DNA from: Escherichia phage VEc20
Direction: 5' to 3' (one strand)
Sequence record: MN022785.1
DNA length: 64,000 nucleotides
How positions within the stretch are numbered: the stretch's first letter is position 1; the number at the start of each line of letters is the position of its first letter. This document shows, piece after piece, positions 1 through 64,000 of the stretch. A program made the translations under genes and the position numbers. The notes below the pieces were generated by a model. That model made no database searches. It saw only the letters and a program-made list of their open reading frames with translations, and had not been told where the DNA came from.

Positions 1-61
1 GACCCATAAATAAATCTTTATCTTCTGTCATGAAGATAATACCAGCTGATAATGTTTTCAT
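1..61 (-). CDS. 5'-partial ORF (N-terminus MKTLSAGIIFMTEDKDLFMG..., runs off window start); possibly Nudix/NudE-like
   Basis: ATG at 61-59 overlaps the TGA stop of ORF 58..546 (ATGA coupling); position matches T4 nudE next to the e.x genes. Confidence 0.3.
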   Translation of the reverse strand, partial: MKTLSAGIIFMTEDKDLFMG

Positions 62-546
62 TTTAATTTCCTGCATTCAGTGATAAAGTTATTTAAATTT
101 TGAGCATATTTCTTTTCATCAAAAATCTTTTGTTGTCTGCGTAAACGCCATGGCATTTCAATGAACATACGCCATATTCCTGATAATACTGCTGCTGTAA
201 AAATATTAACAAGTATAGTTAAAAGAACCCAATCTCCTATTCTGTCCATTGGATTTTTTATAAAAAAGTAAAATACGAACGATGATATAGGAAGACTAAT
301 GATATACCACAGAAGAACCTTCTTATCTGTGAACCAATCAGCATTCGTTAACTTAGCGCGACCGTTTTGAATACATACGAACTTATCATCTGTTACAGTA
401 AATGGCTTAGCTGCTTGATATCCCATTCTAAACTCCCTAATCAACAAATTTTTCATATCTTCGGAACAACCATTCCAGTCAACTCTATCAACTGAAATGC
501 CATCATCCCCATCATCTAAATCATACCAGCGAGTTTTTAAAATCAT
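58..546 (-). CDS. small membrane protein (T4 e-region-like), C-terminal TM helix
   Basis: ORF track 162 aa; hydrophobic segment; ends ...FITECRKLK with ATGA overlap to next gene. Confidence 0.6.
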   Translation of the reverse strand: MILKTRWYDLDDGDDGISVDRVDWNGCSEDMKNLLIREFRMGYQAAKPFTVTDDKFVCIQNGRAKLTNADWFTDKKVLLWYIISLPISSFVFYFFIKNPMDRIGDWVLLTILVNIFTAAVLSGIWRMFIEMPWRLRRQQKIFDEKKYAQNLNNFITECRKLK

Positions 547-905
547 TTAATTTTCCTACAATCACTCACAAACTCTTTCATTGACTCATTTTCAATATAA
601 GACATGTAGCTATTATATTCTTTTAATTGTATTTTGTAATCTTTTTTTCTTTGCCAATTTATTTTAAAATTATCATAATGAAAATATAAAATGATACCAA
701 AGAATGAAAACAATGAAATAATTTTAGTATAACAAAGCTCACTCCAAACTTCTGTTATATTTACTGTGCCGTCGATGTTTAAAATAAGACAGTCAATTAA
801 CAATCCAAAAAGACTACCCGCAAGAGCTGCAGCCAACGCTACAGCAAAAATTAAAAATGACTCAGGAAGCGAATATTTGACTTTATTTAGTTTTGGCTTT
901 TGCAT
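543..905 (-). CDS. small membrane protein, two predicted TM helices
   Basis: ORF track 120 aa; hydrophobic segments; ends ...EFVSDCRKIK; ATGA overlap with downstream ORF. Confidence 0.6.
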   Translation of the reverse strand: MQKPKLNKVKYSLPESFLIFAVALAAALAGSLFGLLIDCLILNIDGTVNITEVWSELCYTKIISLFSFFGIILYFHYDNFKINWQRKKDYKIQLKEYNSYMSYIENESMKEFVSDCRKIK

Positions 906-1279
906 CGTGATTCCTTAACAAATTTCATAATTTCATCAAATTCATACATATCTAGCTTAAGCTGGTGTTCCTTTTTAATCTTTTTACACTGAGCTTTCCA
1001 ATCACGTACACGTTTACGATAATGTCTTCCTTGATACCAGTATCCTACCCAATTTACGGGTACTAATAAAAGTGGAACTATTAATGGAAGAATTAGCATT
1101 AACACAAGTATTTCGCCAGAATCAATATCAGTCATAACATCTAAAACACCTCCAATAATCAATAGAATTACAAATGATATGAGTATAACAGGACCTATTA
1201 ACACATCAGTAGAAATTATCTGACGCTTTGGTTCATACTTCACAGGTTTACTTGGAAGGTATAGTGATGGTTTTGACAT
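887..1279 (-). CDS. small membrane protein, two predicted TM helices
   Basis: ORF track 887..1300 trimmed to MSKPSLYL start with RBS AAGGAAT inside upstream gene tail; ends ...KFVKESRCKSQN. Confidence 0.55.
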   Translation of the reverse strand: MSKPSLYLPSKPVKYEPKRQIISTDVLIGPVILISFVILLIIGGVLDVMTDIDSGEILVLMLILPLIVPLLLVPVNWVGYWYQGRHYRKRVRDWKAQCKKIKKEHQLKLDMYEFDEIMKFVKESRCKSQN

Positions 1280-1850
1280 ATTCTCTACATTCCTTAACAA
1301 ATTTTTCTAGTAATAAATCACTTTCAAAATTGGGATTTTCTACAAATTTATCAAAAAGATCATCAACAATAGTTAAGATATTCTTTTTACTAAGAATACG
1401 TTTATTTTCATGCTTCGTTTCAGAATCAACTATAAGAGTAAAGAAATATTTCTTGCCCTGAAATTTTACAGTAGTATCAATATAAAATAAATTTGACTTT
1501 TGTAAATTACGTTTAAACCATGCGTCACTTAAACTATAAACACCGAGATAATCAAAATCGTCGTTTAAATAACAAACCGTCCATTCAGGAGAAATGAAAT
1601 CAGTAAATTCAACATCAAAATCACACGTCAATGAATGAATTGATTCAATACTGTTAATGAGTATTCCAGGACGTATTAAAGACTTTTTACCTCTAGAAAA
1701 TCTTCCGGAAAGGCTTTCATCAGTTTCATATGAAGACCCCCAATAGTAATTACGTCCTTCTGCCATGCGTTTAAGAGCATTTAGTAATTGGTCTGGAACA
1801 TCAACCTGTCTTTGGAACTCTTCAAACATTGAATTGAAATCACTTTGCAT
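1248..1850 (-). CDS. hypothetical protein
   Basis: ORF track 202 aa; second ATG has AGGA RBS; C-terminal ...KFVKECREY junction motif. Confidence 0.6.
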   Translation of the reverse strand: MQSDFNSMFEEFQRQVDVPDQLLNALKRMAEGRNYYWGSSYETDESLSGRFSRGKKSLIRPGILINSIESIHSLTCDFDVEFTDFISPEWTVCYLNDDFDYLGVYSLSDAWFKRNLQKSNLFYIDTTVKFQGKKYFFTLIVDSETKHENKRILSKKNILTIVDDLFDKFVENPNFESDLLLEKFVKECREYVKTITIPSK

Positions 1851-1897
1851 TTTCATTCCTATTTACTCCAAGTATAAGGGGCCGAAGCCCCTTATCA

Positions 1898-2491
1898 TTA
1901 TTTCAGAGAATTAATGTATTCCTGAACATCGGCAGAGGTAGTTTCAACCCCAGAAATATTACCGTTAAAGGTTTCAACTCGAGCAAGGGTATCTTCAATA
2001 TCAACCTTAGTCAGTGCTGCAATTTCAACTACATCATCAGCAGTACTAATTCCAAGGGCATTTGCTGCACGAGTTTCACGGATATATTCCAATTTAACCG
2101 CAAGTTCTTGACGAGCATCATCTAACTCAACTACTTTCTTGGCGATTTCAATTCGCATTTCAGCATAACCGTCAGCCTTAGTAGTCAACTGCTCAGCTGT
2201 TCGACGATATAGTAAACCGAGTTTAGCATGCATTGTTACATCTTGGCCTTCGGAAAGAAGTTTACGAATTTCACGCTCTTTTGATTCGGCCTGTCGATTC
2301 TTTTCGATAACAAGTTCACGAATACGTTTTTCTTCGTTAATAGATTTAACAGAAGCAGTTTTTAGATCTTTAATTTTATCAAGTAGTTTTGCTGCTGCAG
2401 CAGTATACTGTTCTTCGACAGATAGATTTTTAGCCATAGCAGAACCAAGTTTAGTGCGAATAAACTCAACAATTTTCTTCAGTGTGTTCAT
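1898..2491 (-). CDS. coiled-coil protein (possible PspA/IM30-like pattern, unverified)
   Basis: 197 aa, strongly charged heptad-rich sequence; followed by GGGGC-UUCG-GCCCC hairpin. Confidence 0.6.
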
Positions 2492-2593
2492 AGTATTTCC
2501 TTAGGTTAATTGAGATTTAAAATCCGTAGGAGTTATAATACTCTATCGTCAAATTATAGGCTCATAATATCTCAATCATGAGCCTGCGTAAAC

Positions 2594-2857
2594 TTATTTC
2601 ATATTATTGAAATATTCTTCTGCGATTTCGTCGTTATCATGGTAAACTTTAGAAGACAGTTTAACATAACCTTCTGCTGTGAACATATTAATCACAACTT
2701 TTACAGTATACCACTGACCGTCTTCATTACCCATTACTGCGTAAGTTTCAAACATCGGATGATCAGGACCGATAACTTTAATATCATTCACTGTACGACC
2801 GAAATCTTCTGAAACGCATTTCATAAAGAAGTTGAACAGTTCGCCGTAATTATCCAT
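2594..2857 (-). CDS. hypothetical protein (87 aa)
   Basis: ORF track 2594..2911 trimmed: start MDNYGELF at 2857 lies downstream of promoter 2902-2930 and has GGAG RBS. Confidence 0.55.
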   Translation of the reverse strand: MDNYGELFNFFMKCVSEDFGRTVNDIKVIGPDHPMFETYAVMGNEDGQWYTVKVVINMFTAEGYVKLSSKVYHDNDEIAEEYFNNMK

Positions 2858-2901
2858 TTCATTCTCCAAGTTGTTTTTCTGTATCAGTAGTTGATAGTTG
2901 T

Positions 2902-2930
2902 ATAGTACCATGGAAGAACAGGGATGTAAA
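2902..2930 (-). promoter_or_regulatory. sigma70-like early promoter candidate (-35 TTTACA, 17-nt spacer, -10 TACTAT)
   Basis: plus-strand tgtaaa ... atagta upstream of ORF 2594..2857. Confidence 0.5.
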
Positions 2931-3062
2931 CAGTTTTGTGAAAAAATTTTTAAAAAGTTTTAGGGAATTCTAGGGTCAGGAGGGACAATTAAAAGGTAGG
3001 ATAATATATTATAAAGGGTATAAACTAAATGATGCCTAGAGAGACAAGGAAAGGCCTAGATA

Positions 3063-3091
3063 CCAAAAAGCCCCAACCTTTTGGTCGGGGC
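3063..3091 (-). terminator. rho-independent terminator after the internal-protein-like gene
   Basis: minus-strand hairpin AGCCCCGACC-AAAA-GGTTGGGGCT followed by TTTTTGG. Confidence 0.65.
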
Positions 3092-3099
3092 TAAGAATG

Positions 3100-3561
3100 T
3101 TATTTGATTTGTTTAGCAGACCAAATGCGGTCTTTGATGATTTTTTGGAGGTCTTCAACATACTCTAGGTCATGAGCATGTGGATTATCTTTGAAACTAT
3201 GAGCTCGCGCAAGTTTCTGGCCTTCGGTCTTAATTATCAAAAGTTCTTTAAGAATTGCTTCATACCTAGAGATAATTCCTTTAGCAATATTTTTTTCTTG
3301 TGCTGCTTTAGGGTCAGCCTTAGGAGCAGGTTTACCAGAAGGTTTTTCGAAAGCCGCGCCAGTAGCAACCAGGCTTTTCCAGGCGGTGGTAACATAGTTA
3401 CCCACAAAGCCTTCAGCTCTCATATCGTCGTAGAACTTGTACCGAGATTCGTCAGAAGCATCTTTATAAGAATATTTACCAGCTTTAATAGCAGCAGTTG
3501 CTACAGCGCGAACATCTGAAGCGGATGCTTCGGTCATTAAAAATTGAGCATAAGTTTTCAT
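3100..3561 (-). CDS. internal-protein-like late protein with capsid-targeting-type N-terminus (MKTYAQFLMTE)
   Basis: 153 aa; AGGAAA RBS; own late promoter TATAAATA upstream and rho-independent terminator downstream; N-terminus resembles T4 IP leader MKTYQEFIAE. Confidence 0.65.
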   Translation of the reverse strand: MKTYAQFLMTEASASDVRAVATAAIKAGKYSYKDASDESRYKFYDDMRAEGFVGNYVTTAWKSLVATGAAFEKPSGKPAPKADPKAAQEKNIAKGIISRYEAILKELLIIKTEGQKLARAHSFKDNPHAHDLEYVEDLQKIIKDRIWSAKQIK

Positions 3562-3589
3562 TGTTATTTCCTGTGTTAATTAACTCATC

Positions 3590-3597
3590 TATTTATA
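3590..3597 (-). promoter_or_regulatory. T4 late promoter TATAAATA (gene 3100..3561)
   Basis: plus-strand tatttata; AGGAAA RBS and ATG 29 nt downstream on minus. Confidence 0.6.
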
Positions 3598-3598
3598 C

Positions 3599-3627
3599 TA
3601 AAAAGCCCCAACCTTTCGATCGGGGCT
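3599..3627 (-). terminator. rho-independent terminator ending the tRNA/stable-RNA transcription unit
   Basis: minus-strand hairpin GCCCC...GGGGC followed by TTTTT, then the late promoter. Confidence 0.6.
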
Positions 3628-3674
3628 AAGCCTTGCGGCAACCTTGTCGGGGTTCCACCTGCTAAGGCAAGTGT

Positions 3675-3840
3675 TTGTACGAAACGCCGGGATTCGAACC
3701 CGGTTATTAAGTAGTTGACGCTACTCAATATTTTTAAAAGGCCATATCTCGACCATATCCGAACGTTCCGTCAAAAACGCTACTCGGCTTACGGCAAAGA
3801 TATTTCCTCGAATCGATAATTCGGTGCGCCGTTTCTGCTG
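3675..3840 (-). ncRNA. tRNA-like stable RNA (T4 species 1/2-like); boundaries approximate
   Basis: minus-strand T-arm CCGGG-TTCGAAT-CCCGG followed by acceptor-like CGTTTCG; complementary GAAACG about 150 nt upstream; no ORF. Confidence 0.35.
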
Positions 3841-3934
3841 TGATAGTAAAGAGCCAGAACACAGTAAAACTGTGGGAGGAAACTATACTCCAGGGAACAT
3901 CAGTCCGACGACTTACCGGTAGCGACCCGGTTTC

Positions 3935-4285
3935 TTAATATTCTTTTAAAGAATCAATATATTCACGGCGTTTACGCCACAAATCAATTGCTTCATACGC
4001 GGATTCAGCATTTCGAATTAGCCGGCATTTATGTAAAGACTTATGATTTTGATATTGTGTAGATAACGGAATTGTATCTAAAAGGTCTTTACGATCAAAA
4101 TATTCGTAACCATCTAAACCAAATGAACGATTTTTGAGAAATTGCCAATGACCATATTCGTTTTCGACATAAACATAATCTGCATGCTGATAAAGCAAAT
4201 TAATTACACGTTCAGAAATAACAGTATCATTATGATTAAAATAGAATGTTAAATCATGAACTACTAAATAAACATTACCTTTCAT
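3935..4285 (-). CDS. hypothetical protein (116 aa) embedded between tRNA-Arg and the stable RNA
   Basis: ORF with GAGGAAAAT RBS directly before ATG; no recognisable motif. Confidence 0.6.
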   Translation of the reverse strand: MKGNVYLVVHDLTFYFNHNDTVISERVINLLYQHADYVYVENEYGHWQFLKNRSFGLDGYEYFDRKDLLDTIPLSTQYQNHKSLHKCRLIRNAESAYEAIDLWRKRREYIDSLKEY

Positions 4286-4303
4286 ATTTTCCTCACTTAT
4301 AAT

Positions 4304-4379
4304 TGGTCGAGGCAGTAGGGATCGAACCTACGACCTAGGACTTAGAAGGTCCTTGCTCTTCCTTCTGAGCTATGCCCCG
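4304..4379 (-). tRNA. tRNA-Arg (anticodon TCT)
   Basis: hand-folded cloverleaf: acceptor CGGGGCA/TGCCTCG, anticodon loop CTTCTAA, T-arm GTAGG-TTCGATC-CCTAC, CCA encoded. Confidence 0.85.
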
Positions 4380-4383
4380 TAAT

Positions 4384-4459
4384 TGGGGTGACCGATGGGA
4401 GTCGAACCCATGACTACGAGAATCACAATCTCGAGTTCTACCAACTGAACTACGGCCAC
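4384..4459 (-). tRNA. tRNA-His (anticodon GTG)
   Basis: acceptor GTGGCCG/CGGTCAC, anticodon stem CGAGA/TCTCG loop TTGTGAT, T-arm ATGGG-TTCGACT-CCCAT, CCA encoded; no encoded G-1. Confidence 0.7.
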
Positions 4460-4573
4460 ATTAATACCTACTCCAACAATCAAGATGTCTTCACACGAAA
4501 TTAAGAGAAGAGTGATCAGTTCAACCCCTATAATCGCGTCAAGTAGATATTAATGTGACAGTTGTCACAAATT

Positions 4574-4648
4574 TGGCGGACGTGATAGGATTCGAACCTA
4601 TAACCAATCGCTTAACAGGCGATCGCTCTGCCATTGAGCTACACATCC
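4574..4648 (-). tRNA. tRNA-Asn (anticodon GTT)
   Basis: acceptor GGATGTG/CACGTCC, anticodon stem ATCGC/GCGAT loop CTGTTAA, T-arm ATAGG-TTCGAAT-CCTAT, CCA encoded. Confidence 0.8.
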
Positions 4649-4652
4649 AAAT

Positions 4653-4739
4653 TGGTGGGGAGTGGTGGAGTCGAACCACCCGAGTCGCAATGACAATGAA
4701 TTTACAGTCCACACCGCTACATCTACGGGATAACTCCCC
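4653..4739 (-). tRNA. tRNA-Tyr (anticodon GTA), class II with long variable arm; D-arm fold uncertain
   Basis: acceptor GGGGAGT/ACTCCCC perfect, T-arm GGTGG-TTCGACT-CCACC, anticodon loop CTGTAAA with G-U-containing stem, 87 nt. Confidence 0.55.
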
Positions 4740-4748
4740 AAATTAATT

Positions 4749-4823
4749 TGGTGGCCCTGGGTGGAATTGAACCACCATCTGGCGATTATGAGTCGCTTGC
4801 TTGAACCTTCCAGCTACAGGGCC
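4749..4823 (-). tRNA. tRNA with anticodon CAT (Met-type; probably the T4-like lysidine-modified tRNA-Ile)
   Basis: acceptor GGCCCTG/CAGGGCC, anticodon loop CTCATAA, T-arm GGTGG-TTCAATT-CCACC, CCA encoded. Confidence 0.8.
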
Positions 4824-4824
4824 T

Positions 4825-4900
4825 TGGTGCTGATTGACGGAATCGAACCGCCGACCTTCTCATTACAAGTGAGTTGCTCTACCTACTGAGCTAAATCAGC
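4825..4900 (-). tRNA. tRNA-Thr (anticodon TGT)
   Basis: acceptor GCTGATT/AATCAGC, D-arm GCTC-AGTAGGTA-GAGC, anticodon loop CTTGTAA, T-arm GGCGG-TTCGATT-CCGTC. Confidence 0.85.
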
Positions 4901-4905
4901 AAAAC

Positions 4906-4995
4906 TGGCGGAGGCGATAGGATTTGAACCTATGAGTCGCCGGAGCGACTGCCGGTTTTCAAGACCGGTGCATTAAACCACTCTGCCACGCCTCC
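4906..4995 (-). tRNA. tRNA-Ser (anticodon TGA), class II
   Basis: acceptor GGAGGCG/CGCCTCC, anticodon stem CCGGT/ACCGG loop CTTGAAA, long variable arm, T-arm ATAGG-TTCAAAT-CCTAT. Confidence 0.85.
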
Positions 4996-4997
4996 AG

Positions 4998-5071
4998 TCT
5001 CCGTGGCAGGATTTGAACCTACGACATTCTGCTCCCAAAGCAGACGCTCTACCAAACTGAGCTACACGGAG
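4998..5071 (-). tRNA. tRNA-Pro (anticodon TGG); CCA not encoded
   Basis: acceptor CTCCGTG/CACGGAG, anticodon stem TCTGC/GCAGA loop TTTGGGA, T-arm GTAGG-TTCAAAT-CCTGC. Confidence 0.8.
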
Positions 5072-5081
5072 TAAATTAAAT

Positions 5082-5155
<74 letters not shown>

Positions 5156-5160
5156 AAATT

Positions 5161-5247
5161 TGGTGCGAGAAGTGGGACTCGAACCCACAAGGAAATCATT
5201 CCGCAGCATTTTAAGTGCTGTGCCTTTACCAATTTGACCATTCTCGC
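5161..5247 (-). tRNA. tRNA-Leu (anticodon TAA), class II
   Basis: acceptor GCGAGAA/TTCTCGC, anticodon stem CAGCA/TGCTG loop CTTAAAA, T-arm GTGGG-TTCGAGT-CCCAC, 87 nt. Confidence 0.85.
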
Positions 5248-5248
5248 G

Positions 5249-5321
5249 CTGGGAATAAAGGACTCGAACCTTTGCATCTAGCAGTCAAAGTGCTATGCCT
5301 TACCAACTTGGCTAATTCCCA
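5249..5321 (-). tRNA. tRNA-Gln (anticodon TTG); CCA not encoded
   Basis: acceptor TGGGAAT/ATTCCCA (U1-A72), anticodon stem TAGCA/TGCTA loop CTTTGAC, T-arm AAAGG-TTCGAGT-CCTTT. Confidence 0.8.
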
Positions 5322-5390
5322 ATTATTAACAAAGGCTCTCTAACAAGAACCCTTGATGATAGAGGGTATTAATCAGTGCGGTATGAGTTA

Positions 5391-5416
5391 ATAATAACAA
5401 ATAATTCTTAAAGCAT
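5391..5416 (-). promoter_or_regulatory. candidate T4 middle-type promoter (MotA box ATGCTTTA, 12-nt spacer, -10 TATTAT) upstream of the tRNA array
   Basis: minus-strand TATGCTTTAAGAATTATTTGTTATTAT about 65 nt upstream of tRNA-Gln 5' end. Confidence 0.35.
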
Positions 5417-5418
5417 AT

Positions 5419-5706
5419 TTACCATTTATGATAATACGTATTTACGATACATTCAAGACCCAAAGGATTCTTGAAAATATTATATTCAAGAGGACCTTTT
5501 TCCGTTTCAATAAAGAAATCAAAGTTAACTGTGTTAAATTTACGGTCTTCCTTCACTAATTTAACTTGAGAAGATGAACGGTCAATGTAAACCTTTTCAA
5601 CTTCAAAACAGGTTAAAATGCCATAATCATCAATCAAGGCTTTAGCTGCTTCTTGATCATATTTATATCCATTTTCAATGGATGATACTTTAGCATAAAG
5701 AATCAT
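5419..5706 (-). CDS. hypothetical protein (95 aa)
   Basis: ORF track; start overlaps stop of upstream ORF (coupled); no recognisable motif, no capsid-targeting leader. Confidence 0.55.
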   Translation of the reverse strand: MILYAKVSSIENGYKYDQEAAKALIDDYGILTCFEVEKVYIDRSSSQVKLVKEDRKFNTVNFDFFIETEKGPLEYNIFKNPLGLECIVNTYYHKW

Positions 5707-5708
5707 TA

Positions 5709-6107
5709 TCAGCCTTCATCAACAATAGTATGAGTATTGGCATTTACGATTTGCCACCAGTCAAAGCGATTAGAACCCATCGGTTTGTTTTCATTTTCTT
5801 TGATAATGTCACGGAGTTCATCTTCAGAGAATGCTTTAGCGATTAAATCGGTATACCCACCACGTGGATAATAATTATCACCTGCAAACAAAAGGAAATT
5901 TACCTTCCCGGAAGGAACATATGCTTCCTTAGGATACTTGTTTCCTGCGTGGTCAACCACTTCAATATAACGGTAAGGAATATCGGTTCTTTCAACCCAT
6001 TGCCATGCCGCCGCAGGGGAATCGAAAGCATCTACACCTAAACGATTATCTTCATCTTTAGACGGATTATTTTCGTAATCCGCATATACATAATATTCAA
6101 CGTTCAT
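5709..6107 (-). CDS. hypothetical protein (132 aa)
   Basis: ORF track; start overlaps stop of the 61-aa ORF. Confidence 0.55.
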   Translation of the reverse strand: MNVEYYVYADYENNPSKDEDNRLGVDAFDSPAAAWQWVERTDIPYRYIEVVDHAGNKYPKEAYVPSGKVNFLLFAGDNYYPRGGYTDLIAKAFSEDELRDIIKENENKPMGSNRFDWWQIVNANTHTIVDEG

Positions 6108-6292
6108 TATTCACCTTTAGAAATTTTATCCATAACGATAGCAATTAAACCAATTAAAAATGCTACTACAAGTGAAAAAACATTTTCTGCCGTAGTCAAT
6201 AATCCGCATATAAATCCAACAAACATTGAAAAACTGAAAGCGGAAGCAGAAATTGCAATAGCAACATTTCGAATTAATTCACAACGTTTCAT
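6107..6292 (-). CDS. small hydrophobic (membrane) protein, 61 aa
   Basis: ORF track 6107..6433 trimmed to MKRCELIRN with GAGGAG RBS, downstream of promoter copy at 6321-6349. Confidence 0.55.
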   Translation of the reverse strand: MKRCELIRNVAIAISASAFSFSMFVGFICGLLTTAENVFSLVVAFLIGLIAIVMDKISKGE

Positions 6293-6320
6293 TTTATTCT
6301 CCTCAGTAGTTGATAGGGTA

Positions 6321-6349
6321 ATAGTATCACTACCCCATCTAAAAGTAAA
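6321..6349 (-). promoter_or_regulatory. sigma70-like early promoter candidate (-35 TTTACT, 17-nt spacer, -10 TACTAT), module copy 1
   Basis: plus-strand agtaaa ... atagta with imperfect inverted repeat GATAGGGTA/TACCCCATC flanking the -10. Confidence 0.5.
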
Positions 6350-6350
6350 C

Positions 6351-6584
6351 TTATTTTTTACGAAAAATTGATTTATTTTCTGCTGCCCATTTTTCAATAA
6401 CTGCAGCAGGACCAGTAACAACAATTTTATCACCGTAATCTTCTGCGGCGAGTTGACCGAAATTATCTAATGCATCACGAAGAACTCCATGAGGCATTTC
6501 ACCCATTTTATCTTTCTTGCCGGTGTAAATAAACTCAACTTTTACATCAGAAGATTCAGCGATAAACTCTTTGAAAGTTTTCAT
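6351..6584 (-). CDS. internal-protein-like small protein with capsid-targeting leader MKTFKEFIAE (77 aa)
   Basis: N-terminus matches T4 IP leader pattern with I-A-E cleavage-type site; ORF-track start 6596 is an alternative in-frame ATG. Confidence 0.6.
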   Translation of the reverse strand: MKTFKEFIAESSDVKVEFIYTGKKDKMGEMPHGVLRDALDNFGQLAAEDYGDKIVVTGPAAVIEKWAAENKSIFRKK

Positions 6585-6621
6585 TTTAGTTTCCATTCGA
6601 TTGTTTTGTTTTGATAGGGTA

Positions 6622-6650
6622 ATAGTATCACAACTAAAACCCTATGTAAA
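6622..6650 (-). promoter_or_regulatory. sigma70-like early promoter candidate (-35 TTTACA, 17-nt spacer, -10 TACTAT), module copy 2
   Basis: plus-strand tgtaaa ... atagta; inverted repeat ATAGGGT/ACCCTAT. Confidence 0.5.
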
Positions 6651-6663
6651 CAACTTTGTGAAA

Positions 6664-6921
6664 TTATTTTAAATCTTCTAATCGTTTCTTCATCTTAGAA
6701 CCATTTTTAGCAATTTCTCCTGCATCGGAGCATAATGCTAAAAGTGCTTTAACTTTCGTTTGGTCTCCTTTAAAAGATGAAGGATCTACTGCAGCAGCAA
6801 GTTCTTTAATACGAGAGAAAAGACGCTCAGCTTCAGCTAAAGCCATTCCAAGCTTTACTTCCATACCGTGGGAAGATTCAGTGATAGTAGTTTTTGCAGC
6901 AAACTCTTTGAAAGTTTTCAT
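6664..6921 (-). CDS. internal-protein-like small protein with leader MKTFKEFAAKTTITE (85 aa)
   Basis: AGGAAAATAAAA RBS; N-terminus paralogous to 6351..6584, mature part unrelated. Confidence 0.65.
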   Translation of the reverse strand: MKTFKEFAAKTTITESSHGMEVKLGMALAEAERLFSRIKELAAAVDPSSFKGDQTKVKALLALCSDAGEIAKNGSKMKKRLEDLK

Positions 6922-6952
6922 TTTTATTTTCCTAATTAATTTTGATGAGGTA

Positions 6953-6981
6953 ATAGTATCACTACCTCATCAGTATGTAAA
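6953..6981 (-). promoter_or_regulatory. sigma70-like early promoter candidate (-35 TTTACA, 17-nt spacer, -10 TACTAT), module copy 3
   Basis: plus-strand tgtaaa ... atagta; perfect 9-bp inverted repeat GATGAGGTA/TACCTCATC flanking the -10. Confidence 0.5.
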
Positions 6982-6994
6982 CAACTTTGTGAAA

Positions 6995-7679
<685 letters not shown>

Positions 7680-7680
<1 letters not shown>

Positions 7681-8405
7681 TATAGTACCTTTAGTGTATT
7701 TTTAATTTTAGAAAAAAGTTCTTCAAGAGAACCATCGTTTGTAATTACTAAATCGCCATCACGAATTGGCAATCCAGCTTCTGTAATATGTGTATCATTG
7801 GATTTTTGACCAGGACGAACTACATGAATTACTGTAGCACCCATCGCCCTAGCCGCATCCATTTCATGATCTTGACGGGTATCAGGAACGATATAATAAT
7901 CATAACCTGAGTTAAATTTATCAAGATAATCTAAAGCAAATAATTTTACCCAGTACATGCGGTCGAAGTTATTAACAATCAAATCCGTACCTAGGGCTTG
8001 CATCAGACGACGGACTGACCATTGATCTTCAATATTATTTATAACGTCAATAATCTTGTTAAATGCTACGGAATTAACTGATTCTTGTCCTTCGTCATCA
8101 AAAACAAACACACCTTTAATTGGGCTTTTACCATTAAGATAGCAAAATGCTTGTTCCATAATCGTGATTACTTCTAATTTAGTCAGATTTAAATTAGTCT
8201 CACGATCATAGTCAATTCCTTCAAACTCTTTACGAGTTAAGCAAGGATAATCGGTGTTTGCTGCAAATACTCCCCATGCATAAGCCAATGCATCCTTAAT
8301 AGGACCAGCAAGTTGGTATTTAACTGCAGAATAATTGCTCATGATAAAATCAGCAGTAGTATCTTTTCCACTACGCTTTACACCGCTTAAAAAGATTAGT
8401 TTCAT
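7680..8405 (-). CDS. 1: deoxynucleoside monophosphate kinase
   Basis: P-loop GVKRSGKDT; start MKLIFLSG with GAGGAG RBS gives 241 aa as T4 gp1 (ORF track start 8444 is an extension). Confidence 0.85.
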
Positions 8406-8454
8406 GTGTTTCTCCTCAAATTTAATTAAGATTATAACACACAAAACTGAAGCA

Positions 8455-8985
8455 TTAAACTTCCGCTATAATTTTTCCATCTTTTTCTACTTGAAAATAC
8501 GTATAAGGAATCGTTGCTGTACATACTAAAGCCGGGTCTGAATCTTCTGTGTAGCTAAATTCTACTTCAGATAGGTCAGAAACCCAAGGCTTATAAAAAT
8601 TTATTGACATCACGATTTCAGTTTTGCTATTATCTAAAATGTAAAGCGTAATGTATTCAGGACCTGTTTTTTGGGCAGTATTTTCACCTGTAAGATAGTT
8701 GCTAGTTCCTAGCATCCATTCATACATTCCTATCCATGACTTAAGTTCTTCATCAACTATAAATCTCACGATGAGTGGATCGTACTCAAATGTAGCACCT
8801 GGACGTTGTGCTCGGCCCAGTCCAAACGGCCCAGTCACGGTATCGGTAACAGGTATCCTAATTCCAGGAATAGGAACTGACTGAGCATTTAAAGTAAAAG
8901 CAGATGTAGTATTACTATGTGGTATTGATACTACAAAGTTAGTTGTATTTGCTTGGTTAAAAATTTGTTGCAGTGCTTGCGACAT
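8455..8985 (-). CDS. 3: gp3 tail tube terminator / sheath stabiliser
   Basis: 176 aa from internal ATG with GAGGAAT RBS (T4 gp3 length); gene order 1-3-2-4. Confidence 0.75.
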   Translation of the reverse strand: MSQALQQIFNQANTTNFVVSIPHSNTTSAFTLNAQSVPIPGIRIPVTDTVTGPFGLGRAQRPGATFEYDPLIVRFIVDEELKSWIGMYEWMLGTSNYLTGENTAQKTGPEYITLYILDNSKTEIVMSINFYKPWVSDLSEVEFSYTEDSDPALVCTATIPYTYFQVEKDGKIIAEV

Positions 8986-9091
8986 ATATTCCTCATAATG
9001 CTTTATAACTGTTGGTGGTATAATGGGTCTAAGTCCCTTCCATTCAATTCCATTTAGAACAAACAACAGAAAAGAATGGAAGATAATAGAA

Positions 9092-9916
9092 TTAGATATT
9101 TGACCAGACTTTGTTTGCAGAGAAACGTTTTCCTTTTGAAACGAACTGCTGAAGTGGCATTAACACAACGTTCGCCCAGTCTTTCGGGGCGATTTCAACA
9201 AGGCTACCCATAATATTACCAGGTATATATGCCTTAATCATTTGGTCTGCACCCCTAAATCCTTTCACTTGACTCCAATCAATTTTTAATTTCGTTTTAT
9301 TAGTAATAGTAGGTGTATTTGCATATTGCTTTAAAAGCTCTTCTAGAAACTGTTGACGAGCTTTAGGTGGAATATAGTGCAAGTTTAATCCATACATTAA
9401 ATTATGCTTACCTAAACCAAGGTAAATTATCAAAGGAAATTTATCCCAGTAAGGAAGAGTTTCCTTGTGTTTAGCATCATAAGCAAAAGCATATATTCGT
9501 CCCGGCTGCGGGCGAACAACTTTATGTCCTTTTACTTGCTTAATAGTTTCAGCAAACCATTTTCTGGTTTTATTATTAATTGCTGCGCCTTCATTACGAA
9601 TTTTATCACGCAATGTTTGTCTGAATGAATTTATCATAAGCAGTTGTCTTTCTTGCTTATTGAGTTTATTCATTGGTTTTGATTCAAGCTTTTGAATCTT
9701 TTCAGCCGTTTTAATTCCTGAAGCATATTTTGACATTGCTGAAGTAAACGTAGAGTATTTGATTCCTCTTTCTTCAGCAAATTGCTTTCCTGTCATTCCT
9801 TTTGCTTTGGCCTTTTTATATTCAAGACCTATCTGAATCCATTTCTTTTCGTTTAATGATTGCTTAACCTTTGGAATTTGGGGAGTGCTTTCATTAATTA
9901 TTTGAAAAATAGCCAT
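9092..9916 (-). CDS. 2: gp2 DNA end protector protein
   Basis: 274 aa as T4 gp2; basic; gene order. Confidence 0.8.
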
Positions 9917-10368
9917 TATGCCCCCTTAAAGCCAAGAGCTCGTAATCCATCTTCTGTTAAAATTCTAAATTTTATTCCACGCTTTTCAGCTAAAGATTGT
10001 GCTGCTTTCCATTTGTCGGTATTAACAGAATATGTATAAATTTCATTCATAAATCTTTTCTTCGCTGCTGTTGTTAGATGTGCTGGTTTAACTGGTGGTT
10101 GTGTTTCTTTTTTAGGTTTTATTTCAATAAAAAATTCTTGTCCAGAAGAATCTTTCATCCAAATATCCATGAAGTATCTACGTTTTTTCCCTTCTGCATT
10201 ACAAAAATAAGGAATTACTGCTGTTTCACTACCCCATGCAATAATTTCTGGATTTTTATCTAACCATTCAAAAAAGAATTTTTCCCAATTTGATCTATAC
10301 GTAATTTTTTTAGGGTCACCTCTATACTTTGATATATTTTTAGGAACCCATTTTCCAGAATATGCCAT
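9916..10368 (-). CDS. 4: gp4 head completion protein
   Basis: 150 aa as T4 gp4; late promoter upstream. Confidence 0.8.
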
Positions 10369-10379
10369 TGGATTCTCCT

Positions 10380-10387
10380 TATAAATA
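10380..10387 (+). promoter_or_regulatory. T4 late promoter TATAAATA (gene 53)
   Basis: exact TATAAATA 29 nt upstream of gp53 ATG. Confidence 0.65.
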
Positions 10388-10394
10388 GATAATA

Positions 10395-10402
10395 TATTTA
10401 TA
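10395..10402 (-). promoter_or_regulatory. T4 late promoter TATAAATA (gene 4), divergent partner
   Basis: plus-strand tatttata; gp4 ATG about 27 nt downstream on minus strand. Confidence 0.6.
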
Positions 10403-10415
10403 AACAGGAGGGCCC

Positions 10416-11006
10416 ATGCTCTTTACATTTTTTGATCCGATTGAATATGCGGCCAAAACGGTGAATAAAAACGCGCCGACTATTCCTATGACAGATATTT
10501 TTAGAAACTATAAAGACTATTTTAAACGCGCTCTTGCGGGATACCGCTTACGTACTTATTATATCAAAGGTTCACCCCGCCCGGAAGAATTAGCAAATAC
10601 TATATATGGAAATCCACAATTGTATTGGGTTTTATTGATGTGTAATGATAATTATGACCCGTATTATGGATGGATTACTTCACAAGAAGCAGCTTATCAA
10701 GCATCTATACAAAAATACAAAAATGTAGGTGGAGACCAAATAGTATATCATGTGAATGAGAACGGCGAAAAATTTTATAATTTAATATCATACGATGATA
10801 ATCCATATGTTTGGTATGACAAAGGCGATAAAGCTAGAAAATATCCTCAATATGAAGGAGCACTTGCTGCTGTTAATACGTATGAAGATGCTGTTCTTGA
10901 AAATGAAAAACTTCGTCAAATAAAAATAATAGCAAAATCAGACATCAATTCATTTATGAACGACCTTATACGTATAATGGAGAAATCTTATGGAAATGAT
11001 AAGTAA
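10416..11006 (+). CDS. 53: gp53 baseplate wedge subunit
   Basis: 196 aa as T4 gp53; precedes gene 5. Confidence 0.85.
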   Translation: MLFTFFDPIEYAAKTVNKNAPTIPMTDIFRNYKDYFKRALAGYRLRTYYIKGSPRPEELANTIYGNPQLYWVLLMCNDNYDPYYGWITSQEAAYQASIQKYKNVGGDQIVYHVNENGEKFYNLISYDDNPYVWYDKGDKARKYPQYEGALAAVNTYEDAVLENEKLRQIKIIAKSDINSFMNDLIRIMEKSYGNDK

Positions 11007-12717
11007 TAACCTTAATTGGTTTGTTGGTGTTGTTGAAGATAGAATGGACCCATTAAAATTAGGTCGTGTTCGTGTTCGTGTGGTTGGTCTGCATCCACCT
11101 CAAAGAGCACAAGGCGATGTAATGGGTATTCCAACTGAAAAATTACCATGGATGTCAGTTATTCAACCTATAACTTCTGCAGCAATGTCTGGAATTGGAG
11201 GTTCTGTTACTGGACCGGTAGAAGGAACTAGAGTTTATGGTCATTTTTTAGACAAATGGAAAACTAACGGAATTGTCCTTGGCACGTATGGTGGAATAGT
11301 TCGCGAAAAACCGAATAGACTTGAAGGATTTTCTGACCCAACTGGGCAATATCCTAGACGTTTAGGAAATGATACTAATGTATTAAACCAAGGCGGAGAA
11401 GTAGGATATGATTCGTCTTCTAATATTATCCAAGATAGCAATCTAGACACTGCGATAAATCCTGATGATAGACCGCTATCAGAGATTCCAACTGATGATA
11501 ATCCAAATATGTCAATGGCTGAAATGCTTCGCCGTGATGAAGGATTAAGACTAAAAGTCTATTGGGATACAGAAGGATATCCGACAATTGGTATTGGTCA
11601 TCTTATCATGAAGCAGCCAGTTCGTGATATGGCTCAAATTAATAAAGTTTTATCGAAACAAGTTGGTCGTGAAATTACTGGAAACCCAGGTTCTATTACA
11701 ATGGAAGAAGCGACGACTTTATTTGAACGTGATTTGGCTGATATGCAAAGGGATATTAAATCACATTCTAAAGTAGGACCAGTCTGGCAAGCTGTCAACC
11801 GTTCTCGTCAAATGGCATTAGAAAATATGGCGTTTCAGATGGGTGTTGGCGGTGTAGCTAAATTTAACACAATGTTAACTGCTATGTTAGCAGGAGATTG
11901 GGAAAAAGCATATAAAGCCGGTCGTGATTCATTGTGGTATCAACAAACAAAAGGCCGTGCATCCCGTGTTACCATGATTATTCTTACAGGTAATTTGGAA
12001 TCATATGGTGTTGAAGTGAAAACCCCAGCTAGGTCTCTATCAGCAATGGCTGCTACTGTAGCTAAATCTTCTGACCCTGCTGACCCTCCTATTCCAAATG
12101 ACTCGAGAATTTTATTCAAAGAGCCAGTTTCTTCATATAAAGGCGAATATCCTTATGTGCATACAATGGAAACTGAAAGCGGACATATCCAAGAATTTGA
12201 TGATACCCCTGGGCAAGAACGATATAGATTAGTTCATCCAACTGGAACTTATGAAGAAGTATCACCGTCAGGAAGAAGAACAAGAAAAACTGTTGATAAT
12301 TTGTATGATATAACCAACGCTGATGGTAATTTTTTGGTAGCCGGTGATAAAAAGACTAACGTCGGTGGATCAGAAATTTATTACAACATGGATAATCGTC
12401 TTCACCAAATAGATGGAAGCAATACAATATTTGTACGTGGCGATGAAACTAAGACGGTTGAAGGTAATGGAACTATCCTAGTTAAAGGTAATGTTACTAT
12501 TGTAGTTGAAGGTAATGCTGACATCACAGTTAAAGGAGATGCTACCACTTTAGTTGAAGGTAATCAAACTAATACAGTAAATGGAAATCTTTCTTGGAAA
12601 GTTGCTGGGACAGTTGATTGGGACGTTGGTGGTGATTGGACAGAAAAAATGGCATCTATGAGTTCTATTTCATCCGGTCAATACACAATTGATGGATCGA
12701 GGATTGACATTGGCTAA
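10990..12717 (+). CDS. 5: gp5 baseplate hub / cell-puncturing spike with lysozyme domain
   Basis: 575 aa; N-terminus MEMISNNLNWFVGVVED; lysozyme-like TIGIGH region; C-terminal beta-helix repeats (VEGN...). Confidence 0.95.
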   Translation: MEMISNNLNWFVGVVEDRMDPLKLGRVRVRVVGLHPPQRAQGDVMGIPTEKLPWMSVIQPITSAAMSGIGGSVTGPVEGTRVYGHFLDKWKTNGIVLGTYGGIVREKPNRLEGFSDPTGQYPRRLGNDTNVLNQGGEVGYDSSSNIIQDSNLDTAINPDDRPLSEIPTDDNPNMSMAEMLRRDEGLRLKVYWDTEGYPTIGIGHLIMKQPVRDMAQINKVLSKQVGREITGNPGSITMEEATTLFERDLADMQRDIKSHSKVGPVWQAVNRSRQMALENMAFQMGVGGVAKFNTMLTAMLAGDWEKAYKAGRDSLWYQQTKGRASRVTMIILTGNLESYGVEVKTPARSLSAMAATVAKSSDPADPPIPNDSRILFKEPVSSYKGEYPYVHTMETESGHIQEFDDTPGQERYRLVHPTGTYEEVSPSGRRTRKTVDNLYDITNADGNFLVAGDKKTNVGGSEIYYNMDNRLHQIDGSNTIFVRGDETKTVEGNGTILVKGNVTIVVEGNADITVKGDATTLVEGNQTNTVNGNLSWKVAGTVDWDVGGDWTEKMASMSSISSGQYTIDGSRIDIG

Positions 12718-12751
12718 TATACTTCCAATGAGCGCTGATTTAGGAGAATCC

Positions 12752-13246
12752 ATGGAAGGTTCTTCTATCGACGTCACCTTTACCGCTCAATTAGAAACAG
12801 GTGAAACGTTAGTATCTATAAATATAACTAGTTACGAAGAAACTCCTGGGGTTTTAGTAGAAGAAAATCGCTTATATGGAACATATGAATCTGTGTTTGG
12901 ATTTGGAAATGACGCGTTGAAATATCGTTTAGGCGATGAATTTAAAACTGCTGCTTCATGGGAAGAACTTCCTACTGATTCTGATACTCAGCTGTATTTG
13001 TGGAAAGCTCCTCAAAATCTCCAGAAGACATTCACTTACGAAGTAACATTAATATATGACTACCAAGAACAAAGTGAATCTGGAGGTTCTGGTAGTAATT
13101 CTAGGTCATCTTCTGATACTACTGAACCGACGGATCCTCCTGCTCCAGTAAGAAAAACACTTGTTAAAAATTATACTAAAACTATAGTTGGAAATTGGAG
13201 TCGTTGGGCTAATAAACTGAGAAGCTATGTATATGAGAGGCCATAA
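12752..13246 (+). CDS. 5.1: gp5.1-like hypothetical protein (start uncertain; ORF track starts 12689 with TTG)
   Basis: ATG at 12752 has GGAG RBS; position between 5 and 5.4. Confidence 0.5.
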
Positions 13247-13540
13247 ATGTCAGGATTAAGTTATGATAAGTGTGTTACTGCTGGCCATGAAGCGTGGCCT
13301 CCAACAGTTGTGAATGCTACGCAAAGTAAAGTATTCACTGGAGGAATTGCTGTTCTAGTAGCAGGCGATCCAATTACAGAACATACAGAAATTAAAAAGC
13401 CATATGAAACACATGGCGGAGTGACACAACCTAGAACTTCTAAGGTATATGTCACTGGAAAGAAAGCTGTTCAAATGGCTGATCCAATATCATGCGGTGA
13501 TACTGTGGCTCAGGCATCATCTAAAGTATTCATTAAATAG
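13247..13540 (+). CDS. 5.4: gp5.4 PAAR-repeat spike tip protein
   Basis: 97 aa as T4 gp5.4; PAAR-like sequence. Confidence 0.85.
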
Positions 13541-13548
13541 GATTTAAA

Positions 13549-15531
13549 ATGGCAAATACCCCTGTAAATTATCAATTAACAAGAACAGCAAATGCTATTC
13601 CCGAGATATTCGTCGGGGGTACGTTTGCTGAAATAAAACAAAACCTCATTGAATGGCTTAATGGCCAAAATGAATTTTTGGATTATGATTTTGAAGGCTC
13701 AAGATTAAACGTTCTGTGTGACCTTTTGGCTTATAATACGCTGTACATTCAGCAGTTTGGTAATGCTGCTGTATATGAAAGCTTTATGCGTACTGCTAAC
13801 TTACGAAGCTCAGTTGTTCAAGCTGCACAAGATAACGGATATTTACCTACTTCAAAATCCGCTGCGCAAACCGAAATTATGTTAACATGCACCGACGCAT
13901 TGAATAGGAATTACATTACAATTCCTCGCGGAACTCGCTTTTTAGCATATGCAAAAGATACTTCTGTTAATCCATATAACTTCGTTTCTACCGAAGACGT
14001 TATTGCTATTCGTGATAAAAATAACCAATATTTTCCACGTTTAAAATTGGCCCAGGGACGTATAGTAAGAACTGAAATCATTTATGATAAATTAACACCT
14101 ATTATCATTTATGACAAAAATATAGATAGAAACCAAGTTAAGCTGTATGTTGATGGAGCAGAATGGATTAACTGGACAAGAAAGTCAATGGTTCATGCTG
14201 GTTCTACATCAACAATTTACTACATGCGTGAAACTATTGATGGAAATACTGAATTTTATTTTGGTGAAGGTGAGATTTCCGTTAATGCGGCAGAAGGAGC
14301 ATTGACTGCTAATTATATTGGAGGTCTTAAACCTACTCAGAACTCTACGATTGTTATTGAGTACATCAGTACTAACGGTGCAGATGCGAATGGCGCAGTC
14401 GGATTTTCATATGCAGATACATTGACAAATATAACTGTCATCAACATTAATGAAAACCCAAATGATGACCCAGATTTTGTTGGAGCAGACGGCGGCGGTG
14501 ACCCAGAAGATATTGAGCGTATTCGCGAATTGGGTACTATTAAACGCGAAACCCAGCAACGCTGCGTAACTGCGACTGACTATGATACATTCGTTTCAGA
14601 GAGATTTGGTTCTATTATTCAGGCAGTTCAGACTTTCACTGATTCTACTAAACCTGGGTATGCATTTATTGCTGCTAAACCTAAATCAGGTCTGTATTTA
14701 ACTACCGTACAGCGTGAAGATATTAAAAATTATCTCAAAGACTATAATTTAGCTCCTATTACACCATCAATTATTTCTCCTAATTACCTTTTTATTAAGA
14801 CTAATTTAAAAGTCACATATGCTTTAAATAAGCTGCAAGAATCCGAACAGTGGCTCGAAGGTCAAATAATTGATAAAATTGATCGTTATTATACCGAAGA
14901 TGTAGAAATTTTTAACTCATCTTTCGCTAAATCTAAGATGTTGACTTACGTAGATGATGCAGATCATTCTATCATTGGCTCATCAGCGACAATTCAAATT
15001 GTTCGTGAAGTACAAAACTTCTATAAAACACCTGAAGCAGGTATTAAATACAATAATCAAATAAAAGACCGTTCTATGGAATCTAATACGTTTTCATTTA
15101 ATTCTGGACGAAAGGTTGTAAATCCTGATACTGGTTTAGAAGAAGATGTATTATATGACGTTCGTATAGTATCAACAGACCGAGATTCTAAAGGAATTGG
15201 TAAAGTTATTATTGGTCCATTTGCTTCTGGCGATGTTACAGAAAATGAAAACATTCAGCCGTATACGGGCAACGATTTTAACAAATTAGCAAATTCTGAT
15301 GGACGCGACAAATACTATGTTATCGGTGAAATAAATTATCCAGCTGACATGATTTATTGGAATATCGCTAAAATTAATTTAACATCTGAAAAATTTGAAG
15401 TTCAGACTATTGAATTATATTCTGACCCAACCGATGATGTTATCTTTACTCGCGATGGTTCACTGATTGTATTTGAAAATGACTTACGTCCACAATACTT
15501 AACTATCGATTTGGAGCCTATATCACAATGA
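13549..15531 (+). CDS. 6: gp6 baseplate wedge subunit
   Basis: 660 aa as T4 gp6; gene order. Confidence 0.9.
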   Translation: MANTPVNYQLTRTANAIPEIFVGGTFAEIKQNLIEWLNGQNEFLDYDFEGSRLNVLCDLLAYNTLYIQQFGNAAVYESFMRTANLRSSVVQAAQDNGYLPTSKSAAQTEIMLTCTDALNRNYITIPRGTRFLAYAKDTSVNPYNFVSTEDVIAIRDKNNQYFPRLKLAQGRIVRTEIIYDKLTPIIIYDKNIDRNQVKLYVDGAEWINWTRKSMVHAGSTSTIYYMRETIDGNTEFYFGEGEISVNAAEGALTANYIGGLKPTQNSTIVIEYISTNGADANGAVGFSYADTLTNITVININENPNDDPDFVGADGGGDPEDIERIRELGTIKRETQQRCVTATDYDTFVSERFGSIIQAVQTFTDSTKPGYAFIAAKPKSGLYLTTVQREDIKNYLKDYNLAPITPSIISPNYLFIKTNLKVTYALNKLQESEQWLEGQIIDKIDRYYTEDVEIFNSSFAKSKMLTYVDDADHSIIGSSATIQIVREVQNFYKTPEAGIKYNNQIKDRSMESNTFSFNSGRKVVNPDTGLEEDVLYDVRIVSTDRDSKGIGKVIIGPFASGDVTENENIQPYTGNDFNKLANSDGRDKYYVIGEINYPADMIYWNIAKINLTSEKFEVQTIELYSDPTDDVIFTRDGSLIVFENDLRPQYLTIDLEPISQ

Positions 15532-18500
15532 CAGTAAAAGCACCTTCAGTCACTAGTCTCAGAATTTCCAAGTTATCCGCAAATCAGGTGCAAGTACGCT
15601 GGGATGACGTTGGTGCTAATTTCTACTATTTTGTAGAAATCGCTGAGACAAAAACAAACTCGGGGGAAAATCTCCCGAGTAATCAATACAGATGGATTAA
15701 CTTAGGATATACTGCAAATAACAGCTTCTTTTTTGATGATGCTAATCCATTGACATCATACATTATCAGAGTAGCTACAGCTGCGCAAGATTTTGAGCAG
15801 TCTGATTGGATTTATACCGAAGAGTTTGAAACTTTTGCTACAAATGCTTATACATTTCAAAACATGATTGAAATGCAATTAGCCAATAAATTCATTCAGG
15901 AAAAATTTACTCTTAATAATTCTGATTATGTTAATTTTAATAATGACACTATAATGGCTGCATTGATGAATGAATCATTTCAATTCAGCCCATCGTATGT
16001 TGATGTTTCATCAATAAGTAATTTTATTATTGGTGAAAACGAGTATCATGAAATACAAGGTTCTATTCAGCAAGTATGTAAGGATATTAACCGAGTTTAT
16101 TTGATGGAATCAGAAGGGATTCTATATCTTTTTGAGCGTTATCAACCCGTAGTTAAAGTATCAAATGATAAAGGACAAACTTGGAAAGCTGTAAAGCTCT
16201 TCAATGACCGTGTAGGATATCCTTTATCTAAGACTGTATATTACCAATCTGCAAACACAACATACGTTCTAGGATACGATAAGATTTTCTATGGCCGTAA
16301 ATCGACTGACGTTAGATGGTCAGCAGATGATGTCAGATTCAGTTCGCAGGATATAACATTTGCTAAATTAGGAGACCAACTTCATTTAGGATTTGATGTT
16401 GAAATCTTTGGTACTTATGCTACATTACCTGCAAATGTGTATCGTATAGCTGAAGCTATTACTTGCACCGATGATTACATTTACGTTGTCGCCAGAGACA
16501 AAGTTAGATACATAAAAACGAGTAATGCACCTATAGATTCTGATCCATTATCTCCAACATATTCGGAAAGACTTTTTGAACCTGATACAATGACTATAAC
16601 CGGAAATCCTAAAGCAGTATGCTATAAAATGGATTCTATCGGTGATAAAGTTTTTGCTCTTATTATTGGTGAAGTTGAAACATTAAATGCTAATCCTAGA
16701 ACATCAAAAATAATTGATTCTGCTGATAAAGGAATATATGTTTTGAATCAAGACACGAAAACATGGAAAAGAGTTTTCGGTAATACCGAAGAAGAAAGAA
16801 GACGTATTCAACCTGGATACGCAAACATGTCAACTGACGGTAAATTAGTTTCTCTGTCTTCGAGTAATTTTAAATTTTTAAGTGATAATGTTGTTAATGA
16901 CCCTGAAACTGCGGTGAAATATCAGTTAATCGGTGCTGTTAAATATGAATTTCCTCGTGAATGGCTAGCCGATAAGCATTATCATATGATGGCATTTATA
17001 GCGGATGAAAAATCTGATTGGGAAACTTTTACGCCTCAACCGATGAAATATTATGCAGAACCATTCTTTAACTGGTCTAAAAAATCTAACACACGTTGTT
17101 GGATAAACAACTCTGACATAGCTGTAGTAGTTTATGCTGATTTAAAATACACTAAAGTTATAGAAAATATTCCGGAAACATCGCCAGATAGATTAGTTCA
17201 TGAATACTGGGATGATGGTGATTGTACGATAGTAATGCCAAATGTTAAATTCACAGGATTTAAAAAATATGCGTCTGGGATGCTTTTTTATAAATCTTCT
17301 GGTGAAATAATTTCTTACTATGATTTTAACTATCGAGTGAGAGACACAGTTGAAATAATTTGGAAGCCAACTGGAATATTTTTAAAAGCATTTTTACAAA
17401 ACCAAGAGCGTGAAACTCCTTGGTCACCGGAAGAAGAGCATGGATTAGCTGATCCTGATTTAAGACCATTAATTGGCACAATGATGCCTGATTCTTATTT
17501 ACTACAAGATTCGAATTTTGAGGCATTTTGCGAAGCATATATTCAATATCTTTCTGATGGATATGGAACTCAGTATAACAATTTACGAAATTTAATTCGT
17601 AACAAATATCCACGAGAAGAGCATGCATGGGAATATTTGTGGTCAGAGATATATAAAAGAAACATTTATTTAAATGCTGACAAACGTGATGCTGTTGCAA
17701 GATTTTTTGAATCACGTAGTTATGATTTTTATTCTACTAAAGGAATTGAAGCATCATACAAGTTTCTTTTTAAAGTTCTTTATAATGAAGAAGTTGAAAT
17801 TGAAATTGAATCTGGGGCTGGTACTGAATATGACATAATCGTTCAATCTGATTCTTTGACTGAAGATTTAGTAGGACAAACGATTTATACAGCCACAGGA
17901 AGATGTAATGTTACTTATATAGAAAGAAGTTATTCTAACGGTAAATTGCAATGGACCGTAACTATTCATAATCTTTTGGGAAGATTAATTGCTGGTCAAG
18001 AAGTTAAAGCAGAAAGACTCCCTAGTTTTGAAGGCGAAATTATTCGTGGAGTTAAAGGAAAGGATTTGCTTCAAAACAATATAGACTATATTAATAGAAG
18101 TAGATCATACTATGTAATGAAAATTAAATCCAATTTACCTTCTTCCCGCTGGAAATCTGACGTTATTCGTTTTGTTCATCCAGTAGGATTTGGATTTATA
18201 GCAATTACCCTTTTAACGATGTTTATTAATGTTGGTTTAACTCTTAAACATACAGAGACTATAATTAATAAATACAAAAACTATAAATGGGATTCTGGAT
18301 TGCCTACTGAATATGCTGATAGAGTAGCTAAATTAACTCCAACCGGTGAAATTGAGTATGATTCAGTAACAGGCGAAGCAATTTATGAACCTGGCCCAAT
18401 GGCTGGTGTAAAATATCCTCTTCCTGATGACTATAATGCTGAAAATAATAATTCAATATTTCAAGGTCAATTGCCATCTGAACGACGTAAATTAATGAGT

Positions 18501-18626
18501 CCTCTATTTGATGCATCTGGAACAACATTTGCACAATTTAGGGATTTAGTTAATAAACGTCTAAAAGATAATATAGGAAATCCAAGAGACCCTGAAAATC
18601 CAACACAGGTTAAAATAGATGAATGA
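15528..18626 (+). CDS. 7: gp7 baseplate wedge initiator
   Basis: 1032 aa as T4 gp7. Confidence 0.9.
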   Translation: MTVKAPSVTSLRISKLSANQVQVRWDDVGANFYYFVEIAETKTNSGENLPSNQYRWINLGYTANNSFFFDDANPLTSYIIRVATAAQDFEQSDWIYTEEFETFATNAYTFQNMIEMQLANKFIQEKFTLNNSDYVNFNNDTIMAALMNESFQFSPSYVDVSSISNFIIGENEYHEIQGSIQQVCKDINRVYLMESEGILYLFERYQPVVKVSNDKGQTWKAVKLFNDRVGYPLSKTVYYQSANTTYVLGYDKIFYGRKSTDVRWSADDVRFSSQDITFAKLGDQLHLGFDVEIFGTYATLPANVYRIAEAITCTDDYIYVVARDKVRYIKTSNAPIDSDPLSPTYSERLFEPDTMTITGNPKAVCYKMDSIGDKVFALIIGEVETLNANPRTSKIIDSADKGIYVLNQDTKTWKRVFGNTEEERRRIQPGYANMSTDGKLVSLSSSNFKFLSDNVVNDPETAVKYQLIGAVKYEFPREWLADKHYHMMAFIADEKSDWETFTPQPMKYYAEPFFNWSKKSNTRCWINNSDIAVVVYADLKYTKVIENIPETSPDRLVHEYWDDGDCTIVMPNVKFTGFKKYASGMLFYKSSGEIISYYDFNYRVRDTVEIIWKPTGIFLKAFLQNQERETPWSPEEEHGLADPDLRPLIGTMMPDSYLLQDSNFEAFCEAYIQYLSDGYGTQYNNLRNLIRNKYPREEHAWEYLWSEIYKRNIYLNADKRDAVARFFESRSYDFYSTKGIEASYKFLFKVLYNEEVEIEIESGAGTEYDIIVQSDSLTEDLVGQTIYTATGRCNVTYIERSYSNGKLQWTVTIHNLLGRLIAGQEVKAERLPSFEGEIIRGVKGKDLLQNNIDYINRSRSYYVMKIKSNLPSSRWKSDVIRFVHPVGFGFIAITLLTMFINVGLTLKHTETIINKYKNYKWDSGLPTEYADRVAKLTPTGEIEYDSVTGEAIYEPGPMAGVKYPLPDDYNAENNNSIFQGQLPSERRKLMSPLFDASGTTFAQFRDLVNKRLKDNIGNPRDPENPTQVKIDE

Positions 18627-19623
18627 TTCAAGTGTTATCTATCGTGCGATAGTTACTTCAAAATTTAGAACAGAAAAAATGTTGAATTTTTATAATTCAA
18701 TTGGAAGTGGTCCGGATAAAAACACTATCTTTATTACATTTGGAAGATCAGAACCATGGTCATCAAACGAAAATGAGGTGGGATTTGCCCCACCTTATCC
18801 CACCGATTCTGTGTTAGGTGTAACTGACATGTGGACGCATATGATGGGAACAGTAAAGGTTCTTCCATCAATGCTTGATGCAGTTATTCCTCGTCGAGAT
18901 TGGGGAGATACTAGATATCCGGATCCGTATACATTTAGAATTAACGATATTGTAGTGTGTAACTCAGCTCCTTACAACGCTACTGAATCAGGCGCAGGCT
19001 GGTTAGTATATCGTTGTTTAGATGTTCCTGATACCGGAATGTGTTCAATCGCATCTTTAACTGATAAGGATGAATGCCTTAAATTAGGCGGAAAATGGAC
19101 ACCTTCTGTTAGGTCAATGACTCCTCCTGAAGGTCGAGGAGATGCTGAAGGAACAATTGAACCTGGGGACGGGTATGTATGGGAATATCTTTTTGAGATT
19201 CCACCCGATGTATCTATAAATAGATGCACGAATGAATATATCGTGGTTCCTTGGCCTGAGGAATTAAAAGAAGACCCGACTAGATGGGGATATGAAGATA
19301 ATCTCACTTGGCAGCAAGATGATTTTGGATTAATTTACCGGGTTAAGGCAAATACTATCCGTTTTAAAGCATATTTAGATTCAGTTTACTTTCCTGATGC
19401 TGCATTGCCAGGAAATAAAGGATTTAGACAAATATCAATAATTACGAATCCTCTTGAAGCTAAAGCTCATCCAAATGACCCAAACGTTAAAGCTGAAAAG
19501 GATTATTATGATCCAGAAGATTTAATGAGGCATTCGGGCGAAATGATTTATATGGAAAATAGGCCACCTATTATCATGGCAATGGATCAAACAGAAGAAA
19601 TCAATATTCTGTTTACATTTTAA
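18619..19623 (+). CDS. 8: gp8 baseplate wedge subunit
   Basis: 334 aa as T4 gp8. Confidence 0.9.
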   Translation: MNDSSVIYRAIVTSKFRTEKMLNFYNSIGSGPDKNTIFITFGRSEPWSSNENEVGFAPPYPTDSVLGVTDMWTHMMGTVKVLPSMLDAVIPRRDWGDTRYPDPYTFRINDIVVCNSAPYNATESGAGWLVYRCLDVPDTGMCSIASLTDKDECLKLGGKWTPSVRSMTPPEGRGDAEGTIEPGDGYVWEYLFEIPPDVSINRCTNEYIVVPWPEELKEDPTRWGYEDNLTWQQDDFGLIYRVKANTIRFKAYLDSVYFPDAALPGNKGFRQISIITNPLEAKAHPNDPNVKAEKDYYDPEDLMRHSGEMIYMENRPPIIMAMDQTEEINILFTF

Positions 19624-19628
19624 ATTAA

Positions 19629-19654
19629 GGGAGCCCATGGGCTCCCTTTTTCTT
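19629..19654 (+). terminator. rho-independent terminator after gene 8
   Basis: hairpin GGGAGCCCATGGGCTCCC followed by TTTTTCTTT. Confidence 0.6.
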
Positions 19655-19662
19655 TATAAATA
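19655..19662 (+). promoter_or_regulatory. T4 late promoter TATAAATA (gene 9)
   Basis: exact TATAAATA 25 nt upstream of gp9 ATG. Confidence 0.65.
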
Positions 19663-19686
19663 CTATAAACTCATAAGGAAACCGCT

Positions 19687-20553
19687 ATGTTCATTCAAGA
19701 ACCAAAGAAATTGATTGATACCGGCGAAATTGGTAACGCTTCTACTGGTGATATCTTATTCGACGGTGGTAATAAAATTAATAGTGATTTTAACGCAATT
19801 TATAATGCGTTTGGCGATCAGCGTAAAATGGCAGTAGCAAATGGCACTGGAGCAGATGGTCAAATTATCCATGCTACTGGGTATTATCAAAAACACTCTA
19901 TTGCAGAGTATGCAACTCCAGTAAAAGTTGGCACTAGACATGATATTGATACCTCTACTGTAGGTGTTAAAGTTATCATTGAAAGAGGCGAACTCGGCGA
20001 TTGTGTTGAATTCATTAACTCTAATGGATCAATATCAGTTACTAATCCTTTAACAATTCAAGCTATTGATTCAATTAAAGGTGTTTCAGGTAATTTAGTA
20101 GTAACTAGCCCATATAGTAAAGTAACTTTACGCTGTATTTCATCTGATAATTCTACATCGGTTTGGAATTATTCTATTGAAAGTATGTTTGGACAAAAGG
20201 AATCACCAGCTGAAGGTACATGGAATATTTCTACATCCGGATCAGTTGATATTCCACTATTTCATCGCACTGAATACAATATGGCTAAATTGTTAGTTAC
20301 GTGCCAATCGGTAGATGGAAGAAAAATTAAAACGGCAGAAATAAATATTCTTGTAGATACTGTTAATTCAGAGGTTATTTCTTCTGAATATGCTGTCATG
20401 CGGGTTGGGAATGAAACCGAAGAAGACGAAATCGCTAATATTGCATTCAGTATTAAAGAAAATTATGTAACGGCGACTATAAGTTCTTCAACTGTCGGTA
20501 TGAGAGCAGCAGTTAAAGTTATCGCTACGCAGAAAATCGGGGTGGCTCAATAA
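19687..20553 (+). CDS. 9: gp9 baseplate wedge / long tail fibre socket
   Basis: 288 aa as T4 gp9. Confidence 0.9.
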   Translation: MFIQEPKKLIDTGEIGNASTGDILFDGGNKINSDFNAIYNAFGDQRKMAVANGTGADGQIIHATGYYQKHSIAEYATPVKVGTRHDIDTSTVGVKVIIERGELGDCVEFINSNGSISVTNPLTIQAIDSIKGVSGNLVVTSPYSKVTLRCISSDNSTSVWNYSIESMFGQKESPAEGTWNISTSGSVDIPLFHRTEYNMAKLLVTCQSVDGRKIKTAEINILVDTVNSEVISSEYAVMRVGNETEEDEIANIAFSIKENYVTATISSSTVGMRAAVKVIATQKIGVAQ

Positions 20554-22358
20554 TGAAACAAAATATTAATATCGGTAATGTTGTAGATGATGGTACCGGT
20601 GACTACCTGCGTAAAGGTGGTATAAAAATAAATGAAAACTTTGATGAGCTTTATTACGAGCTTGGTGACGGTGATGTTCCATATTCAGCTGGTGCCTGGA
20701 AAACTTATAATGCTTCATCAGGACAAACACTAACAGCAGAATGGGGAAAATCATATGCCATTAACACTTCATCTGGAAGAGTAACTCTACAACTTCCTAA
20801 AGGAACCGTTAATGATTATAATAAAGTAATTAAAGCTAGGGATGTATTTGCAACATGGAATGTTAATCCAGTTACTTTAGTAGCCGCTTCTGGTGATACT
20901 ATCAAAGGATCATCGTCATCGGTTGAAATTAACGTTCAATTTAGTGATTTAGAGCTAGTTTATTGCGCTCCGGGCCGTTGGGAATATGTCAAAAATAAAC
21001 AAATTGACAAAATTATTAGTTCAGACATTAGCAATGTAGCTCGTAAAGAATTTTTAGTCGAAGTTCAAGGACAAACAGACTTTTTAGATATTTTCCGTGG
21101 AACTAGTTATAATGTTAATAACATCCGAGTAAAACACCGCGGTAATGAATTGTATTACGGCGATGTTTTTAGCGAAAACAGTGACTTTGGCTCTCCAGGG
21201 GAAAATGAAGGAGAATTGGTTCCTCTTGATGGATTTAATATTAGATTAAGACAGCCTTGTAATGTCGGTGACACTGTTCAAATTGAAACATTTATGGATG
21301 GTGTATCACAATGGAGAAGTTCATATACAAGACGCCAAATAAAAGTATTAGATTCAAAATTAACGTCAAAAACTTCTTTAGAAGGAAGTATTTACGTTAC
21401 TGATTTATCAACAATGAAATCAATTCCATTCTCTGCATTTGGATTAATTCCTGGAGAACCTATTAATCCTAATTCTCTTGAAGTTCGTTTTAATGGAATT
21501 TTACAACAACAAGCTGGAACAGCAGGATATCCTCTGTTTTTGTGTGAAGGAGCTAGTTCAGATACACAAGAAGGTTGTATATCTCTTGGTGGTGAATGGA
21601 AAGAATCAAACACAGATTATTCTATAGAATATGAAGATGGAAAACCTACCAGTCTTTTATTTGATAGAAAATTTGAATCAGGCGATATAATCGTTATAAC
21701 GTGGTTCAATAATGATTTAGGAACTCTTTTAGAAAAAGATGACATTATTGAATTAACGGATGACCGTTATGTTAGCAAAGGATCATCTACCGAAGTTACT
21801 GGTGATGTAGCCTTAACGGATTTTGATAAAATCGGTTGGCCAAATGTTGAAAAAGTTGATTCTTATACTAGAACGTATAATTCAATATCATCTATTTTCG
21901 ATAGCATTTATCCTGTAGGTTCAATTTATGAAAATGCTATAAATCCAAATAATCCGGCGACTTATATGGGATTTGGTTCATGGAAATTATTTGGTAAAGG
22001 ACAGGTTTTAGTAGGATGGAATGATGATGTTACGGATCCAAACTTTGCTTTAAACAATAATGATTTAGATTCTAGCGGAAATCCTTCACATACTGCCGGT
22101 GGAACAGTTGGAACAACAACAGTGACACTTGAGAATGCAAATCTTCCTGCAACTAAAACCGACGAAAGAGTTTTAATTGAAGACGAAAACGGATCAGTTA
22201 TTATTGGAGGTTGCCAATATGACCCAGATGAAACTGGTCCTATATATACAAAATATCGTGAAGACTACGCAACAACAAACTCTTCACATACTCCTCCTGC
22301 TAATATTAGTAATATTCAACCGTCTATTACTGTATACCGTTGGATAAGGATTGCATAA
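20553..22358 (+). CDS. 10: gp10 baseplate wedge subunit and tail pin
   Basis: 601 aa (T4 602). Confidence 0.9.
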
Positions 22359-23017
22359 TGAGTTTACTTAATAATAAAGCGGGAGTTATTTCCCGCTTAG
22401 CAGATTTTCTTGGTTTTAGAACTAAGAAAAATGATATTTCGGTTATGAATAATCAGCCAGTAGGCGCTGTAACAATTTCACAAATAGCAAAAGGTTTTTA
22501 TGACCCAAATGTAGAATCTGCTATCAATGATGTTAGAAATATGGCAGAGCAACAGGTTGGAGCTGTATTAGTTAATATAAGCGGCGTATCTCCTACTGGC
22601 GTGCAACAAACAGACTATTGGTCATTTGAAGGAACCGTTACTGATACTTCAGCCAAACCAGGTGATCCAGTTATTGTTAACATGTTTGGTATTCCAGTTA
22701 AAGCTACTAATGGAATGACTTCAATTGAATTTACTAGTGCTGTTAGAACAGCTCTACAGGAAATGGTTGTAAAATTTATTGCAATTGATTCATTTGAAGA
22801 CCATCCTACTATAGGGAATAAAATACAAGTTAAGTATTTAGATAACCAAGAACATATCTTAGAGCAATACTCTGATAAAGGAATTACTTTCAAACAAGAA
22901 ATAATTTCTCCTTCTAAACCCGGGTATGGAACTTGGCAATTATTAGGTGCGCAAACTGTTACGCTAGATAGTCACACACAACCTACAGTATTTTATTATT
23001 TTGAGAGAATAGCATGA
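22358..23017 (+). CDS. 11: gp11 baseplate wedge / short tail fibre attachment
   Basis: 219 aa from ATG overlapping gp10 stop (ORF track start 22340 is an extension). Confidence 0.85.
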
Positions 23018-24564
23018 GTAACAATACATATCAGCACGTATCAAATGAATCAAAATATGTTAAATTCGATCCCACTGGATCGAATTTTCCTGGCACTGTT
23101 ACGACAGTACAGTCTGCATTATCAAAAATAAGTAATATCGGCGTAAATGGTATTCCTGATGCAACTATGGAAGTTAAAGGAATAGCAATGATTGCATCAG
23201 AGCAAGAGGTTTTAGATGGAACAAATAATTCTAAAATCGTTACACCAGCTACATTAGCAACAAGATTATTGTATCCAAATGCTACTGAAACTAAATATGG
23301 TTTAACGCGCTATTCAACAAATGAAGAAACATTAGAAGGCTTAGATAATAATTCATCAATAACGCCGCAAAAACTGAAATACCATACTGATGATGTGTTC
23401 CAAAATAGATATTCGTCTGAGTCATCAAACGGGGTTATTAAAATATCATCTACGCCTGCAGCTTTGGCTGGTGTCGATGATACTACGGCGATGACTCCGT
23501 TGAAAACCCAAAAACTTGCAATAAAATTAATTTCACAAATAGCTCCTTCCGAAGATACTGCATCAGAATCTGTGAGAGGTGTGGTTCAATTATCAACTGT
23601 TGCGCAAACTCGTCAAGGAACTCTCCGCGAAGGATATGCAATTTCTCCGTATACCTTTATGAATTCTGTTGCAACACAAGAATATAAGGGTGTTATACGT
23701 TTAGGAACACAATCGGAAATTAACAGTAATTTAGGAGATGTTGCAGTAACAGGTGAAACACTAAATGGTCGAGGAGCTACTGGTTCTATGCGTGGAGTAG
23801 TTAAATTAACGACGCAAGCCGGTATTGCCCCTGAAGGTGATAGTTCTGGAGCATTAGCGTGGAACGCAGATGTAATTAATACGCGTGGTGGACAAACTAT
23901 TAATGGTTCTTTAAATTTAGACCATCTTACAGCAAACGGAATTTGGTCGCGCGGCGGAATGTGGAAAAATGGCGATCAACCTGTTGCCACTGAAAGATAT
24001 GCGTCCGAACGAGTTCCGGTTGGAACTATTATGATGTTTGCGGGTGATTCAGCACCTCCAGGTTGGATTATGTGTCATGGTGGAACCGTGTCAGGTGACC
24101 AATTTCCTGATTATAGAAACGTAGTTGGAACAAGATTTGGTGGTGATTGGAATAATCCTGGTATTCCTGATATGCGAGGTCTTTTCGTCAGAGGAGCCGG
24201 CACAGGCGGTCATATTTTAAATCAACGGGGACAAGATGGTTATGGGAAGGATAGACTTGGCGTAGGATGTGACGGAATGCATGTTGGTGGTGTTCAAGCA
24301 CAACAAATGTCATACCATAAACACGCCGGTGGTTGGGGGGAATATAACAGAAGTGAAGGCCCATTTGGCGCGTCTGTTTATCAAGGATATCTTGGAACTA
24401 GAAAATATTCCGACTGGGATAACGCTTCATACTTCACCAATGATGGATTTGAATTAGGTGGACCAAGAGATGCTCATGGTACACTTAATCGTGAAGGATT
24501 AATTGGTTATGAAACTAGACCATGGAATATATCATTAAACTATATTATTAAAGTTCATTACTAA
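23014..24564 (+). CDS. 12: gp12 short tail fibre
   Basis: 516 aa; N-terminus [13 protein letters not shown] as T4 gp12; divergent middle. Confidence 0.9.
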
Positions 24565-26031
<1,467 letters not shown>

Positions 26032-26062
26032 CATGGGGCCGCAAGGCCCCAAAGGATTTTAA

Positions 26063-27764
<1,702 letters not shown>

Positions 27765-27805
27765 TAAATATTATAAACTAATTAAAGCCCAGATTAGGAG
27801 AAATC

Positions 27806-30946
<3,141 letters not shown>

Positions 30947-30974
30947 TATTAAAGCATATTAAAGAGGATTAAAA

Positions 30975-32954
30975 ATGACTTTATTATCTCCGGGCATTGA
31001 GCTCAAAGAAACTACGGTTCAAAGCACCGTGGTTAATAACTCTACTGGTACAGCAGCTTTGGCCGGTAAATTCCAGTGGGGTCCTGCTTTTCAGATTAAA
31101 CAGGTTACAAACGAAGTAGATTTAGTTAATACTTTTGGTCAACCTACAGCTGAAACTGCTGACTATTTTATGTCTGCAATGAATTTCTTACAATATGGAA
31201 ATGATTTGCGAGTTGTGCGCGCTGTCGATAGAGATACCGCTAAAAACTCATCTCCGATTGCTGGTAATATTGAATACACAATTTCTACCCCAGGTAGTAA
31301 CTACGCGGTTGGAGATAAAATCACGGTCAAATATGTTTCAGAAGATGTTGAAACAGAAGGTAAAATTACCGAAGTAGATGCTGATGGAAAAATTAAGAAA
31401 ATTAATATTCCTACTGCAAAAATTATTGCTAAAGCTAAAGAAGTTGGCGAATACCCAACATTAGGTTCTAACTGGACTGCAGAAATTTCTTCATCTTCTT
31501 CCGGTTTAGCTGCAGTAATAACTCTTGGAAAAATTATTACTGATTCTGGTATTTTATTAGCTGAAATTGAAAATGCTGAAGCTGCTATGACAGCGGTTGA
31601 CTTTCAAGCAAATCTTGAAAAATATGGAATTCCAGGAGTAGTAGCTCTCTATCCAGGCGAATTAGGCGATAAAATTGAAATTGAAATCGTATCTAAAGCT
31701 GACTATGCGAAAGGAGCTTCTGCATTACTCCCAATTTATCCAGGTGGTGGTACTCGTGCATCTACTGCTAAAGCGGTGTTTGGATATGGACCACAAACTG
31801 ATTCACAGTACGCTATTATAGTTCGTCGAAATGATGCTATTGTTCAAAGCGTTGTTCTTTCAACTAAGCGTGGTGAAAAAGATATTTACGATAGTAACAT
31901 CTATATCGATGACTTTTTCGCAAAAGGTGGTTCAGAATATATTTTTGCAACTGCACAAAACTGGCCAGAAGGCTTCTCTGGAATTTTAACTCTGTCTGGT
32001 GGATTATCATCAAATGCTGAAGTAACAGCAGGAGATTTGATGGAAGCTTGGGACTTCTTTGCTGACCGTGAATCTGTTGACGTTCAACTGTTTATTGCGG
32101 GTTCTTGTGCTGGTGAATCTTTAGAAACAGCATCTACTGTCCAAAAACACGTCGTTTCAATTGGTGATGCTCGTCAAGATTGCTTAGTATTGTGCTCACC
32201 ACCGCGTGAAACTGTAGTTGGAATTCCTGTAACCCGTGCTGTTGATAACTTAGTCAATTGGAGAACTGCAGCAGGTTCATACACTGATAATAACTTTAAT
32301 ATCAGTTCAACCTACGCAGCAATTGATGGTAACTACAAATATCAGTATGACAAATATAATGATGTGAATCGTTGGGTCCCATTAGCAGCTGATATTGCTG
32401 GATTGTGTGCAAGAACTGATAACGTATCTCAGACTTGGATGTCTCCAGCTGGTTATAATCGTGGCCAGATTCTTAACGTTATTAAACTTGCTATTGAAAC
32501 TCGCCAGGCTCAGCGCGACCGTTTATACCAAGAAGCTATCAACCCAGTAACTGGTACAGGTGGTGATGGTTACGTATTGTATGGTGATAAAACAGCTACT
32601 TCTGTTCCTTCTCCATTTGATCGTATTAACGTTCGTCGTCTGTTTAATATGTTGAAAACGAATATCGGACGTAGTTCAAAATATCGTTTGTTCGAATTAA
32701 ACAACGCGTTTACTCGTTCATCATTCCGCACAGAAACTGCCCAATACTTACAGGGAATTAAAGCTCTCGGTGGAATTTATGAATATCGTGTAGTTTGCGA
32801 TACAACAAATAACACTCCGTCAGTAATTGATAGAAATGAGTTTGTTGCAACATTCTACATCCAACCGGCTCGTAGTATAAATTATATCCAACTTAATTTC
32901 GTCGCAACTGCTACTGGTGCAGATTTTGATGAGTTAACTGGTCTTGCAGGTTAA
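30975..32954 (+). CDS. 18: tail sheath protein
   Basis: 659 aa as T4 gp18. Confidence 0.95.
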   Translation: MTLLSPGIELKETTVQSTVVNNSTGTAALAGKFQWGPAFQIKQVTNEVDLVNTFGQPTAETADYFMSAMNFLQYGNDLRVVRAVDRDTAKNSSPIAGNIEYTISTPGSNYAVGDKITVKYVSEDVETEGKITEVDADGKIKKINIPTAKIIAKAKEVGEYPTLGSNWTAEISSSSSGLAAVITLGKIITDSGILLAEIENAEAAMTAVDFQANLEKYGIPGVVALYPGELGDKIEIEIVSKADYAKGASALLPIYPGGGTRASTAKAVFGYGPQTDSQYAIIVRRNDAIVQSVVLSTKRGEKDIYDSNIYIDDFFAKGGSEYIFATAQNWPEGFSGILTLSGGLSSNAEVTAGDLMEAWDFFADRESVDVQLFIAGSCAGESLETASTVQKHVVSIGDARQDCLVLCSPPRETVVGIPVTRAVDNLVNWRTAAGSYTDNNFNISSTYAAIDGNYKYQYDKYNDVNRWVPLAADIAGLCARTDNVSQTWMSPAGYNRGQILNVIKLAIETRQAQRDRLYQEAINPVTGTGGDGYVLYGDKTATSVPSPFDRINVRRLFNMLKTNIGRSSKYRLFELNNAFTRSSFRTETAQYLQGIKALGGIYEYRVVCDTTNNTPSVIDRNEFVATFYIQPARSINYIQLNFVATATGADFDELTGLAG

Positions 32955-32962
32955 TTGATTAT

Positions 32963-32976
32963 GGGGCTTCGGCCCC
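32963..32976 (+). terminator. stable hairpin GGGGC-UUCG-GCCCC after gene 18 (terminator/processing element; no strong U-tract)
   Basis: perfect 5-bp GC stem with UUCG tetraloop directly after gp18 stop. Confidence 0.4.
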
Positions 32977-32993
32977 TATTCTCGAGGAAACAA

Positions 32994-33599
32994 GTGATTA
33001 TTTCTAAGTTTGTTACAATAAAACCAAGAAATCATTCAAAAATGTGGTCGACAATTCTGGGATATAAAGTATCATATCATGATACAGTATCTGTTCCAAT
33101 AGAATTAATGCCAAAGAATAGTAATAAAATAGTTGACGCTAAATGTGATTTGTGTGGTATTAAATTTAGTAGAAGCATTCAGCTTTTAAATAGAACACCC
33201 ACACATGCATGTAGAAAATGTAGCATTAAACAAGTTGCTATTAAAAATTCGGAAGTTCAATCTGGAATAAGTAGACCATGGCAAAGAGGTGATAAACATC
33301 CTCGATGGACTGGTAAAAGAAAAGAGTTTGCATTATATGCTAGTAGAGTTCATTCTATAACTAAGTCAGCTAAAATAAGAAAAATTTGGTCAAAATGGCC
33401 GAATGCTGATAAAATAGGAGTGTGTGGCGTAGAAGGTGCTTACCAACTCGATCATAAAGTATCTATCAAATATGGATTTGATAATTTAATTCCGCCGGAA
33501 ATTATAGCAAGCGTAAAAAATTTAGAAATAATCACTTGGGAATCTAACCGAGAAAAGTCAAAAAGAAATAGCGTAGATCTTTGGGATTTACTAGAATGA
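32994..33599 (+). CDS. HNH homing endonuclease (free-standing), start uncertain
   Basis: C-terminal HNH motif QLDHKVSIKYG...NLEIITWESNREK plus Cys pairs CDLC and CRKC; GTG at 32994 has AGGAAA RBS; ORF-track TTG start 32955 lies in the hairpin. Confidence 0.7.
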   Translation: MIISKFVTIKPRNHSKMWSTILGYKVSYHDTVSVPIELMPKNSNKIVDAKCDLCGIKFSRSIQLLNRTPTHACRKCSIKQVAIKNSEVQSGISRPWQRGDKHPRWTGKRKEFALYASRVHSITKSAKIRKIWSKWPNADKIGVCGVEGAYQLDHKVSIKYGFDNLIPPEIIASVKNLEIITWESNREKSKRNSVDLWDLLE

Positions 33600-33684
33600 T
33601 TCTAAAGGCCTGTTTCGGCAGGCCATATAAATACACTATATCCTTAATTCTTTAATTCTATATGCCCTAGGTTAAACATAGGGA

Positions 33685-33692
33685 TATAAATA
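33685..33692 (+). promoter_or_regulatory. T4 late promoter TATAAATA (gene 19)
   Basis: exact TATAAATA 15 nt upstream of gp19 ATG. Confidence 0.65.
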
Positions 33693-33706
33693 CTACAGAG
33701 GCTAAT

Positions 33707-34198
33707 ATGTTTGTAGATGATGTAACACGAGCGTTTGAATCTGGTGATTTTGCTCGACCTAACTTATTCCAAGTAGAAATTTCTTATCTTGGACAAAATT
33801 TTACATTCCAATGTAAAGCCACTGCTTTACCAGCTGGTATTGTAGAAAAAATTCCAGTCGGATTTATGAACCGTAAAATTAACGTAGCAGGCGATCGTAC
33901 ATTCGATGACTGGACTGTTACAGTAATGAACGATGAAGCTCATGATGCTCGCCAGAAGTTTGTTGATTGGCAAAGCATTGCTGCTGGTCAAGGAAACGAA
34001 ATTACTGGTGGAAAACCTGCAGAGTATAAAAAGAGCGCTATTGTTCGTCAATATGCTCGTGATGCTAAAACAGTAACAAAAGAAATTGAAATTAAAGGTC
34101 TGTGGCCTACTAACGTGGGTGAACTTCAATTAGATTGGGATTCAAACAATGAAATCCAAACCTTTGAAGTAACTCTTGCTCTCGATTATTGGGAATAA
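33707..34198 (+). CDS. 19: tail tube protein
   Basis: 163 aa as T4 gp19. Confidence 0.9.
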   Translation: MFVDDVTRAFESGDFARPNLFQVEISYLGQNFTFQCKATALPAGIVEKIPVGFMNRKINVAGDRTFDDWTVTVMNDEAHDARQKFVDWQSIAAGQGNEITGGKPAEYKKSAIVRQYARDAKTVTKEIEIKGLWPTNVGELQLDWDSNNEIQTFEVTLALDYWE

Positions 34199-34230
34199 AA
34201 TGAATGGGGAGAAATCCCCATCCTGCTTAA

Positions 34231-35855
<1,625 letters not shown>

Positions 35856-35856
<1 letters not shown>

Positions 35857-36095
35857 TGGAAGGTTTAATTGAAGCTATTAAATCAAACGACCTCGTAGCC
35901 GCTCGTAAATTATTTGCTGAAGCCATGGCTGCAAGAACGACTGATTTAATTAAAGAAGAAAAAATCGCTATCGCTCGTAATTTCTTAATCGAAGGTGAAG
36001 AACCTGATGACGAGGATGATGACGAAGACGAAGATAGTGATGATAAAGACGACAAAAAAGACAAAGACTCTGACGAAGACGAGGATGATGAATAA
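35856..36095 (+). CDS. 67: gp67 prohead core protein (acidic C-terminus)
   Basis: 79 aa; poly-Asp/Glu tail; position after gene 20. Confidence 0.85.
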
Positions 36096-36520
36096 TGCTT
36101 CTGATCCCTGAAACTCATGAATTAGTTCTCGAGAATGTCGAAGCACTTATTCCTGAAGCACAGGGTCGCTTTGACGAATTGTCTTCTGCTTTAAATAAAG
36201 ACGATATAAATACAATTGTCGAGAATATGCTTGATGATGAAACTGATTTAGCGGTTGCATTAGCTTCTATTAATGAAAATATGCCGTTAAATGAATTTAT
36301 CGTTAAACATGTTTCCGCCCGTGGTGAAATTACTCGCACTAAAGACCGCAAAACGCGTGAACGTAATGCATTTCAAACCACTGGGCTGTCTAAAGCAAAA
36401 CGTAGACAAATTGCTCGTAAAGCTACCAAAACGAAGATTGCCAATCCAGCAGGTCAATCTCGTGCTCAGCGTAAGCGTAAAAAAGCTCTTAAACGCCGTA
36501 AAGCATTAGGATTAAGCTAA
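36095..36520 (+). CDS. 68: gp68 prohead core protein
   Basis: 141 aa as T4 gp68; basic C-terminus. Confidence 0.85.
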
Positions 36521-37158
36521 TGAATGAACCCCAATTACTAATTGAAACTTGGGGTCAACCTGGCGAAATTATTGATGGCGTACCAATGCTTGAATCTCAC
36601 GATGGAAAAGACTTAGGTTTAAAACCGGGTTTATACATCGAAGGAATATTCATGCAAGCGGAAGTCGTCAATAGAAATAAACGTCTTTATCCAAAACGTA
36701 TATTAGAAAAAGCGGTAAAAGACTATATTAATGAGCAAGTTTTAACTAAACAAGCTCTCGGAGAATTAAATCATCCTCCACGCGCTAATGTTGACCCGAT
36801 GCAAGCCGCTATCATTATAGAAGATATGTGGTGGAAAGGAAATGACGTATACGGACGAGCTCGTGTTATTGAAGGTGACCATGGTCCTGGAGATAAATTA
36901 GCAGCTAATATTCGTGCCGGATGGATTCCAGGAGTTTCTTCTCGTGGATTAGGTTCATTGACTGACACGAATAAAGGTTATCGTATCGTAAACGAAGGAT
37001 TCAAATTAACTGTAGGTGTTGATGCAGTATGGGGTCCAAGTGCTCCAGATGCATGGGTAACTCCTAAGGAAATTACCGAATCACAGACGGCGGAAGCCGA
37101 TACAAGTGCCGATGACGCCTATATGGCTCTCGCAGAGGCCATGAAAAAAGCGTTATAA
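36520..37158 (+). CDS. 21: prohead core protease
   Basis: 212 aa as T4 gp21. Confidence 0.9.
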   Translation: MNEPQLLIETWGQPGEIIDGVPMLESHDGKDLGLKPGLYIEGIFMQAEVVNRNKRLYPKRILEKAVKDYINEQVLTKQALGELNHPPRANVDPMQAAIIIEDMWWKGNDVYGRARVIEGDHGPGDKLAANIRAGWIPGVSSRGLGSLTDTNKGYRIVNEGFKLTVGVDAVWGPSAPDAWVTPKEITESQTAEADTSADDAYMALAEAMKKAL

Positions 37159-37161
37159 ATA
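37154..37161 (+). promoter_or_regulatory. T4 late promoter TATAAATA (gene 22)
   Basis: exact TATAAATA 28 nt upstream of gp22 ATG. Confidence 0.65.
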
Positions 37162-37188
37162 TTATTATCTAAACAACAGGACTACAAA

Positions 37189-37998
37189 ATGCTTAAAGAA
37201 CAACTGATTGCCGAAGCGCAGAAAATTGATGCTTCCGTTGCTCTTGATAGTATTTTCGAATCAGTTAATATTTCTCCGGAAGCAAAAGAAACTTTCGGCA
37301 CTGTATTCGAAGCTACCGTCAAGCAGCACGCCGTTAAATTAGCTGAATCTCATATCGCTAAAATTGCTGAAAAAGCAGAAGAAGAAGTAGAAAAAAATAA
37401 AGAAGAAGCAGAAGAAAAAGCTGAGAAGAAAATCGCTGAGCAAGCTTCTAAATTCCTTGACCATCTTGCAAAAGAATGGCTCACTGAAAATAAATTAGCA
37501 GTTGATAAAGGCATCAAAGCCGAACTGTTTGAATCCATGCTTGGTGGATTAAAAGAGCTCTTTGTTGAACACAACGTTGTTGTTCCAGAAGAATCAGTTG
37601 ATGTTGTAGCTGAAATGGAAGAAGAGCTGCAAGAACATAAAGAAGAATCAGCTCGTCTGTTCGAAGAACTCAATAAGCGTGACGCATATATCAATTATGT
37701 GCAGCGTGAAGTGGCATTGAGCGAAAGTACTAAAGATCTGACTGAGTCTCAAAAAGAAAAAGTCTCTGCTCTGGTCGAAGGTATGGATTATTCAGATGCA
37801 TTCTCAAGTAAATTGAGTGCAATCGTAGAAATGGTGAAGAAATCTAATAAAGATGAAAGCACTATTACTGAGAGTATAAATACTCCTGATACTGAAGCAG
37901 CCGGACTGAATTTCGTCACTGAAGCTGTAGAAGATAAAGCTGCACCTGGTGCAGAAGATATTGTAAGTGTATATGCGAAAGTCGCATCTCGTTTCTAA
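37189..37998 (+). CDS. 22: prohead core scaffold protein
   Basis: 269 aa as T4 gp22; helical/acidic. Confidence 0.9.
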   Translation: MLKEQLIAEAQKIDASVALDSIFESVNISPEAKETFGTVFEATVKQHAVKLAESHIAKIAEKAEEEVEKNKEEAEEKAEKKIAEQASKFLDHLAKEWLTENKLAVDKGIKAELFESMLGGLKELFVEHNVVVPEESVDVVAEMEEELQEHKEESARLFEELNKRDAYINYVQREVALSESTKDLTESQKEKVSALVEGMDYSDAFSSKLSAIVEMVKKSNKDESTITESINTPDTEAAGLNFVTEAVEDKAAPGAEDIVSVYAKVASRF

Positions 37999-38016
37999 TT
38001 TTAAAGGTTAACACAA

Positions 38017-39582
38017 ATGACTATCAAAACTAAAGCTGAACTTTTGAACAAATGGAAGCCATTACTGGAAGGTGAAGGTTTACCGGAAATTGCTAATAGC
38101 AAACAAGCGATTATCGCTAAAATCTTTGAAAACCAGGAAAAAGATTTCCAGACAGCTCCGGAATATAAAGACGAAAAAATTGCTCAGGCATTTGGTTCTT
38201 TCTTAACAGAAGCTGAAATCGGTGGTGACCACGGTTACAATGCTACCAACATCGCTGCAGGTCAGACTTCTGGCGCAGTAACTCAGATTGGCCCAGCTGT
38301 TATGGGTATGGTACGTCGTGCTATTCCTAACCTGATTGCTTTCGATATTTGTGGTGTTCAGCCGATGAACAGCCCAACCGGTCAGGTATTCGCACTCCGC
38401 GCGGTATATGGTAAAGACCCAATCGCTGCCGATGCTAAAGAAGCATTCCACCCAATGTATGGTCCAGATGCAATGTTCTCTGGTCAGGGTGCTGCTAAGA
38501 AATTCCCAGCTCTGGCTGCTAGCACACAAACCACAGTAGGTGATATCTATACTCACTTCTTCCAGGACACTGGTACTGTGTATCTGCAAGCTTCTGCTCA
38601 AGTAACAATCGATGCTGGTGCGACTGATGCTGCTAAATTAGATGCTGAAATTAAGAAACAAATGGAAGCTGGTGCACTGGTAGAAATCGCTGAAGGTATG
38701 GCTACTTCTATCGCTGAACTTCAGGAAGGTTTCAATGGTTCTACCGATAACCCATGGAATGAAATGGGCTTCCGTATCGATAAGCAAGTTATCGAAGCTA
38801 AATCTCGTCAGCTGAAAGCTGCTTACTCTATTGAATTAGCACAAGACCTCCGCGCTGTTCACGGTATGGATGCTGATGCTGAACTGTCTGGTATTCTGGC
38901 TACCGAAATCATGCTGGAAATCAACCGTGAAGTTGTTGATTGGATTAACTACTCCGCACAGGTTGGTAAATCTGGTATGACCCTGACTCCGGGTTCTAAA
39001 GCTGGTGTATTTGACTTCCAGGACCCAATCGATATTCGTGGTGCTCGCTGGGCAGGTGAATCCTTTAAAGCTCTGTTGTTCCAGATTGACAAAGAAGCAG
39101 TTGAAATTGCTCGTCAAACCGGTCGCGGCGAAGGTAACTTCATTATCGCTTCTCGTAACGTAGTTAACGTACTGGCTTCTGTTGATACTGGCATTTCTTA
39201 TGCTGCTCAAGGTTTGGCAACCGGTTTTAATACTGATACTACTAAGTCAGTATTTGCAGGTGTTCTGGGTGGTAAATACCGTGTATATATCGACCAGTAT
39301 GCTAAACAGGATTATTTCACTGTAGGTTATAAAGGTCCGAACGAAATGGATGCTGGTATTTACTATGCTCCATATGTAGCTCTGACTCCGCTGCGTGGTT
39401 CCGATCCGAAGAACTTCCAACCGGTAATGGGATTCAAAACTCGTTACGGTATCGGTATCAACCCATTTGCAGAATCCGCTGTTCAGGCTCCGGCTTCTCG
39501 CATCCAGAGCGGTATGCCTTCTATTCTGAATAGCCTTGGTAAAAACGCTTACTTCCGCCGTGTATATGTTAAAGGTATCTAA
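38017..39582 (+). CDS. 23: major capsid protein
   Basis: 521 aa; sequence recognisably T4 gp23 (MTIKTKAELLNKWKPLLEGEG...). Confidence 0.97.
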   Translation: MTIKTKAELLNKWKPLLEGEGLPEIANSKQAIIAKIFENQEKDFQTAPEYKDEKIAQAFGSFLTEAEIGGDHGYNATNIAAGQTSGAVTQIGPAVMGMVRRAIPNLIAFDICGVQPMNSPTGQVFALRAVYGKDPIAADAKEAFHPMYGPDAMFSGQGAAKKFPALAASTQTTVGDIYTHFFQDTGTVYLQASAQVTIDAGATDAAKLDAEIKKQMEAGALVEIAEGMATSIAELQEGFNGSTDNPWNEMGFRIDKQVIEAKSRQLKAAYSIELAQDLRAVHGMDADAELSGILATEIMLEINREVVDWINYSAQVGKSGMTLTPGSKAGVFDFQDPIDIRGARWAGESFKALLFQIDKEAVEIARQTGRGEGNFIIASRNVVNVLASVDTGISYAAQGLATGFNTDTTKSVFAGVLGGKYRVYIDQYAKQDYFTVGYKGPNEMDAGIYYAPYVALTPLRGSDPKNFQPVMGFKTRYGIGINPFAESAVQAPASRIQSGMPSILNSLGKNAYFRRVYVKGI

Positions 39583-39597
39583 TCTTTGACGATTTAA

Positions 39598-39626
39598 GGG
39601 ACCTTCGGGTCCCTTTAGTTGTTTTT
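39598..39626 (+). terminator. rho-independent terminator after gene 23
   Basis: hairpin GGGACCTTCGGGTCCC followed by TTTAGTTGTTTTT. Confidence 0.65.
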
Positions 39627-39630
39627 ATGG

Positions 39631-39638
39631 TATAAATA
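39631..39638 (+). promoter_or_regulatory. T4 late promoter TATAAATA (gene 24)
   Basis: exact TATAAATA 28 nt upstream of gp24 ATG. Confidence 0.65.
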
Positions 39639-39665
39639 AATCATATAAACCAAAAGGAAAGCGCA

Positions 39666-40949
39666 ATGGCTAAAATCAACGAACTTCTGCGCGAATCAAC
39701 CACAACGAATAGCAACTCAATCGGTCGCCCAAATCTCGTTGCTTTGACTCGCGCTACCACTAAATTAATATATTCTGACATTGTAGCAACGCAAAGAACT
39801 AATCAACCTGTTGCTGCTTTTTATGGTATCAAATACCTTAACCCAGACAATGAATTTACATTTAAAACTGGTGCTACTTACGCTGGCGAAGCTGGATATG
39901 TAGACCGAGAACAAATCACAGAATTAACAGAAGAGTCTAAATTAACTCTCAATAAAGGCGATTTATTCAAATATAATAATATCGTTTATAAAGTATTAGA
40001 AGATACTCCATTTGCTGATATTGAAGAAAGCGACTTAGAGTTAGCTCTTCAGATTGCAATTGTTCTTTTAAAGGTTCGTCTATTTTCTGACGCAGCGTCA
40101 ACAAGCAAATTTGAAAGCTCTGATAGTGAAATTGCGGATGCTAGATTCCAGATTAATAAATGGCAAACCGCAGTTAAATCTCGTAAACTTAAAACTGGCA
40201 TCACAGTTGAATTAGCGCAAGATTTAGAAGCAAATGGATTCGATGCTCCTAATTTCTTGGAAGATTTGCTTGCAACTGAAATGGCGGATGAAATAAATAA
40301 AGATATTTTACAGTCTTTGATTACAGTGTCAAAACGCTATAAAGTTACAGGAATTACTGATAATGGATTCATCGATTTGAGTTATGCATCTGCACCTGAA
40401 GCTGGTCGTTCATTATATCGAATGGTATGTGAAATGGTTTCACATATCCAAAAAGAATCAACTTATACAGCAACATTTTGTGTAGCTTCAGCTCGTGCTG
40501 CTGCGATTCTTGCTGCATCAGGTTGGTTAAAACATAAACCGGAAGATGATAAATATCTTTCACAAAATGCCTACGGGTTCTTAGCTAATGGTTTACCGCT
40601 TTATTGCGATACTAACAGCCCATTAGATTATGTAATCGTTGGTGTAGTAGAAAATATCGGTGAAAAAGAAATTGTTGGTTCAATTTTCTATGCTCCGTAT
40701 ACAGAAGGTCTTGACTTAGATGACCCTGAACATGTAGGTGCATTTAAAGTTGTTGTTGATCCAGAAAGCTTACAACCGTCTATCGGTTTATTAGTTAGAT
40801 ATGCTTTATCAGCAAATCCTTATACCGTAGCAAAAGATGAAAAAGAAGCAAGAATAATTGATGGTGGAGACATGGATAAAATGGCGGGTCGTTCAGATTT
40901 GTCTGTTTTATTAGGTGTTAAATTACCAAAAATTATTATTGATGAATAA
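39666..40949 (+). CDS. 24: capsid vertex protein
   Basis: 427 aa as T4 gp24; gp23 paralog. Confidence 0.95.
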   Translation: MAKINELLRESTTTNSNSIGRPNLVALTRATTKLIYSDIVATQRTNQPVAAFYGIKYLNPDNEFTFKTGATYAGEAGYVDREQITELTEESKLTLNKGDLFKYNNIVYKVLEDTPFADIEESDLELALQIAIVLLKVRLFSDAASTSKFESSDSEIADARFQINKWQTAVKSRKLKTGITVELAQDLEANGFDAPNFLEDLLATEMADEINKDILQSLITVSKRYKVTGITDNGFIDLSYASAPEAGRSLYRMVCEMVSHIQKESTYTATFCVASARAAAILAASGWLKHKPEDDKYLSQNAYGFLANGLPLYCDTNSPLDYVIVGVVENIGEKEIVGSIFYAPYTEGLDLDDPEHVGAFKVVVDPESLQPSIGLLVRYALSANPYTVAKDEKEARIIDGGDMDKMAGRSDLSVLLGVKLPKIIIDE

Positions 40950-40955
40950 AACAAA

Positions 40956-40980
40956 GGGACCGAAAGGTCCCTTTTTATTT
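40956..40980 (+). terminator. rho-independent terminator between genes 24 (+) and rnlB (-)
   Basis: hairpin GGGACCGAAAGGTCCC followed by TTTTTATTT. Confidence 0.65.
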
Positions 40981-41986
40981 AGCTCACCAACTCAATCCAA
41001 GCTGGACGAAGTACATCTTGTACCATTTTAACTAATTCCTTTTTAATCAAAGAAGGATTATCTGCTTGAGTTAGAGTAATACCTTCACGAGAAGTTTCTT
41101 CCAAAATATCTTGAACAGTTAGCCCCATCACCTTTCCAAAATCCTTTGGACCAATTTCGCCAATTTTAGAAATAACGTTATTTACGCGGTTTAGTGTAAC
41201 GTAACAAGCTAAAATTCCAACCAATTTGTTATCAGCTTCTGATAGTTCAACTTTAGCTTTAATAGGCTTATCAGACTTTTTCTTTTCACTAAATTTAGAG
41301 TTCTTGCATTTAATCGCTACACGAGCACCGTTTGGCAGCCATTTAGGGAAACAAGGCTTCAGAACATAACCTTCTGCAGTATTATCACCAATAACATTAG
41401 CATCAAATACACAATTATTTGCTTCGACAAGGTCTTCCGATGCCGTAACGTTATAAGCGGCTAAGACGGAATCAAGGTCGTTTGGAATCATGATAAGAGC
41501 ATCAAATGTTCCACGTCCAAGCATTGGTGCCATTTTAAAACCAAACGTATTACAGAAATCTTGCATTTCGTAATCACTCATGTAATAAGTATCACCGCTT
41601 TCCGTGTTTATGATGATATCGAATACATAGAAATCTTTTTCACCGTAGTCAACACCTTTCTGAATTCCACCACCAGCGAATTCACCAAAGACTTGATATG
41701 TCACCGGCATTGAAGTTGAAATACTGTCCATGACTTCTTGAACGCCTTTAATAGCTTTATCATACTTTTTGAGTACTATTTCATAGCCATAAAAATCTTC
41801 TGCTGGAAGAATAGGGCCAGTACGTTTAGCGCAAGTTACTTTATCACGCTCAATAATCAATGAGAAATTTGTACCATGAATCTTTTCACGAGCTACCCAC
41901 TCCCCACCAGTCAATCCCAAGCTATAAAGTTTTTCAATGAATTTAGAATTGTAATGATTTTCAAGACTGCTATATTTTTTAAACAT
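40979..41986 (-). CDS. rnlB: RNA ligase 2
   Basis: 335 aa; nucleotidyltransferase lysine motif [10 protein letters not shown]; position after gene 24 as in T4. Confidence 0.9.
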
Positions 41987-41995
41987 AATTAATCC

Positions 41996-42274
41996 TCAAA
42001 ATGTAATTTCTAACCAATCACCATCACGCTGATCACTATTGACTTTAAAGCTGAATCCTTCTTTTCTCAGCCAATCACCAATTTCTTCAGTAATCAATTT
42101 ATCACGAGCAATACAATAATAATTAAAATGTGTTTTACCTTGTTCAGCTGCTTTATTAGCAAGTTCCGAAAAATCTTTAATAAAACATTCTAGCTTAAAC
42201 TGTTTACTTTTGAATGCTTTTTCGCGTAATTGATTAGCAAAAGATTCATTTTCATAAAGATCATACTGTTCCAT
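41996..42274 (-). CDS. hypothetical protein (T4 24.2 position)
   Basis: 92 aa; overlaps upstream ORF by 14 nt. Confidence 0.6.
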   Translation of the reverse strand: MEQYDLYENESFANQLREKAFKSKQFKLECFIKDFSELANKAAEQGKTHFNYYCIARDKLITEEIGDWLRKEGFSFKVNSDQRDGDWLEITF

Positions 42275-42476
42275 TTTTCACCTTTTTATTGATATGTCTT
42301 TTTCTATAGACAACTTTTTCTCGAGTTTCAAATTTATTCTTAGCAGTCATAGCTCGAGCCCATAATACAGCCACTTCTTTTGCCTGTAAGTTTAATTCAC
42401 GAGCAATTTCAATGAATGACTTTCCAGACTCATGAAGAGTAAACACCACAACCTCAGTTCTCATAATCAATCTCAT
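42261..42476 (-). CDS. small helix-turn-helix protein (T4 24.3 position)
   Basis: 71 aa; HTH-like segment GKSFIEIARELNLQAKEV. Confidence 0.6.
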   Translation of the reverse strand: MRLIMRTEVVVFTLHESGKSFIEIARELNLQAKEVAVLWARAMTAKNKFETREKVVYRKRHINKKVKNGTV

Positions 42477-42540
42477 GTTATCGAGTTGGTGCCATTATAT
42501 ACATCATTTTCTGATTGTGTTTTGTGTGCTTTCAAAATGA

Positions 42541-42560
42541 AGAAAGGGGCCGAAGCCCCT
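42541..42560 (-). terminator. rho-independent terminator after hoc
   Basis: minus-strand hairpin GGGGC-TTCG-GCCCC followed by TTTCTTCATTTTG. Confidence 0.55.
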
Positions 42561-42565
42561 TATGA

Positions 42566-43984
42566 TTATGGATAGGTATAGATGATACCAGTTTCTAAAG
42601 CAGTTTTATGAATGATATATCCATTACGCGATTCTTGGACATCAACTTCTGGATAGTCTTTCATCATCTTCTGAAGAGTGTAACGATGCAGGTAGTATTT
42701 ACTATCTGGATCTTCAGTTTTCCAATCTTTACCTTCTTCAGTCATTTTTTGAATTTCATCCATAACCCACCAACCGCACCAGATGTAAGCTGAGCTACGG
42801 TGTGGAAGAGGATGAACATAAGGTAATTCACCTTCTGGTTCTGGAGCAACTTTATCAGTTACCTGAACTTGACCTTCTGCCGTAATAGTTTTGCTATCAT
42901 AATCAGCAGCAGTAACAGTTGCAGTAACTTCAATAGTTTGACTTCCAATAGATGAGGTATCAACAGTATATACGTTAGTTGACCCTTCCACAGGAGAAGA
43001 ATCTTTCTTCCATGAGTAAGTAATTTGTGCTGCTTCAGGTGCGCCATTAACATTAGCAGTAAATGTAGCCGAAGCATCTTGCTGAACATTAATAGAAGGA
43101 GGAGTCAATGTAACCTGTGGATTCATTGTCTTCTTATTAACTGTCAATGATACTTCATTGGAAGTAACTTCCTTTTCATTATAATTTTCTGCAGTTACTT
43201 GGGCTACGCATTTAATTCTTTTTACTCCACTTGTAGTTGGAGTATAGTTAAATGTAGAGTTAGTTTCTCCACCAACTTGTGAATCATCTACATACCACTG
43301 ATACGTAGCAGACGCTCCGTCAGGTTGAGAAGCTAATGCAGCAGTAAATTGAACCGGGGTTCCAATTACTCCAGCAGCAGGACTAGCAGGAGTTACTGCC
43401 AAGGTAGTTGTCTGTGTCTTTTTATTAACTGTCAATGATACTTCATTGGAAGTAACGCTCAGTGCATCATAATCTGTCGCAGTTACTTGAGCTACACACT
43501 TAATTTTTTTAACTCCGCTTGTAGTAGGAGTATAATTGAATGTAGCAGAAGTTGCTTCGCTCACAGGAGAACCGTCAACGTACCATTGATACGTAGCAGA
43601 TGCGCCCGATGGCTGTGAAGCTAAGGCAGCAGTAAATTCAACGGCTGTTCCGATTACTCCTTCTGGAGGACTATTAGGAGTTACAGCTAAGGTAGTTGTT
43701 TGTGTCTTATTTTGAACTGTGATAGTTGTACTAATTTCAGCTGTTTCAGCTTCAGAATCAGGAATAGTATTTGTTGCAACTACCTTAATAGTCTTTTGAC
43801 CAGCAGGTCCTTTTAATACATAATCAAAAGTTGCTGCTGATCCTTCTTGGGGAGCATTATCTACGCTCCAAGCATAGGTAATAGTTCCACCTCCAGTTTC
43901 ACCACTGGGTGTAGCAGTAAACTGCTTGGTTTCATCAATAACCCCTGTCGGTGTTTTAGGAGTTATATCAACTGTAAAAGTCAT
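42566..43984 (-). CDS. hoc: Hoc outer capsid decoration protein with four Ig-like domains
   Basis: 472 aa; Ig-like repeats incl. two near-identical 96-aa copies; C-terminal capsid-binding-like region; position before inh. Confidence 0.85.
   Translation of the reverse strand: MTFTVDITPKTPTGVIDETKQFTATPSGETGGGTITYAWSVDNAPQEGSAATFDYVLKGPAGQKTIKVVATNTIPDSEAETAEISTTITVQNKTQTTTLAVTPNSPPEGVIGTAVEFTAALASQPSGASATYQWYVDGSPVSEATSATFNYTPTTSGVKKIKCVAQVTATDYDALSVTSNEVSLTVNKKTQTTTLAVTPASPAAGVIGTPVQFTAALASQPDGASATYQWYVDDSQVGGETNSTFNYTPTTSGVKRIKCVAQVTAENYNEKEVTSNEVSLTVNKKTMNPQVTLTPPSINVQQDASATFTANVNGAPEAAQITYSWKKDSSPVEGSTNVYTVDTSSIGSQTIEVTATVTAADYDSKTITAEGQVQVTDKVAPEPEGELPYVHPLPHRSSAYIWCGWWVMDEIQKMTEEGKDWKTEDPDSKYYLHRYTLQKMMKDYPEVDVQESRNGYIIHKTALETGIIYTYP
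43133..43708 (-). repeat. tandem direct duplication (2 x 288 bp) inside hoc encoding two near-identical Ig-like domains
   Basis: plus-strand ttattaactgtcaatgatacttcattggaagtaac recurs with 288-bp offset; protein residues 93-188 and 189-284 align with few changes. Confidence 0.85.
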
Positions 43985-43993
43985 AAGTTATCC

Positions 43994-44674
43994 TTATTTT
44001 AATGTTACGAAAGAAGAATTACGTGTTTCACGAATTAGAACTGATCCGTCACGATTAATGTAGTAAATTAAGCTAAATAAAGTTTGGTGTGCCGACGCAT
44101 GTTCAAAACTAGTTGGATGAGATTTCCAATCAGGAGTTTCAGCGATCCATTGATAAATCCACCAAGGAACCGTACAGAATCCTGGATTTTTCCCCAATAA
44201 TTGAAGATTCGGGCTAAAGTTTTCCGGAAGAGTAAATACAGACGGCTTTTCAGATTCAATAATCTCAGCTACAGCTTGTTCGAATTTTTCTTCAACAAAA
44301 GGAGTATCTTCAATCAAAACATCAGTATTTTCAGGAATTTTATCCGTTTCTACCACTTCAATTTTAATATCAGATTTAACTGGAGAATCAATCAGAAGTG
44401 CTGCTTCTGGATTAACTTCTTCATCGTCATATTTTAACCCCTCTGCAGCATCAGCAGCATCAATTAAGTCTTTAATAGATAACCCATCAGTCTCTGGCAT
44501 AGGTTCACTAGCGAGCTTCTGGAGGGCTTCTTCAATATCAGCAACGATATTATCAAAAGATTTATTCTTTTTGACCTTTATACCAAACTGTTCAGCATAT
44601 TCAGCTAATTTAGCTTTAGCTTCTTTATTATCATCAAGAGCCTTCAGCTCTGCAATATAATCTTTATCTATCAT
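43994..44674 (-). CDS. inh: inhibitor of prohead protease
   Basis: 226 aa as T4 Inh; gene order. Confidence 0.85.
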   Translation of the reverse strand: MIDKDYIAELKALDDNKEAKAKLAEYAEQFGIKVKKNKSFDNIVADIEEALQKLASEPMPETDGLSIKDLIDAADAAEGLKYDDEEVNPEAALLIDSPVKSDIKIEVVETDKIPENTDVLIEDTPFVEEKFEQAVAEIIESEKPSVFTLPENFSPNLQLLGKNPGFCTVPWWIYQWIAETPDWKSHPTSFEHASAHQTLFSLIYYINRDGSVLIRETRNSSFVTLK

Positions 44675-44687
44675 AATATTTCCTCAG

Positions 44688-44695
44688 TATAAATA
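44688..44695 (+). promoter_or_regulatory. T4 late promoter-like TATAAATA upstream of segE
   Basis: exact TATAAATA 28 nt upstream of segE ATG. Confidence 0.45.
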
Positions 44696-44723
44696 TAGAT
44701 ATATTTATTACTCGGAAAATAGT

Positions 44724-45341
44724 ATGTACCACTTTGTATATGAAACAACAAATCTAATAAATGGTAAAAAGTATATAGGAAAACACTCTACTGATGACTT
44801 GAATGATGGTTACCTTGGTTCCGGTAAGGCAATTCAGCAGGCTATAAAGAAATATGGTGAAAACAATTTCTCTAGAACAATACTAAAAGAGTTTAAAACT
44901 TCCGAAGAAGCGTACATGTATGAAGAAGAAATTATAACTCCTGAACTAATAAAAAGCAAAAATTATTATAATATGAAACCTGGTGGAATTGGTGGAATTG
45001 TTATGACTACAGAGGTTATAGCAAAGATGAAAGAATCTTCCGCTAAAAGATTTGAAAACTCACCAGGCACGGTATTAGGTAAAACTTGTTACACCAATGG
45101 AACTAAAAATATTTTTATTAAACCTGGAGAACTTGTTCCAGAAGGATTTGTAAAAGGGATGGTTCATCCTAATAGAAAGTCCAGAAAAGGATGTAAAGTC
45201 AAACCGACTACCACAGGAACTTTTTGGGTCAATAATGGCGCAATAAATAAATTAATACAACCAGACGGTATTATTCCCGACGGATTTATTAAAGGTCGTC
45301 TCATGAAAAGAGATTCTAAAGGCAAATTTAGTAAGGCATAA
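44724..45341 (+). CDS. segE: GIY-YIG homing endonuclease
   Basis: 205 aa; GIY-YIG-type N-terminus (YIGKHS ... GYLGSG); position between inh and uvsW as T4 segE. Confidence 0.85.
   Translation: MYHFVYETTNLINGKKYIGKHSTDDLNDGYLGSGKAIQQAIKKYGENNFSRTILKEFKTSEEAYMYEEEIITPELIKSKNYYNMKPGGIGGIVMTTEVIAKMKESSAKRFENSPGTVLGKTCYTNGTKNIFIKPGELVPEGFVKGMVHPNRKSRKGCKVKPTTTGTFWVNNGAINKLIQPDGIIPDGFIKGRLMKRDSKGKFSKA
44724..45341 (+). mobile_element. segE: free-standing GIY-YIG homing endonuclease gene
   Basis: see CDS. Confidence 0.6.
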
Positions 45342-45343
45342 TT

Positions 45344-46852
45344 ATGGATATTAAAGTACATTTTCACGACTTCAGTCATGTACGCATCGATTGTGAAGAG
45401 AGCACGTTCCACGAATTAAGAGATTTCTTTTCGTTTGAGGCCGATGGATATAGATTTAACCCTCGCTTCAGATATGGCAACTGGGATGGGCGAATCCGTC
45501 TTTTAGATTATAATCGTCTTCTTCCATTCGGCTTAGTCGGGCAAATTAAAAAGTTCTGCGATAACTTTGGCTATAAAGCCTGGATTGACCCACAGATTAA
45601 CGAAAAAGAAGAATTATCAAGAAAAGATTTTGATGAATGGCTTTCTAAATTAGAAATCTATTCAGGAAATAAAAGAATTGAACCGCATTGGTATCAAAAA
45701 GATGCAGTGTTCGAAGGATTAGTTAATCGTCGTAGAATTCTTAATCTTCCAACATCCGCTGGTAAATCGTTAATTCAAGCTTTGCTTGCGCGATATTATT
45801 TGGAAAATTATGAAGGTAAAATTCTTATCATTGTTCCAACAACTGCTCTAACAACTCAGATGGCTGATGACTTCGTTGACTATCGTTTATTCAGTCATGC
45901 AATGATAAAGAAAATTGGTGGCGGAGCATCAAAAGATGATAAATATAAAAATGATGCACCAGTCGTTGTTGGTACATGGCAAACTGTAGTAAAACAACCG
46001 AAAGAATGGTTCTCACAGTTTGGAATGATGATGAATGATGAATGCCATCTTGCTACAGGAAAAAGTATTTCATCTATCATATCAGGTTTAAATAACTGCA
46101 TGTTCAAATTTGGTCTATCTGGTTCATTACGTGATGGCAAAGCCAATATCATGCAGTATGTTGGAATGTTTGGTGAAATATTTAAGCCAGTAACGACTTC
46201 TAAGTTAATGGAAGATGGACAAGTAACTGAGCTAAAAATTAATAGTATTTTTCTTCGCTATCCCGATGAGTTCACTACTAAATTAAAGGGAAAAACTTAT
46301 CAAGAAGAAATAAAAATTATTACGGGGCTTAGTAAAAGAAATAAATGGATCGCTAAATTGGCTATTAAGCTTGCACAAAAAGATGAAAACGCTTTTGTCA
46401 TGTTTAAACATGTATCACATGGTAAAGCTATTTTCGATTTAATTAAAAATGAATACGATAAAGTTTATTACGTATCAGGGGAAGTTGATACCGAAACCCG
46501 CAATATAATGAAAACCTTAGCTGAAAATGGTAAAGGAATAATTATAGTAGCTAGTTATGGTGTATTTTCTACTGGTATTTCAGTTAAAAATCTGCATCAC
46601 GTTGTTTTAGCGCACGGTGTTAAATCAAAAATCATTGTATTACAAACAATCGGTCGTGTATTACGTAAGCATGGTTCTAAAACAATCGCAACAGTCTGGG
46701 ACCTCATAGATGACTGTGGTGTCAAGCCAAAATCTGCTAATACTAAAAAGAAATATGTTCACTTGAACTATCTTTTAAAACACGGCATTGATCGTATTCA
46801 GCGCTACGCAGATGAAAAATTTAATTACGTAATGAAAACAGTTAATTTATAA
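45344..46852 (+). CDS. uvsW: UvsW SF2 DNA/RNA helicase
   Basis: 502 aa; Walker A PTSAGKS; helicase motifs. Confidence 0.9.
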   Translation: MDIKVHFHDFSHVRIDCEESTFHELRDFFSFEADGYRFNPRFRYGNWDGRIRLLDYNRLLPFGLVGQIKKFCDNFGYKAWIDPQINEKEELSRKDFDEWLSKLEIYSGNKRIEPHWYQKDAVFEGLVNRRRILNLPTSAGKSLIQALLARYYLENYEGKILIIVPTTALTTQMADDFVDYRLFSHAMIKKIGGGASKDDKYKNDAPVVVGTWQTVVKQPKEWFSQFGMMMNDECHLATGKSISSIISGLNNCMFKFGLSGSLRDGKANIMQYVGMFGEIFKPVTTSKLMEDGQVTELKINSIFLRYPDEFTTKLKGKTYQEEIKIITGLSKRNKWIAKLAIKLAQKDENAFVMFKHVSHGKAIFDLIKNEYDKVYYVSGEVDTETRNIMKTLAENGKGIIIVASYGVFSTGISVKNLHHVVLAHGVKSKIIVLQTIGRVLRKHGSKTIATVWDLIDDCGVKPKSANTKKKYVHLNYLLKHGIDRIQRYADEKFNYVMKTVNL

Positions 46853-46864
46853 GGGCTTCGGCCC
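46853..46864 (+). terminator. hairpin GGGC-UUCG-GCCC after uvsW (weak terminator or processing element)
   Basis: inverted repeat directly after stop codon. Confidence 0.3.
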
Positions 46865-46877
46865 TTTGGAGAAAAAG

Positions 46878-47108
46878 ATGTTACTAGAATTTAAACAATT
46901 TCTTTATGAAGCTTCTATTGATGAATTTATGGGTAAAATTGCCTCTTGTCAAACATTAGAAGGTTTAGAAGAACTTGAAGCTTATTATAAGAAAAGAGTT
47001 AAAGAAACTGAATTAAAAGATACTGATGACATCTCAGTCAGAGATGCTTTGGCAGGAAAAAGAGCTGAATTAGAAGATTCAGACGATGAAGTAGAAGAAA
47101 GCTTTTAA
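46878..47108 (+). CDS. uvsW.1: UvsW.1 small protein
   Basis: 76 aa from ATG with GGAGAAAAAG RBS (ORF track TTG start 46866 rejected). Confidence 0.7.
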   Translation: MLLEFKQFLYEASIDEFMGKIASCQTLEGLEELEAYYKKRVKETELKDTDDISVRDALAGKRAELEDSDDEVEESF

Positions 47109-47109
47109 A

Positions 47110-47140
47110 TTAAAAAAGGCCCAACCAAAAAGGAAGGGCC
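47110..47140 (-). terminator. rho-independent terminator (minus strand) after small ORF; hairpin shared with uvsW.1 on plus
   Basis: hairpin GGCCC...GGGCC followed on minus strand by TTTTTTTAATTT. Confidence 0.55.
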
Positions 47141-47163
47141 AAAACTATAGACTAAAGGTCACA

Positions 47164-47331
47164 CTATAGCAAAAGTTGCGTTTCATTTAATTGTTCTTCC
47201 GAACTTTCTGAAACTGGTAGTTCTTTAATGTAATTATAGCAAGGCCCAGGATGTACAGGACCTTTGTCTGTTTCAACAACCAATGCAGAATCGATTGGAG
47301 TTTTACAGACAACACAAATCTTATCTGACAT
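47164..47331 (-). CDS. small Cys-containing protein (55 aa; CxxC plus one Cys), not in ORF track
   Basis: ATG with GAGGAG RBS 26 nt downstream of a TATAAATA late promoter; hand translation MSDKICVVCKTPIDS... Confidence 0.5.
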   Translation of the reverse strand: MSDKICVVCKTPIDSALVVETDKGPVHPGPCYNYIKELPVSESSEEQLNETQLLL

Positions 47332-47356
47332 GATTGTCTCCTCTGAATTATATATC

Positions 47357-47364
47357 TATTTATA
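47357..47364 (-). promoter_or_regulatory. T4 late promoter TATAAATA (small ORF 47164..47331)
   Basis: plus-strand tatttata overlapping the stop of uvsY.-2. Confidence 0.55.
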
Positions 47365-47584
47365 CAACTCTCATATGCATATCAATGCCCATATCTTTAG
47401 AATAAAAATATTCATCAAGATATCCGGCAAATTTTCCTTTAATATAAAGAACATCTTCACCGCACGGGTGGTCAGCCAGGATACGAATATCCTGACGCTT
47501 GAGATTATACTTTTTCATTAAGAATTGAATTTCCGTTTCAAATTCTTCTTCATAATTAAAAGCATCATCAATGCTATATCTCAT
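47360..47584 (-). CDS. hypothetical protein (uvsY.-2 position)
   Basis: 74 aa; coupled to uvsY stop. Confidence 0.65.
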   Translation of the reverse strand: MRYSIDDAFNYEEEFETEIQFLMKKYNLKRQDIRILADHPCGEDVLYIKGKFAGYLDEYFYSKDMGIDMHMRVV

Positions 47585-47997
47585 TATTTTCCAGCCTCAA
47601 ATGCTCGCATGTCTTGAATATGCTTAATAGCAAATCCACGTGATTTAATAGCATCAAGAGCTCCGCTACAGAAATCTAATAAAATCCCCCAATACTGTAA
47701 CGAGGTATCAACCTTTAAAACATCCTTATCAGCTGATAGAACTGTCTTCATTTCTGATTTCTCGTAACGATCCATACTAAATTCATCACCATCTCCTCGT
47801 CCCGAGTAGTAGTCTAATTTAGCTTTAAGAGCAACTTTTTTCTGTGCTTCAATTCTAAGCATTTCCTTTTTAATACTTGAATGCTTATTAAGCCATTTAC
47901 TATATAACATCACATTATTAGCTGCTTCATATTGTAATTTAGTCGAATCTATAAACACATCTTTCTTCAATTCTTCTTGAAGATCTTCTAATTTCAT
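47584..47997 (-). CDS. uvsY: UvsY recombination mediator
   Basis: 137 aa as T4 UvsY; gene order. Confidence 0.85.
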   Translation of the reverse strand: MKLEDLQEELKKDVFIDSTKLQYEAANNVMLYSKWLNKHSSIKKEMLRIEAQKKVALKAKLDYYSGRGDGDEFSMDRYEKSEMKTVLSADKDVLKVDTSLQYWGILLDFCSGALDAIKSRGFAIKHIQDMRAFEAGK

Positions 47998-48037
47998 ACT
48001 GTTCTCTATTCAATTGTTATTGGATGGACTTAGATTC

Positions 48038-48065
48038 ATTATACCACGTTTATACGTGAAGCATT
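48038..48065 (-). promoter_or_regulatory. candidate T4 middle promoter for uvsY (MotA box AATGCTTCA, 13-nt spacer, -10 TATAAT)
   Basis: minus-strand AATGCTTCACGTATAAACGTGGTATAAT about 40 nt upstream of uvsY ATG. Confidence 0.4.
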
Positions 48066-48462
48066 ATACTCTATTACTGGAAGCCAGTTGCAGTTTTATC
48101 TGCTCAATATCATCAGGGTTATCAATGACCGAAAAGCGTATTTCTACTATCAGAGTATAATCATCATAAACCGGTATTACATTAACTGCTAATTTATCAA
48201 TACGTGGCTCATAGTTTCTTACTGCGCTTTCGATGTTACGCTCAACCGTATCAGCAGTAAGAGGAGTCATATTTTCAAAAAGCTGATCTGATAAATCACA
48301 TCCAAATTCAGGGTCAAAAGGTCTCGACCCCTTTCTGGTTGTAATAATTCCTAAAAGACTGTTTTTAATTGACCTTAATCCAAGAGATCTGGAAACGTCT
48401 TTGTCCCAATCCATTTTCATTTCTGGGTCAATGTCAGAATAAAGCTTATTAATATTTGCCAT
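48064..48462 (-). CDS. 25: gp25 baseplate wedge / sheath initiator (LysM-like fold)
   Basis: 132 aa as T4 gp25. Confidence 0.9.
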   Translation of the reverse strand: MANINKLYSDIDPEMKMDWDKDVSRSLGLRSIKNSLLGIITTRKGSRPFDPEFGCDLSDQLFENMTPLTADTVERNIESAVRNYEPRIDKLAVNVIPVYDDYTLIVEIRFSVIDNPDDIEQIKLQLASSNRV

Positions 48463-49088
48463 TACAATAGCTCAAAGAATTCTTTGAGTCCTCTTATTAC
48501 ATGAGCGTGAGATTTTCCACACTCTGGACACTTAATTGGAACAGCCAAATAAACAGTAGGCTTTAAAAGCATATCTTTTATAGCTACAATATCTGACTCT
48601 GTGATGATAGAATATAAATCTTCCAACTCTTTTTCATTCAAGTCTTCAATTGGAATGCTTTCCCCGTTAGCATGAATCGTTTCTATGCATGATACTATCA
48701 TGTGGGCTATATTTTTATCATCAAAAATTTTAGGGTAATGGAACTTAATTTTGATGTCACCCAGTGTATACCAGAGGTCTTCTGGTGCATCTATTTGTGT
48801 ATGTAATAGATTTATATGGGTTGGTATTTCAGTTCCACAGGTGCACTTCCAGGAGTTTTCGTGATTAACTTCGCCGAGAGAATGTGCCCATAAATGAATC
48901 AACAATAGTTCTGATTCTTGGCGGTTTAAATCTTTTGCATTTGTGCAGTCTTTGATTAGCTTTTTAACAATTACTTCTACGGAACCATTATTTTTGGCAG
49001 TAATAAGTTCTAGATATTCTTTAAGCGTGAATGCGCGACAATTGATTATTTTAGAACCAACTCTCACATCAAATTTGTATTCATACAT
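48462..49088 (-). CDS. 26: gp26 baseplate hub subunit
   Basis: 208 aa as T4 gp26. Confidence 0.85.
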
Positions 49089-49109
49089 ATTTAGCTCCTT
49101 TATTTATCA

Positions 49110-49117
49110 TATTTATA
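49110..49117 (-). promoter_or_regulatory. T4 late promoter TATAAATA (gene 26)
   Basis: plus-strand tatttata; AAGGAG RBS and gp26 ATG downstream on minus. Confidence 0.6.
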
Positions 49118-49121
49118 AATA
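49114..49121 (+). promoter_or_regulatory. T4 late promoter TATAAATA (gene 51)
   Basis: exact TATAAATA 18 nt upstream of gp51 ATG; overlaps the minus-strand promoter. Confidence 0.6.
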
Positions 49122-49138
49122 GAATAAAAGGAGCATCT

Positions 49139-49888
49139 ATGGCAAACATTATTCGTTGTAAATTACCAGATGGTGTTCATCGTTTTAAACCATTTACGGT
49201 AGAAGATTATCGAGATTTTTTGTTAGTTCGAAACGATATAGAACATCGGTCACCACAAGAACAAAAAGAAATAATTACTGATTTAATTGATGATTATTTT
49301 GGAGACTATCCGAAGACTTGGCAACCATTTATATTTTTGCAGGTATTTGTAGGGTCAATAGGTAAAACTAAAGTACCAGTCACATTCGTATGTCCAAAAT
49401 GTAAAAAAGAAAAGACAGTTCCATTTGAAATATATCAAAAAGAATTAAAGGAACCTGTTTTTGATGTAGCTAATGTTAAAATTAAATTAAAGTTTCCTTC
49501 TGAGTTTTATGAAAATAAAGCAAAGATGATTACTGAAAATATTCATTCCGTCCAAGTAGATGAAATTTGGTATGATTGGAAGGAAATTAGCGAGTCCAGT
49601 CAAATAGAACTAGTTGACGCCATCGAGATAGAAACATTAGAAAAAATTCTCGATGCAATGAATCCTATTAATTTAACTCTACATATGTCATGCTGTAATA
49701 AGTACATTAAAAAATACACTGATATAGTAGACGTGTTTAAGCTATTAGTTAACCCAGATGAGATATTTACTTTTTATCAAATTAATCACACACTCGTAAA
49801 AAGTAATTATAGCTTAAATTCAATAATGAAAATGATTCCTGCCGAGCGCGGATTCGTATTAAAACTGATTGAGAAGGATAAACAATAA
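49139..49888 (+). CDS. 51: gp51 baseplate hub assembly catalyst
   Basis: 249 aa as T4 gp51. Confidence 0.85.
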
Positions 49889-51063
49889 TGAGTATGTTGC
49901 AACGCCCCGGATATCCAAATCTCAGCGTTAAATTATTTGATAGCTACGACGCTTGGAGTAATAATAGATTTGTTGAATTAGCTGCTACTATTACCACATT
50001 AACTATGCGGGATTCTCTTTATGGCCGAAATGAAGGAATGCTGCAGTTTTATGATTCTAAAAACATCCATACAAAAATGGATGGAAATGAAATAATTCAG
50101 ATTTCTGTAGCTAATGCAAATGATATTAATAATGTTAAAACACGAATTTATGGATGTAAGCATTTTTCCGTGTCAGTAGATTCAAAAGGTGATAACATCA
50201 TTGCTATTGAATTGGGAACTATTCATTCTATAGAAAATCTTAAATTTGGTAGACCATTTTTCCCTGATGCGGGTGAATCTATAAAAGAAATGCTTGGCGT
50301 CATTTATCAAGACCGTACATTATTAACTCCAGCGATAAATGCTATAAATGCTTATGTTCCTGATATTCCATGGACTAGCACATTTGAAAACTATTTGTCA
50401 TATGTCAGAGAAGTTGCTCTAGCTGTAGGAAGCGACAAATTTGTATTTGTGTGGCAAGACATCATGGGAGTTAACATGATGGACTATGATATGATGATAA
50501 ATCAAGAACCATATCCAATGATTGTCGGTGAGCCATCTTTAATAGGTCAATTTGTCCAAGAATTAAAATATCCATTAGCATATGATTTTGTTTGGTTGAC
50601 TAAATCGAATCCTCACAAACGTGACCCAATGAAAAACGCTACTATCTATGCGCATTCATTTTTAGATTCTTCATTGCCAATGATTACTACAGGAAAGGGT
50701 GAAAACTCTATTGTAGTGTCAAGGTCAGGTGCTTATTCTGAAATGACTTATAGGAATGGATATGAAGAAGCTATTCGTCTTCAAACTATGGCACAATATG
50801 ACGGCTATGCTAAATGTTCTACTGTCGGTAATTTTAACTTGACTCCTGGTGTTAAAATTATTTTTAATGATAGTAAAAACCAATTTAAAACAGAATTTTA
50901 CGTTGATGAAGTTATCCATGAATTATCCAATAATAATTCAGTAACTCATCTATATATGTTCACTAATGCAACGAAACTGGAAACAATAGACCCAGTTAAG
51001 GTTAAAAATGAATTTAAATCTGATACTACCACTGAAGAAAGTAGTTCTTCCAATAAGCAATAA
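49888..51063 (+). CDS. 27: gp27 baseplate hub subunit
   Basis: 391 aa as T4 gp27. Confidence 0.9.
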
Positions 51064-51541
51064 AGAAGTTTCTATTCCTAAAATGGGTCTTAAACATTAT
51101 AACATTTTAAAAGATGTTAAAGGTCCTGATGAAAATTTAAAACTTCTTATTGATTCTATTTGTCCGAATTTATCGCCGGCAGAAGTTGATTTCGTTTCTA
51201 TTCATTTATTGGAATTTAATGGAAAGATTAAATCTCGTAAAGAAATAGATGGCTATACTTATGACATTAATGATGTCTATGTATGCCAAAGATTGGAATT
51301 TCAATACCAAGGAAATACATTTTATTTTAGACCTCCTGGAAAATTTGAACAATTTTTAACGGTGAGCGATATGTTATCTAAATGCTTGCTTAAGGTCAAC
51401 GATGAAGTTAAAGAAATTAATTTTCTTGAGATGCCAGCATTCGTTTTAAAATGGGCAAATGATATTTTTACAACTTTAGCAATTCCTGGCCCTAATGGTC
51501 CAATAACTGGAATTGGCAATATTATTGGATTATTTGAATGA
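51008..51541 (+). CDS. 28: gp28 baseplate hub distal subunit
   Basis: 177 aa as T4 gp28; overlaps gp27 end by 56 nt in another frame. Confidence 0.8.
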
Positions 51542-53310
51542 AAAAGCCACAAGAAATGCAAACGATGCGTAGAAAAGTTATTTCAGATAATAAACCAACA
51601 CAGGAAGCGGCTAAATCCGCTTCCAACACTTTATCTGGGCTTAATGACATTTCTACAAAATTGGATGATGCTCAAGCTGCTTCTGAATTAATTGCTCAAA
51701 CTGTCGAAGAAAAATCGAATGAAATAATTGGAGCAATTGACAATGTAGAAAGTGCAGTGAGTGATACTACTGCTGGTTCTGAGTTAATTGCTGAAACTGT
51801 CGAAATTGGCAACAATATTAATAAAGAAATCGGTGAATCACTCGGAAGCAAATTAGATAAATTAACAAGTTTACTAGAGCAAAAAATCCAGACAGCTGGA
51901 ATTCAACAGACTGGAACTAGTTTAGCCACTGTTGAAAGCGCTATTCCTGTTAAAGTCGTTGAGGATGATACTGCCGAATCTGTGGGTCCTTTATTACCAG
52001 CTCCCGAAGCAGTTAATAATGATCCTGACGCTGATTTTTTCCCTACCCCTCAACCAGTTGAACCCAAACAAGAATCGCCAGAAGAAAAACAGAAAAAAGA
52101 AGCATTTAACTTAAAATTATCTCAAGCTTTAGATAAATTAACAAAGACTGTTGATTTTGGATTTAAGAAATCCATTTCAATTAGTGATAAAATATCAAGC
52201 ATGTTATTTAAGTACACCATAAGTGCTGCTATTGAAGCTGCTAAAATGACTGCAATGATATTGGCTGTTGTTGTTGGAATAGACCTTTTGATGGTTCATT
52301 TTAAATACTGGTCAGATAAATTTTCAAAAGCCTGGGATTTATTTAATACTGACTTTACTAAATTCTCTAGCGAAACCGGAACATGGGGTCCTTTATTACA
52401 GAGCATCTTTAGTTCTATTGATGAAATTAAAAAGTTTTGGGAAGCCGGAGATTGGGGTGGATTGACAGTAGCTATTGTTGAAGGGCTTGGAAGTGTTCTT
52501 TATAATTTAGGAGAGCTTATTCAATTAGGTATGGCTAAATTATCTGCAGCAATTCTTCGAGTCATTCCTGGCATGAAGGATACTGCTGATGAAGTAGAAG
52601 GAAGAGCATTAGAAAATTTCCAAAATTCTACTGGAGCATCTCTTAATAAAGAAGACCAAGAAAAAGTAGCAAATTATCAAGATAAACGAATGAATGATGA
52701 TCTTGGCCCAATAGCAAAAGGATTAGACAAAATTGCGAACTGGAAAACTCGTGCATCTAACTGGATTCGTGGTGTAGATAATAAAGAAGCATTGACTACT
52801 GACGAAGAACGTGCAGCAGAAGAAGAAAAATTAAAACAACTTTCACCGGAAGAAAGAAAAAATGCTTTAATGAAAGCTAATGAAGCTCGTGCTGCGATGA
52901 TTCGTTTTGAAAAATATGCTGATTCAGCTGATATGAGCAAAGACTCGACAGTTAAATCAATTGAAGCTGCTCATGAAGACCTTAAAAAACGAATGAATGA
53001 TCCGGATTTAAATAATTCACCAGCAGTTAAAAAAGAACTTGCTTCTAGATTTGCTAAAATTGATGCCACTTATCAAGAGCTCAAGAAAAATCAACCTGAA
53101 GCAAAACCTGAAACTTCTGCTAAATCACCAGAAGCAAAACAGGTCCAGGTGATTGAAAAGAACAAAGCACAGCAAGCTCCTGTTCAACAAGCATCTCCTT
53201 CAATCAATAATACTAATAATGTTATTAAGAAAAATACTGTCGTTCATAATATGACACCCGTAACGAGCACGACTGCTCCTGGTGTATTTGATGCGACTGG
53301 AGTTAATTAA
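51538..53310 (+). CDS. 29: gp29 tail tape measure / baseplate hub protein
   Basis: 590 aa as T4 gp29. Confidence 0.9.
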   Translation: MKKPQEMQTMRRKVISDNKPTQEAAKSASNTLSGLNDISTKLDDAQAASELIAQTVEEKSNEIIGAIDNVESAVSDTTAGSELIAETVEIGNNINKEIGESLGSKLDKLTSLLEQKIQTAGIQQTGTSLATVESAIPVKVVEDDTAESVGPLLPAPEAVNNDPDADFFPTPQPVEPKQESPEEKQKKEAFNLKLSQALDKLTKTVDFGFKKSISISDKISSMLFKYTISAAIEAAKMTAMILAVVVGIDLLMVHFKYWSDKFSKAWDLFNTDFTKFSSETGTWGPLLQSIFSSIDEIKKFWEAGDWGGLTVAIVEGLGSVLYNLGELIQLGMAKLSAAILRVIPGMKDTADEVEGRALENFQNSTGASLNKEDQEKVANYQDKRMNDDLGPIAKGLDKIANWKTRASNWIRGVDNKEALTTDEERAAEEEKLKQLSPEERKNALMKANEARAAMIRFEKYADSADMSKDSTVKSIEAAHEDLKKRMNDPDLNNSPAVKKELASRFAKIDATYQELKKNQPEAKPETSAKSPEAKQVQVIEKNKAQQAPVQQASPSINNTNNVIKKNTVVHNMTPVTSTTAPGVFDATGVN

Positions 53311-53318
53311 GGAATAAT

Positions 53319-54413
53319 ATGGCAATTGTTAAAGAAATAACTGCTGATTTAATTAAAAAGTCCGGTGAGAAAATTTCAGCCGGACAGAGTACTAAATCAG
53401 AAGTAGGAACTAAAACATACACTGCCCAGTTTCCAACTGGGCGTGCTAGTGGTAATGACACTACAGGGGACTTCCAGGTAACAGATCTATATAAGAATGG
53501 ATTATTATTTACTGCATACAATATGTCATCTAGGGATTCTGGAAGTCTTAGATCGATGAGATCTAACTACTCTTCTTCATCTTCGAGTATTTTACGTACA
53601 ACAAGAAACACTATTAGTAGTACAGTATCAAAACTATCAAATGGATTAATATCAAATAATAATTCAGGAACAATAAGTAAAGCTCCTATCGCAAACATTC
53701 TTTTACCGAGATCTAAATCTGATGTTGATACATCATCACATAGATTTAATGATGTTCAAGAAAGCCTTATCAGTAGAGGTGGAGGTACTGCTACTGGAGT
53801 GCTAAGTAATATTGCTTCAACTGCAGTATTTGGGGCGTTGGAAAGTATAACACAAGGTATAATGGCTGATAATAATGAACAGATTTATACGACAGCCAGA
53901 AGTATGTATGGTGGTGCTGAAAATAGAACTAAAGTGTTTACATGGGATTTGACTCCACGTTCAACAGAAGATTTAATGGCTATTATTAATATCTATCAAT
54001 ATTTTAACTATTTTTCTTATGGTGAAACGGGTAAATCTCAATATGCTGCTGAAATAAAGGGGTATTTAGATGATTGGTATCGTTCTACGTTAATTGAACC
54101 TTTATCTCCGGAAGACGCAGCTAAAAATAAAACACTATTTGAGAAAATGACATCGAGTTTAACTAACGTTCTAGTGGTTTCAAACCCGACAATTTGGATG
54201 GTGAAAAACTTTGGTGCAACATCTAAGTTTGATGGAAAAACGGAAATATTTGGCCCATGCCAAATACAGAGCATCAGATTTGATAAAACACCTAATGGTA
54301 ACTTTAACGGATTAGCTATTGCTCCAAACCTCCCTAGTACATTTACTCTCGAGATTACTATGAGAGAAATTATCACGTTAAACCGTGCTTCTTTATATGC
54401 GGGGACTTTTTAA
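53319..54413 (+). CDS. 48: gp48 baseplate tail-tube cap
   Basis: 364 aa as T4 gp48. Confidence 0.9.
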   Translation: MAIVKEITADLIKKSGEKISAGQSTKSEVGTKTYTAQFPTGRASGNDTTGDFQVTDLYKNGLLFTAYNMSSRDSGSLRSMRSNYSSSSSSILRTTRNTISSTVSKLSNGLISNNNSGTISKAPIANILLPRSKSDVDTSSHRFNDVQESLISRGGGTATGVLSNIASTAVFGALESITQGIMADNNEQIYTTARSMYGGAENRTKVFTWDLTPRSTEDLMAIINIYQYFNYFSYGETGKSQYAAEIKGYLDDWYRSTLIEPLSPEDAAKNKTLFEKMTSSLTNVLVVSNPTIWMVKNFGATSKFDGKTEIFGPCQIQSIRFDKTPNGNFNGLAIAPNLPSTFTLEITMREIITLNRASLYAGTF

Positions 54414-55378
54414 TGTATTCTTTAGAGGAATTTAATAATCAAGCAATAAACGCAGATTTCCAACGTAATAATATGTTTAGCTGCGTTTTTGCAACAACTC
54501 CATCAACTAAAAGCTCTTCGTTGATAAGTTCAATTAGCAACTTTTCTTATAATAACTTGGGCCTAAATTCAGATTGGTTAGGATTAACTCAAGGTGATAT
54601 TAATCAGGGAATTACCACGCTAATTACAGCTGGCACACAAAAACTGATAAGAAAATCAGGGGTTAGTAAATATCTTATTGGTGCCATGAGTCAACGTACA
54701 GTTCAAAGTTTATTAGGCTCATTTACAGTTGGTACATATTTAATTGACTTCTTTAACATGGCATATAACTCATCTGGATTGATGATATATTCTGTAAAAA
54801 TGCCAGAGAACAGATTATCCTATGAAACTGACTGGAACTATAATTCTCCTAATATTCGTATAACCGGAAGAGAATTAGACCCTTTGGTTATTTCATTTAG
54901 AATGGATTCAGAAGCTTGTAACTATCGTGCAATGCAAGACTGGGTTAACTCTGTTCAAGACCCAGTAACTGGACTGCGTGCTTTGCCGCAAGATGTCGAG
55001 GCAGATATTCAGGTTAATCTTCATTCTCGCAATGGATTACCACATACTGCGGTGATGTTCACTGGATGCATTCCAGTGTCCGTAAGCGCTCCTGAGTTAT
55101 CATATGATGGAGATAACCAAATAACTACATTTGATGTTACTTTTGCGTATAGAGTGATGCAGGCTGGAGCAGTTGATAGACAAGCTGCCCTTGAATGGCT
55201 TGAATCTGCTACTATAAATGGTATTCAAAGCGTTCTCGGAAATAGTGGAGGTGTTACTGGACTATCTAATTCGCTTTCACGACTTAGTAGATTAGGGGGA
55301 ACTGCAGGAAGCATTTCAAACATTAATACTATGACAGGAATTGTCAATTCGCAAAGTAAAATATTAGGAGCAATATAA
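54413..55378 (+). CDS. 54: gp54 baseplate tail-tube initiator
   Basis: 321 aa (T4 320). Confidence 0.9.
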   Translation: MYSLEEFNNQAINADFQRNNMFSCVFATTPSTKSSSLISSISNFSYNNLGLNSDWLGLTQGDINQGITTLITAGTQKLIRKSGVSKYLIGAMSQRTVQSLLGSFTVGTYLIDFFNMAYNSSGLMIYSVKMPENRLSYETDWNYNSPNIRITGRELDPLVISFRMDSEACNYRAMQDWVNSVQDPVTGLRALPQDVEADIQVNLHSRNGLPHTAVMFTGCIPVSVSAPELSYDGDNQITTFDVTFAYRVMQAGAVDRQAALEWLESATINGIQSVLGNSGGVTGLSNSLSRLSRLGGTAGSISNINTMTGIVNSQSKILGAI

Positions 55379-55382
55379 CAAC

Positions 55383-55412
55383 GGGGACCTTTCGGTCCCC
55401 ATATTTTTATTT
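55383..55412 (+). terminator. rho-independent terminator after gene 54
   Basis: hairpin GGGGACCTTTCGGTCCCC followed by ATATTTTTATTT. Confidence 0.65.
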
Positions 55413-55697
55413 GCGGAATGAAATGAAAGCAGAAACTGAAGCAACTAAACTGTCTTCAATATAAACTTCAATTTTTACCGGAGCTTCTGACTCAAATTTA
55501 CCTGTTACTACACCCTGAAAAATACTTTCAGTCTGTTCTGGCTTTGAAAAATTTTCAGAAGGAAAAATTCCGAACTTTTTATCTGTTCCAAAAATTTTAA
55601 TAAATTCATCGTAAACCGCTTCGTTAAAAGCATTATCAGCAGGAATAACGCCTTCAACTACAAGTTCTTGACCTAAAAAGCGTAAAGAAGATTTCAT
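55407..55697 (-). CDS. hypothetical protein (96 aa)
   Basis: ORF track; downstream of alt-like fragments. Confidence 0.55.
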   Translation of the reverse strand: MKSSLRFLGQELVVEGVIPADNAFNEAVYDEFIKIFGTDKKFGIFPSENFSKPEQTESIFQGVVTGKFESEAPVKIEVYIEDSLVASVSAFISFRK

Positions 55698-55729
55698 TTT
55701 GTGTTCCTCATGTTATGTCAGTAAGACTA

Positions 55730-56115
55730 CTATAACACAACACGAGGGACTTGTAAACTACATTTTGAACTTTTTAGTACGCGGAATAGGCATGCGTCGA
55801 TTTTATACTGTTTCATTGTTTGAAGAGCAGTATCAAAAACAGCATTAATGACACCAATTGGATTTCCACTCAAGTTTTTAAGCTTAACTAATGATAGTTT
55901 CTCATTAACACCTATCATTACGATATGCATCATTTTATCGCCTGGTTTAACGTTTTATTTGTATCACCGTCAGAGGTGTATGTACAAAATCTAAATCCAG
56001 GAAGTACGCTTTCTTCACCGGCTTGAATAGCAAAAATTTGAGGTATTTTATGCTTAGGATTTAAGTTAACAACCGGCGCCGAAGCGCCGTCAAATAATTC
56101 TGTAATAAGTTCCAT
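55730..56115 (-). pseudogene. truncated, frameshifted duplicate of the alt N-terminal region (two ORFs, 61 and 67 aa)
   Basis: ORF 55930..56115 aligns to Alt residues 2-56 and ORF 55730..55933 to Alt residues about 64-125, in different frames. Confidence 0.7.
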
Positions 56116-56118
56116 GAT

Positions 56119-58215
56119 TTATCCTTGAACGAACTTGTAAGGCATGTTTGTAATATCTATGCAAGACGCAATAATTCCAAGAGATGATTCGACTTTCTGT
56201 TTAACATTTGATGAAACAAATGATGCAAAATCAACTCTATCTTCTATTTCAATATCACCAGTCATTGCAACTACTTCACCAGTTTCCATTAGACGGTCAC
56301 CGTCATAAATTACTGATTCGGTGAGTTCTTCCGTAGTCATAACTTCAGCTTGAATGAGTTTTGTATTATTAGATGTTGTTCCGTCGTTATTAGAAGCATC
56401 AGTTATTTTATTGACTTTGACCATCAATCCACGCGGTAGAATAACTTCAGCTTCTGTTGCTATTCCGAGACTTCCTGGATATACAACATTAACTTTATGA
56501 GCTCCATCAATTGCCCATCCTATTTGAACTTTAACGTATTCAGGATTTTCTTTATACGCTCTTATTTCGTTTGGATTAATAGTTATTCCTTCTTCATTTT
56601 TATCAACTGTTAATTCATTGCGAGCTTCTGGTTCTAAAAGACCAATACCAGCATGTGTAATTCCAAAACGTCCAAAAATGATAGGAGTTAAAGAAGTAGA
56701 TACAAAATTTCTGAAATAGAATACTTTATTTTTAACTAGTGCTTCGTATATAGGAGCAGTCATACTTTGAGCACGATAAACTGTAATGCCTTCTGGTATA
56801 CGATCACCATTTTCAAAAGCAGAATCTAAATTAGTTATAGCAGCTTCAATTTCTTTTTCACTCATTACTTCATAACGTTCTGGATCATAACGACCCAAAA
56901 GAAGATTATTGATGTCAGTATATCCTGAACCGCAATACTCTCTAATGCCACGCTTTTGTGATGGAGTATATTTAGAACCATCACGGGCAATAGTAATATC
57001 AATCATTGGACCTGCACCAATTCCAGAGAAACTATAAATCATTCTTTTGAGGAATTTAGTTTTTGTCGCGTTCCAGGAATTTTTAGTTATTTCTTCCCAG
57101 ACTTCATCTGGCTGTCCTTTACGGGTTTTATTATGTTTATCAAGCCAAGTATCTTTATATTCTTCAAATAATTGATTAACAGCTGCTGCGTATTTCTCTA
57201 AACATTTTATTGAAGTAGTCGGTTCATTTTTAATCGCATTAAGAATTACATCTTTAATTTTTTCAGAAACTTCATTAACCTCACTTTTTGAAAAGAATTT
57301 ATAGTCATAATGAAGTTCATCTGCAGTTCCTTCGGCAATGATTTTTGCTGCCTTAGTTTTAGAAGCTAATGAATTAATTCCAATTTTCATTTCTTCTGCT
57401 TCGGGAATTAAAGGTGCAGTAGCTGGTTTATTAAAATTAGCTGCTGTAGATTCATACTTCTGGAATAATTCACTTTCAAATCTAGAAGACTCTAATGATT
57501 GACTTTGTGCAATTGCTCTACGGGAAATTTTAACTTTAACGATTACAGCTTGGTCAGAACGTTTATCATTTTCTTGTGCAATAGATGCTGCAATTGCCTC
57601 ATTTTTAGTTACTTGAGCTCCAGTATCTTTATTGATATAAACATCACCGACCTTCGATTCAACTTTAGTAAAGAGCTCGGTACTAATTTCCGGAACCCCT
57701 GGAATGTCTTCTAGTGATACATTTTTGCGATGTATAAGAATATATGCATACTTTTTATCATAATCCCAGAGTTCCTTAAGAAGGACGTATCTGCCACCTG
57801 AACGACTACGGATAAGTCTATCAGCAATAACTTGAATTTGTCGAGCTTGACCAGCAGTTTTAGACTTAAGAATACGGAGCATACAGGCATCAATTTTATA
57901 CTGACGCATTGTTTGCATTGCAACAGTAAAAACCGAATTGATATAATTAATTGGGCTTGGACCAAGACCTTTCAATTTAGCAATTGAACCTTTAGCGGTT
58001 AATGTAAAAGGAACAATATGCATCATTTTATCGCCCATCTTTAAATCACGATTAGTATCACCTCCAGATGTATAGGTACATAAACGAAAGCCTGGTTGTT
58101 CAATTGCATCATCAACATGAACTGAAAAAATTTGTGGTATTTTCTTCTTTGGATTTAAGTTTGTAATCGGAAGAGTAGTATCTTCGTCAAATAATTCTGT
58201 AATTAGTTCCATCAT
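56119..58215 (-). CDS. alt: Alt ADP-ribosyltransferase (virion-packaged, injected)
   Basis: 698 aa (T4 682); R-S-E ART motif elements (YRAQS, FVSTS, ATEAEVILP); late promoter upstream. Confidence 0.9.
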   Translation of the reverse strand: MMELITELFDEDTTLPITNLNPKKKIPQIFSVHVDDAIEQPGFRLCTYTSGGDTNRDLKMGDKMMHIVPFTLTAKGSIAKLKGLGPSPINYINSVFTVAMQTMRQYKIDACMLRILKSKTAGQARQIQVIADRLIRSRSGGRYVLLKELWDYDKKYAYILIHRKNVSLEDIPGVPEISTELFTKVESKVGDVYINKDTGAQVTKNEAIAASIAQENDKRSDQAVIVKVKISRRAIAQSQSLESSRFESELFQKYESTAANFNKPATAPLIPEAEEMKIGINSLASKTKAAKIIAEGTADELHYDYKFFSKSEVNEVSEKIKDVILNAIKNEPTTSIKCLEKYAAAVNQLFEEYKDTWLDKHNKTRKGQPDEVWEEITKNSWNATKTKFLKRMIYSFSGIGAGPMIDITIARDGSKYTPSQKRGIREYCGSGYTDINNLLLGRYDPERYEVMSEKEIEAAITNLDSAFENGDRIPEGITVYRAQSMTAPIYEALVKNKVFYFRNFVSTSLTPIIFGRFGITHAGIGLLEPEARNELTVDKNEEGITINPNEIRAYKENPEYVKVQIGWAIDGAHKVNVVYPGSLGIATEAEVILPRGLMVKVNKITDASNNDGTTSNNTKLIQAEVMTTEELTESVIYDGDRLMETGEVVAMTGDIEIEDRVDFASFVSSNVKQKVESSLGIIASCIDITNMPYKFVQG

Positions 58216-58235
58216 ATCCTCTCTAGTGTTTATTC

Positions 58236-58243
58236 TATTTATA
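58236..58243 (-). promoter_or_regulatory. T4 late promoter TATAAATA (alt)
   Basis: plus-strand tatttata; GAGAGGAT RBS and alt ATG about 20 nt downstream on minus. Confidence 0.6.
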
Positions 58244-58263
58244 AAATTAAAGGCCCGAAGGCC
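58241..58263 (-). terminator. rho-independent terminator upstream of alt
   Basis: minus-strand hairpin GGCC-TTCG-GGCC followed by TTTAATTTTAT. Confidence 0.5.
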
Positions 58264-58264
58264 T

Positions 58265-58453
58265 TTAGTAATCTAGTGGTAAGAGAGTACGATATATTTC
58301 AAACTTTGGTCCTTTTTCATAGGCATCAAATGTTTCTGTAAATTTATTATAAGCGTATGCATCTACAAATTCGAGAATGACTTGTGATACAGAAGTAGAA
58401 ACATCTCCACCTTCTTTTTGAGCAATGACAATTGTTTCTAAGTAAGCTTTCAT
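58265..58453 (-). CDS. hypothetical protein (62 aa)
   Basis: ORF track; coupled to gene 30 stop. Confidence 0.55.
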   Translation of the reverse strand: MKAYLETIVIAQKEGGDVSTSVSQVILEFVDAYAYNKFTETFDAYEKGPKFEIYRTLLPLDY

Positions 58454-59913
58454 AGACCAGTTACCTCATGAAAATCACCAAATACATCCTCGAATGTATT
58501 AGCTTTAGTTTTATCTTCACGTAAACGAATCGCAATCGGAAGAAATAATTTAACGTAATCAGTGCGGCCATCAGATTTTAACCAACCGTTGCATTCGCAC
58601 TCTAGAATTTTTCCAATATAATAATTTTGGTTTTCCATAATGCGAGTACGGTCAAGTTCATGTGATTTTACACCGGCTTTATCTTTTAAGCCTGAACCAG
58701 CATTTACCTTAATTTTTCCACACTCTGACTCAAGAATAAATCCACCCGCTTTAGTAGGGTCTTTACGGTGAGGATAAATTCCTACAATTTTTAAATCAAC
58801 ATCAATTACTTCTTTAAATTTATAGAGATTTTTTGAACGAGCATTTTCCCATAATCCATCGATATTTTTGAGAATAATACCTTCAAGACCTTGGTCAATA
58901 TACTTTTTATAAATTACCTTAGCTTCATCTAGGTTATTTACTACCTGGTTTTCAATTAAAATTACTTTATCATAGCCTGATGTCATTTGTTCTAGTTTAG
59001 AAAAACGTACATCATATTTTAAACGAAACGCCGGAAGACCGTATATTTCTACCAACGGGACATAATCCCAGACCTGAAACTTCATGCATTGAGCTTCTTT
59101 TTCGGAAATGGTTCCCTTTAAAGATTTATTAGCGATTCCATTAGAAGTAGTACGTGATTCAGCTACTTCGGCGAATTCTTTGGCTTTACTAATTTCAGGA
59201 TAAGCATCAAAAAGAAAATCTAGGCCTTCTGGCTCCTTTTTAACTTGCTCATGGTATACCAATTCGCCATCAATTAACACGCCTTCTGGATGAATCTGGC
59301 GGGCTTCAGCGGTCATTTTGATTAATTCTTCCTTAAGAAGATCTAATCCTAGATATTCATTACCGGCTCGTGATAAAAGACGAACATCATCTAATTCATC
59401 ACCTCTGACTTCGGCAAAGCACCGAGCCCCATCAGCTTTTAACTGGGCAAAGGCTGGAAATTTGATATTCTTATTAATGCCTTTTTCATCATAAGAACTT
59501 GCCAGCATTTGAGGTTGTTCAGGAATTAAACCTGGCCAAACTTTGTTTGCAATAGATACTGAAGCACCACATTCAAGGTCTCGCATCATCACTCGACGCA
59601 AAACTTCAACATCATCTTTTTTACCATCGGTGATATATCCAGTTAATTCCTCAATTGCTGCATTTCCAGTCAATTTCCGAGTAGCTAATGTGAATTCAAT
59701 GAAGTCAAGCATATCGGTAAGAGTCAACATTCCAAAACTCTGGGTAGCAATACCAGGTTTAGGCCATTTCTTGATATAATACTGCAGCCCACGAGAATAA
59801 GTCAGACGATATACTCGTTTAAGCAATTCATTATCTTTATTCTTTTCAAGAATTGCTTGCTTCTGCTTAGTTGAACCAATAGATGCTATTTCGTTCAGAA
59901 TTTTAAGAATCAT
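58450..59913 (-). CDS. 30: ATP-dependent DNA ligase
   Basis: 487 aa as T4 DNA ligase; adenylation motif KADGAR. Confidence 0.95.
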   Translation of the reverse strand: MILKILNEIASIGSTKQKQAILEKNKDNELLKRVYRLTYSRGLQYYIKKWPKPGIATQSFGMLTLTDMLDFIEFTLATRKLTGNAAIEELTGYITDGKKDDVEVLRRVMMRDLECGASVSIANKVWPGLIPEQPQMLASSYDEKGINKNIKFPAFAQLKADGARCFAEVRGDELDDVRLLSRAGNEYLGLDLLKEELIKMTAEARQIHPEGVLIDGELVYHEQVKKEPEGLDFLFDAYPEISKAKEFAEVAESRTTSNGIANKSLKGTISEKEAQCMKFQVWDYVPLVEIYGLPAFRLKYDVRFSKLEQMTSGYDKVILIENQVVNNLDEAKVIYKKYIDQGLEGIILKNIDGLWENARSKNLYKFKEVIDVDLKIVGIYPHRKDPTKAGGFILESECGKIKVNAGSGLKDKAGVKSHELDRTRIMENQNYYIGKILECECNGWLKSDGRTDYVKLFLPIAIRLREDKTKANTFEDVFGDFHEVTGL

Positions 59914-60179
59914 TGTTCATCCTTCAGAGTTTGGTTTACAGCTCTATTATAAATCAATTCATCATTAAGCTCAGTCAAAGACTTATGATATGTGGTTCTA
60001 ACTTTATTTCCTTGCATCCAGTGCTTGATATAAATGAAACCTTGCTCTACGCATTTTTTAAAAATTCGTTCGTCTTTTTGAGCTCGGAATTCTGGATTGC
60101 ATCTAAAAAATTGATTTACGTGACCGTAATCACGTGTAGTATTACCTTCATTTTCATAAATAGTGTGAACAACAAACAT
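59910..60179 (-). CDS. hypothetical protein (T4 30.1 position)
   Basis: 89 aa; coupled. Confidence 0.6.
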   Translation of the reverse strand: MFVVHTIYENEGNTTRDYGHVNQFFRCNPEFRAQKDERIFKKCVEQGFIYIKHWMQGNKVRTTYHKSLTELNDELIYNRAVNQTLKDEQ

Positions 60180-61018
60180 TAGAATGCTCCTTGGAAAATA
60201 TTATCACCACAAGTAGGTCTATTATACAAATACTCTATACCGCCGGGTTTAATATAGTTCCATGTCTGAAACGGATGTGTCTGATATGGATGATATAGAT
60301 GATTATAAGGATTAAATCCAGGAGTTCTCCAGGTAGTGTTCCAACGAAAAGAATCGTTTTTAATCATCTTTTCAATTACATCTTTTATAGCTTTTTCACT
60401 ATCAAAACTTTCTTTATTTTCCTTTGGTGAAAAAAGCTTATTCTCTACATCGTTCCATGTATAAACTCGCTGAGCAGTTTTTGGAATACTGTCACGTTCC
60501 CCTCGAGCCATCCAATAAACAGGAACACTTAATATTTCACTCGCGTGATCGCAGTGGTGAGCGAGATCGTCAATATAACAAATTACGTTATATTTCTCTT
60601 TTGCCTTTTTGAACAACTCTTCTTTTGAAGAATCATGACCACACATCAGTACTTCTGAGAAGGCACCAGGAAAAAGAGCATTCAAATTAAATTGACGATT
60701 CAGCAGAGCGTCAATAGAATCACCCAGCGCTGTAACAGCTACAAAATTATAATCTTCTTTTAATTTGTTAATTACACACAGAGCATCTTTATATGGAGAC
60801 AAGTAACGAATAAAATCTGAACGATTGTATTTTTCAATTAACTTGACACCAAGTTCTTCATCACAATTAAAAAGTTTACCAGGAGAAATAAATTTTTCAT
60901 CTTGGATCATTTTTAAAATATGTTCCAACGGAAGATTATATTTCTGAGCAAAATAAGGAAGGCCTGATTGCCAGCTTAAACACACTCCATCAATATCAGT
61001 TAAAATAGTAGGCTTCAT
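60179..61018 (-). CDS. HAD-superfamily phosphatase-like protein (T4 30.2 position)
   Basis: 279 aa; motif I DIDGV near N-terminus, later YIDD acidic motif. Confidence 0.65.
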   Translation of the reverse strand: MKPTILTDIDGVCLSWQSGLPYFAQKYNLPLEHILKMIQDEKFISPGKLFNCDEELGVKLIEKYNRSDFIRYLSPYKDALCVINKLKEDYNFVAVTALGDSIDALLNRQFNLNALFPGAFSEVLMCGHDSSKEELFKKAKEKYNVICYIDDLAHHCDHASEILSVPVYWMARGERDSIPKTAQRVYTWNDVENKLFSPKENKESFDSEKAIKDVIEKMIKNDSFRWNTTWRTPGFNPYNHLYHPYQTHPFQTWNYIKPGGIEYLYNRPTCGDNIFQGAF

Positions 61019-61479
61019 AGAGAGTCTCTTAATAGGTTTAACACATCAATAAATTCAGCTTCGGTTAGTATTGTATCATCTTTTGTTAGACCACTAGCCA
61101 TGCTGTGCTTCAAAACTTTTCCTTTCGAGGCTTGTAACGCATCACGAAAGCCCTTGTTTTGGATCGCTGCTTCAAAATATGCATTTGTGTATAATTCTTT
61201 CCACGCCGGGGAGTATCTTGAAAATGGAACTCCAAGCCAGAAGAGGGTTCCACGGTCTTGAGCTCTTGCATAAGACCTTCCAGCTTGTTGGGCGGCAAGC
61301 CCGGATAACCCAAATATACGACGTTGTTGTTCAACGTTTTTCACCTTGCATCCTTGGAGGAATCCTTCAAGACCTCCAAATTGAATACCATCCATAACGA
61401 AAGGCCAATGGGCGAAATTACTTAATGCACATGATGGCCACCTAAAATTGCTTCTAATCTCTAACTCAGACATTTTCAA
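61015..61479 (-). CDS. NADAR/YbiA-like domain protein (T4 30.3 position)
   Basis: 154 aa; SNFAHWP ... DG matches E. coli YbiA SNFAAWP ... DG. Confidence 0.65.
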   Translation of the reverse strand: MKMSELEIRSNFRWPSCALSNFAHWPFVMDGIQFGGLEGFLQGCKVKNVEQQRRIFGLSGLAAQQAGRSYARAQDRGTLFWLGVPFSRYSPAWKELYTNAYFEAAIQNKGFRDALQASKGKVLKHSMASGLTKDDTILTEAEFIDVLNLLRDSL

Positions 61480-61672
61480 TGCTTATAATTTCAACATCAG
61501 CCCAATGACCATAGCAAGGAAGACGAAATTCAACTGGCCAGTTAGGGTCCTTTTCTAATATAATAGACTCAACTCGTGGTTCTTCACGTTCATCAGTATA
61601 TGGATTTTTATCTGTTACTTTATATGTGACCTTAATGTACTGAATTCCAAAAATCTTATTAATTATATTCAT
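61466..61672 (-). CDS. hypothetical protein
   Basis: 68 aa; coupled overlapping ORF. Confidence 0.5.
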   Translation of the reverse strand: MNIINKIFGIQYIKVTYKVTDKNPYTDEREEPRVESIILEKDPNWPVEFRLPCYGHWADVEIISIENV

Positions 61673-61866
61673 ACTAATTCCTTTAATCCGTAGATAGGAG
61701 ATAATTCATCACCCATACGAAGGTCTTCATTTCCATCTACCCAGGAAACAATATAAGCCTCTTTTATTTGAATACCACTCCATTTAAATGGAGGTAGAAC
61801 CTTAGAAATTAATCCAGGTATACCAACTCCCTTTAATTCAACAGTTTGACCTAAAAAGAATTTCAT
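61669..61866 (-). CDS. hypothetical protein
   Basis: 65 aa; coupled. Confidence 0.5.
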   Translation of the reverse strand: MKFFLGQTVELKGVGIPGLISKVLPPFKWSGIQIKEAYIVSWVDGNEDLRMGDELSPIYGLKELV

Positions 61867-62153
61867 TAGAACCTCATCTGAAAACCGTGCGATTTAACAT
61901 TACCGCCGCCAATATCAGAGATATTAATTTCGCGCGCAATTGAAGGGTCAATGTCAATTTCACGATTGAGTTTAGTGATAGCTAAAGTATCGCGCCCATT
62001 TACAGTACGAAACTCTAAAGGACAAACCACATCAACGTAGTTTTTAATCGATTCACTGGTAGGCTGCAAATGAGCAGGAAGGTCTTTAGGCGCCTTTGAG
62101 AAAACCACTTCACAGAAATTTTTGCGGGTATCAAAATAAGTAGTCATAAACAT
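61866..62153 (-). CDS. hypothetical protein
   Basis: 95 aa. Confidence 0.55.
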   Translation of the reverse strand: MFMTTYFDTRKNFCEVVFSKAPKDLPAHLQPTSESIKNYVDVVCPLEFRTVNGRDTLAITKLNREIDIDPSIAREINISDIGGGNVKSHGFQMRF

Positions 62154-62194
62154 AGTATTTTCCTCAGTAAGGGGCCGAAGCCCCTCATTTTATT

Positions 62195-62572
62195 TTAAAT
62201 ATCAAATTCGTTAAGAACTACATCAAAGATTGCTTCAAGATGCTCAGGTTTAGCTCTGTTACTCAGAATATGACGAATCCAAGTTTTAACCAGAAGCTTG
62301 CGATTAACGCCATTCCAGCAAGGATGAGTCCCTAAATCGCGTTGACGAAAATCATCATCCAAAGCAATTTTGAAGTTGGAACCTTCCATTGTGATTGAAA
62401 CCGTGATGCCATTTTCAAATCGCATATAAACGTAGTTAGGAGTCATATACTGTTCAATTTCGCATACTGATCCATTTTGATGTTTCCAAAGGCAGATGGT
62501 ATCAATAGAACCTGCAATACCATTAGAAACATATTTACGTTCAAAGTTAATGTAGTTCATTTTATTCTCCAA
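62195..62572 (-). CDS. hypothetical protein
   Basis: 125 aa; followed by GGGGC-UUCG-GCCCC hairpin. Confidence 0.55.
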   Translation of the reverse strand: MENKMNYINFERKYVSNGIAGSIDTICLWKHQNGSVCEIEQYMTPNYVYMRFENGITVSITMEGSNFKIALDDDFRQRDLGTHPCWNGVNRKLLVKTWIRHILSNRAKPEHLEAIFDVVLNEFDI

Positions 62573-62627
62573 GATGTTTAATTGCGGTACAGGTATATAA
62601 TATCATGTCCTGTACCAAAGTAAACAA

Positions 62628-62960
62628 TTATTTTACTACTTTCCAATGCTGCATGTCAAGTTTACCAACTTTTTTCATCTTCTCAATTAAGCGTTCGGCA
62701 CGTTGGCGAGCTGTAACATAATACCATTCACCTAATTCATTTTGTTCAATTTTTCCAACGATTACTGTATTCAATTCATAAATCCAACCAGTAAAGAAAT
62801 TATGAACTTGAATTGTAAAGGTGAAATCTGTTCCCATACCTTCTGTTGTTTCTACTTCAATAATATCACCTTCAACTGCCATTAAGAACCACATAGTTTC
62901 ATCATATTTACCATTGAAGCATTTAGTTTTAACTGCAGCGTTCAGATTAATCGTTTTCAT
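62628..62960 (-). CDS. hypothetical protein
   Basis: 110 aa; AAGGAG RBS; early promoter candidate upstream. Confidence 0.6.
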   Translation of the reverse strand: MKTINLNAAVKTKCFNGKYDETMWFLMAVEGDIIEVETTEGMGTDFTFTIQVHNFFTGWIYELNTVIVGKIEQNELGEWYYVTARQRAERLIEKMKKVGKLDMQHWKVVK

Positions 62961-62987
62961 TTTATTCTCCTTTGTTTGTGTAAGATA

Positions 62988-63016
62988 ATACTATCACAAA
63001 GGAACCATACTGTAAA
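62988..63016 (-). promoter_or_regulatory. sigma70-like early promoter candidate (-35 TTTACA, 17-nt spacer, -10 TAGTAT)
   Basis: same architecture as the ip-locus modules. Confidence 0.5.
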
Positions 63017-63037
63017 CAACTTTATGCAATCTTTGGA

Positions 63038-63065
63038 AAATAAAAAAGGACTCCCGAAGGAGTCC
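63038..63065 (-). terminator. rho-independent terminator
   Basis: minus-strand hairpin GGACTCC-TTCG-GGAGTCC followed by TTTTTTATTTT. Confidence 0.65.
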
Positions 63066-63070
63066 TCAAC

Positions 63071-63247
63071 TTATGCTTTCTGCTTACCAAAACGAGAAGC
63101 ATCATCTCGAAGAACCGCACGTGCTCGGCGCATGATCTTCTCAACAGTTTGATTGATACGAGAGTTCGACCCACGCTTGTAGCCAGCGCGTTTAGAATCA
63201 CCAACTTTCTTTTCAACTGCTTTCTTTGCTTTAGCTTGTTTTGCCAT
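63071..63247 (-). CDS. small basic protein (58 aa; T4 30.9 position)
   Basis: start MAKQAKAKK with AAGAGAA RBS (ORF track start 63289 is an extension). Confidence 0.5.
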   Translation of the reverse strand: MAKQAKAKKAVEKKVGDSKRAGYKRGSNSRINQTVEKIMRRARAVLRDDASRFGKQKA

Positions 63248-63645
63248 TATAAATTCTCTTTTAAATGAAAATGCAGGACTTATTGGCATTGCCTGCGCAA
63301 GCCCTCAAGGGGAACATAGGTTTTTGGATATTTAACGACCAGGATAACCATAAACCCGTCATCATACCTTATAGCTCTTATCTGTTGCACACCGTTAGCT
63401 TAAAGGTTCCGGGTTCGATTTCTCGAGGATAAGATATATACTGATGGATATATAGGCCTTGAGGCGTACTCCCGATTGGCCATCACCTCGGGGTAGCATG
63501 CACTTGCCGCTATAAGAATAACATTCAAGAGGTACACCGTAAAACTGCCGGGGTCTTAAAACTATAATGATTCGCAAATCATTAATCAGACAGTTCGACG
63601 GCTCCTCGATTTTAGCTCACACTAAGGCAGTGAATCTCCAGTAAA

Positions 63646-63894
63646 TTACTTCAGTGTTACCACAAAGTGACGAACTGCTTTTCGTGCAGCAGAAGCCAAA
63701 GGCTTAGCATATTTAAGTTCATCTTTTTCCTGAAGCTCAGCAGCTAATGCAGTTTGAGCAGGATTCAGATGTTTGAAATAACGCAGGATTTCAAGAGCTT
63801 CGGCTTCAACATCAATAGATGCGCCATAGTTTTCGTGACCATTATTCCATGCGTTTCGTTGCAGTTCAAGAGCGTGTTGTAATTGTTTAATCAT
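63646..63894 (-). CDS. rIII: rIII-like lysis-inhibition accessory protein
   Basis: 82 aa, the length of T4 rIII, upstream of the 30.x cluster. Confidence 0.5.
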   Translation of the reverse strand: MIKQLQHALELQRNAWNNGHENYGASIDVEAEALEILRYFKHLNPAQTALAAELQEKDELKYAKPLASAARKAVRHFVVTLK

Positions 63895-64000
63895 TTAAAA
63901 ATTCTCGTTAGAGATTAAAACTCGGTAGTCACGTTCTTCTGAATTTCATCTTCTTTCGACAGATCTCTCAGTTGTAGACTACCACATAGAATTGTTCGGT

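Follow-up and report, generated by a model that had tools for sequence, protein, structure and literature searches.

The ipI locus of Escherichia phage VEc20 (record MN022785.1), as seen in the 64,000-nucleotide stretch analysed here (the window), is occupied by an Ip5 + Ip6 allele. Two small genes with unrelated products lie there on the minus strand, each behind its own copy of a promoter module and each opening with a capsid-targeting sequence (CTS). Both very probably encode internal proteins (IPs), alleles of an IP locus, that are carried on cassettes, packaged, cut by gp21 and injected, and that block a specific host defence. Publications and annotation already cover this locus with its leader and cassette structure, as well as the Ip5 and Ip6 families. 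Later papers credit Repoila et al. (1994) with describing polymorphic IP loci that have a common signal sequence, IP alleles reportedly being first catalogued there, and more than 30 IP variants have been reported.

The window genome is a Tequatrovirus (T4-like). Region 5700-7460 is matched by 789 phage records, about 200 of which hold at least 80% of it, and the 30 best matching records are 98.3-98.9% identical to it. The minus-strand order is gene 1 (dNMP kinase), 57A, 57B, an 85-aa ORF (Ip5), a 77-aa ORF (Ip6) and a 61-aa membrane ORF, after which come two more small ORFs and eleven tRNA genes (Table 1). Ip5 and Ip6 thus occupy the slot between 57B and trna.4, one of two polymorphic IP loci of T-even phages. 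T4 has the same gene order but a single gene, ipI, in this slot, as an earlier reading of the DNA from its letters alone (the sequence-only reading) had said. That reading had also placed two minus-strand ORFs here, each with MKTFKEF and an I-x-E site, and both are present (Table 1). The slot adjoins the anti-CBASS gene 57B/Acb1.

Table 1. Features of the Ip5-Ip6 slot, and the gp21 and gp22 genes, in window coordinates
Feature	Position	Strand	Elements or supporting match
Gene 57B (Acb1 anti-CBASS nuclease family), upstream border of slot	6995..7453	-	Pfam Acb1 2.7e-60; same position in T4
Module A	6922..7010	-	-35 TTTACA 6976-6981; TG-extended -10 TACTAT 6953-6958; hairpin 6943-6972; AGGAAA ribosome site
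Ip5 gene, 85 aa	6664..6921	-	phrog_3499 'internal head protein', full-length match, E 3.9e-49
Ip5 leader, codons 1-15	6877-6921	-	MKTFKEFAAKTTITE; I-T-E = residues 13-15
Mature Ip5, 70 aa (predicted)	6667-6876	-	
Module B	6585..6679	-	-35 6645-6650; -10 6622-6627; hairpin 6614-6645 (outer stem 6606-6653); TGGAAA ribosome site
Ip6 gene, 77 aa	6351..6584	-	phrog_8111 'internal virion protein', full-length match, E 3.3e-51
Ip6 leader, codons 1-10	6555-6584	-	MKTFKEFIAE; I-A-E = residues 8-10
Mature Ip6, 67 aa (predicted)	6354-6554	-	
Module C	6293..6350	-	-35 TTTACT 6344-6349; -10 6321-6326; hairpin 6312-6339; GAGGAG ribosome site
trna.4 homologue, 61-aa predicted membrane protein, downstream border of slot	6107..6292	-	phrog_1692 6e-35; ASO78A note; T4 annotation
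gp21 prohead protease	36520..37158	+	Pfam Peptidase_S77 1.5e-111
gp22 scaffold gene, after gp21	37189-37998		Pfam T4_CASP 2.5e-90

Membership of both genes in the internal-protein family, proposed from the letters, agrees with their PHROG matches and with the Ip5 and Ip6 names in public records. Ip5 is named in UniRef from RB70 and T2, its PST homologue is ipV, and the ASO78A record cites RB14 Ip5. With 90% identity as the lower limit, 268 phage records contain the mature part, and in many deposited phages it is 100% identical. Mature Ip6 is found in 230 phage records (tblastn); it is named ipVI in Yersinia phage PST, whose mature Ip6 is 100% identical to that of the window, and ip6 in VR7, VR26 and fFiEco06. 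The PST layout, 57B-ipV-ipVI-tRNA.4, is the same as here, and the Ip5 and Ip6 of PST, RB70, T2, VR7 and fFiEco06 are the two genes of the window with essentially no difference. An in-frame ATG four codons upstream of Ip6 (6596) is probably not the start.

The two mature parts had been called dissimilar, and BLASTP indeed returns no alignment between them at E<=100. That different genes fill the same slot is borne out by a comparison of 37 loci, 36 of them around 57B homologues from IMG/VR and the last from the window. Leader-bearing ORFs, 47 in all, lie downstream of 57B in 30 of these 37, and their mature parts fall into 15 families. The payload genes are present or absent among near-identical phages.

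Scanned against Pfam and NCBIfam, Ip5, Ip6 and trna.4 give nothing above threshold, PDB sequence searches with Ip5 and Ip6 return chance matches only (E>0.6), and structure searches with both payloads return generic matches only. Judged by AlphaFold2 models, the payloads are real folded proteins: mature Ip6 is modelled as a beta-alpha-beta-beta-alpha-beta ferredoxin-like fold (pLDDT 89) and mature Ip5 as a two-helix hairpin (pLDDT 80), folds that are generic in both cases. Foldseek of Ip6 against BFVD finds, besides Ip6 itself, a single 78-aa protein of 32% identity, and Foldseek of Ip5 against the PDB finds nothing at E<=0.001. An exhaustive phmmer search with mature Ip6 against 1.84 billion representatives yields three matches, two of them IPs. 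P0018, a 491-aa NHL-repeat protein, was rejected as an Ip6 relative because its score is inflated by five identical repeats and the match is put down to chance. Tsi2 and Aqs1 were likewise rejected as structural relatives of Ip5, being non-specific helical-hairpin lookalikes at E 4-8. Structure prediction on the mature peptides had been suggested as a check, and the outcome across Pfam, NCBIfam, PDB and Foldseek is that the payloads are restricted to phages. A match to ordinary housekeeping or structural proteins, which the sequence-only reading had named as a refutation, did not turn up in these searches.

The case for an anti-defence function is made by analogy with T4. IPI* is the inhibitor of GmrS/GmrD of E. 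coli CT596. Ip2 blocks one GmrSD and Ip3 another (Silas et al. 2025, PMC12373910), so that each of T4 Ip1, Ip2 and Ip3 has its own GmrSD type IV restriction enzyme to inhibit (PMC12373910). From this likeness we infer an anti-defence activity for Ip5 and Ip6. Once injected, each would bind and block one specific first-line host defence protein, as Ip1, Ip2 and Ip3 do, and the most likely target would be a variant of GmrSD, the type IV restriction system that attacks glucosyl-hmC DNA. Silas et al. propose that all genes of both IP loci target GmrSD variants (PMC12373910), and the anti-restriction role suggested by the sequence-only reading agrees with this. In the same study ip4-10 gave no reproducible inhibition of 15 GmrSD group representatives, and the ip5 and ip6 screened may differ from the window sequences (PMC12373910). 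No sequence likeness to IPI* was found when Ip6 was compared with it, Ip5 has no PDB sequence match, and searches of solved structures never returned IPI*. More generally, neither Ip5 nor Ip6 shows a sequence or fold relation to a proven GmrSD inhibitor; Ip1-3 are unrelated to each other as well.

It is possible, if somewhat doubtful, that Ip5, Ip6 or both inhibit a first-response defence other than GmrSD. Such a target would fit the failure against the 15 GmrSD groups together with the position of the slot beside 57B/Acb1. If it were the case, the IP cassettes of T-even phages would be a general delivery route for anti-defence proteins, reaching beyond an arms race with GmrSD only.

A more conservative proposal is that packaged Ip5 and Ip6 act in the head itself, through charge neutralisation, DNA packing or ejection, or core assembly, and have no anti-defence target. 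T4 IPs are abundant, at about 360 copies each, and IPIII mutants have head-assembly defects (PMC9026906); IP lysines contact DNA phosphates (PMC3012670), and mature Ip5, with a calculated pI of 9.2, is basic. The published screen, which gave ip4-10 no GmrSD target, also counts in favour of a head role. Yet mature Ip6, unlike the basic T4 IPs, is neutral (calculated pI 6.5), and defence targets are now known for all three T4 IPs. A role in the head also leaves unexplained why one slot should hold 15 unrelated payload families and why these should come and go among near-identical phages. On balance, a role confined to the head is improbable.

The preferred reading, that Ip5 and Ip6 are injected anti-defence proteins, draws on the leader. 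The motif M[KR]T[FY][KQ][ED]F occurs at the start of two ORFs only, Ip5 and Ip6, in a six-frame scan of the 64 kb. Ip5 begins with MKTFKEFAAKTTITE/SS (the slash marks the cleavage site), so that MKTFKEF is followed by AAKTTITE/SS; in Ip6 the shorter leader likewise runs into SS. Both leaders have aromatic residues at positions 4 and 7 and an L/I-x-E at the propeptide end. The match to the leaders of T4 internal proteins claimed by the sequence-only reading holds for the CTS type, but the MKTYQEFIAE it quoted is the leader of IPII and IPIII, and T4 IPI starts MKTFKEFTSTTTPVSTITE. The T4 IPI leader shares its first seven residues, MKTFKEF, with the window genes and its I-T-E cleavage site with Ip5; it is 19 residues long, against 15 in Ip5 and 10 in Ip6.

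IP propeptides of 10-19 residues target the T4 prohead core (PMC9026906). Residues 4 and 7 of the CTS serve targeting and residues 8 and 10 processing, gp21 cleaves after L/I-x-E, and the T4 IPs, at the copy number given above, enter and leave the head together with the DNA (PMC9026906). The leaders of Ip5 and Ip6 have the sequence features that these rules call for, and the window has the gp21 and gp22 genes at 36520-37998. We infer packaging, processing and injection of both proteins from this leader homology and from T4 biochemistry. The leader would dock each protein to the prohead's scaffolding core, and gp21 would cut after I-A-E in Ip6 or I-T-E in Ip5, releasing an Ip6 of about 7.4 kDa (SSDV...) and an Ip5 of about 7.5 kDa (SSHG...), close to the roughly 8 kDa of mature T4 IPI. 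The mature proteins would then be packed with the DNA, by analogy several hundred to a head, and be delivered into the cell along with it. A literature search found no proteomic report on Ip5 or Ip6.

The leader also bears on the proposal that Ip5 and Ip6 are ordinary early cytoplasmic proteins that are never packaged, their shared N-terminus being kept only as part of a DNA recombination module. Promoters at the locus are of the early type only, with no late promoter (TATAAATA) between 57A and trna.4, and the leader DNA does belong to a repeat (repeat family D3): the pair 6549-6592 / 6886-6929, covering ribosome site and leader codons, is 80% identical. The promoter set means that supply during head assembly would need a persistent early-made protein or upstream read-through; a TATAAATA lies at 8036-8043, and late transcripts reading through from it might cover the ip genes. 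Across the loci, however, the leader takes the forms MKTFKEF and MKTYQEF or MKSYKEF, and the peptide is kept where the DNA differs; the leader is therefore selected as a peptide. An [LIMV]-x-E/[AST] site lies within 25 residues in all 47 leader-bearing ORFs. The trna.4 homologue, by contrast, has the same promoter module and no capsid-targeting leader, and at several loci leader-bearing genes stand directly after 57B, with stop and start overlapping and no module between. The same leader type is, moreover, sufficient for packaging in T4 by experiment (PMC9026906). Taken together, these points make unpackaged cytoplasmic products very improbable.

Each gene of the proposed packaged pair is preceded by a repeated module, which the sequence-only reading had called near-identical. 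The repeat is real and its core has three copies, but identity is 77-83% and the modules are identical blocks between which the spacer and the ribosome-site region vary. The repeat finder aligns 6584-6679 with 6915-7010 (96 nt, 77% identity) and finds a 41-nt core at 6310-6350, 6611-6651 and 6942-6982 (78-83% identity); the 14-nt core GTGATACTATTACC occurs exactly three times in the window, each time at this locus. As had been described, TTTACA, a 17-bp spacer and TACTAT precede both IP genes, at 6953-6981 and 6622-6650; a TG stands before the -10. The third copy, as was also noted, precedes the 61-aa hydrophobic ORF, which is T4 trna.4; its -35 reads TTTACT. The AGGAAA ribosome-binding site assigned to the genes stands before Ip5 only, Ip6 having TGGAAA and trna.4 GAGGAG. 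All three copies fit TTTACW-N17-TAYWAT, the PST/T4 early-promoter form and PeSL consensus (PMC4122927).

The module reaches into the upstream gene. The last codons and stop of 57B are part of it, and the 3' end of 57B aligns with the 3' end of Ip5. Because 57B and Ip5 share the ending DLK-stop followed by TTTCACAAAGTTG, the repeat starts inside the upstream gene; module C is without the TTTCACAAAGTTG upstream block. Two plus-strand ORFs, 6571-6672 and 6881-7003, were rejected as genes, as they are mirror images of the repeat.

A feature absent from the sequence-only reading is a hairpin around the -10 box in each module. Folding energies are -17.4 kcal/mol for A (z -4.6), -18.1 for B (z -5.0) and -16.1 for C (z -3.2), and none of 200 shuffles folds as well. 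Some of the pairs are G.U and can form in the sense RNA only, and the stems vary across phages by compensatory changes (GATGAGGTA/TACCTCATC, ATAGGGT/ACCCTAT, GGTAGGACTAT/ATAGTCCTACC and GATGGGATAA/TTATCCCATC). At least eight consecutive pairs are found in 20 of 60 modules across the loci, against about 2 expected. Read-through RNA alone can fold into the hairpin, since transcripts from a module's own promoter start within its 3' arm. No U-tract follows the stems, and a terminator scan calls none at the three module sites. In phage ASO78A the hairpins are annotated as intrinsic terminators.

That the ORFs or repeats are chance features of AT-rich intergenic DNA might be argued from the small size of the ORFs and from a generic sigma-70 scan (13 promoter-like sites against 12.4 in shuffled sequence), but the idea is refuted by the conservation of both ORFs in hundreds of genomes, and the confident predicted folds of both, a leader motif found only twice in six frames, a 14-nt core confined to three sites at this locus and the hairpin z-scores of -3.2 to -5.0 stand against it as well.

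The sequence shows each gene to be a self-contained cassette, comprising early promoter and hairpin, ribosome site, leader and an unrelated payload. In line with the published model for promoter and stem-loop elements (PeSLs), recombination between the homologous modules and leaders would exchange, insert or remove cassettes. In T4 the module before trna.4 is a hybrid whose 5' half equals that of window module B and whose 3' half equals that of module C, which is what excision of an Ip6 cassette might leave. The leader and first mature residues of window Ip6 carry Ip5-type DNA: PST and the window share MKTFKEFIAE/SS, whereas other Ip6 alleles read MKTYQEFIAE/TA. In slur14 and many other phages, the second IP locus, between e and denV, holds a 54%-identical paralogue of Ip5. 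Hybrid modules, a converted Ip6 leader and an Ip5 paralogue at the second locus point, from sequence comparison, to recombination at the modules.

Among the closest known systems is the T4 ipI locus, which occupies the same slot with an identical promoter, hairpin and ribosome-site module. From promoter to start, module A is identical to the module before T4 ipI, and the identity with the T4 module covers everything between the 57B end and the ATG. The two loci differ in that the T4 payload is unrelated and stands in one cassette, against two in the window. T4 Ip2 and Ip3, each a specific GmrSD inhibitor, share the CTS leader and the packaging logic; their payloads are unrelated to those described here and their locus, ipII/ipIII between e and denV, lies outside the window, though it is where other phages hold the Ip5 paralogue.

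A second comparison is with the PeSLs themselves. The motif that Repoila and colleagues described in 1994 is reportedly of roughly 70 bp. According to later accounts, Repoila et al. had already seen PeSL-like elements at two IP loci (Arbiol 2010, PMC2839356; Comeau 2014, PMC4122927), and the same two papers treat promoter and stem-loop modules as recombination sites. The PeSLs of RB49/phi1, PST/T4 and nt-1/KVP40 resemble the window modules in having an AT-rich upstream part, a -35, a 17-nt spacer and a -10 (PMC2839356, PMC4122927). Further points of likeness are a stem-loop overlapping the -10, a Shine-Dalgarno sequence and a start codon, repetition around variable small genes, and hybrid modules that mark recombination. 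Arbiol and colleagues nevertheless class the T-even IP elements as analogues and not homologues of the RB49 PeSLs, with a T4 early-promoter consensus and weaker, AT-richer stems (Arbiol 2010, PMC2839356). The window repeat also differs from PeSLs in including a coding leader and in having no U-tract after the hairpin. Promoter and terminator or attenuator activity has been demonstrated for RB49 PeSLs only.

A known and fairly subtle system was thus recovered correctly from sequence alone. Ip5 and Ip6, which are presumably injected, are widespread: over 200 Tequatroviruses with sequenced genomes have them, including many isolates for phage therapy. Knowing their targets would help to predict the host range of T4-like therapeutic phages, and might bring to light new type IV restriction variants or a different immediate-early defence.

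The promoter modules and leaders of this internal-protein (IP) slot carry apparent traces of recombination. In T4 (L002), the module preceding trna.4 (3516-3591) is a hybrid of the 5' half of window module B, the early-promoter and hairpin unit before Ip6, and the 3' half of module C, the corresponding unit before trna.4, as compared with window 6585-6663 and 6293-6350. The T4 module looks like a scar of the recombination that removed an Ip6 cassette. The capsid-targeting leader of window Ip6, MKTFKEFIAE|SS (bar, cleavage site; 6549-6600, minus strand), is built from DNA of the adjacent Ip5 leader, while other Ip6 alleles read MKTYQEFIAE|TA (L001, L035). The window leader thus looks like a product of gene conversion between tandem cassettes.

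Another in-frame ATG lies four codons 5' of the Ip6 start (METK-MKTF...). Many automatic annotations start the gene there, and Ip6 is then listed at 81, 83 or 98 aa. With that start the targeting leader would no longer be N-terminal but buried; the second ATG in reading order (MKTF...) is favoured by its conserved distance from GGAAA.

Each module hairpin contains G.U pairs, which can form in the sense RNA only. The stems covary between phages. ASO78A annotates these hairpins as rho-independent terminators, despite the absence of a U-tract 3' of the hairpin in all three window modules. Plus-strand ORFs 6571-6672 and 6881-7003 were rejected as genes; both end in ...YVNNFVKLF, and each arises from reading the repeated module on its reverse strand.

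Features in and around the IP slot of the window
Feature	Position	Strand
Late-promoter box TATAAATA, within gene 1	8036-8043	-
57B	6995-7453	-
Hairpins around the -10 box, one per promoter module	6943-6972, 6614-6645, 6312-6339	-
Upstream in-frame ATG of Ip6 (METK)	6585-6596	-
trna.3 homologue, 3' of trna.4	5709-6107	-
trna.2 homologue, 3' of trna.4	5419-5706	-
tRNA cluster, eleven genes	4304-5321	-

A Pfam match (2.7e-60) places 57B in the anti-CBASS family Acb1, and a known anti-defence gene therefore lies immediately beside the IP slot. Downstream, the homologue of T4 trna.3 (132 aa) belongs to phrog_1411 and that of T4 trna.2 has 95 aa. The tRNA cluster, which exceeds the eight genes of T4, includes tRNAs His, Asn and Tyr and one with a CAT anticodon; the homing endonuclease segB is absent from it, and the tRNA-His to tRNA-Asn gap is 114 nt.

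The exact T4 late-promoter box in gene 1 is the closest upstream of the ip genes. Because none occurs between 57A and trna.4, late IP supply would depend on read-through or early-made protein.

In nine comparison loci (L017, L021, L024, L026-L030, L036), the 57B stop codon overlaps the ATG of the first IP gene (~3453-3456) with no promoter module between them; IP genes thus do not require the module. In phage slur14 (L040 2438-2719), the second IP locus, bounded by e (lysozyme) and denV, holds an Ip5 paralogue (54% identity), and Ip5 copies of this type (<60% identity) are present in 226 phage records. Other leader-bearing proteins (L028, L030 and L021 at 3456; L023 at 3773) are ~30% identical to Ip6 and have the motif GPxxxI(D/E)xW..KN at the C-terminus in common with it; some 'unrelated' IPs thus form a diverged superfamily.

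Follow-up and report, generated by a model that had tools for sequence, protein, structure and literature searches.

Covarying stem-loops overlap the early promoters of the internal-protein locus in Escherichia phage VEc20 and correspond to published PeSL-like cassettes

Internal proteins are injected anti-defence effectors, and GmrSD-type restriction is blocked by IPI* and Ip2. Elements resembling promoter-early stem-loops (PeSLs) have been described as shuffling the genes of such proteins (Arbiol 2010, PMC2839356; Comeau 2014, PMC4122927). PeSLs were defined in the phages RB49 and phi1, where they show both promoter and terminator-like activity in reporters (Arbiol 2010, PMC2839356). In one case an RB49-type stem-loop cut downstream lacZ like a strong terminator, and elements whose stem-loop may overlap the -10 box are listed as a subclass (PMC2839356). 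According to the summary given in the same paper, Repoila 1994 dealt with "PeSL-like sequences" at two T-even internal-protein loci, which have T4 early promoters and weaker, AT-rich stem-loops (PMC2839356). PeSLs were subsequently extended to PST and T4 (Comeau 2014, PMC4122927).

The window analysed here, a stretch of 64,000 nucleotides from Escherichia phage VEc20 (MN022785.1), is a Tequatrovirus (T4/T6-like) genome; identity to Tequatrovirus genomes reaches 98.8% for a 1.8-kb query from it (window 5700-7500). The minus-strand gene order at 6107-7453 is 57B, Ip5, an Ip6-like internal protein and trna.4 (Table 1), the T6-type (Ip5 + Ip6) version of the polymorphic ipI locus, whose internal-protein content differs among T4, RB6/RB14, T6, Kha5h and HY03. 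As Repoila 1994 is summarised in PMC2839356, the flanking blocks of the T-even internal-protein loci lie in the same locus (57B, internal-protein genes, trna.4) and likewise place early promoters and AT-rich stem-loops of variable size around interchangeable internal-protein genes, which share an N-terminal targeting motif, as they do here. By that summary nothing essential differs, the window having Ip5 and Ip6 as in T6, and T4 a single ipI. Three modules in the window each combine a T4-type promoter, a stem-loop overlapping it and a location in a small-gene gap of the hyperplastic region, and the Ip5 module matches the one that precedes ipI in T4 at every base. Since PeSL-like cassettes have been published, the finding is a correct rediscovery: the feature is the known PeSL-like cassette of the T-even internal-protein locus, which the initial annotation of this stretch did not recognise.

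The modules resemble the PeSLs of RB49 and phi1 in their succession of A/T tract, early promoter, stem-loop, Shine-Dalgarno sequence and ATG within short gaps of the hyperplastic region, in flanking variable small ORFs, and in the attenuator and recombination-site roles proposed for them. In contrast, RB49 PeSLs have near-consensus TTGACA/TATAAT promoters and stems of G-runs and C-runs. Their authors regard the T-even elements as analogues, not homologues, and terminator and mini-circle activity was shown only for RB49/phi1 (PMC2839356). The PST/T4 PeSLs are alike in phage group, in proposed role and in their consensus TTTACW-N17-TAYWAT (PMC4122927), which all three modules fit. However, the figure legend of that paper puts the stem-loop just upstream of the promoter, whereas the stem here, and in most modules of the survey described below, surrounds or takes in the -10 and extends as far as the start site.

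A conserved core, GGTAATAGTATCAC, had been noted in three module copies, and there are exactly three plus-strand matches, at 6317, 6618 and 6949. On the minus strand, which is the coding one, each module reads GTTTAC, 17 nt and TACTAT, with TG before the -10, a -35 of TTTAC[A/T] and an A/T-rich tract upstream; all three are T4-type early promoters before small genes of the internal-protein locus. The order of the cassette is A/T-rich tract, strong early promoter (TGnTACTAT), Shine-Dalgarno sequence and ATG, at most about 70 nt from the upstream stop codon. The -35 comes 1-13 nt after that stop codon, and the ATG 22-32 nt after the hairpin. As for the Ip6-like gene, its ORF has an in-frame ATG (6584-6596, minus strand) four codons before the MKTFKEF targeting motif (METK-MKTF...), and its start is probably 6584.

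Table 1. Features of the window; start sites are predicted, inferred from spacing.
Feature	Position	Strand	Details
Extra promoter/hairpin cassette	2558..2592	-	TTTACG, 17 nt, TATTAT; stem AGGCUCAUGAU/AUUAUGAGCCU; -15.7 kcal/mol, z -4.5
Early promoter of e.8, hairpin-less	2902..2930	-	homologous to internal-protein modules on both sides; z +0.30
trna.4 gene	6107..6292	-	61 aa, predicted membrane protein; served by third module
trna.4 module hairpin	6312..6339	-	GAUGGGGUAGUG-AUAC-UAUUACCCUAUC, 12 bp, three G.U
trna.4 early promoter	6321..6350	-	GTTTAC(T), 17 nt, TACTAT 6326-6321; predicted start ~A6314
Ip6-like internal protein gene	6351..6596	-	family match begins at second ATG (6584, MKTFKEF...)
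96-nt direct repeat	6584..6679; second copy 6915-7010		77% identity; repeat families D1-D3
Ip6 module hairpin	6614..6645	-	AUAGGGU (6645-6639) with ACCCUAU (6620-6614), plus inner 4-bp helix
Ip6-like gene early promoter	6622..6651	-	GTTTAC, 17 nt, TACTAT 6627-6622; predicted start ~A6615
Ip5 internal head protein gene	6664..6921	-	85 aa; N-terminal MKTFKEF capsid-targeting motif
Ip5 module hairpin	6943..6972	-	UGAUGAGGUAGUG-AUAC-UAUUACCUCAUCA, 13 bp, two G.U; encloses -10
Ip5 early promoter	6953..6982	-	GTTTAC 6982-6977, 17-nt spacer with TG, TACTAT 6958-6953; predicted start ~A6946
Gene 57B	6995..7453	-	stop codon 13 nt upstream of -35 of first (Ip5) module
Extra promoter/hairpin cassette	62585..62624	-	TTTACT, 16 nt, TATTAT; stem UGGUACAGG/CCUGUACCG; -12.3 kcal/mol, z -4.0
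Early-type promoter, no significant hairpin	62988..63016	-	TTTACA, 17 nt, TAGTAT; z +0.14

The core is flanked by inverted repeats in all three modules, as the initial annotation had claimed, but their complementarity on the plus strand is not complete for GATAGGGTA/TACCCCATC (6312-6339), where one A.C mismatch of the plus strand turns into G.U pairing in the minus-strand RNA. The repeats are real and, once G.U pairs are allowed, longer than had been proposed, forming stems of 13 bp and 12 bp around an AUAC loop in the Ip5 and trna.4 modules; the "conserved core" itself thus belongs to the stem. The arms of the middle repeat, whose end had been placed at 6644, are at 6614-6620 and 6639-6645. 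Fold energies, which had been suggested as a check, are significant against dinucleotide shuffles for the minus-strand RNA of all three modules: -17.4 kcal/mol for Ip5 (z -6.1, 0/200 shuffles; plus strand -13.7), -13.7 kcal/mol for Ip6 (z -3.7) and -16.1 kcal/mol for trna.4 (z -4.5). The plus-strand fold of the trna.4 module is not better than shuffles (-7.6 kcal/mol, z -1.07), and within the window clear strand specificity is confined to this module. In the Ip5 module the predicted start site falls within the 3' arm. The 5' arm of the Ip6 module abuts the -35 and is in a different register, while its 3' arm is the same as that of the trna.4 module, so that one shared 3' arm has two solutions, with 5' arms at different positions. 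An Rfam search of positions 1-9000 reached the curated score for tRNAs only, and nothing of any strength overlapped the hairpins. Ten tRNA genes above that score lie at 4307-5321 (minus strand), downstream of trna.2-trna.4, and constitute the T-even tRNA region; a weaker tRNA-like match lies in the cluster at 4657-4739.

To place these modules in a wider context, 60 loci (666 kb) around 57B were sampled from IMG/VR, metagenomes and GenBank T-even phages, and modules were picked solely by their -35/-10, A/T-rich upstream tract and downstream Shine-Dalgarno/ATG. Exact-pattern scans of IMG/VR (TTTAC-N15-TGATACTAT and TAGTGATACTATTA) were dropped, the matches listed being, by contig name and size, mostly unrelated contigs with few T4-like ones. 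Structure of -9 kcal/mol or lower across the -10 is present in 69 of the 110 distinct modules (63%); the threshold is reached by 2.4% of shuffles and by 8.9% of 40-mers drawn at random from these loci. The modules fall into 29 sequence clusters, 13 of which are structured, and their stems are unrelated, as exemplified by GAGGACA/UGUCCUC, GGUAGGACUAU/AUAGUCCUACC, AGGUCUAUAG/CUAUAGACCU and AGGCUCAUGAU/AUUAUGAGCCU; the position after 57B is by itself occupied by no fewer than eight different stems across the loci. About a third of promoter-like modules, good promoters among them, are hairpin-less. In unrelated stems the dyad axis takes two main positions, either at the -12/-11 step, between the first and second bases of the -10, as in 28 modules, where the -10 is mostly in the loop, or some 3 bp before the -10, as in 24 modules, where the -10 is part of the 3' arm. 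A further family with a TGTACA -35 (L281:9348, L296:9537 on the minus strand, L005:11806 and relatives) has a short CACC-loop-GGUG hairpin that lies entirely within the spacer, short of the -10, and represents the "between -35 and -10" PeSL subclass. In many other loci (L003, L008, L011, L012, L014 and others) the 57B stop overlaps the start of the first internal-protein gene (TAAATG) and no cassette is found; the cassette after 57B is therefore dispensable.

Paired changes that preserve the stem had been claimed for the three copies of the window. Pairing is kept at all three arm differences between the Ip5 and trna.4 modules, and the paired changes among the three copies comprise a G-C to A-U replacement, the only truly compensatory change, and one change from G.U to G-C; the strong evidence for covariation comes from related phages. 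In a -10-anchored alignment of more homologous copies in one register, whose rows were chosen for folding in the tested register and mix about seven related families, so that counts are not independent events, both sides change in 7 of the 12 pairs. The cells with both-side changes number 61, against 21.5 +/- 4.9 in shuffles (0/500 shuffles reach this value), and pairing stands at 88% in the true register but at 36-63% in slid registers. Independently, RNAalifold predicts 8 pairs, 5 of them covarying and 7 without a broken cell. With unrelated stems in the same place at many promoters and arms that covary, the proposal of selection for a structure is supported.

Which transcript would contain that structure is indicated by its position. 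Among survey modules the stem ends between about -2 and +6 of the predicted start; since this start lies inside the 3' arm, both arms would be present only in transcripts arriving from upstream. Moreover, a same-strand ORF ending at most 70 nt from the -35 (observed gaps 0-19 nt) lies just upstream of 68 of 69 structured modules as compared with 19 of 41 unstructured ones, and by cluster the figures are 12/13 and 5/16 (Fisher p = 0.0018), an association that would be inflated if some "unstructured" modules are false promoter calls. In addition, the RNA folds (-14 to -17 kcal/mol) are two to three times stabler than the DNA folds (-3 to -8 kcal/mol). The strand test counts 37 G.U against 9 A.C cells, but 14 G.U against 9 A.C independent events (p = 0.40), and the comparison of sense with antisense folding energy by cluster gives p = 0.13; the preference for the sense strand is suggestive and becomes non-significant when relatedness is taken into account. 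Of the two mechanisms offered by the initial annotation, an operator for a dimeric regulator or an RNA hairpin in read-through transcripts, the second fits best, given the start in the 3' arm, the link to ORF ends and the stability of the RNA, and the data favour a hairpin on upstream or read-through RNA over an operator. Overall, the observation made in that annotation is partly confirmed and its interpretation partly supported.

The same -35/17/-10 architecture had been reported to recur at 2902-2930 and 62988-63016, with palindromes in the equivalent place. The architecture is present at both sites, but the equivalent palindromes around the -10 are not: CCATGG is wholly inside the spacer instead of bracketing the -10, GATAATACTATC is not a palindrome, with only GATA/TATC matching, and folding at the two sites is not better than in shuffles. 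The first site, the promoter of e.8, comes after a non-coding stretch that corresponds to stable-RNA genes (rnaC/rnaD) in the T4 and RB6 annotation. It is a natural negative control, with stable-RNA genes rather than an ORF upstream, and no stem. The approximate location of the rnaC/rnaD stable RNAs in T4 and RB6 holds, in the window, a pair of canonical minus-strand terminators, 3069-3092 and 3604-3627, which are separated by about 535 nt and are almost the same in sequence (AGCCCCGAxC-loop-GGUUGGGGCU, then UUUU). Directly upstream of the 62988-63016 promoter, at 63042-63067 (minus strand), is a canonical UUCG-tetraloop terminator, GAGGACUCC-UUCG-GGAGUCCU followed by UUUUU. This site does fit a pattern of a terminator in place of the hairpin; across the survey the pattern is not supported, as an upstream hairpin plus T-run terminator is found at 2 of 41 hairpin-less promoters and 1 of 69 structured ones (p = 0.55). 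Two genuine further cases, absent from the initial annotation, are the cassettes at 2558-2592, which begins 1 nt past the stop of ORF 2594-2911, and at 62585-62624.

Thus, the modules are likely to be PeSL-like cassettes in which the hairpin acts on upstream or read-through RNA and insulates the transcription units, with homology available for internal-protein swaps. The free positions of the promoter, in the spacer and from just after the -10 to about +4, are kept complementary, so that polymerase arriving from upstream (57A/57B or the previous cassette, early or late) would transcribe a hairpin of 12-13 bp as the last part of the upstream cistron. The transcripts of the module itself would begin in the 3' arm and hence be free of the hairpin. 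Beyond structured RNA with which the upstream cistron ends, the function that we infer is that of a weak attenuator, without a U-tract, or of a barrier defining and protecting the RNA 3' end; the attenuator role is drawn by analogy with the GC-rich RB49 stem-loop. Expression from each cassette would in this way be partly insulated. In the DNA, the conserved cassette of about 100 bp, together with the shared codons of the targeting sequence, may provide homology for swapping internal proteins between phages. The UP-like tract, promoter/hairpin and leader all fall within a 96-nt direct repeat, and a repeat next to it extends over the beginning of the targeting-sequence codons; the two together could serve as portable homology flanking each internal-protein gene.

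Cassettes are indeed mosaic. The T4 trna.4 module consists of the 5' half of the window's Ip6 module and the 3' half of its trna.4 module, and three cassettes in related loci (L017:6846-6890 and 7177-7221, L026:6805-6850) have arms of two stem types and have lost the outer stem (-4.9 to -7.0 kcal/mol); these chimeras resemble products of recent crossing-over within the loop. Exchanges that seem to have taken place at or in the loop, along with an RB49 mini-circle crossover mapped inside the loop of a stem-loop (Arbiol 2010, PMC2839356), would also be expected if the repeat acted as DNA, either as a structure-specific recombination site in the form of a cruciform or single-strand hairpin (attC-like, mini-circles) or as an aid to -10 melting. 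The clustering of the dyad axis at two fixed positions relative to the -10, of which -12/-11 is where promoter melting begins, means that a DNA role could follow, and the lack of significant strand asymmetry is consistent with it. Nevertheless, DNA hairpins are weak, their loops measure 4-18 nt, and the plus strand of the trna.4 module folds no better than shuffles; the link to the upstream same-strand ORF end is unexpected for a pure DNA site, and homologous recombination over repeats of about 100 bp accounts for the mosaics without any structure. We therefore consider such a DNA-level element unlikely, and it is likewise unlikely that the stem works in DNA in addition to RNA, as a structural promoter element or as an attC-like folded site for excision and integration of internal-protein gene cassettes. 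Integron attC sites are alike in being repeats of variable sequence and conserved structure that flank single mobile ORFs, with circular intermediates proposed, but the T-even case is without an integrase or evidence of structure-specific recombination and has long shared sequence homology.

It is quite unlikely that the stem-loops are efficient Rho-independent terminators, as which all three are labelled in the closest GenBank record, that of vB_EcoM_ASO78A (by WebGeSTer, and by TransTermHP for one). One RB49 PeSL stem-loop did behave like a strong terminator in a lacZ fusion (PMC2839356), and the modules, like Rho-independent terminators, close a cistron with a stable RNA hairpin, but they differ in the absence of a U-tract and in overlapping a promoter. 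The window stems are AU-rich and are followed by the tails AAAAUUAA, AAAACAAA and AACUACUG, with no T-run. Likewise, the 8 nt downstream of the hairpin contain at most 4 T in each of the 69 structured modules, which falls short of the threshold of five and makes efficient intrinsic termination unlikely, and a terminator scan did not call the module hairpins.

Template-switch replication errors are a mutation mechanism described in T4. The stems might be a non-functional by-product, quasi-palindromes perfected by such errors and spread by recombination; template switching yields apparent compensatory changes without selection, and many of the copies are related by recombination. However, at least 13 unrelated stems occupy the same relative position, almost only next to ORF ends, their frequency is 63% against 2-9% in controls, and one 3' arm has found partners in 5' arms at two different places, which together make this origin very unlikely. 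Least probable is the operator reading of the initial annotation, here for a dimeric repressor that would shut off the early promoters: although the repeat overlaps the -10 and +1, the classical operator position, and the literature has yet to explain how T4 early promoters are shut off (PMC2988021), the five promoters of the window carry five different arm sequences without a recurrent half-site, relatives add at least 13 unrelated stem families, orthologous promoters change both arms and keep complementarity rather than sequence, G.U-type imperfections are tolerated, and arm register and loop length (4 to 18 nt) vary, so that no single dimeric protein could read the repeats.

In summary, what is added here to the published PeSL-like cassettes is the frequency of the hairpin, the formal covariation of its arms, the absence of a U-tract and the link between the hairpin and the end of an upstream same-strand ORF; together, these results narrow its likely role to upstream or read-through RNA. 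The flanking cassettes, for their part, are thought to let T-even phages quickly swap their internal-protein effectors.

Follow-up and report, generated by a model that had tools for sequence, protein, structure and literature searches.

The T4 enzymes MobA-E, of which MobE is the characterised one, are encoded by free-standing intergenic genes with a sporadic distribution in T-even phages, and they combine an N-terminal HNH domain with a C-terminal zinc finger. I-HmuI is intron-encoded and has an N-terminal HNH domain; in I-HmuI-type and other modular phage HNH enzymes, one His-Me catalytic unit is tethered to separate DNA-binding modules. Members of the Hef/I-Bth0305I 'EDxHD' group, which are free-standing in T4-related phages, place a DNA-binding module before a C-terminal Vsr-like nuclease, and Hef-like genes have been reported beside tail-tube genes too (LIMEstone F-LimVIII). 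The T4 Mob enzymes and I-HmuI nick DNA rather than cleave it (PMC2988022; PMC13096335). For phage T6, one unnamed 'other HNH' has been listed (Petrov et al. 2010).

Here we describe a gene located between tail sheath gene 18 and tail tube gene 19 of Escherichia phage VEc20 (MN022785.1), within a 64,000-nt stretch that was analysed as a whole and is referred to below as the window. The gene is ORF19.1 of T6, which has long been deposited and is uncharacterised. A literature search for gp19.1 or ORF19.1 found no experimental or comparative paper and returned only unrelated phage and Candida papers. Database entries mostly read 'hypothetical protein', and a few records use 'HNH endonuclease' or 'homing endonuclease'.

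Results

The inserted segment spans positions 32955-33599 (+ strand) of the window, where it takes the place of 7-9 nt (tacggtgca), and it is without counterpart in T4 and 382 other T4-like records. Its borders were set by aligning T4 and a further 12 loci with empty sites (blastn gap of 643 nt versus 7 nt): where the T4 junction reads ...GGT TAA tacggtgca TTCTAAAGGCCTGTTTCGGCAGGCC..., those 7-9 nt give way to 643-645 nt in the window. The T4 site is therefore empty, with genes 18 and 19 adjacent as the original prediction stated, and the ORF of roughly 200 aa predicted between them in VEc20 corresponds to a CDS of 201 aa plus TGA (32994-33599, + strand). This CDS begins with a GTG start codon (32994-32996) behind a Shine-Dalgarno motif GAGG (32984-32987), both on the + strand, and has a G+C content of 32%, versus 38-39% for genes 18 and 19. 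The order in the window is terminase gene 17, gene 18 and the ORF19.1-type gene, with gene 18 separating the insert from gene 17; gene 19 lies at 33707-34198.

To place this polymorphism among relatives, we surveyed the 18/19 site in about 499 T4-like records. The site was empty in 382, counted as records with an intact 100-nt probe spanning the empty T4 junction, whereas 69 carried the allele of the window (T6-type) and 48 a second allele (RB3-type), found in RB3, RB7 and HP3, which is 52% identical to the first and has another N-terminal domain. Empty sites and the two alleles together cover the 498 records matching the junction probe. No gene is thus present at the site in 77% of the T4-like records. 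Insert borders are identical among carriers, and presence or absence is sporadic at this one intergenic site in near-identical genomes. Comparing the 18-19 junction across T-even genomes in this way confirms an insertion/deletion polymorphism, the gene being absent from T4 and many other relatives. The protein of the window shares 98.5-99% amino-acid identity with the T6 and PST copies, which agree with it in position and GTG start, and the ORF is intact in 232 of 238 records. Tequatrovirus 18/19-junction DNA was also detected, at about 99% identity or better, in three records labelled Staphylococcus phage SAJK-IND (MG010123, 32 kb), Pseudomonas phage PsgM02F (OR584013) and Pseudomonas phage vB_PSGBLB0006 (PV654520), which probably points to wrong host labels or contaminated assemblies.

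The ORF had been placed between a gene 18 terminator hairpin and the gene 19 late promoter, and this holds for the promoter side only. Two TATAAATA late-promoter motifs at 33626 and 33685 (33626-33692, + strand) lie 5' of gene 19, outside the insert, and are identical in T4. The hairpin directly after the gene 18 stop codon (GGGGC-UUCG-GCCCC; 32963-32976, + strand; -10.8 kcal/mol) is common to T6-type and RB3-type alleles and is not found in T4; it belongs to the insert itself. Gene 18 of T4 is followed by another hairpin (GGCCUGU-UUCG-GCAGGCC; 33607-33624, + strand; -12.8 kcal/mol, z=-3.1), which lies here 3' of the ORF and marks the right border of the insert. The label 'terminator' is unsupported for either hairpin, since both are without a U-tract and a terminator scan found none.

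We found no dedicated promoter in the 39-nt leader of the gene, so its expression probably relies on readthrough of late gene 18 transcripts past the first hairpin. The lone promoter candidate is a late-promoter-like TATAAAT(T) (7/8 match) at 32876 within gene 18, which is also present at some empty sites, and sigma-70-like matches were not enriched (7 versus 4.8±2.1 expected). Folding of the leader RNA hides the Shine-Dalgarno motif and start codon no more than chance (z=-0.33). In VR7 (locus L002, 2965-2990), a hairpin with a 9-bp stem (-14.1 kcal/mol) precedes the ORF19.1 homologue, and a perfect TATAAATA late-promoter motif, which the allele of the window does not have, overlaps its loop and 3' arm; similar combinations of hairpin and late promoter have been described for other T4 endonuclease genes.

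The encoded protein comprises two modules. Both Cys pairs noted in the original prediction, C51/C54 and C73/C76, are 90-100% conserved in a 43-member family alignment and form a Cys4 zinc knuckle plus helix (33144-33221, + strand) within the N-terminal domain (residues ~1-100). Sub-threshold Pfam matches to DUF4379, a treble-clef zinc finger, were obtained for 15 of the 43 members, and the domain is presumed to be the DNA-recognition module. The C-terminal HNH-like domain (33426-33563, + strand) carries a signature that is invariant in all 43 members, Y-Q-L-D153-H154-x2-S-x3-G ... N176-L ... W-x2-N185-R-x-K, with D153, H154, G161, N176, N185 and K188 as its invariant residues. In the AlphaFold model, which is confident (pLDDT 91.6), D-H closes the first strand (150-154, YQLDH), N176 precedes the second (177-181) and N185 lies in the helix (182-188). 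This is a ββα-metal arrangement with a two-helix insertion of roughly 22 residues between the His strand and the Asn-Leu strand and, together with the invariant catalytic signature, it bears out the C-terminal HNH motif read from the sequence.

Structural searches placed the protein near nucleases. Family members ranked first in a Foldseek search against viral models, followed by proteins named HNH, homing endonuclease or NUMOD, and a BFVD protein with a name echoing the I-HmuI structure entry matched at E=1.4e-5. The two best structural matches, 4h9d and 5h0o, are small phage/prophage-type HNH nickases, the latter being the GVE2 enzyme; Foldseek against the PDB returned nothing below E=0.1. 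Pfam gave no HNH match for the window protein and one among the 43 members (HNH_4 at E=0.078), and HMMER profiles retrieved no HNH chain from the PDB sequences. Matches of these profiles to eukaryotic zinc fingers and kinetoplastid mS66 were dismissed as spurious, as were leucine-rich-repeat matches of the C-terminal domain, in which 'IPPEIIGxIxNLEIIxWxxN' imitates one LRR unit.

A profile of the C-terminal 69 residues matched 4094 clusters in a set of 1.84 billion representatives (976 with E≤1e-10), and the domain is almost always C-terminal in these proteins. The D, H, G, N and N positions are invariant across 91 wider relatives, only three of which match Pfam HNH_4 (best E=3.5e-4). The N-termini of these relatives include DUF7487 (16), resolvase-type HTH (9-12) and NUMOD3 (8), which are classic homing-endonuclease DNA-binding modules. 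The domain therefore has the general-base His at the end of β1, the structural Asn, the metal-ligand Asn in the helix and, in the AlphaFold model, the ββα-metal fold that define the HNH superfamily, but the protein of the window matches no curated HNH sequence model. We conclude that the ORF19.1-type protein is likely to be an HNH variant outside current curated models, with a weak sequence-level link to HNH.

To evaluate the surroundings of the insert, we compared the flanks of 22 Tequatrovirus loci. Sequence more than ~100 nt upstream of the insert, and within gene 19, is reshuffled regardless of the insert. A haplotype that accompanies the insert is formed by the final ~90 nt of gene 18 (32862-32954, + strand; ...CGTAGTATAAATTATATCCAACTTAATTTCGTCGCA...), with one version in 5/5 T6-type loci and a variant in 4/4 RB3-type loci. 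An exact match to the 54-nt T6-type haplotype is present in 66 records versus 69 insert carriers, and about 20 near-identical gene 18-end haplotypes are found at empty sites, including RB14 and G28. Both Tequatrovirus alleles are accompanied by synonymous AAT (Asn) and GTC (Val) codons at -58/-52 from the gene 18 stop, where 12 of 13 sampled empty sites differ. A role of these two positions as 'immunity' SNPs was rejected, since the empty sites of RB14 and G28 have the carrier bases, and our search of the gene 18 end for a diagnostic immunity SNP yielded none, with both phages matching carriers at every candidate position. The haplotype may be tied to the insert through plain linkage. Across genera, the S-I-N-Y codons of carriers are mostly TCG/AGT-ATA-AAT-TAT, whereas those of empty-site congeners are mostly AGC-ATC-AAC-TAC, which suggests that a short piece of gene 18 may travel with the ORF19.1-type gene. 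Because gene 18-end haplotypes and codons go with the insert, a putative target on the gene-18 side is mildly favoured.

The position directly 3' of the sheath gene holds homologues of ORF19.1 in at least eight genera of phages; examples are VR7 (Gaprivervirus), S16 (Gelderlandvirus), PSD9 and Bp7 (Dhakavirus), Melin (Acinetobacter, Twarogvirinae), AS-zj (Aeromonas, Emmerichvirinae), Thanatos-2 (Shewanella) and Sinorhizobium phiM12, in which the gene after the homologue is not gp19. Alleles and sheath proteins do not share one history: gp18 C-termini are 100% identical between T6-type and RB3-type carriers with alleles at 52%, PSD9 and Bp7 have gp18 at 100% and alleles at 38%, and VR7 and a further locus (L013) have gp18 at 99% and alleles at 34%. 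The RB3-type allele is nearest to those of S16 (63%) and Thanatos-2 (62%). Between the T6-type and RB3-type proteins, identity is 29% in the N-terminal part and 73% in the C-terminal part; at the DNA level, the leader, first codons and 3' third are 88-100% identical and the N-terminal domain, at 32-55%, is unrelated. The T6-type allele of 121/2022-2B (L034) has the RB3-type AKIIGGIN instead of PEIIASVK at residues 168-175, and is therefore a recombinant of both Tequatrovirus alleles. In Gaprivervirus, two alleles occupy different points of the same spacer. In Acinetobacter phage 133 (L038, 1570-3647), a 273-aa ORF that shares the catalytic domain (47% identity over 58 aa) interrupts rnlA, leaving rnlA-A and rnlA-B, and the depositors of this genome noted the likeness of the ORF to T6 ORF19.1. 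The family thus shares several attributes with free-standing homing genes of T4-like phages: a history incongruent with its flanking genes, members at other loci, and sporadic presence with clean borders.

Further putative nuclease genes were observed near some of these loci. In Bp7 (L022, 3769-4350 and 4408-5630), genes 19 and 20 flank a second putative homing endonuclease, annotated 'HNH' and with weak SegE-type GIY-YIG and NUMOD3 matches, and gene 20 is annotated as two pieces. The large terminase of Thanatos-2 (L044, 1-1980) is encoded as two adjacent genes, the first product also matching a Tn7 TnsA-like N-terminal endonuclease domain, which may reflect another nuclease insertion in a packaging gene.

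The window differs from T4 at several other loci. As originally noted, segE is present and segD absent between genes 23 and 24, where 789 nt of T4 are replaced by 60 nt (39593-39654); segE (T4 112057-112674) falls within a block of 95.5% identity. Missing from the window are segC and gene 5.3 (557 nt of T4) at 13243-13248 and the T4 e.7 region (399 nt) at ~2507-2555. The tRNA cluster (3935-5321) is unlike that of T4, whose annotation has 8 tRNAs with segB in the middle: ARAGORN predicts 11 tRNAs, including His, Asn, Tyr and Met, and the position of segB is taken by extra tRNAs and a 116-aa ORF (PHROG 3355, function unknown). About 500 nt (3094-3595) that lie between two blocks matching T4, the first reaching to 3094 and the second beginning at 3595, are unaligned to T4, and a 153-aa ORF of PHROG 2280 (function unknown) lies at 3100-3561 on the - strand.

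Discussion

Based on these data, we propose that the insert is best explained as an optional, free-standing HNH homing endonuclease gene with a two-module product, zinc finger plus HNH, a reading to which we assign a probability of about 72%. This is the function named in the original prediction, and it is supported computationally by the polymorphism, the signature, the predicted fold and the allele incongruence. The enzyme would act as a monomer made late in infection, with the N-terminal zinc-finger domain recognising a specific DNA sequence and the C-terminal HNH (ββα-metal) domain cutting DNA, H154 serving as general base and D153/N185 binding the metal. During mixed infection, the DNA of phages with an empty junction would be nicked or cleaved by this enzyme, either close to the gene 18 3' end or within the 18-19 spacer, and T4 recombination-dependent repair templated by the carrier would copy the gene, together with a short flanking stretch of gene 18, into the empty site. 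Nicking appears to be likelier than double-strand cleavage because the protein has a single HNH unit. We infer both nuclease activity and homing, and carriers would be protected from their own enzyme.

A domesticated accessory nuclease is an unlikely alternative reading of the same architecture. Such an enzyme could be directed at co-infecting phages or host DNA, or could serve the terminase (genes 16/17) as an HNH partner comparable to HK97 gp74/GVE2; the best structural matches, 4h9d and 5h0o, are nickases of the small phage/prophage type, 5h0o coming from GVE2, and HEG-like HNH genes near terminases can, as has been cautioned, be packaging factors (PMC10448857). The intact state of 232 of 238 ORFs suggests a maintained function, and terminase gene 17 lies upstream at a distance of a single gene. 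However, we disfavour a beneficial role because no gene occupies the site in 77% of T4-like records, and T4 can package without such a gene; with gene 18 also lying between insert and gene 17, the terminase-associated type was rejected. Furthermore, alleles with unrelated N-terminal domains swap in otherwise near-identical phages, the constant neighbour is the sheath gene and not the terminase gene, and a relative resides inside rnlA. Slightly less probable again is vertical descent of an ancestral gene of the 18-19 spacer, without active mobility and with many losses, as in T4. Allele incongruence speaks against it, given that alleles are only 52% or 38% identical at 100% gp18 identity and 34% at 99%. 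Very distant T4-superfamily phages, phiM12 among them, do have homologues at this position, and retention of the carrier-type gene 18 end at some empty sites is consistent with loss; yet the Gaprivervirus alleles are inserted at two spacer points and the 121/2022-2B allele is a recombinant of two Tequatrovirus alleles. In addition, carriers of different genera share a switch of serine codon family (AGC to TCG) and ATA-AAT-TAT, mostly missing in empty-site congeners, which suggests imported DNA.

It is very improbable that the protein is instead a zinc-finger DNA/RNA-binding regulator of late tail-gene expression with a C-terminal motif that merely resembles HNH. The gene does sit between two late genes, sequence profiles place its product in no HNH family, and a treble-clef-like zinc finger is the sole domain detected by sequence. 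Conservation nevertheless follows the opposite pattern, since the residues invariant in 91 relatives are the catalytic and metal positions D, H, N and N, whereas the zinc-finger cysteines are replaced by HTH or NUMOD3 modules; moreover, the fold matches are nucleases and the gene is dispensable in most relatives.

Extending the homing endonuclease reading beyond VEc20, we tentatively suggest, at somewhat less than even odds, that ORF19.1 represents a large HNH clade unmodelled by Pfam (>4000 clusters at 50% identity). One lineage of this clade would keep homing to the sheath-gene 3' flank across at least eight genera, three Straboviridae subfamilies and Emdodecavirus, crossing genera and swapping N-terminal recognition cassettes between conserved gene ends. 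If true, this would provide evidence for cross-genus HEG transfer, which a 2010 review of T4-related genomes called lacking, as well as naturally occurring pairs of recognition domains directed at a single target region. That several genera hold different alleles at the same site is relevant to the question of whether homing genes move between genera, and the Tequatrovirus alleles, with common ends and catalytic domain and unrelated N-terminal domains, constitute a natural experiment in nuclease retargeting. An active enzyme would be one more homing endonuclease shaping T-even marker exclusion and mosaicism, at the highly expressed sheath/tube junction. The finding leaves the understanding of T-even phages and HNH enzymes unchanged. 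For lack of a curated HNH model that recognises this variant, about 240 phage records, along with thousands of metagenomic proteins that have the same C-terminal domain, carry the label 'hypothetical', and a dedicated profile would therefore improve annotation.

Regarding the known systems, the ORF19.1 type resembles MobA-E in its free-standing, intergenic and sporadic occurrence in T-even phages and in pairing HNH with a zinc finger. However, the domain order is reversed, with HNH at the C-terminus, and membership in the Mob family was rejected, as hhalign of the C-terminal profile against MobE gave a probability of 0.1 and no sequence relationship was detectable. The order of an N-terminal DNA-binding module and a C-terminal nuclease is shared with the free-standing Hef/I-Bth0305I enzymes, but the protein does not have the EDxHD motif on a Vsr-like α/β nuclease fold, and is set apart from that group by motif and fold. 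With I-HmuI-type and modular phage HNH enzymes it shares one His-Me catalytic unit tethered to a separate DNA-binding module. Unlike I-HmuI, the ORF19.1 family is free-standing and has a C-terminal HNH domain with the two-helix insertion. Relatives of this domain carry NUMOD3 and resolvase-type HTH modules, as do the modular HNH homing endonucleases.

Follow-up and report, generated by a model that had tools for sequence, protein, structure and literature searches.

The hoc gene of Escherichia phage VEc20 encodes an outer capsid protein with a second domain-2-type Ig-like unit, specified by a 288-nt module that stands twice in tandem and in frame between the first and the third Ig-like domains. 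Judging by synonymous divergence between the copies, the extra Ig domain appears to derive from an old duplication, not a recent one. The gene belongs to a common and already known allele class of a well-studied gene and is not new. The account that we favor, and which as a whole we regard as very probable, is that of a common two-unit allele with old unit lineages, a four-domain fiber and recombination at the level of the phage population.

The window, the 64,000-nt stretch of the VEc20 record MN022785.1 that was analyzed, is 97.9% identical across 22 kb to Escherichia phage vB_EcoM_G2133, a Tequatrovirus. Its relevant features are as follows.

42566-43984, minus strand: hoc, highly immunogenic outer capsid protein, 472 aa plus stop; two-unit allele with four Ig-like domains
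43709-43984, minus strand: Ig-like domain 1 (D1), residues 1-92; beta-sandwich, pLDDT about 86-94
43421-43708, minus strand: repeat unit 1, residues 93-188; domain-2-type Ig-like, 'type 1' haplotype
43133-43420, minus strand: repeat unit 2, residues 189-284; domain-2-type Ig-like, 'type 2' haplotype, the copy nearest T4 domain 2
42857-43132, minus strand: Ig-like domain 3 (D3), residues 285-376; Pfam Ig_3 / I-set at 289-373, pLDDT about 87-93
42569-42856, minus strand: C-terminal capsid-binding domain, residues 377-472; almost no variation among 56 homologues
42544-42561, minus strand: terminator-like GC-rich hairpin and T-run directly 3' of the hoc stop; AAGGGGCTTCGGCCCCTT then a T-rich tail
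43994-44674, minus strand: inh, between hoc and segE
44724-45341, plus strand: segE, GIY-YIG homing endonuclease (Pfam SegE_GIY-YIG, E 6.6e-9), 740 nt upstream of hoc, beyond inh

The gene is placed as hoc by its position between 24.3/rnlB and inh/uvsW, by an N-terminal Ig-like string (PKD / Ig / I-set) and by a C-terminal domain homologous to T4 Hoc residues ~281-376. The gene order rnlB-24.2-24.3-hoc-inh-segE-uvsW is that of T4 and matches the annotation of both T4 and G2133. Pfam matches to PKD, Ig_2, Ig_3 and I-set run along Hoc residues ~100-373, and the last 96 codons are 97.2% identical to T4 at the nucleotide level. The capsid-binding domain at the C terminus is 93-98% identical in nucleotide sequence to those of other Tequatrovirus hoc genes. 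The nearest gene in G2133 is 98.1% identical in nucleotides over hoc and 100% identical over both repeat units. The annotated terminator in G2133 and G4507 sits where VEc20 hoc has its hairpin, and no late-promoter motif TATAAATA was found upstream of hoc on the minus strand between 43985 and 44800. Sigma-70 promoter-like matches within the repeat occur at chance level (8 found against 7.5 expected). Downstream of hoc, a 71-aa ORF at 42261-42476 on the minus strand is a DUF2774 protein (Pfam E 3.9e-31) that matches T4 gene 24.3; it shares 14 nt with the adjoining ORF, 41996-42274.

The closest solved relative of the 472-aa ORF is T4 Hoc (5vf3_Z, 376 aa; phmmer E 1.5e-219), and the first-pass annotation's contrast of 472 with 376 residues is borne out by the ORF at 42566-43984 and by this alignment. 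T4 Hoc aligns in two pieces, T4 residues 1-104 with VEc20 residues 1-104 and T4 residues 93-376 with VEc20 residues 189-472, the latter nearly identical. Residues 93-188 therefore form an extra block, and it is these 96 residues that make the gene a hoc with a second domain-2-type Ig-like unit, as had been proposed.

Several searches recovered the repeat. A direct-repeat search of hoc returned one two-copy family of 288 nt (43127-43414 and 43415-43702, 79% identity), and Tandem Repeats Finder reported a period of 288, 2.1 copies, 79% matches and a score of 750 at 43127-43720. The interval 43133-43708 corresponds exactly to residues 93-284 and is the same repeat as the 43127-43702 call, shifted in phase by 6 nt. 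In the self dot-plot of hoc suggested by the first-pass annotation, the 288-nt periodicity is present: identity at offset 288 is 78.8% (best 288-nt span), compared with 29.6 ± 4.2% (mean and sd; maximum, 43.4%) at 1076 other offsets. The 288-nt repeat is real, far beyond chance, and the proposed 2 x 288-bp direct repeat at residues 93-188 and 189-284 is confirmed. The description of its copies as near-identical, however, is not. The two units share 227 of 288 nt and 76 of 96 aa, 79% at both levels; the 61 nucleotide differences fall 13/13/35 over the three codon positions, and the copies match perfectly over at most 35 nt in a row.

Divergence at synonymous sites gives an estimate of how long ago the copies separated. 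For VEc20 unit 1 against unit 2, dN is 0.143, dS is 0.711 and dN/dS is 0.20, estimates drawn from just 96 codons of a stretch that has evidently recombined. In a DNA-level comparison of 20 Tequatrovirus hoc genes, dS between paralogues within a genome (21 pairs) ranges from 0.55 to 1.37 with a mean of 0.90, while the mean between genomes is 0.30 for first units, 0.32 for second units, 0.24 for D1, 0.31 for D3 and 0.16 for the C-terminal domain. Divergence from copy to copy is thus about three times that separating the hoc genes of different Tequatrovirus phages, and the excess of paralogue over orthologue dS (mean 0.90 against 0.16-0.32) argues that the two unit lineages are older than hoc diversification, having split well before the sampled Tequatrovirus hoc genes diverged.

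The identities of individual units follow the same division. In every two-unit genome examined, unit 1 is nearer to VEc20 unit 1 and unit 2 nearer to VEc20 unit 2. At the nucleotide level, the identity of VEc20 unit 1 is 84-100% with the first units of other two-unit genes but 75-81% with the second ones; for VEc20 unit 2 the values are 85-100% with second units and 77-79% with first ones. The single units of T4 and RB3 are 91.0% and 95.1% identical, respectively, to VEc20 unit 2. In each of the 30 two-unit protein clusters, the units of a protein are 74-85% identical to each other. At the central variable patch, 27 of these clusters have a 'type 1' first unit and all 30 a 'type 2' or mixed second unit; the reversed order occurs in none.

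The two-unit arrangement is widespread. VEc20 hoc matches 656 phage records, of which 60, evenly spread, were sampled, leaving 53 after seven partial matches were set aside (three Tequatrovirus-type genes and four C-terminal-only matches from other genera). The hoc span is ~1419 bp (1419-1425) with two units in 22 of these records, and ~1131 bp with one unit in 27, T4, T2 and RB3 included; two records have an 852-bp span with two Ig domains and the C-terminal domain, and two have odd spans of 1161 or 1496 bp. Two-unit hoc genes are thus present in ~22 of 53 evenly sampled relatives, about 40%. A 100-nt probe for the unit 1/unit 2 junction hit 108 records and placed multi-unit genes in at least 47, but missed the two-unit genes of SP1 and ESh28, so record span in the even sample was used for prevalence. 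At the protein level, the best 120 clusters include 79 of 376 aa, 29 of 472 aa, one of 468 aa and nine of 567-570 aa. Motif counts assign one, two and three units to the 376-, 472- and 568/570-aa classes, with two exceptions: a divergent 567-aa protein (P0046) counts as two and one 472-aa cluster counts as one. The comparison of domain counts across relatives that had been suggested therefore yields one, two or three units.

The repeat had also been recorded before. The RB30 hoc record AY101183.1 (1570 bp) has five domain features and a repeat_region whose note reads 'intragenic repeat led to appearance of additional immunoglobulin-like domain'. None of the papers searched deals with the RB30-type repeat itself, so what was already known comes from this annotation and, more generally, from Fokine et al. 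2023 (PMC10385173), who state that the capsid-binding domain is retained in Hoc homologues, whose Ig-like strings hold anywhere from 1 to 10 domains.

To describe exchange between units, every unit was typed at the 61 sites that separate the two VEc20 units. The resulting site patterns, with their block switches, show the repeat units to be block mosaics of a few old haplotypes. The single T4 unit belongs to 'type 2' except for a 'type 1' block at nt ~221-251, near its 3' end, and the single unit of teqhad changes from 'type 1' to 'type 2' after ~215 nt. The teqhad unit is 99.3% identical to a chimera of the first-unit 5' part and the last-unit 3' part of a three-unit gene, against 95.5% for the best single parent; in sequence, it is the product expected from a unit-deleting unequal crossover. 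Simple derivation of teqhad by deletion from one of the sampled three-unit genes fits its unit only, since D1 and D3 differ (81-83 mismatch or gap columns); these flanking domains have other closest relatives, and the direct parent is absent from the sample. Three-unit genes combine the same three types of unit in two orders, A-C-B in UGKSEcP2 and A-B-C in GCA_050537045 and YOKO23, a pattern that indicates more than one expansion or rearrangement. UGKSEcP2-type three-unit genes (also found in SRR31305024) have a 6-nt insertion in D1. Single-unit proteins display nearly every combination of the three variable patches, and single-unit genes of both kinds are found, type-1-like in HY01 and IMG/VR L004 and type-2-like in T4, RB3 and L002. 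The mosaicism extends to hoc overall, with the closest relative differing domain by domain.

These data would fit either a single old duplication followed by divergence or a later unequal crossover of diverged single-unit alleles. In the second case, 'type 1' and 'type 2' single-unit alleles would have been joined during a mixed infection, and the tandem arrangement could postdate the divergence of its copies. The coexistence of type-1-like and type-2-like single-unit genes suits such a fusion, as does the spread of nearly all patch combinations among single-unit genes, by which haplotypes segregate both as alleles and as paralogues, and so does a hoc whose domains each have a different closest relative. 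However, essentially all two-unit genes agree in their unit order, so that one or very few fusions at most are needed, and a type-1 single-unit gene might just as well have arisen from a two-unit gene by deletion. Moreover, the phages that share the arrangement are separated by dS 0.16-0.3 in the flanking domains of hoc, so even a fusion would not be recent. We consider this origin unlikely.

A recent tandem duplication within the VEc20 lineage, in which a T4-like domain 2 was copied shortly before sampling to leave an unstable repeat, was the interpretation of the first-pass annotation. It draws on the exact 2 x 288 nt, the reading frame and the phasing to domain boundaries, as well as on the single unit of T4. 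Its prediction of young copies is contradicted: the copies are 79% identical in nucleotides with a dS of 0.71, so they are not near-identical at synonymous sites, and their longest identical run is 35 nt. Nor is the arrangement confined to a narrow lineage, since the same unit order is found in ~22 of 53 sampled relatives (about 40%) and in 30 protein clusters, the units are orthologous by position, and the RB30 record AY101183.1 already annotates the repeat. Synonymous divergence and positional orthology together refute a recent event, which we regard as highly improbable. Mis-assembly, or collapse or expansion of the repeat, is least credible of all: although tandem repeats are known to cause assembly errors and hoc is frameshifted or split in some records (T2 AP018813.1 and SHFML-11), the 61 differing sites let reads map unambiguously to each copy, the VEc20 ORF is intact, and the same 1419-bp gene recurs in independent isolates from many laboratories. 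In the T2 record, hoc is spread over three CDS, and in SHFML-11 (KX130861.1) the hoc span is 1420 bp with an annotated CDS of only 930 bp; these reflect either sequencing errors or genuine pseudogenes, Hoc being dispensable.

An old pair of unit lineages in a common two-unit allele, the reading that we prefer, also bears on the suggestion that the repeat could expand or contract by recombination. In part this stands: one-, two- and three-unit alleles exist in nature, and they indicate that unit number has changed by recombination over evolutionary time. Ready change within VEc20 itself is unlikely, however. With no stretch longer than 35 nt perfectly shared by the copies, slippage within the genome should be much less frequent than a near-identical repeat would suggest.

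The neighborhood of hoc offers one possible route for exchange. Nucleotide identity to T4 is 99.2% in segE, 96.0% in inh and about 89% in hoc. In T4 x RB30 crosses, SegE homing co-converts flanking sequence (PMC2330249), and the segE-inh-hoc gradient is the pattern that homing with flank co-conversion would produce. SegE co-conversion may contribute to hoc mosaicism, and we offer it as a lead.

An AlphaFold2 model of Hoc, built from 56 homologues, has a mean pLDDT of 83 and contains four beta-sandwich domains (residues 1-92, 93-188, 189-284 and 285-376) with pLDDT mostly 86-96. The C-terminal domain is poorly modeled (pLDDT 34-65), and the arrangement of the domains relative to one another is uncertain (pTM 0.53). 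Among PDB folds, the best matches to the model are strings of four Ig domains: Sidekick, Dscam and ICAM-5. At the amino acid level, D1 is 35-38% identical to the repeat units, the units are 41.5% identical to D3, and D1 and D3 are 34.6% identical. From these identities, all four Ig-like domains appear to be distant paralogues, with the unit 1/unit 2 pair as the latest of several successive domain duplications. Since the model predicts a complete beta-sandwich for the extra unit, the proposal that it lengthens the fiber is a reasonable one.

VEc20 Hoc can be compared with known Hoc proteins of several lengths. RB30 Hoc (AY101183.1, AAM52483.1) is the closest counterpart, with a 1419-bp gene and an in-frame 2 x 288-nt repeat; its first and second units are 87.8% and 93.1% identical to those of VEc20, and it differs only allelically (91.2% nucleotide identity over the gene), with some haplotype blocks exchanged in the units. 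T4 Hoc (376 aa; PDB 5vf3, 8t1x; PMC10385173) shares the gene position, the C-terminal domain, D1 and D3 with VEc20 but has one domain-2 unit, itself a mosaic, and so three Ig-like domains instead of four. Three-unit Tequatrovirus Hoc proteins (568/570 aa; Escherichia phages UGKSEcP1/UGKSEcP2) carry the same module in tandem in the same gene, with one unit more than VEc20, five Ig-like domains and a unit order that varies by genome. At the short end, PhiPNJ-9 Hoc is a two-Ig form without D3 (Fu et al. 2024, PMC11853027). An 852-bp hoc match in OQ349392.1 (KIT06) and OL770074.2 (RPN187), with two Ig-like domains and the capsid-binding domain, resembles it.

Other Hoc length variants, in Tevenvirinae and beyond, have in common with VEc20 the conserved capsid-binding domain and a variable Ig-like string. 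Self-repeats in these proteins were sought by an offset scan, as HSP culling hid even known two-unit genes from blastp self-comparison. Klebsiella phage Marfa (MN044033.1) Hoc, of 471 aa, has an independent and younger tandem Ig duplication at about residues 186-350 (81% aa identity in the best 70-aa window, offset 94); its nearest relatives HMGUkp2, F48 and PWKp16 have a 1134-bp gene. The 472-aa Hoc of Dhakavirus IME341 has an independent, older one (57% aa identity in the best 70-aa window, offset 95). Unlike VEc20, in which the domain-2 type is repeated, both duplicate the D3-type domain (about residues 165-350), in other genera and at other ages. Among the database records, 'Staphylococcus phage SAJK-IND' (32 kb) and 'Pseudomonas phage vB_PSGBLB0006' carry a Tequatrovirus hoc (92% and 89%), and the phage HP3 record is classed under Rosemountvirus; the three (MG010123.1, PV654520.1 and KY608967.1) are probably mislabelled or contaminated.

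The positions at which the VEc20 copies differ are those that vary in the population. All 20 amino acid differences fall at population-variable positions, with a mean entropy of 1.34 bits against 0.14 bits elsewhere (166 units), and they cluster at unit positions 12-16, 22-24, 34, 46-55, 68 and 78-84. By hand count, 15 of the 20 lie outside model strands of at least three residues, and such strands make up half of the unit (residues 93-188). The framework is conserved between the copies, including the C-terminal N-E-V-S-L-T-V-N-K strand. Its N-E-V-S-L-T motif stands at residues 180-185 and again at 276-281, with the S/L/T triad at 183-185 and 279-281; in domain 2 of PhiPNJ-9 Hoc, S183/L184/T185 is the reported MUC2-binding site (PMC11853027). 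In T4, one Hoc sits in the middle of every gp23 hexamer, is dispensable for infectivity and forms a fiber of 18 nm (PMC10385173).

Taken together, a 288-nt, 96-aa domain-2-type module would have come to stand twice in tandem in frame, its copies drawn from two old lineages that probably split before the sampled Tequatrovirus hoc genes diversified. Both copies would be kept by purifying selection on the beta-sandwich framework, and would differ at a few hypervariable positions, mostly in loops. The product would present four Ig-like domains, not three, on the same C-terminal capsid-binding domain, seated on gp23 hexamers like T4 Hoc. With the 18 nm of the four-domain T4 protein as a guide, the fiber would project about one domain further, roughly 4-5 nm. 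Glycans or other ligands would also meet two domain-2 surfaces that are not identical. We take as the most likely working model a fiber that would reach one Ig domain beyond that of T4 and bear these two related surfaces, and so might alter reach and avidity for glycans. The block-mosaic pattern shows change in unit number and content at the population level, which would proceed by recombination, homologous and unequal, both among phages that infect the same cell and among paralogous units.

A bolder reading, which we put forward only tentatively and think rather doubtful, is that the domain-2 module acts as a population-level cassette system. Three short hypervariable patches on the surface, at unit positions 12-24, 34-55 and 78-84, would reassort almost freely from unit to unit and from phage to phage, the count would switch among one, two and three, and SegE may speed the exchange by co-converting flanking DNA in mixed infections, generating recombination-driven diversity in a capsid adhesin.

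Hoc is a capsid fiber implicated in mucus adherence and the main display scaffold in T4 nanoparticle engineering. The two-unit feature of VEc20 is an ordinary allele, found in hundreds of sequenced phages, and by itself opens no new question. Natural Tequatrovirus Hoc proteins reshuffle a single module to reach three, four or five Ig-like domains, and knowledge of Hoc domain number helps in the choice of therapeutic phages and in the design of longer display fibers.

Follow-up and report, generated by a model that had tools for sequence, protein, structure and literature searches.

The two short reading frames downstream of alt in a T4-like phage are probably the decaying stub of a deleted full-length alt paralog

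What are the two short open reading frames that lie directly behind alt, the gene of a packaged ADP-ribosyltransferase, in phage T4? In the T4 genome they are named alt.-1 (T4p199) and alt.-2 (T4p198), and the GenBank record states that 'alt.-1 and alt.-2 together reflect an old duplication of the first part of gene alt, into which a stop codon and new ...'. Nolan et al. 2006 placed them among the paralogous duplications of alt (PMC1524935). Their similarity to the start of alt is thus already known from these two sources. We analysed the same locus in a stretch of 64,000 nt from Escherichia phage VEc20 (MN022785.1), called the window below, which comes from a Tequatrovirus, a T4-like phage. 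A sequence-only reading of this DNA had taken the two frames for a decayed or programmed-frameshift copy of the Alt N-terminal region, either a pseudogene marking a past tandem duplication or a source of small peptides that are still made and packaged.

The locus has the following order on the minus strand: ligase gp30 (58450-59913), alt.1 (58265-58453), alt (56119-58215), the two short ORFs and alt.-3 (55407-55697), with genes 54 and 48 on the plus strand as the 3′ neighbours beyond alt.-3. The alt gene, annotated as such in T4 and relatives, is the functional paralog that the short ORFs resemble; residues 379-628 of its product match Pfam PF03496 (ADPrib_exo_Tox, E = 1.9e-36). Its protein in the window has 698 aa and starts with MMELITE. 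The proteins of relatives range from 683 to 698 aa (for example 695, 685 and 683 aa at loci L003, L006 and L009), so that alt itself is length-polymorphic. The 96-aa product of alt.-3 was considered as a further piece of the duplication and rejected, having no similarity to Alt and belonging to a family of its own, DUF5498; alt.-3 is a conserved neighbour gene outside the duplication. Mutations by which T4 escapes the CmdTAC defence map to alt.-3 and give C-terminal extensions of Alt.-3 (PMC11618068). Plus-strand ORFs of 49, 48 and 33 aa across the region are antisense to conserved coding sequence and were treated as chance occurrences. Rfam, searched at gathering thresholds, returned no family in the region and its hits in the rest of the window were all tRNAs, of which 10 genes form a cluster at 4307-5321 on the minus strand. 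T4 has 8 tRNA genes.

ORF1, the equivalent of T4 alt.-1, encodes 61 aa at 55930-56115, and ORF2, the equivalent of alt.-2, encodes 67 aa at 55730-55933. Both lie on the minus strand in different frames, ORF2 being in the -1 frame relative to ORF1, and both align in order to Alt, as the sequence-only reading had described. By BLASTP, ORF1 matched Alt residues 2-63 with 58% identity (E = 8.5e-22) and residues 1-55 of ORF2 matched Alt 64-118, also with 58% identity (E = 3e-19). The match had been thought to extend to about residue 125; the similarity held, but it stops near residue 118, and nothing in Alt corresponds to the C-terminal 12 residues of ORF2 (SKCSLQVPRVVL). Alignment of the DNA at 55730-56115 with the start of alt at 57830-58215, named beforehand as the test that could decide against the homology, gave 257 identical positions in 396 columns (65%), a score 19 standard deviations over shuffled sequences (n = 300). 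The fused 128-aa remnant had no match in Pfam and no ADP-ribosyltransferase domain was found in it; what it shares with Alt is homology to the N-terminus, at 58% to residues 2-63 and 64-118. Over the 421 bp that contain ORF1 and ORF2, the window shares 100% identity with Escherichia phage UoN_LDJ77_1 and 98% with T4. In T4 the locus, the ORFs of 61 and 67 aa, and the junction and frameshift described below are all the same as in the window. The differences are a few substitutions, the window having G49D and G83S and keeping F111.

Scanning viral contigs with the two ORFs joined, we found loci in which the match runs in one continuous frame. Yersinia phage ZN18 (L005) has a 685-aa ORF directly after alt (3001-5058), which starts MELITELFDGASAPVVNLNPKHKIPQIFAIQAGEES...TNKNVKPGDKMMHIVMIGVNEK..., that is, with ORF1 and ORF2 in one frame. 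An intact 685-aa paralog directly after alt was present in ZN18, T2, T6, RB32, RB18, phiD1, Shfl2, G29 and JK08, and each of the 10 intact paralogs examined is an uninterrupted ORF of 685 codons. The long paralog carries PF03496 at residues 416-620 (E = 2e-20) and is 42% identical to Alt over its full length, and its catalytic motifs (Arg, S-T-S and E-x-E) line up with those of Alt. The block best conserved between Alt and the paralog comprises roughly residues 1-235, of which the remnant spans only about half. Joined ORF1 and ORF2 are 93% identical to the N-terminus of the intact paralog. In T2, T6, RB32 (where it is annotated alt.-2), RB18, Shfl2 and phiD1 the full-length gene occupies the orthologous locus between alt and alt.-3, and its first 116 codons are 93-98% identical to ORF1 and ORF2 of the window read in one frame. 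The full-length product has 685 aa with PF03496 intact, whereas the window lacks codons 117-682 and carries a frameshift in a run of A residues. In the comparison with T4 alt.-1/alt.-2 and with intact alt paralogs of relatives, as had been suggested, T4 has the same two ORFs and most relatives have the 685-aa gene. The two frames are not a duplicate of the N-terminus only, as first read, but the 5′ stub of a 685-aa paralog that is intact in about 80% of relatives.

Since an IMG/VR scan gave only five loci, the population sample was taken from GenBank phage records. With the long gene as query and at least 80% of it required to be covered in one piece, the full-length gene was present in 402 of 498 matching records (∼80%), including T2, T6, RB32, RB18, RB3, RB5 and RB6. 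When the query was the contiguous alt end, remnant and alt.-3 of the window, the contiguous T4-type remnant was found in 90 of 502 records. The T4-type remnant is therefore a minority, derived state.

The way in which the stub arose was examined in a comparison set of 19 remnant-bearing and 10 intact sequences, the 19 having been partly picked for length variants. BLASTN of the window against ZN18 gave two blocks, one pairing window 56330-55769 with 2786-3348 (96% identity, one gap of 1 nt), the other pairing window 55777-55380 with 5039-5436 (95% identity). The blocks are colinear and overlap by 9 nt, CTAAAAAGT; the copy in the window shares 96% identity with the paralog over the latter's first 348 nt, and 95% over its last 20 nt and the DNA downstream. 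This 9-nt sequence occurs twice, 1699 bp apart, in all 10 intact genes inspected (as a perfect 9/9 repeat in T2, T6, RB32, Shfl2, JK08 and L006) and once in the remnants. The single copy in the window, at 55769-55777 on the minus strand, is the deletion junction: it is bordered on the left like the first repeat and on the right like the second, and the 1699 bp deleted between the repeats span the catalytic domain of the paralog. The junction was identical in 19 of 19 remnants, suggesting that the deletion happened only once. Since 1699 is not divisible by three, the reading frame beyond the junction bypasses the stop codon of the long gene. Intact genes end MSKKFKM*, and a relic of these last codons and the former stop (..TTC AAA ATG TAG) lies out of frame inside ORF2 at 55758-55768, with the old TAG at 55758-55760; the ORF2 frame ends 10 codons beyond. 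Codons 1-55 of ORF2 thus represent ancestral paralog codons 62-116 and its last 12 are out-of-frame read-through.

The division into two frames has a separate cause. Alignments showed that an A4 run at 55953-55956 (minus strand) is A5 in intact paralogs, a 1-nt deletion that splits the copy. All 10 intact genes keep A5, as do the truncated copies of AV121, SG1 and AV119. Codons 1-53 of ORF1 follow the ancestral frame of the lost paralog, and codons 54-61 are out of frame after the deletion. ORF1 ends and ORF2 begins in an ATGA overlap at 55930-55933 (stop TGA, start ATG), where the intact paralog reads GDKMMHIV. The ATG ATG at this place is formed by the ancestral Met62 and Met63 codons; the overlap is therefore a by-product of the frameshift, and neither it nor the 'new start' of ORF2 needs an adaptive explanation.

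That only the first part of alt was ever duplicated, as the T4 record words it, or that the RB32-type long gene is an insertion into alt.-2, as the RB32 record suggests ('apparent insertion in alt.-2'), is almost certainly wrong. The missing 1699 bp are colinear and homologous with the rest of alt, including the catalytic domain, which an unrelated insertion would not give. In addition, the 9-bp repeat, with two copies in the long genes and one in the stub, is the signature of a deletion, and the ORF2 tail reads out of frame through the stop of the long gene. Together these features show a deletion and not an insertion. The origin of alt.-1/alt.-2 by deletion from a full-length paralog is a new result that refines the T4 note, in which it is absent. 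We infer that events took place in the order of duplication, deletion and loss of an A. A T-even ancestor would have duplicated the whole of alt in tandem, and the second copy would have diverged to ∼42% identity while staying an intact 685-aa ADP-ribosyltransferase gene in most Tequatrovirus. In the lineage of T4 and the window, recombination or slippage between the two copies of CTAAAAAGT would have removed 1699 bp, equal to codons 117-682, leaving the 3′ end out of frame, past the old stop and into the alt.-3 promoter region. Later loss of one A from the A5 run would have converted the 128-codon stub into ORFs of 61 and 67 codons, ORF1 then ending at the first stop of the shifted frame and ORF2 beginning at the ancestral Met62/Met63. 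The single 128-aa ORF of AV121 presumably represents the state just after the large deletion.

Many remnants have decayed further. Among the 19, a sample in which lesion frequencies are biased since it was partly chosen for length variants, both ORFs are present in nine, including T4 and the window, ORF2 is kept in 16, and codon 6 of ORF1 (Glu6) has changed from GAA to a TAA stop in nine. Some remnants with the codon-6 stop also have a broken ORF2, by a 1-nt deletion in CE1 and IME537 and by a 7-nt duplication in HY03, the last to be taken with caution because indel errors in that assembly are possible. In SG1 and AV119 the stop at codon 6 occurs together with an A5 run that is still complete, and AV121, with A5 and no stop, retains the 128-aa ORF. 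A count free of the length-variant selection was obtained with a 45-nt probe centred on the stop variant, a match requiring a 28-nt exact word that spans the variant. This probe matched 45 records, and all that could be cross-checked were of the remnant type. With 45 of ∼90, about half of the remnant-bearing records are unable to make Alt.-1. In HY03 (NC_031047) alt itself is present as short ORFs and several 'hypothetical proteins' are annotated on the opposite strand.

We also compared selection on the 116 codons shared by the two groups, reading them in the ancestral frame and polarising private variants against the intact consensus. Of the segregating changes in intact genes, 35 were synonymous and 1 was nonsynonymous (pN/pS 0.01), and remnants had 20 synonymous, 12 nonsynonymous and 1 stop. 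Because many synonymous variants are common to both groups, private variants were counted separately; given recombination among these phages, the counts are of variants and not of independent events. Variants private to the remnants comprised 12 nonsynonymous or stop and 3 synonymous changes, with omega about 1.1 and no departure from neutrality. Those private to intact genes comprised 0 nonsynonymous or stop and 18 synonymous changes (Fisher p = 1.3e-6 versus remnants). The remnant-private changes lie mostly in the ORF1 part (10 versus 3), the ORF2 part having only two, both nonsynonymous and too few to be judged alone. Over its first 116 codons the intact paralog is under very strong purifying selection. 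An intact ortholog at the same locus in relatives, disabling lesions in the copy, and relaxed selection with further lesions are the marks of a pseudogene, and all were found here. We put at about 90% the probability that the region is a pseudogene, the neutrally decaying stub of a deleted full-length alt paralog, with no function kept by selection. The proposal of the sequence-only reading that the copy is decayed and marks a past tandem duplication of alt is supported.

A decaying stub may still be expressed. A pattern search located a T4-type late promoter motif, TATAAATA, at 58236-58243 on the minus strand, 20 nt ahead of the alt start codon; no second one occurs from there to the terminator after alt.-3, and alt has been classed as late (PMC9697503). 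The end of the alt unit is a G+C-rich hairpin, GGGGACC-GAAA-GGTCCCC, at 55381-55402 between the convergent alt.-3 and gene 54, which scores as a terminator on both strands. Terminators are annotated at its place in phages e11/2 and G29. The loop and adjacent bases of the hairpin vary between relatives. No minus-strand terminator-like site was found between alt and ORF1, ORF2 or alt.-3. ORF1 starts 3 nt after the alt stop, with the Shine-Dalgarno sequence AAGGA that is the paralog's ribosome-binding site. From a single unit without an internal terminator and with this AAGGA, transcription of the stub and some translation would be expected; any peptides made from it would probably be inert. alt.-3 appears to have a promoter of its own, predicted to be of the sigma-70 type (TTTACA, 17 nt, TATAGT, with TG; 10/12 in a consensus scan), at 55729-55757 on the minus strand, within the final part of ORF2. 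The annotation of phage Lutter has a promoter at this position, and in phages of the intact type the promoter sequence is intergenic. In T4, both RNA and protein of alt.-3 are early (PMC9697503).

Two readings would give the short ORFs a present function. According to one of them, a 128-aa protein of the Alt N-terminal domain is restored by a programmed -1 frameshift at A_AAA_TGA (55930-55936) or by tight coupling of translation. ORF2 does lie in the -1 frame, a Lys-tRNA on AAA can slip back by one base and pair again within A AAA beside the stop, the shifted product (...AIK-MMHIV) would be colinear with Alt (...GDK-MMHIV), and AV121 encodes such a 128-aa ORF without any shift. However, the site is nothing more than inherited coding sequence, GAT AAA ATG ATG, which intact genes share without change. 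An X_XXY_YYZ heptamer is absent from the window's sequence, GCG ATA AAA TGA, on which only a single-tRNA A_AAA slip is possible, and the 76 nt around and after the site (55900-55975) fold with -8.8 kcal/mol (z = 0.47), no better than shuffled sequences. The codon-6 stop lies upstream of the site in about half of the remnant genomes, and remnant substitutions are neutral. Nor was the two-frame arrangement with an open upstream frame conserved in the comparison set, AV121, SG1 and AV119 having the copy in one frame. With no heptamer, no downstream RNA structure and an upstream frame closed in about half of the genomes, we consider a programmed-frameshift copy very unlikely.

According to the other reading, ORF1 and ORF2 are maintained small-protein genes, for example for prohead-targeted peptides or for products that modulate the packaging or activity of Alt. 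T4, the window and seven other sampled genomes have both ORFs intact, ORF1 retains the ribosome-binding site of the paralog together with MELITE, the sequence cleaved from Alt, and the Alt N-terminal region is conserved in about 1200 Straboviridae records. Time-resolved omics of T4 infection detected RNA over alt.-1/alt.-2 and classed the transcripts as 'middle', but the protein class is NA, meaning undetected (PMC9697503 Table S2). In this one study of infected cells, the proteins detected included Alt.-3 and many others of 40-70 aa (PMC9697503 Table S2). ORF1 is inactivated by the stop at codon 6 in 45 records, roughly one half of the remnant genomes, and ORF2 is independently frameshifted in HY03, CE1 and IME537. 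Remnant-specific changes (12 nonsynonymous or stop, 3 synonymous) also differ from those of intact genes (0 and 18), and the stub holds only about half of the N-terminal block (∼1-235) conserved between Alt and the paralog. Maintenance as small-protein genes is therefore quite unlikely, and the stop in about half of the remnants, the neutral substitutions and the non-detection in the T4 proteome speak against small peptides that are still made and packaged. The pseudogene remains our preferred reading of both ORFs.

The expectation that the Alt N-terminus serves in packaging was nevertheless reasonable, considering its conservation and its 6-residue processing. Alt is a scaffolding-core protein with about 40 copies per head, from which the prohead protease removes a small N-terminal peptide; targeting of core proteins other than IPII and IPIII has been described as unresolved (PMC9958956). 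In X15811, the first record of alt, a feature reads '6 amino acids cleaved off'; this fits MELITE followed by LFD, and the remnant keeps this sequence exactly. The N-terminal 160 residues of Alt show 30-40% identity across about 1200 Straboviridae records, and a role of the N-terminus in capsid targeting is plausible from these sequence features. A PDB search gave only distant matches to ADP-ribosyltransferase domains, none of them for the Alt N-terminus. Since the stub retains the paralog's ribosome-binding site and the prohead-protease propeptide MELITE, it could be translated where the frames are open (the window, T4 and especially AV121) and enter the scaffolding core as a natural 'minimal cargo'. 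We regard this as decidedly unlikely; if true, it would show which part of Alt suffices for capsid targeting.

Alt paralogs adjoining alt have been described in more distant T4-like phages of other genera, where 44RR ORF187c is full-length and 44RR ORF188c and RB49 ORF183c are partial (PMC1524935). As described there, these resemble the present locus in being tandem paralogs beside alt, in both complete and partial form. Copies of alt that are split or fragmentary are also seen in Acinetobacter phage Henu6 and Klebsiella phage vB_Kpn_AM_K5; such copies are annotated 'putative split RNA polymerase ADP-ribosylase' or match residues 1-86 only. Break-up of alt paralogs may be recurrent across Straboviridae. 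An impression from the tables is that remnant-bearing genomes measure ∼168-172 kb and those with the intact paralog ∼165-168 kb. As an impression only, this trend would be in keeping with a dispensable 1.7-kb gene having been lost under pressure from headful packaging.

Beyond annotation the finding carries little weight. The alt.-1 and alt.-2 'hypothetical proteins', spread through hundreds of T4-like annotations, would more aptly be described as what remains of a second alt-like ADP-ribosyltransferase gene that has been deleted. It follows that T4 is without an enzyme that T2, T6 and most relatives encode. The intact paralog is the biologically interesting object, and our literature search found no description of its targets or of its packaging. 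The locus itself is a clean natural example, in a lytic phage, of a microhomology-mediated deletion followed by neutral decay.

Follow-up and report, generated by a model that had tools for sequence, protein, structure and literature searches.

The spacer between rIII and 30.9 of Escherichia phage VEc20 contains, at positions 63368-63516 of the window (the whole stretch of 64,000 nucleotides that was analysed), what is almost certainly a genuine conserved structured RNA, here called the core, with compensated helices well above controls and a defined strand. T4 is 99.2% identical to the window in both flanks, yet the 155 bp from 63366 to 63520 are missing from it and replaced by "GA". The core appears to be an undescribed RNA family that is carried as a cassette: full-text literature searches with core sequence strings and with keywords returned nothing on it, and it is annotated in none of the phage records inspected, where the features under the core match are either "none" or a "hypothetical protein", some records placing such ORFs over the core.

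The window belongs to a T4-type phage; its rIII-30.9 region is shared with slur03, Lutter and T4 at 99-100% identity, and the gene order there, all on the minus strand, is gene 31, rIII, the spacer, 30.9, a terminator and 30.8 (Table 1). The rIII protein is 100% identical in T4-type contigs; gp30.9 corresponds to phrog_1427, and the records in which homologues of it turned up are all named as T4-like phages, with none in the Grimontviridae. A preliminary description of this DNA had singled out a GC-richer, non-coding island at 63290-63645, which makes up most of the spacer. Its G+C content of 44.4% (45.8% for the core) is indeed above the window mean of 36.0% (sd 4.0 for 356-nt windows, 4% of which are as GC-rich), but the adjoining genes are also above the mean (44.6% for 30.9 and 40.6% for rIII), and the stretch is less island-like than had been described. 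That it is non-coding is borne out, as it holds short ORFs only and its substitutions fall in compensatory pairs with no codon pattern. No promoter-like or terminator-like sites were seen inside 63290-63645, and as neither a sigma-70-like site nor a TATAAATA late promoter, which might have given the core a promoter of its own, was found in the rIII-30.9 spacer, transcription of the island would be on the minus strand, within the message that runs from rIII to 30.9.

Table 1. Features of the rIII-30.9 region, in the direction of transcription; positions are those of the window.
Feature	Positions	Strand	Remarks
rIII	63646-63894	minus	82 aa; upstream neighbour; same transcription direction as core RNA
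rIII-30.9 intercistronic spacer	63248-63645	minus	398 nt
Upstream spacer "A"	63521-63645	minus	common to T4, 99% identity
X hairpin	63617-63633	minus	stem covaries: UCAC/GUGA, UCGC/GCGG, UUGC/GCAG
Hairpin with GGAG in loop	63595-63610	minus	
AU-rich UGCG hairpin, then U run	63562-63587	minus	
CUCUUGAAUGU	63521-63531	minus	5' border of cassette slot
Core structured RNA	63368-63516	minus	149 nt, P1 to P1; within T4-missing block 63366-63520
P1	63509-63513 with 63371-63375 (by eye to 63516/63368)	minus	CUUAUAGC pairs with GCUAUAAG; 4 of 5 modelled pairs compensatory; outer 3 pairs read by eye
P2-P3 arm	63455-63508	minus	
P2 (putative pairing)	63506-63508 with 63455-63457	minus	invariant GGC/GCC
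Internal loop of P2-P3 arm	63498-63505 (AAGUGCAU) opposite 63458-63463 (CUCAAG)	minus	conserved
P3	63485-63497 with 63464-63480	minus	13 pairs, 7 of 13 compensatory
P3 loop	63481-63484	minus	GAUG
Hairpin P5	63435-63454; 63448-63454 with 63435-63441	minus	4 of 7 pairs compensatory
P5 loop	63443-63446	minus	CAUC; kisses P3 loop GAUG
3' domain P6/P7/P8	63376-63434	minus	
P6	63428-63434 with 63376-63382	minus	4 of 7 pairs compensatory (A5)
P7	63423-63426 with 63415-63418	minus	2 of 4 pairs compensatory (A5); GAAA loop 63419-63422
P8	63410-63414 with 63389-63394	minus	1 of 5 pairs compensatory (A5)
P8 loop	63395-63409	minus	GAACCUUUAAGCUAA, conserved
Junction	63383-63388	minus	GCAACA, invariant
Downstream spacer	63296-63366	minus	
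UAUGAUGACGGG	63355-63366	minus	3' border of slot
Hairpin C1	63337-63360; tail 63319-63336	minus	loop UAUGGUUAU
Hairpin C2 with CUUGCG	63296-63312	minus	includes CCTCAAGG of the preliminary description
30.9 5' leader	63248-63295	minus	identical in T4
Leader hairpin	63273-63296	minus	GCAGG..CCUGC
Purine-rich ribosome-binding stretch	63254-63260	minus	AAGAGAA
30.9	63071-63247	minus	58 aa, basic; downstream neighbour
Intrinsic terminator	63046-63067	minus	3' of 30.9

The evidence for the fold comes from covariation between homologues. An alignment of 22 non-redundant copies made with MAFFT (A3) gave, with RNAalifold, 44 pairs in eight helices, 20 of which show compensatory double changes; 98.3% of cells pair, none of 500 shuffles reached the observed values, and control structures in which the partners were slid by 1-3 columns paired in only 26-42% of cells. 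When 39 copies (33 of them distinct) were aligned with the covariance model R1 (A5), pairing was seen in 99.3% of cells among the 33 distinct sequences, with compensatory changes at 23 of the 48 pairs; A5 is fitted to the model, and the MAFFT-made A3 agrees with it. As the sampled sequences are related, many of the compensatory cells reflect shared descent and not separate changes. Folding of the single sequence is modestly better than that of its shuffles (z = -1.8). Run against the window, R1 has a single match, which is the core (185 bits, E 3e-41), with no second copy anywhere in the window, the tRNA cluster at 4304-5321 included.

The structure begins and ends with P1, the sequence of which changes between phages by compensation (CAAACAGC/GCUGUUUG in PKM.Lu.22.1, UAUAAUC/GAUUGUA in Cronus and UAAAC/GUUUA in Klebsiella phages). 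P1, P2, P5 and P6 meet without linker nucleotides and therefore form a four-way junction, whilst P6, P7 and P8 form a three-way junction. P2 is invariant and for this reason is without support from covariation; we infer its pairing, and with it the four-way character of the first junction. Two smaller readings were discarded: a small hairpin GCC-UCAA-GGC is contradicted by column 58, which covaries with column 23 in P3, and a K-turn in the internal loop was dismissed by eye as the sequence is off consensus.

A screen of the unpaired columns for Watson-Crick covariation revealed a kissing loop: position 1 of the P3 loop changes together with a position in the P5 loop, the combination being G-C in 29 sequences and A-U and U-A in 2 each. 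Most members have the loop pair GAUG/CAUC, with AAUG/CAUU in Cronus and UAUG/CAUA in L071 and L073, and in EcS1 (L030) the kissing helix is lengthened to CAAUGA/UCAUUG. This four-pair helix lies outside the covariance model and so constitutes independent evidence for the fold. For the two loops to meet, the P2-P3 arm would bend back at the internal loop AAGUGCAU/CUCAAG, bringing the tip of P3 to the tip of the 7-pair P5.

The G.U pairs and the mostly GNRA loop show that the RNA strand is the minus strand, the one on which rIII and 30.9 are transcribed. There are G.U pairs in 71 of 1451 paired cells, a U.G pair closes P5 in 31 of the 33 sequences, and the plus strand would give A.C mismatches in these places; the P7 loops of the 33 sequences are GAAA in 23, UAAA in 5, GUAA in 3 and other in 2. 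Invariant columns are commoner among unpaired (62%) than among paired positions (45%), and GCUAACGGUGNGCAACAGAUA is invariant across all members. Such invariance of loops and junctions is the pattern that would be expected of RNAs with tertiary or ligand contacts at these places.

The core was found in 407 phage records, at one place per record; about 400 T4-like phages of Enterobacterales carry it, and at all loci inspected among the T4-like carriers it has rIII on one side and 30.9 on the other. Its identity is 93-96% in T4-like phages of Klebsiella, Enterobacter, Citrobacter, Raoultella and Edwardsiella and 80-85% in the phages Cronus (Erwinia) and PS49 (Aeromonas), against 71-74% for rIII and 76-79% for 30.9 in phi1 (Klebsiella), PEi20 (Edwardsiella) and Moon (Citrobacter). 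Its presence is patchy: among 40 rIII-containing loci in IMG/VR, 15 carry the core (122-187 bits) and the other 25 have no match to it even at E <= 1. Relaxed two-gap pattern scans of IMG/VR for distant members or new contexts gave the same T4-like genomes only. BLAST against 5,426 complete genomes of E. coli (E <= 10) and against 72,556 plasmids gave no match, and with the sole match in a bacterial-genome contig being a chance 19-mer in a GC-rich MAG, a host origin or mimicry of a host RNA was set aside. A 9-nt identity to helix 27 of 16S rRNA was at the level of chance and was also dropped.

Three states of the slot bounded by CUCUUGAAUGU and UAUGAUGACG are seen within Tequatrovirus and Mosigvirus: empty in T4, filled with the core in the window, and filled with an unrelated 45-nt hairpin, Y, in EL, AV117 and L053. 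The same presence and absence is seen in another phage family. PKM.Lu.22.1, a phage of the Grimontviridae with a genome of 76 kb, has a copy of the core that is 84.5% identical and has its own version of P1; it begins 8 nt past the stop codon of a putative SSB-like gene, so read from its acidic C-terminal tail, and is followed 45 nt downstream by an intrinsic terminator and then a sigma-factor gene, both flanking genes having the same sense as the core. No 30.9 homologue was found in this phage. Its sister phage PKM.Hi.22.6 is 98% identical in the flanks and has six nucleotides where the core would be, and the terminator is present there too. No target-site duplication was seen at either the T4 or the PKM junctions. 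On this comparative evidence the core behaves as an autonomous cassette, which would need neither 30.9, rIII nor any fixed neighbour.

The remainder of the island is a mosaic of small hairpin modules (X, the GGAG-loop hairpin, C1 and C2) that are shuffled by T4-type phages in what is a hyperplastic region. Three of the modules, X, C1 and C2, are short stem-loops whose loops are conserved and whose stems covary; in C1 the stem changes between genera (GAC..GUC, GUC..GAC, GUGG..CCAC), whilst in C2 the stem is kept and the loop varies. X is found at other positions too, also in Grimontviridae phages, and C1 and C2 are also present where the core is missing and, where it is there, may stand to either side of it. 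The GGAG-loop hairpin we take to be a putative RegB-type site. The modules are arranged as rIII - X - S - core - C1 - C2 - 30.9 in the window, JS98 and VR26, as rIII - ... - C1 - X - core - C2 - (Z) - 30.9 in Klebsiella phages and PEi20, as rIII - core - C1 - C2 in Moon, as rIII - C2 - core - C1 in EcS1 and PS49 and as C1 - core - C2 in L071 and L073. The direct neighbours of the core are thus S and C1 in the window, X and C2 in the Klebsiella phages, C2 and C1 in EcS1 and PS49, C1 and C2 in L071 and L073, and in Moon the rIII stop codon on one side and C1 on the other. A copy of the T4-type spacer without the core is also held in the tRNA array of phi92, which is not T4-like; this copy is circularly permuted with a 16-nt terminal duplication, an arrangement that integration of a mini-circle would give.

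Several other readings of the region were rejected. The 60-aa minus-strand ORF at 63395-63577 had already been judged spurious in the preliminary description, and rightly so, as its middle falls in the 155 bp missing from T4, there are net +1/-1 frameshifts within the part covered in three homologues (L070, L022 and L073) and its upstream portion is absent from other genera. A 34-aa minus-strand ORF does not keep its frame among homologues, and a 55-aa plus-strand ORF is probably spurious because it is antisense to the transcription unit. ARAGORN found no tRNA at the island (it found 11 at 4304-5321). In a permissive cmscan with Rfam 15 (E <= 10), of the kind that had been proposed as a check, which covered positions 62900-64000 of the window and the loci of four divergent homologues, no family of any kind (riboswitch, ribozyme, sRNA or other) overlapped the element, and so neither did a tRNA or tmRNA model or Intron_gpI or gpII. 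The suggestions of a decayed tRNA and of a group I or II intron remnant therefore find no support; the core sits in a spacer, no gene is interrupted and the "empty" site of T4 joins no reading frame.

The motifs on which the preliminary description had drawn are all present where it placed them (GGTTCGATT at 63412, GATATATA at 63433 and 63447, CCTCAAGG at 63303 and CCTTGAGG at 63457), and what they signify has changed. The T-loop-like GGTTCGATT is on the plus strand, that is to say not the RNA strand, and is complementary to the second (3') half of P7 and to the first part of P8. The direct repeat GATATATA-n6-GATATATA is real, but its copies are the two arms of hairpin P5, which look like a direct repeat because UAUAUA is self-complementary. 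The long-range complementarity of CCUCAAGG and CCUUGAGG is at the level of chance, with one 8-nt complementary pair seen where about one is expected by our estimate in 356 nt, and it is not kept in homologues: the core side becomes CCUUAUGG in EK29 with C2 unchanged, PEi20 has CCUCGAGG in C2, and C2 forms a hairpin of its own. The idea of a structured RNA is strongly supported all the same, by minus-strand covariation across genera rather than by these cues. Comparison with T4, from which it had been thought that the region might turn out to be ordinary intergenic sequence, gave both flanks at 99% identity in T4 and the absence of exactly the structured core.

As to what the core does, we put at about even the chance that it is a persistent, self-contained folded RNA which binds one specific partner and has an accessory, probably host-directed function. 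It would act at the level of RNA through a fold that is self-contained and functions independently of its neighbours, and would most likely persist as a stable RNA, either within the message or excised from it; candidate partners are one specific host protein, phage protein or small ligand. The function it gives would be accessory and dispensable for T4, and the core would be gained, lost and replaced as a cassette via recombination at the conserved borders of the slot. That the core itself is dispensable is shown by T4, which is without it. The same facts would suit a ribozyme or a cis-acting antiterminator equally well. A self-cleaving ribozyme or RNA-processing element, in which an active site formed by the internal loop and junction cuts the rIII-30.9 (or ssb-sigma) transcript and uncouples the messages, would explain the multi-helix junction, the kissing loop, the covarying helices and the invariant nucleotides of internal loop and junction. 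Small ribozymes in phages occur in patchy, intergenic and co-oriented settings such as that of the phage-borne core, and its size and its layout of junction and kissing loop recall the VS and hairpin ribozymes. However, no known ribozyme family matches at E <= 10, 149 nt exceeds most small self-cleavers and no cleavage-site signature was identified in the core. Taken by itself we regard this explanation as unlikely. Rather unlikely too, and a little more so, is a processive antiterminator or transcript stabiliser acting in cis, which by altering the polymerase or blocking exonucleases would allow read-through of a downstream terminator or protect the upstream message. The core is orientation-dependent and neighbour-independent, it always lies in an operon 5' of an intrinsic terminator in both the window and PKM.Lu.22.1, and the region belongs to the T4-type hyperplastic regions that are rich in promoter-terminator cassettes (PMC2839356, PMC4122927); against this, the core does not resemble put, EAR or any other antitermination RNA in the catalogues, the PKM terminator predates the core and is present without it, and a simple stabiliser would not require invariant loops.

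It would seem quite improbable that the core is a cis-regulatory leader of 30.9 translation, whether as a riboswitch or as the operator of gp30.9 or another protein, even though it lies upstream of this gene for a small basic protein in all T4-like carriers and its unpaired nucleotides are conserved in an aptamer-like manner. How far the core lies from the start codon of 30.9, and which modules intervene, varies widely, no conserved expression platform was found, and in T4 and many relatives 30.9 is expressed from the same leader without the core. Riboswitches combine an aptamer with an expression platform and have a consistent class of downstream gene, whereas the gene downstream of the core is 30.9 in T4-like phages and, past a terminator, a sigma factor in PKM.Lu.22.1. 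It is because the neighbours vary, and because the PKM.Lu.22.1 core exists without 30.9, that a self-contained function is favoured over a leader or riboswitch of 30.9; a ribonucleoprotein with gp30.9 was rejected as well, there being 30.9 without the RNA in T4 and the RNA without 30.9 in the PKM phage. Finally, the structure might be incidental to a DNA-level element (a MITE-like repeat, a recombination site or an ssDNA structure) or to decaying junk. P1 does amount to terminal inverted repeats, presence and absence are precise in two phage families, and the spacer has moved between phages, as in phi92. Nevertheless the interior is conserved and the P1 ends vary by compensation, which is the reverse of a MITE recognised by a transposase; neither conserved terminal repeats, duplication nor dispersed copies were found, there being one core per genome; the G.U pairs and GNRA loops are strand-specific; and junk is excluded by the 93-96% identity of the core across genera. 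This explanation, which we think can hardly be right, would seem to have been largely refuted already by the covariation pattern.

The kissing loop, the multi-way junctions and the invariant junction nucleotides make the core a strong candidate for a new class of functional RNA, as do its greater conservation than that of the adjoining genes, its independence of neighbours and its presence in an unrelated phage family. Few viruses have been studied as well as the T4-type phages, and yet none of the records inspected annotates this RNA. It is possible, if on balance doubtful, that the core has a mechanism of its own, either as a new self-cleaving ribozyme or as an RNA-only device (a decoy or sponge that counters a host defence or an RNA-binding protein, or a polymerase-modifying antiterminator), which would circulate as a plug-in cassette among unrelated phages of Enterobacterales and would have been overlooked since T4 lost it. 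Knock-in and knock-out in T4 and slur03-type phages should be straightforward because carriers and non-carriers are 99% identical in the flanks.

A number of known RNAs share some features of the core. The lysine and purine riboswitch aptamers and the VS and hairpin ribozymes are built on a multi-helix junction, the arms of which are aligned by a loop-loop kiss, together with invariant nucleotides. The core has the same principle of architecture; the Rfam models for these riboswitches and ribozymes have no match to it at E <= 10, and it has neither a conserved class of downstream gene nor a platform. HK022 put consists of two simple hairpins of about 70 nt in all, which are cis-acting and orientation-dependent and lie in operons 5' of terminators. 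The core would resemble put and other antitermination RNAs in being an orientation-dependent cassette in a phage operon; it has no similarity to put in sequence or structure. Like the core, ROOL and GOLLD are orphan RNAs with complex folds supported by covariation and are found in phages or prophages, but they are 4-5 times larger, are represented in Rfam and have no match here. Closer to T4 itself are rnaC and rnaD (species 1 and 2), described in PMC12685909, citing Miller 2003, as phage-encoded, non-coding RNAs of ~120-140 nt that are conserved in T4-type phages and whose function, by that account, is still unknown after decades. Unlike the core they belong to the tRNA cluster and T4 has them, and there is no sequence similarity between them and the core.

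The final comparison is with the PeSL (promoter-early stem-loop) cassettes. These consist of a sigma-70 promoter with a G/C stem-loop terminator, are present many times per genome in hyperplastic regions and are the means by which segments are inserted, deleted or replaced among close relatives (PMC2839356, PMC4122927). The core cannot be counted among them: it is without a promoter or terminator, and so without an early sigma-70 promoter beside a terminator stem-loop, it is single-copy where PeSLs are multicopy, and it has a 48-pair fold with tertiary contacts. It is nonetheless, like the PeSLs, a small non-coding module in a hyperplastic region of T4-type phages, and the mini-circle intermediates described for PeSLs (PMC2839356, PMC4122927) fit the circularly permuted spacer copy of phi92. 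The cassettes shuffled in the hyperplastic regions of T4-type phages would thus include not only ORFans and promoter-terminator units but now also structured RNA payloads.

The spacer between rIII and 30.9 is made up of small modules whose order differs between genera, and two of these, the hairpins C1 and C2, are kept in every T4-like genus examined, with or without the core, the 149-nt structured RNA found in the spacer of VEc20. In some phages the core is replaced by a hairpin, Y, the loop of which (AAAAGGUUA) resembles that of C1; this likeness hints at a binding partner that C1 and Y have in common.

When the X hairpin of VR26-type T4-like phages is set by eye against that of the PKM phages, which are Grimontviridae, only 1 of ~31 positions differs, and there is covariation in its stem. 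Its placement is not fixed, X lies 5' of the core in Klebsiella phages and 3' of it in PKM phages. The module Z counterpart has 85-92% identity to module Z, a stretch between C2 and 30.9 of Moon and Klebsiella phages, and is a further shuffled leader module. Given the specificity of RegB, the GGAG hairpin could be a cleavage site for this enzyme that parts rIII from the downstream sequence.

Features of the rIII-30.9 region and their counterparts in other phages
Feature	Position	Description
GGAG hairpin	window 63595-63610	GGAG exposed in loop; directly downstream of rIII; common to T4
X hairpin	window 63617-63633; L020 1365-1395; L087 about 513-545	~30-nt module, GGUGAUUCGCUACCUUAAGUGCGGCUUGAA
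C1	window 63337-63360	loop UAUGGUUAU, covarying stem
C2	window 63296-63312	CCC/GGG stem, variable loop, then invariant CUUG
34-aa ORF (MMTGLWLSW...)	window 63261-63365	start is the conserved AUGAUG, 3' border of the cassette slot (site between rIII and 30.9 holding the core); overlaps C1 and C2
Module Z counterpart	window 63930-63977	48 nt, spacer upstream of rIII
phi92 spacer copy	L002 2859-3206	counterpart of window 63239-63730 without core
Public records	e.g. OR352947 (L025 980-1159), MZ170040, LR597660; L003 1891-2253	mislabelled 30.9 or ORFs called on structured RNA

The 34-aa ORF was rejected as a conserved protein, as Klebsiella phages carry GGUUAUCC in another reading frame and it is therefore the RNA, not the protein, that is conserved. 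In Klebsiella phage records three or four tiny "hypothetical proteins" overlie the structured RNA. Several phage records name 30.9 a "1,4-alpha-glucan branching enzyme, GH-13-type", evidently a misannotation, given that the protein is basic and 58 aa long. Rfam matches at window 63032-63115 to Atu_C8 (sub-threshold at 31 bits against a gathering score of 50) and Phe_leader both stem from the 30.9 terminator hairpin GAGGACUCCUUCGGGAGUCCUUUUUU, and neither is a true family member.

The tRNA array of phi92 (NC_023693), which is not T4-like, holds a T4-type rIII 3' end, annotated as a 43-aa "rIII" that is a fragment, together with the entire rIII-30.9 spacer. This copy, rIII end and spacer together, is 97-99% identical, its order is circularly permuted and it has a terminal duplication of 16 nt, both of which would be expected from integration of a mini-circle.
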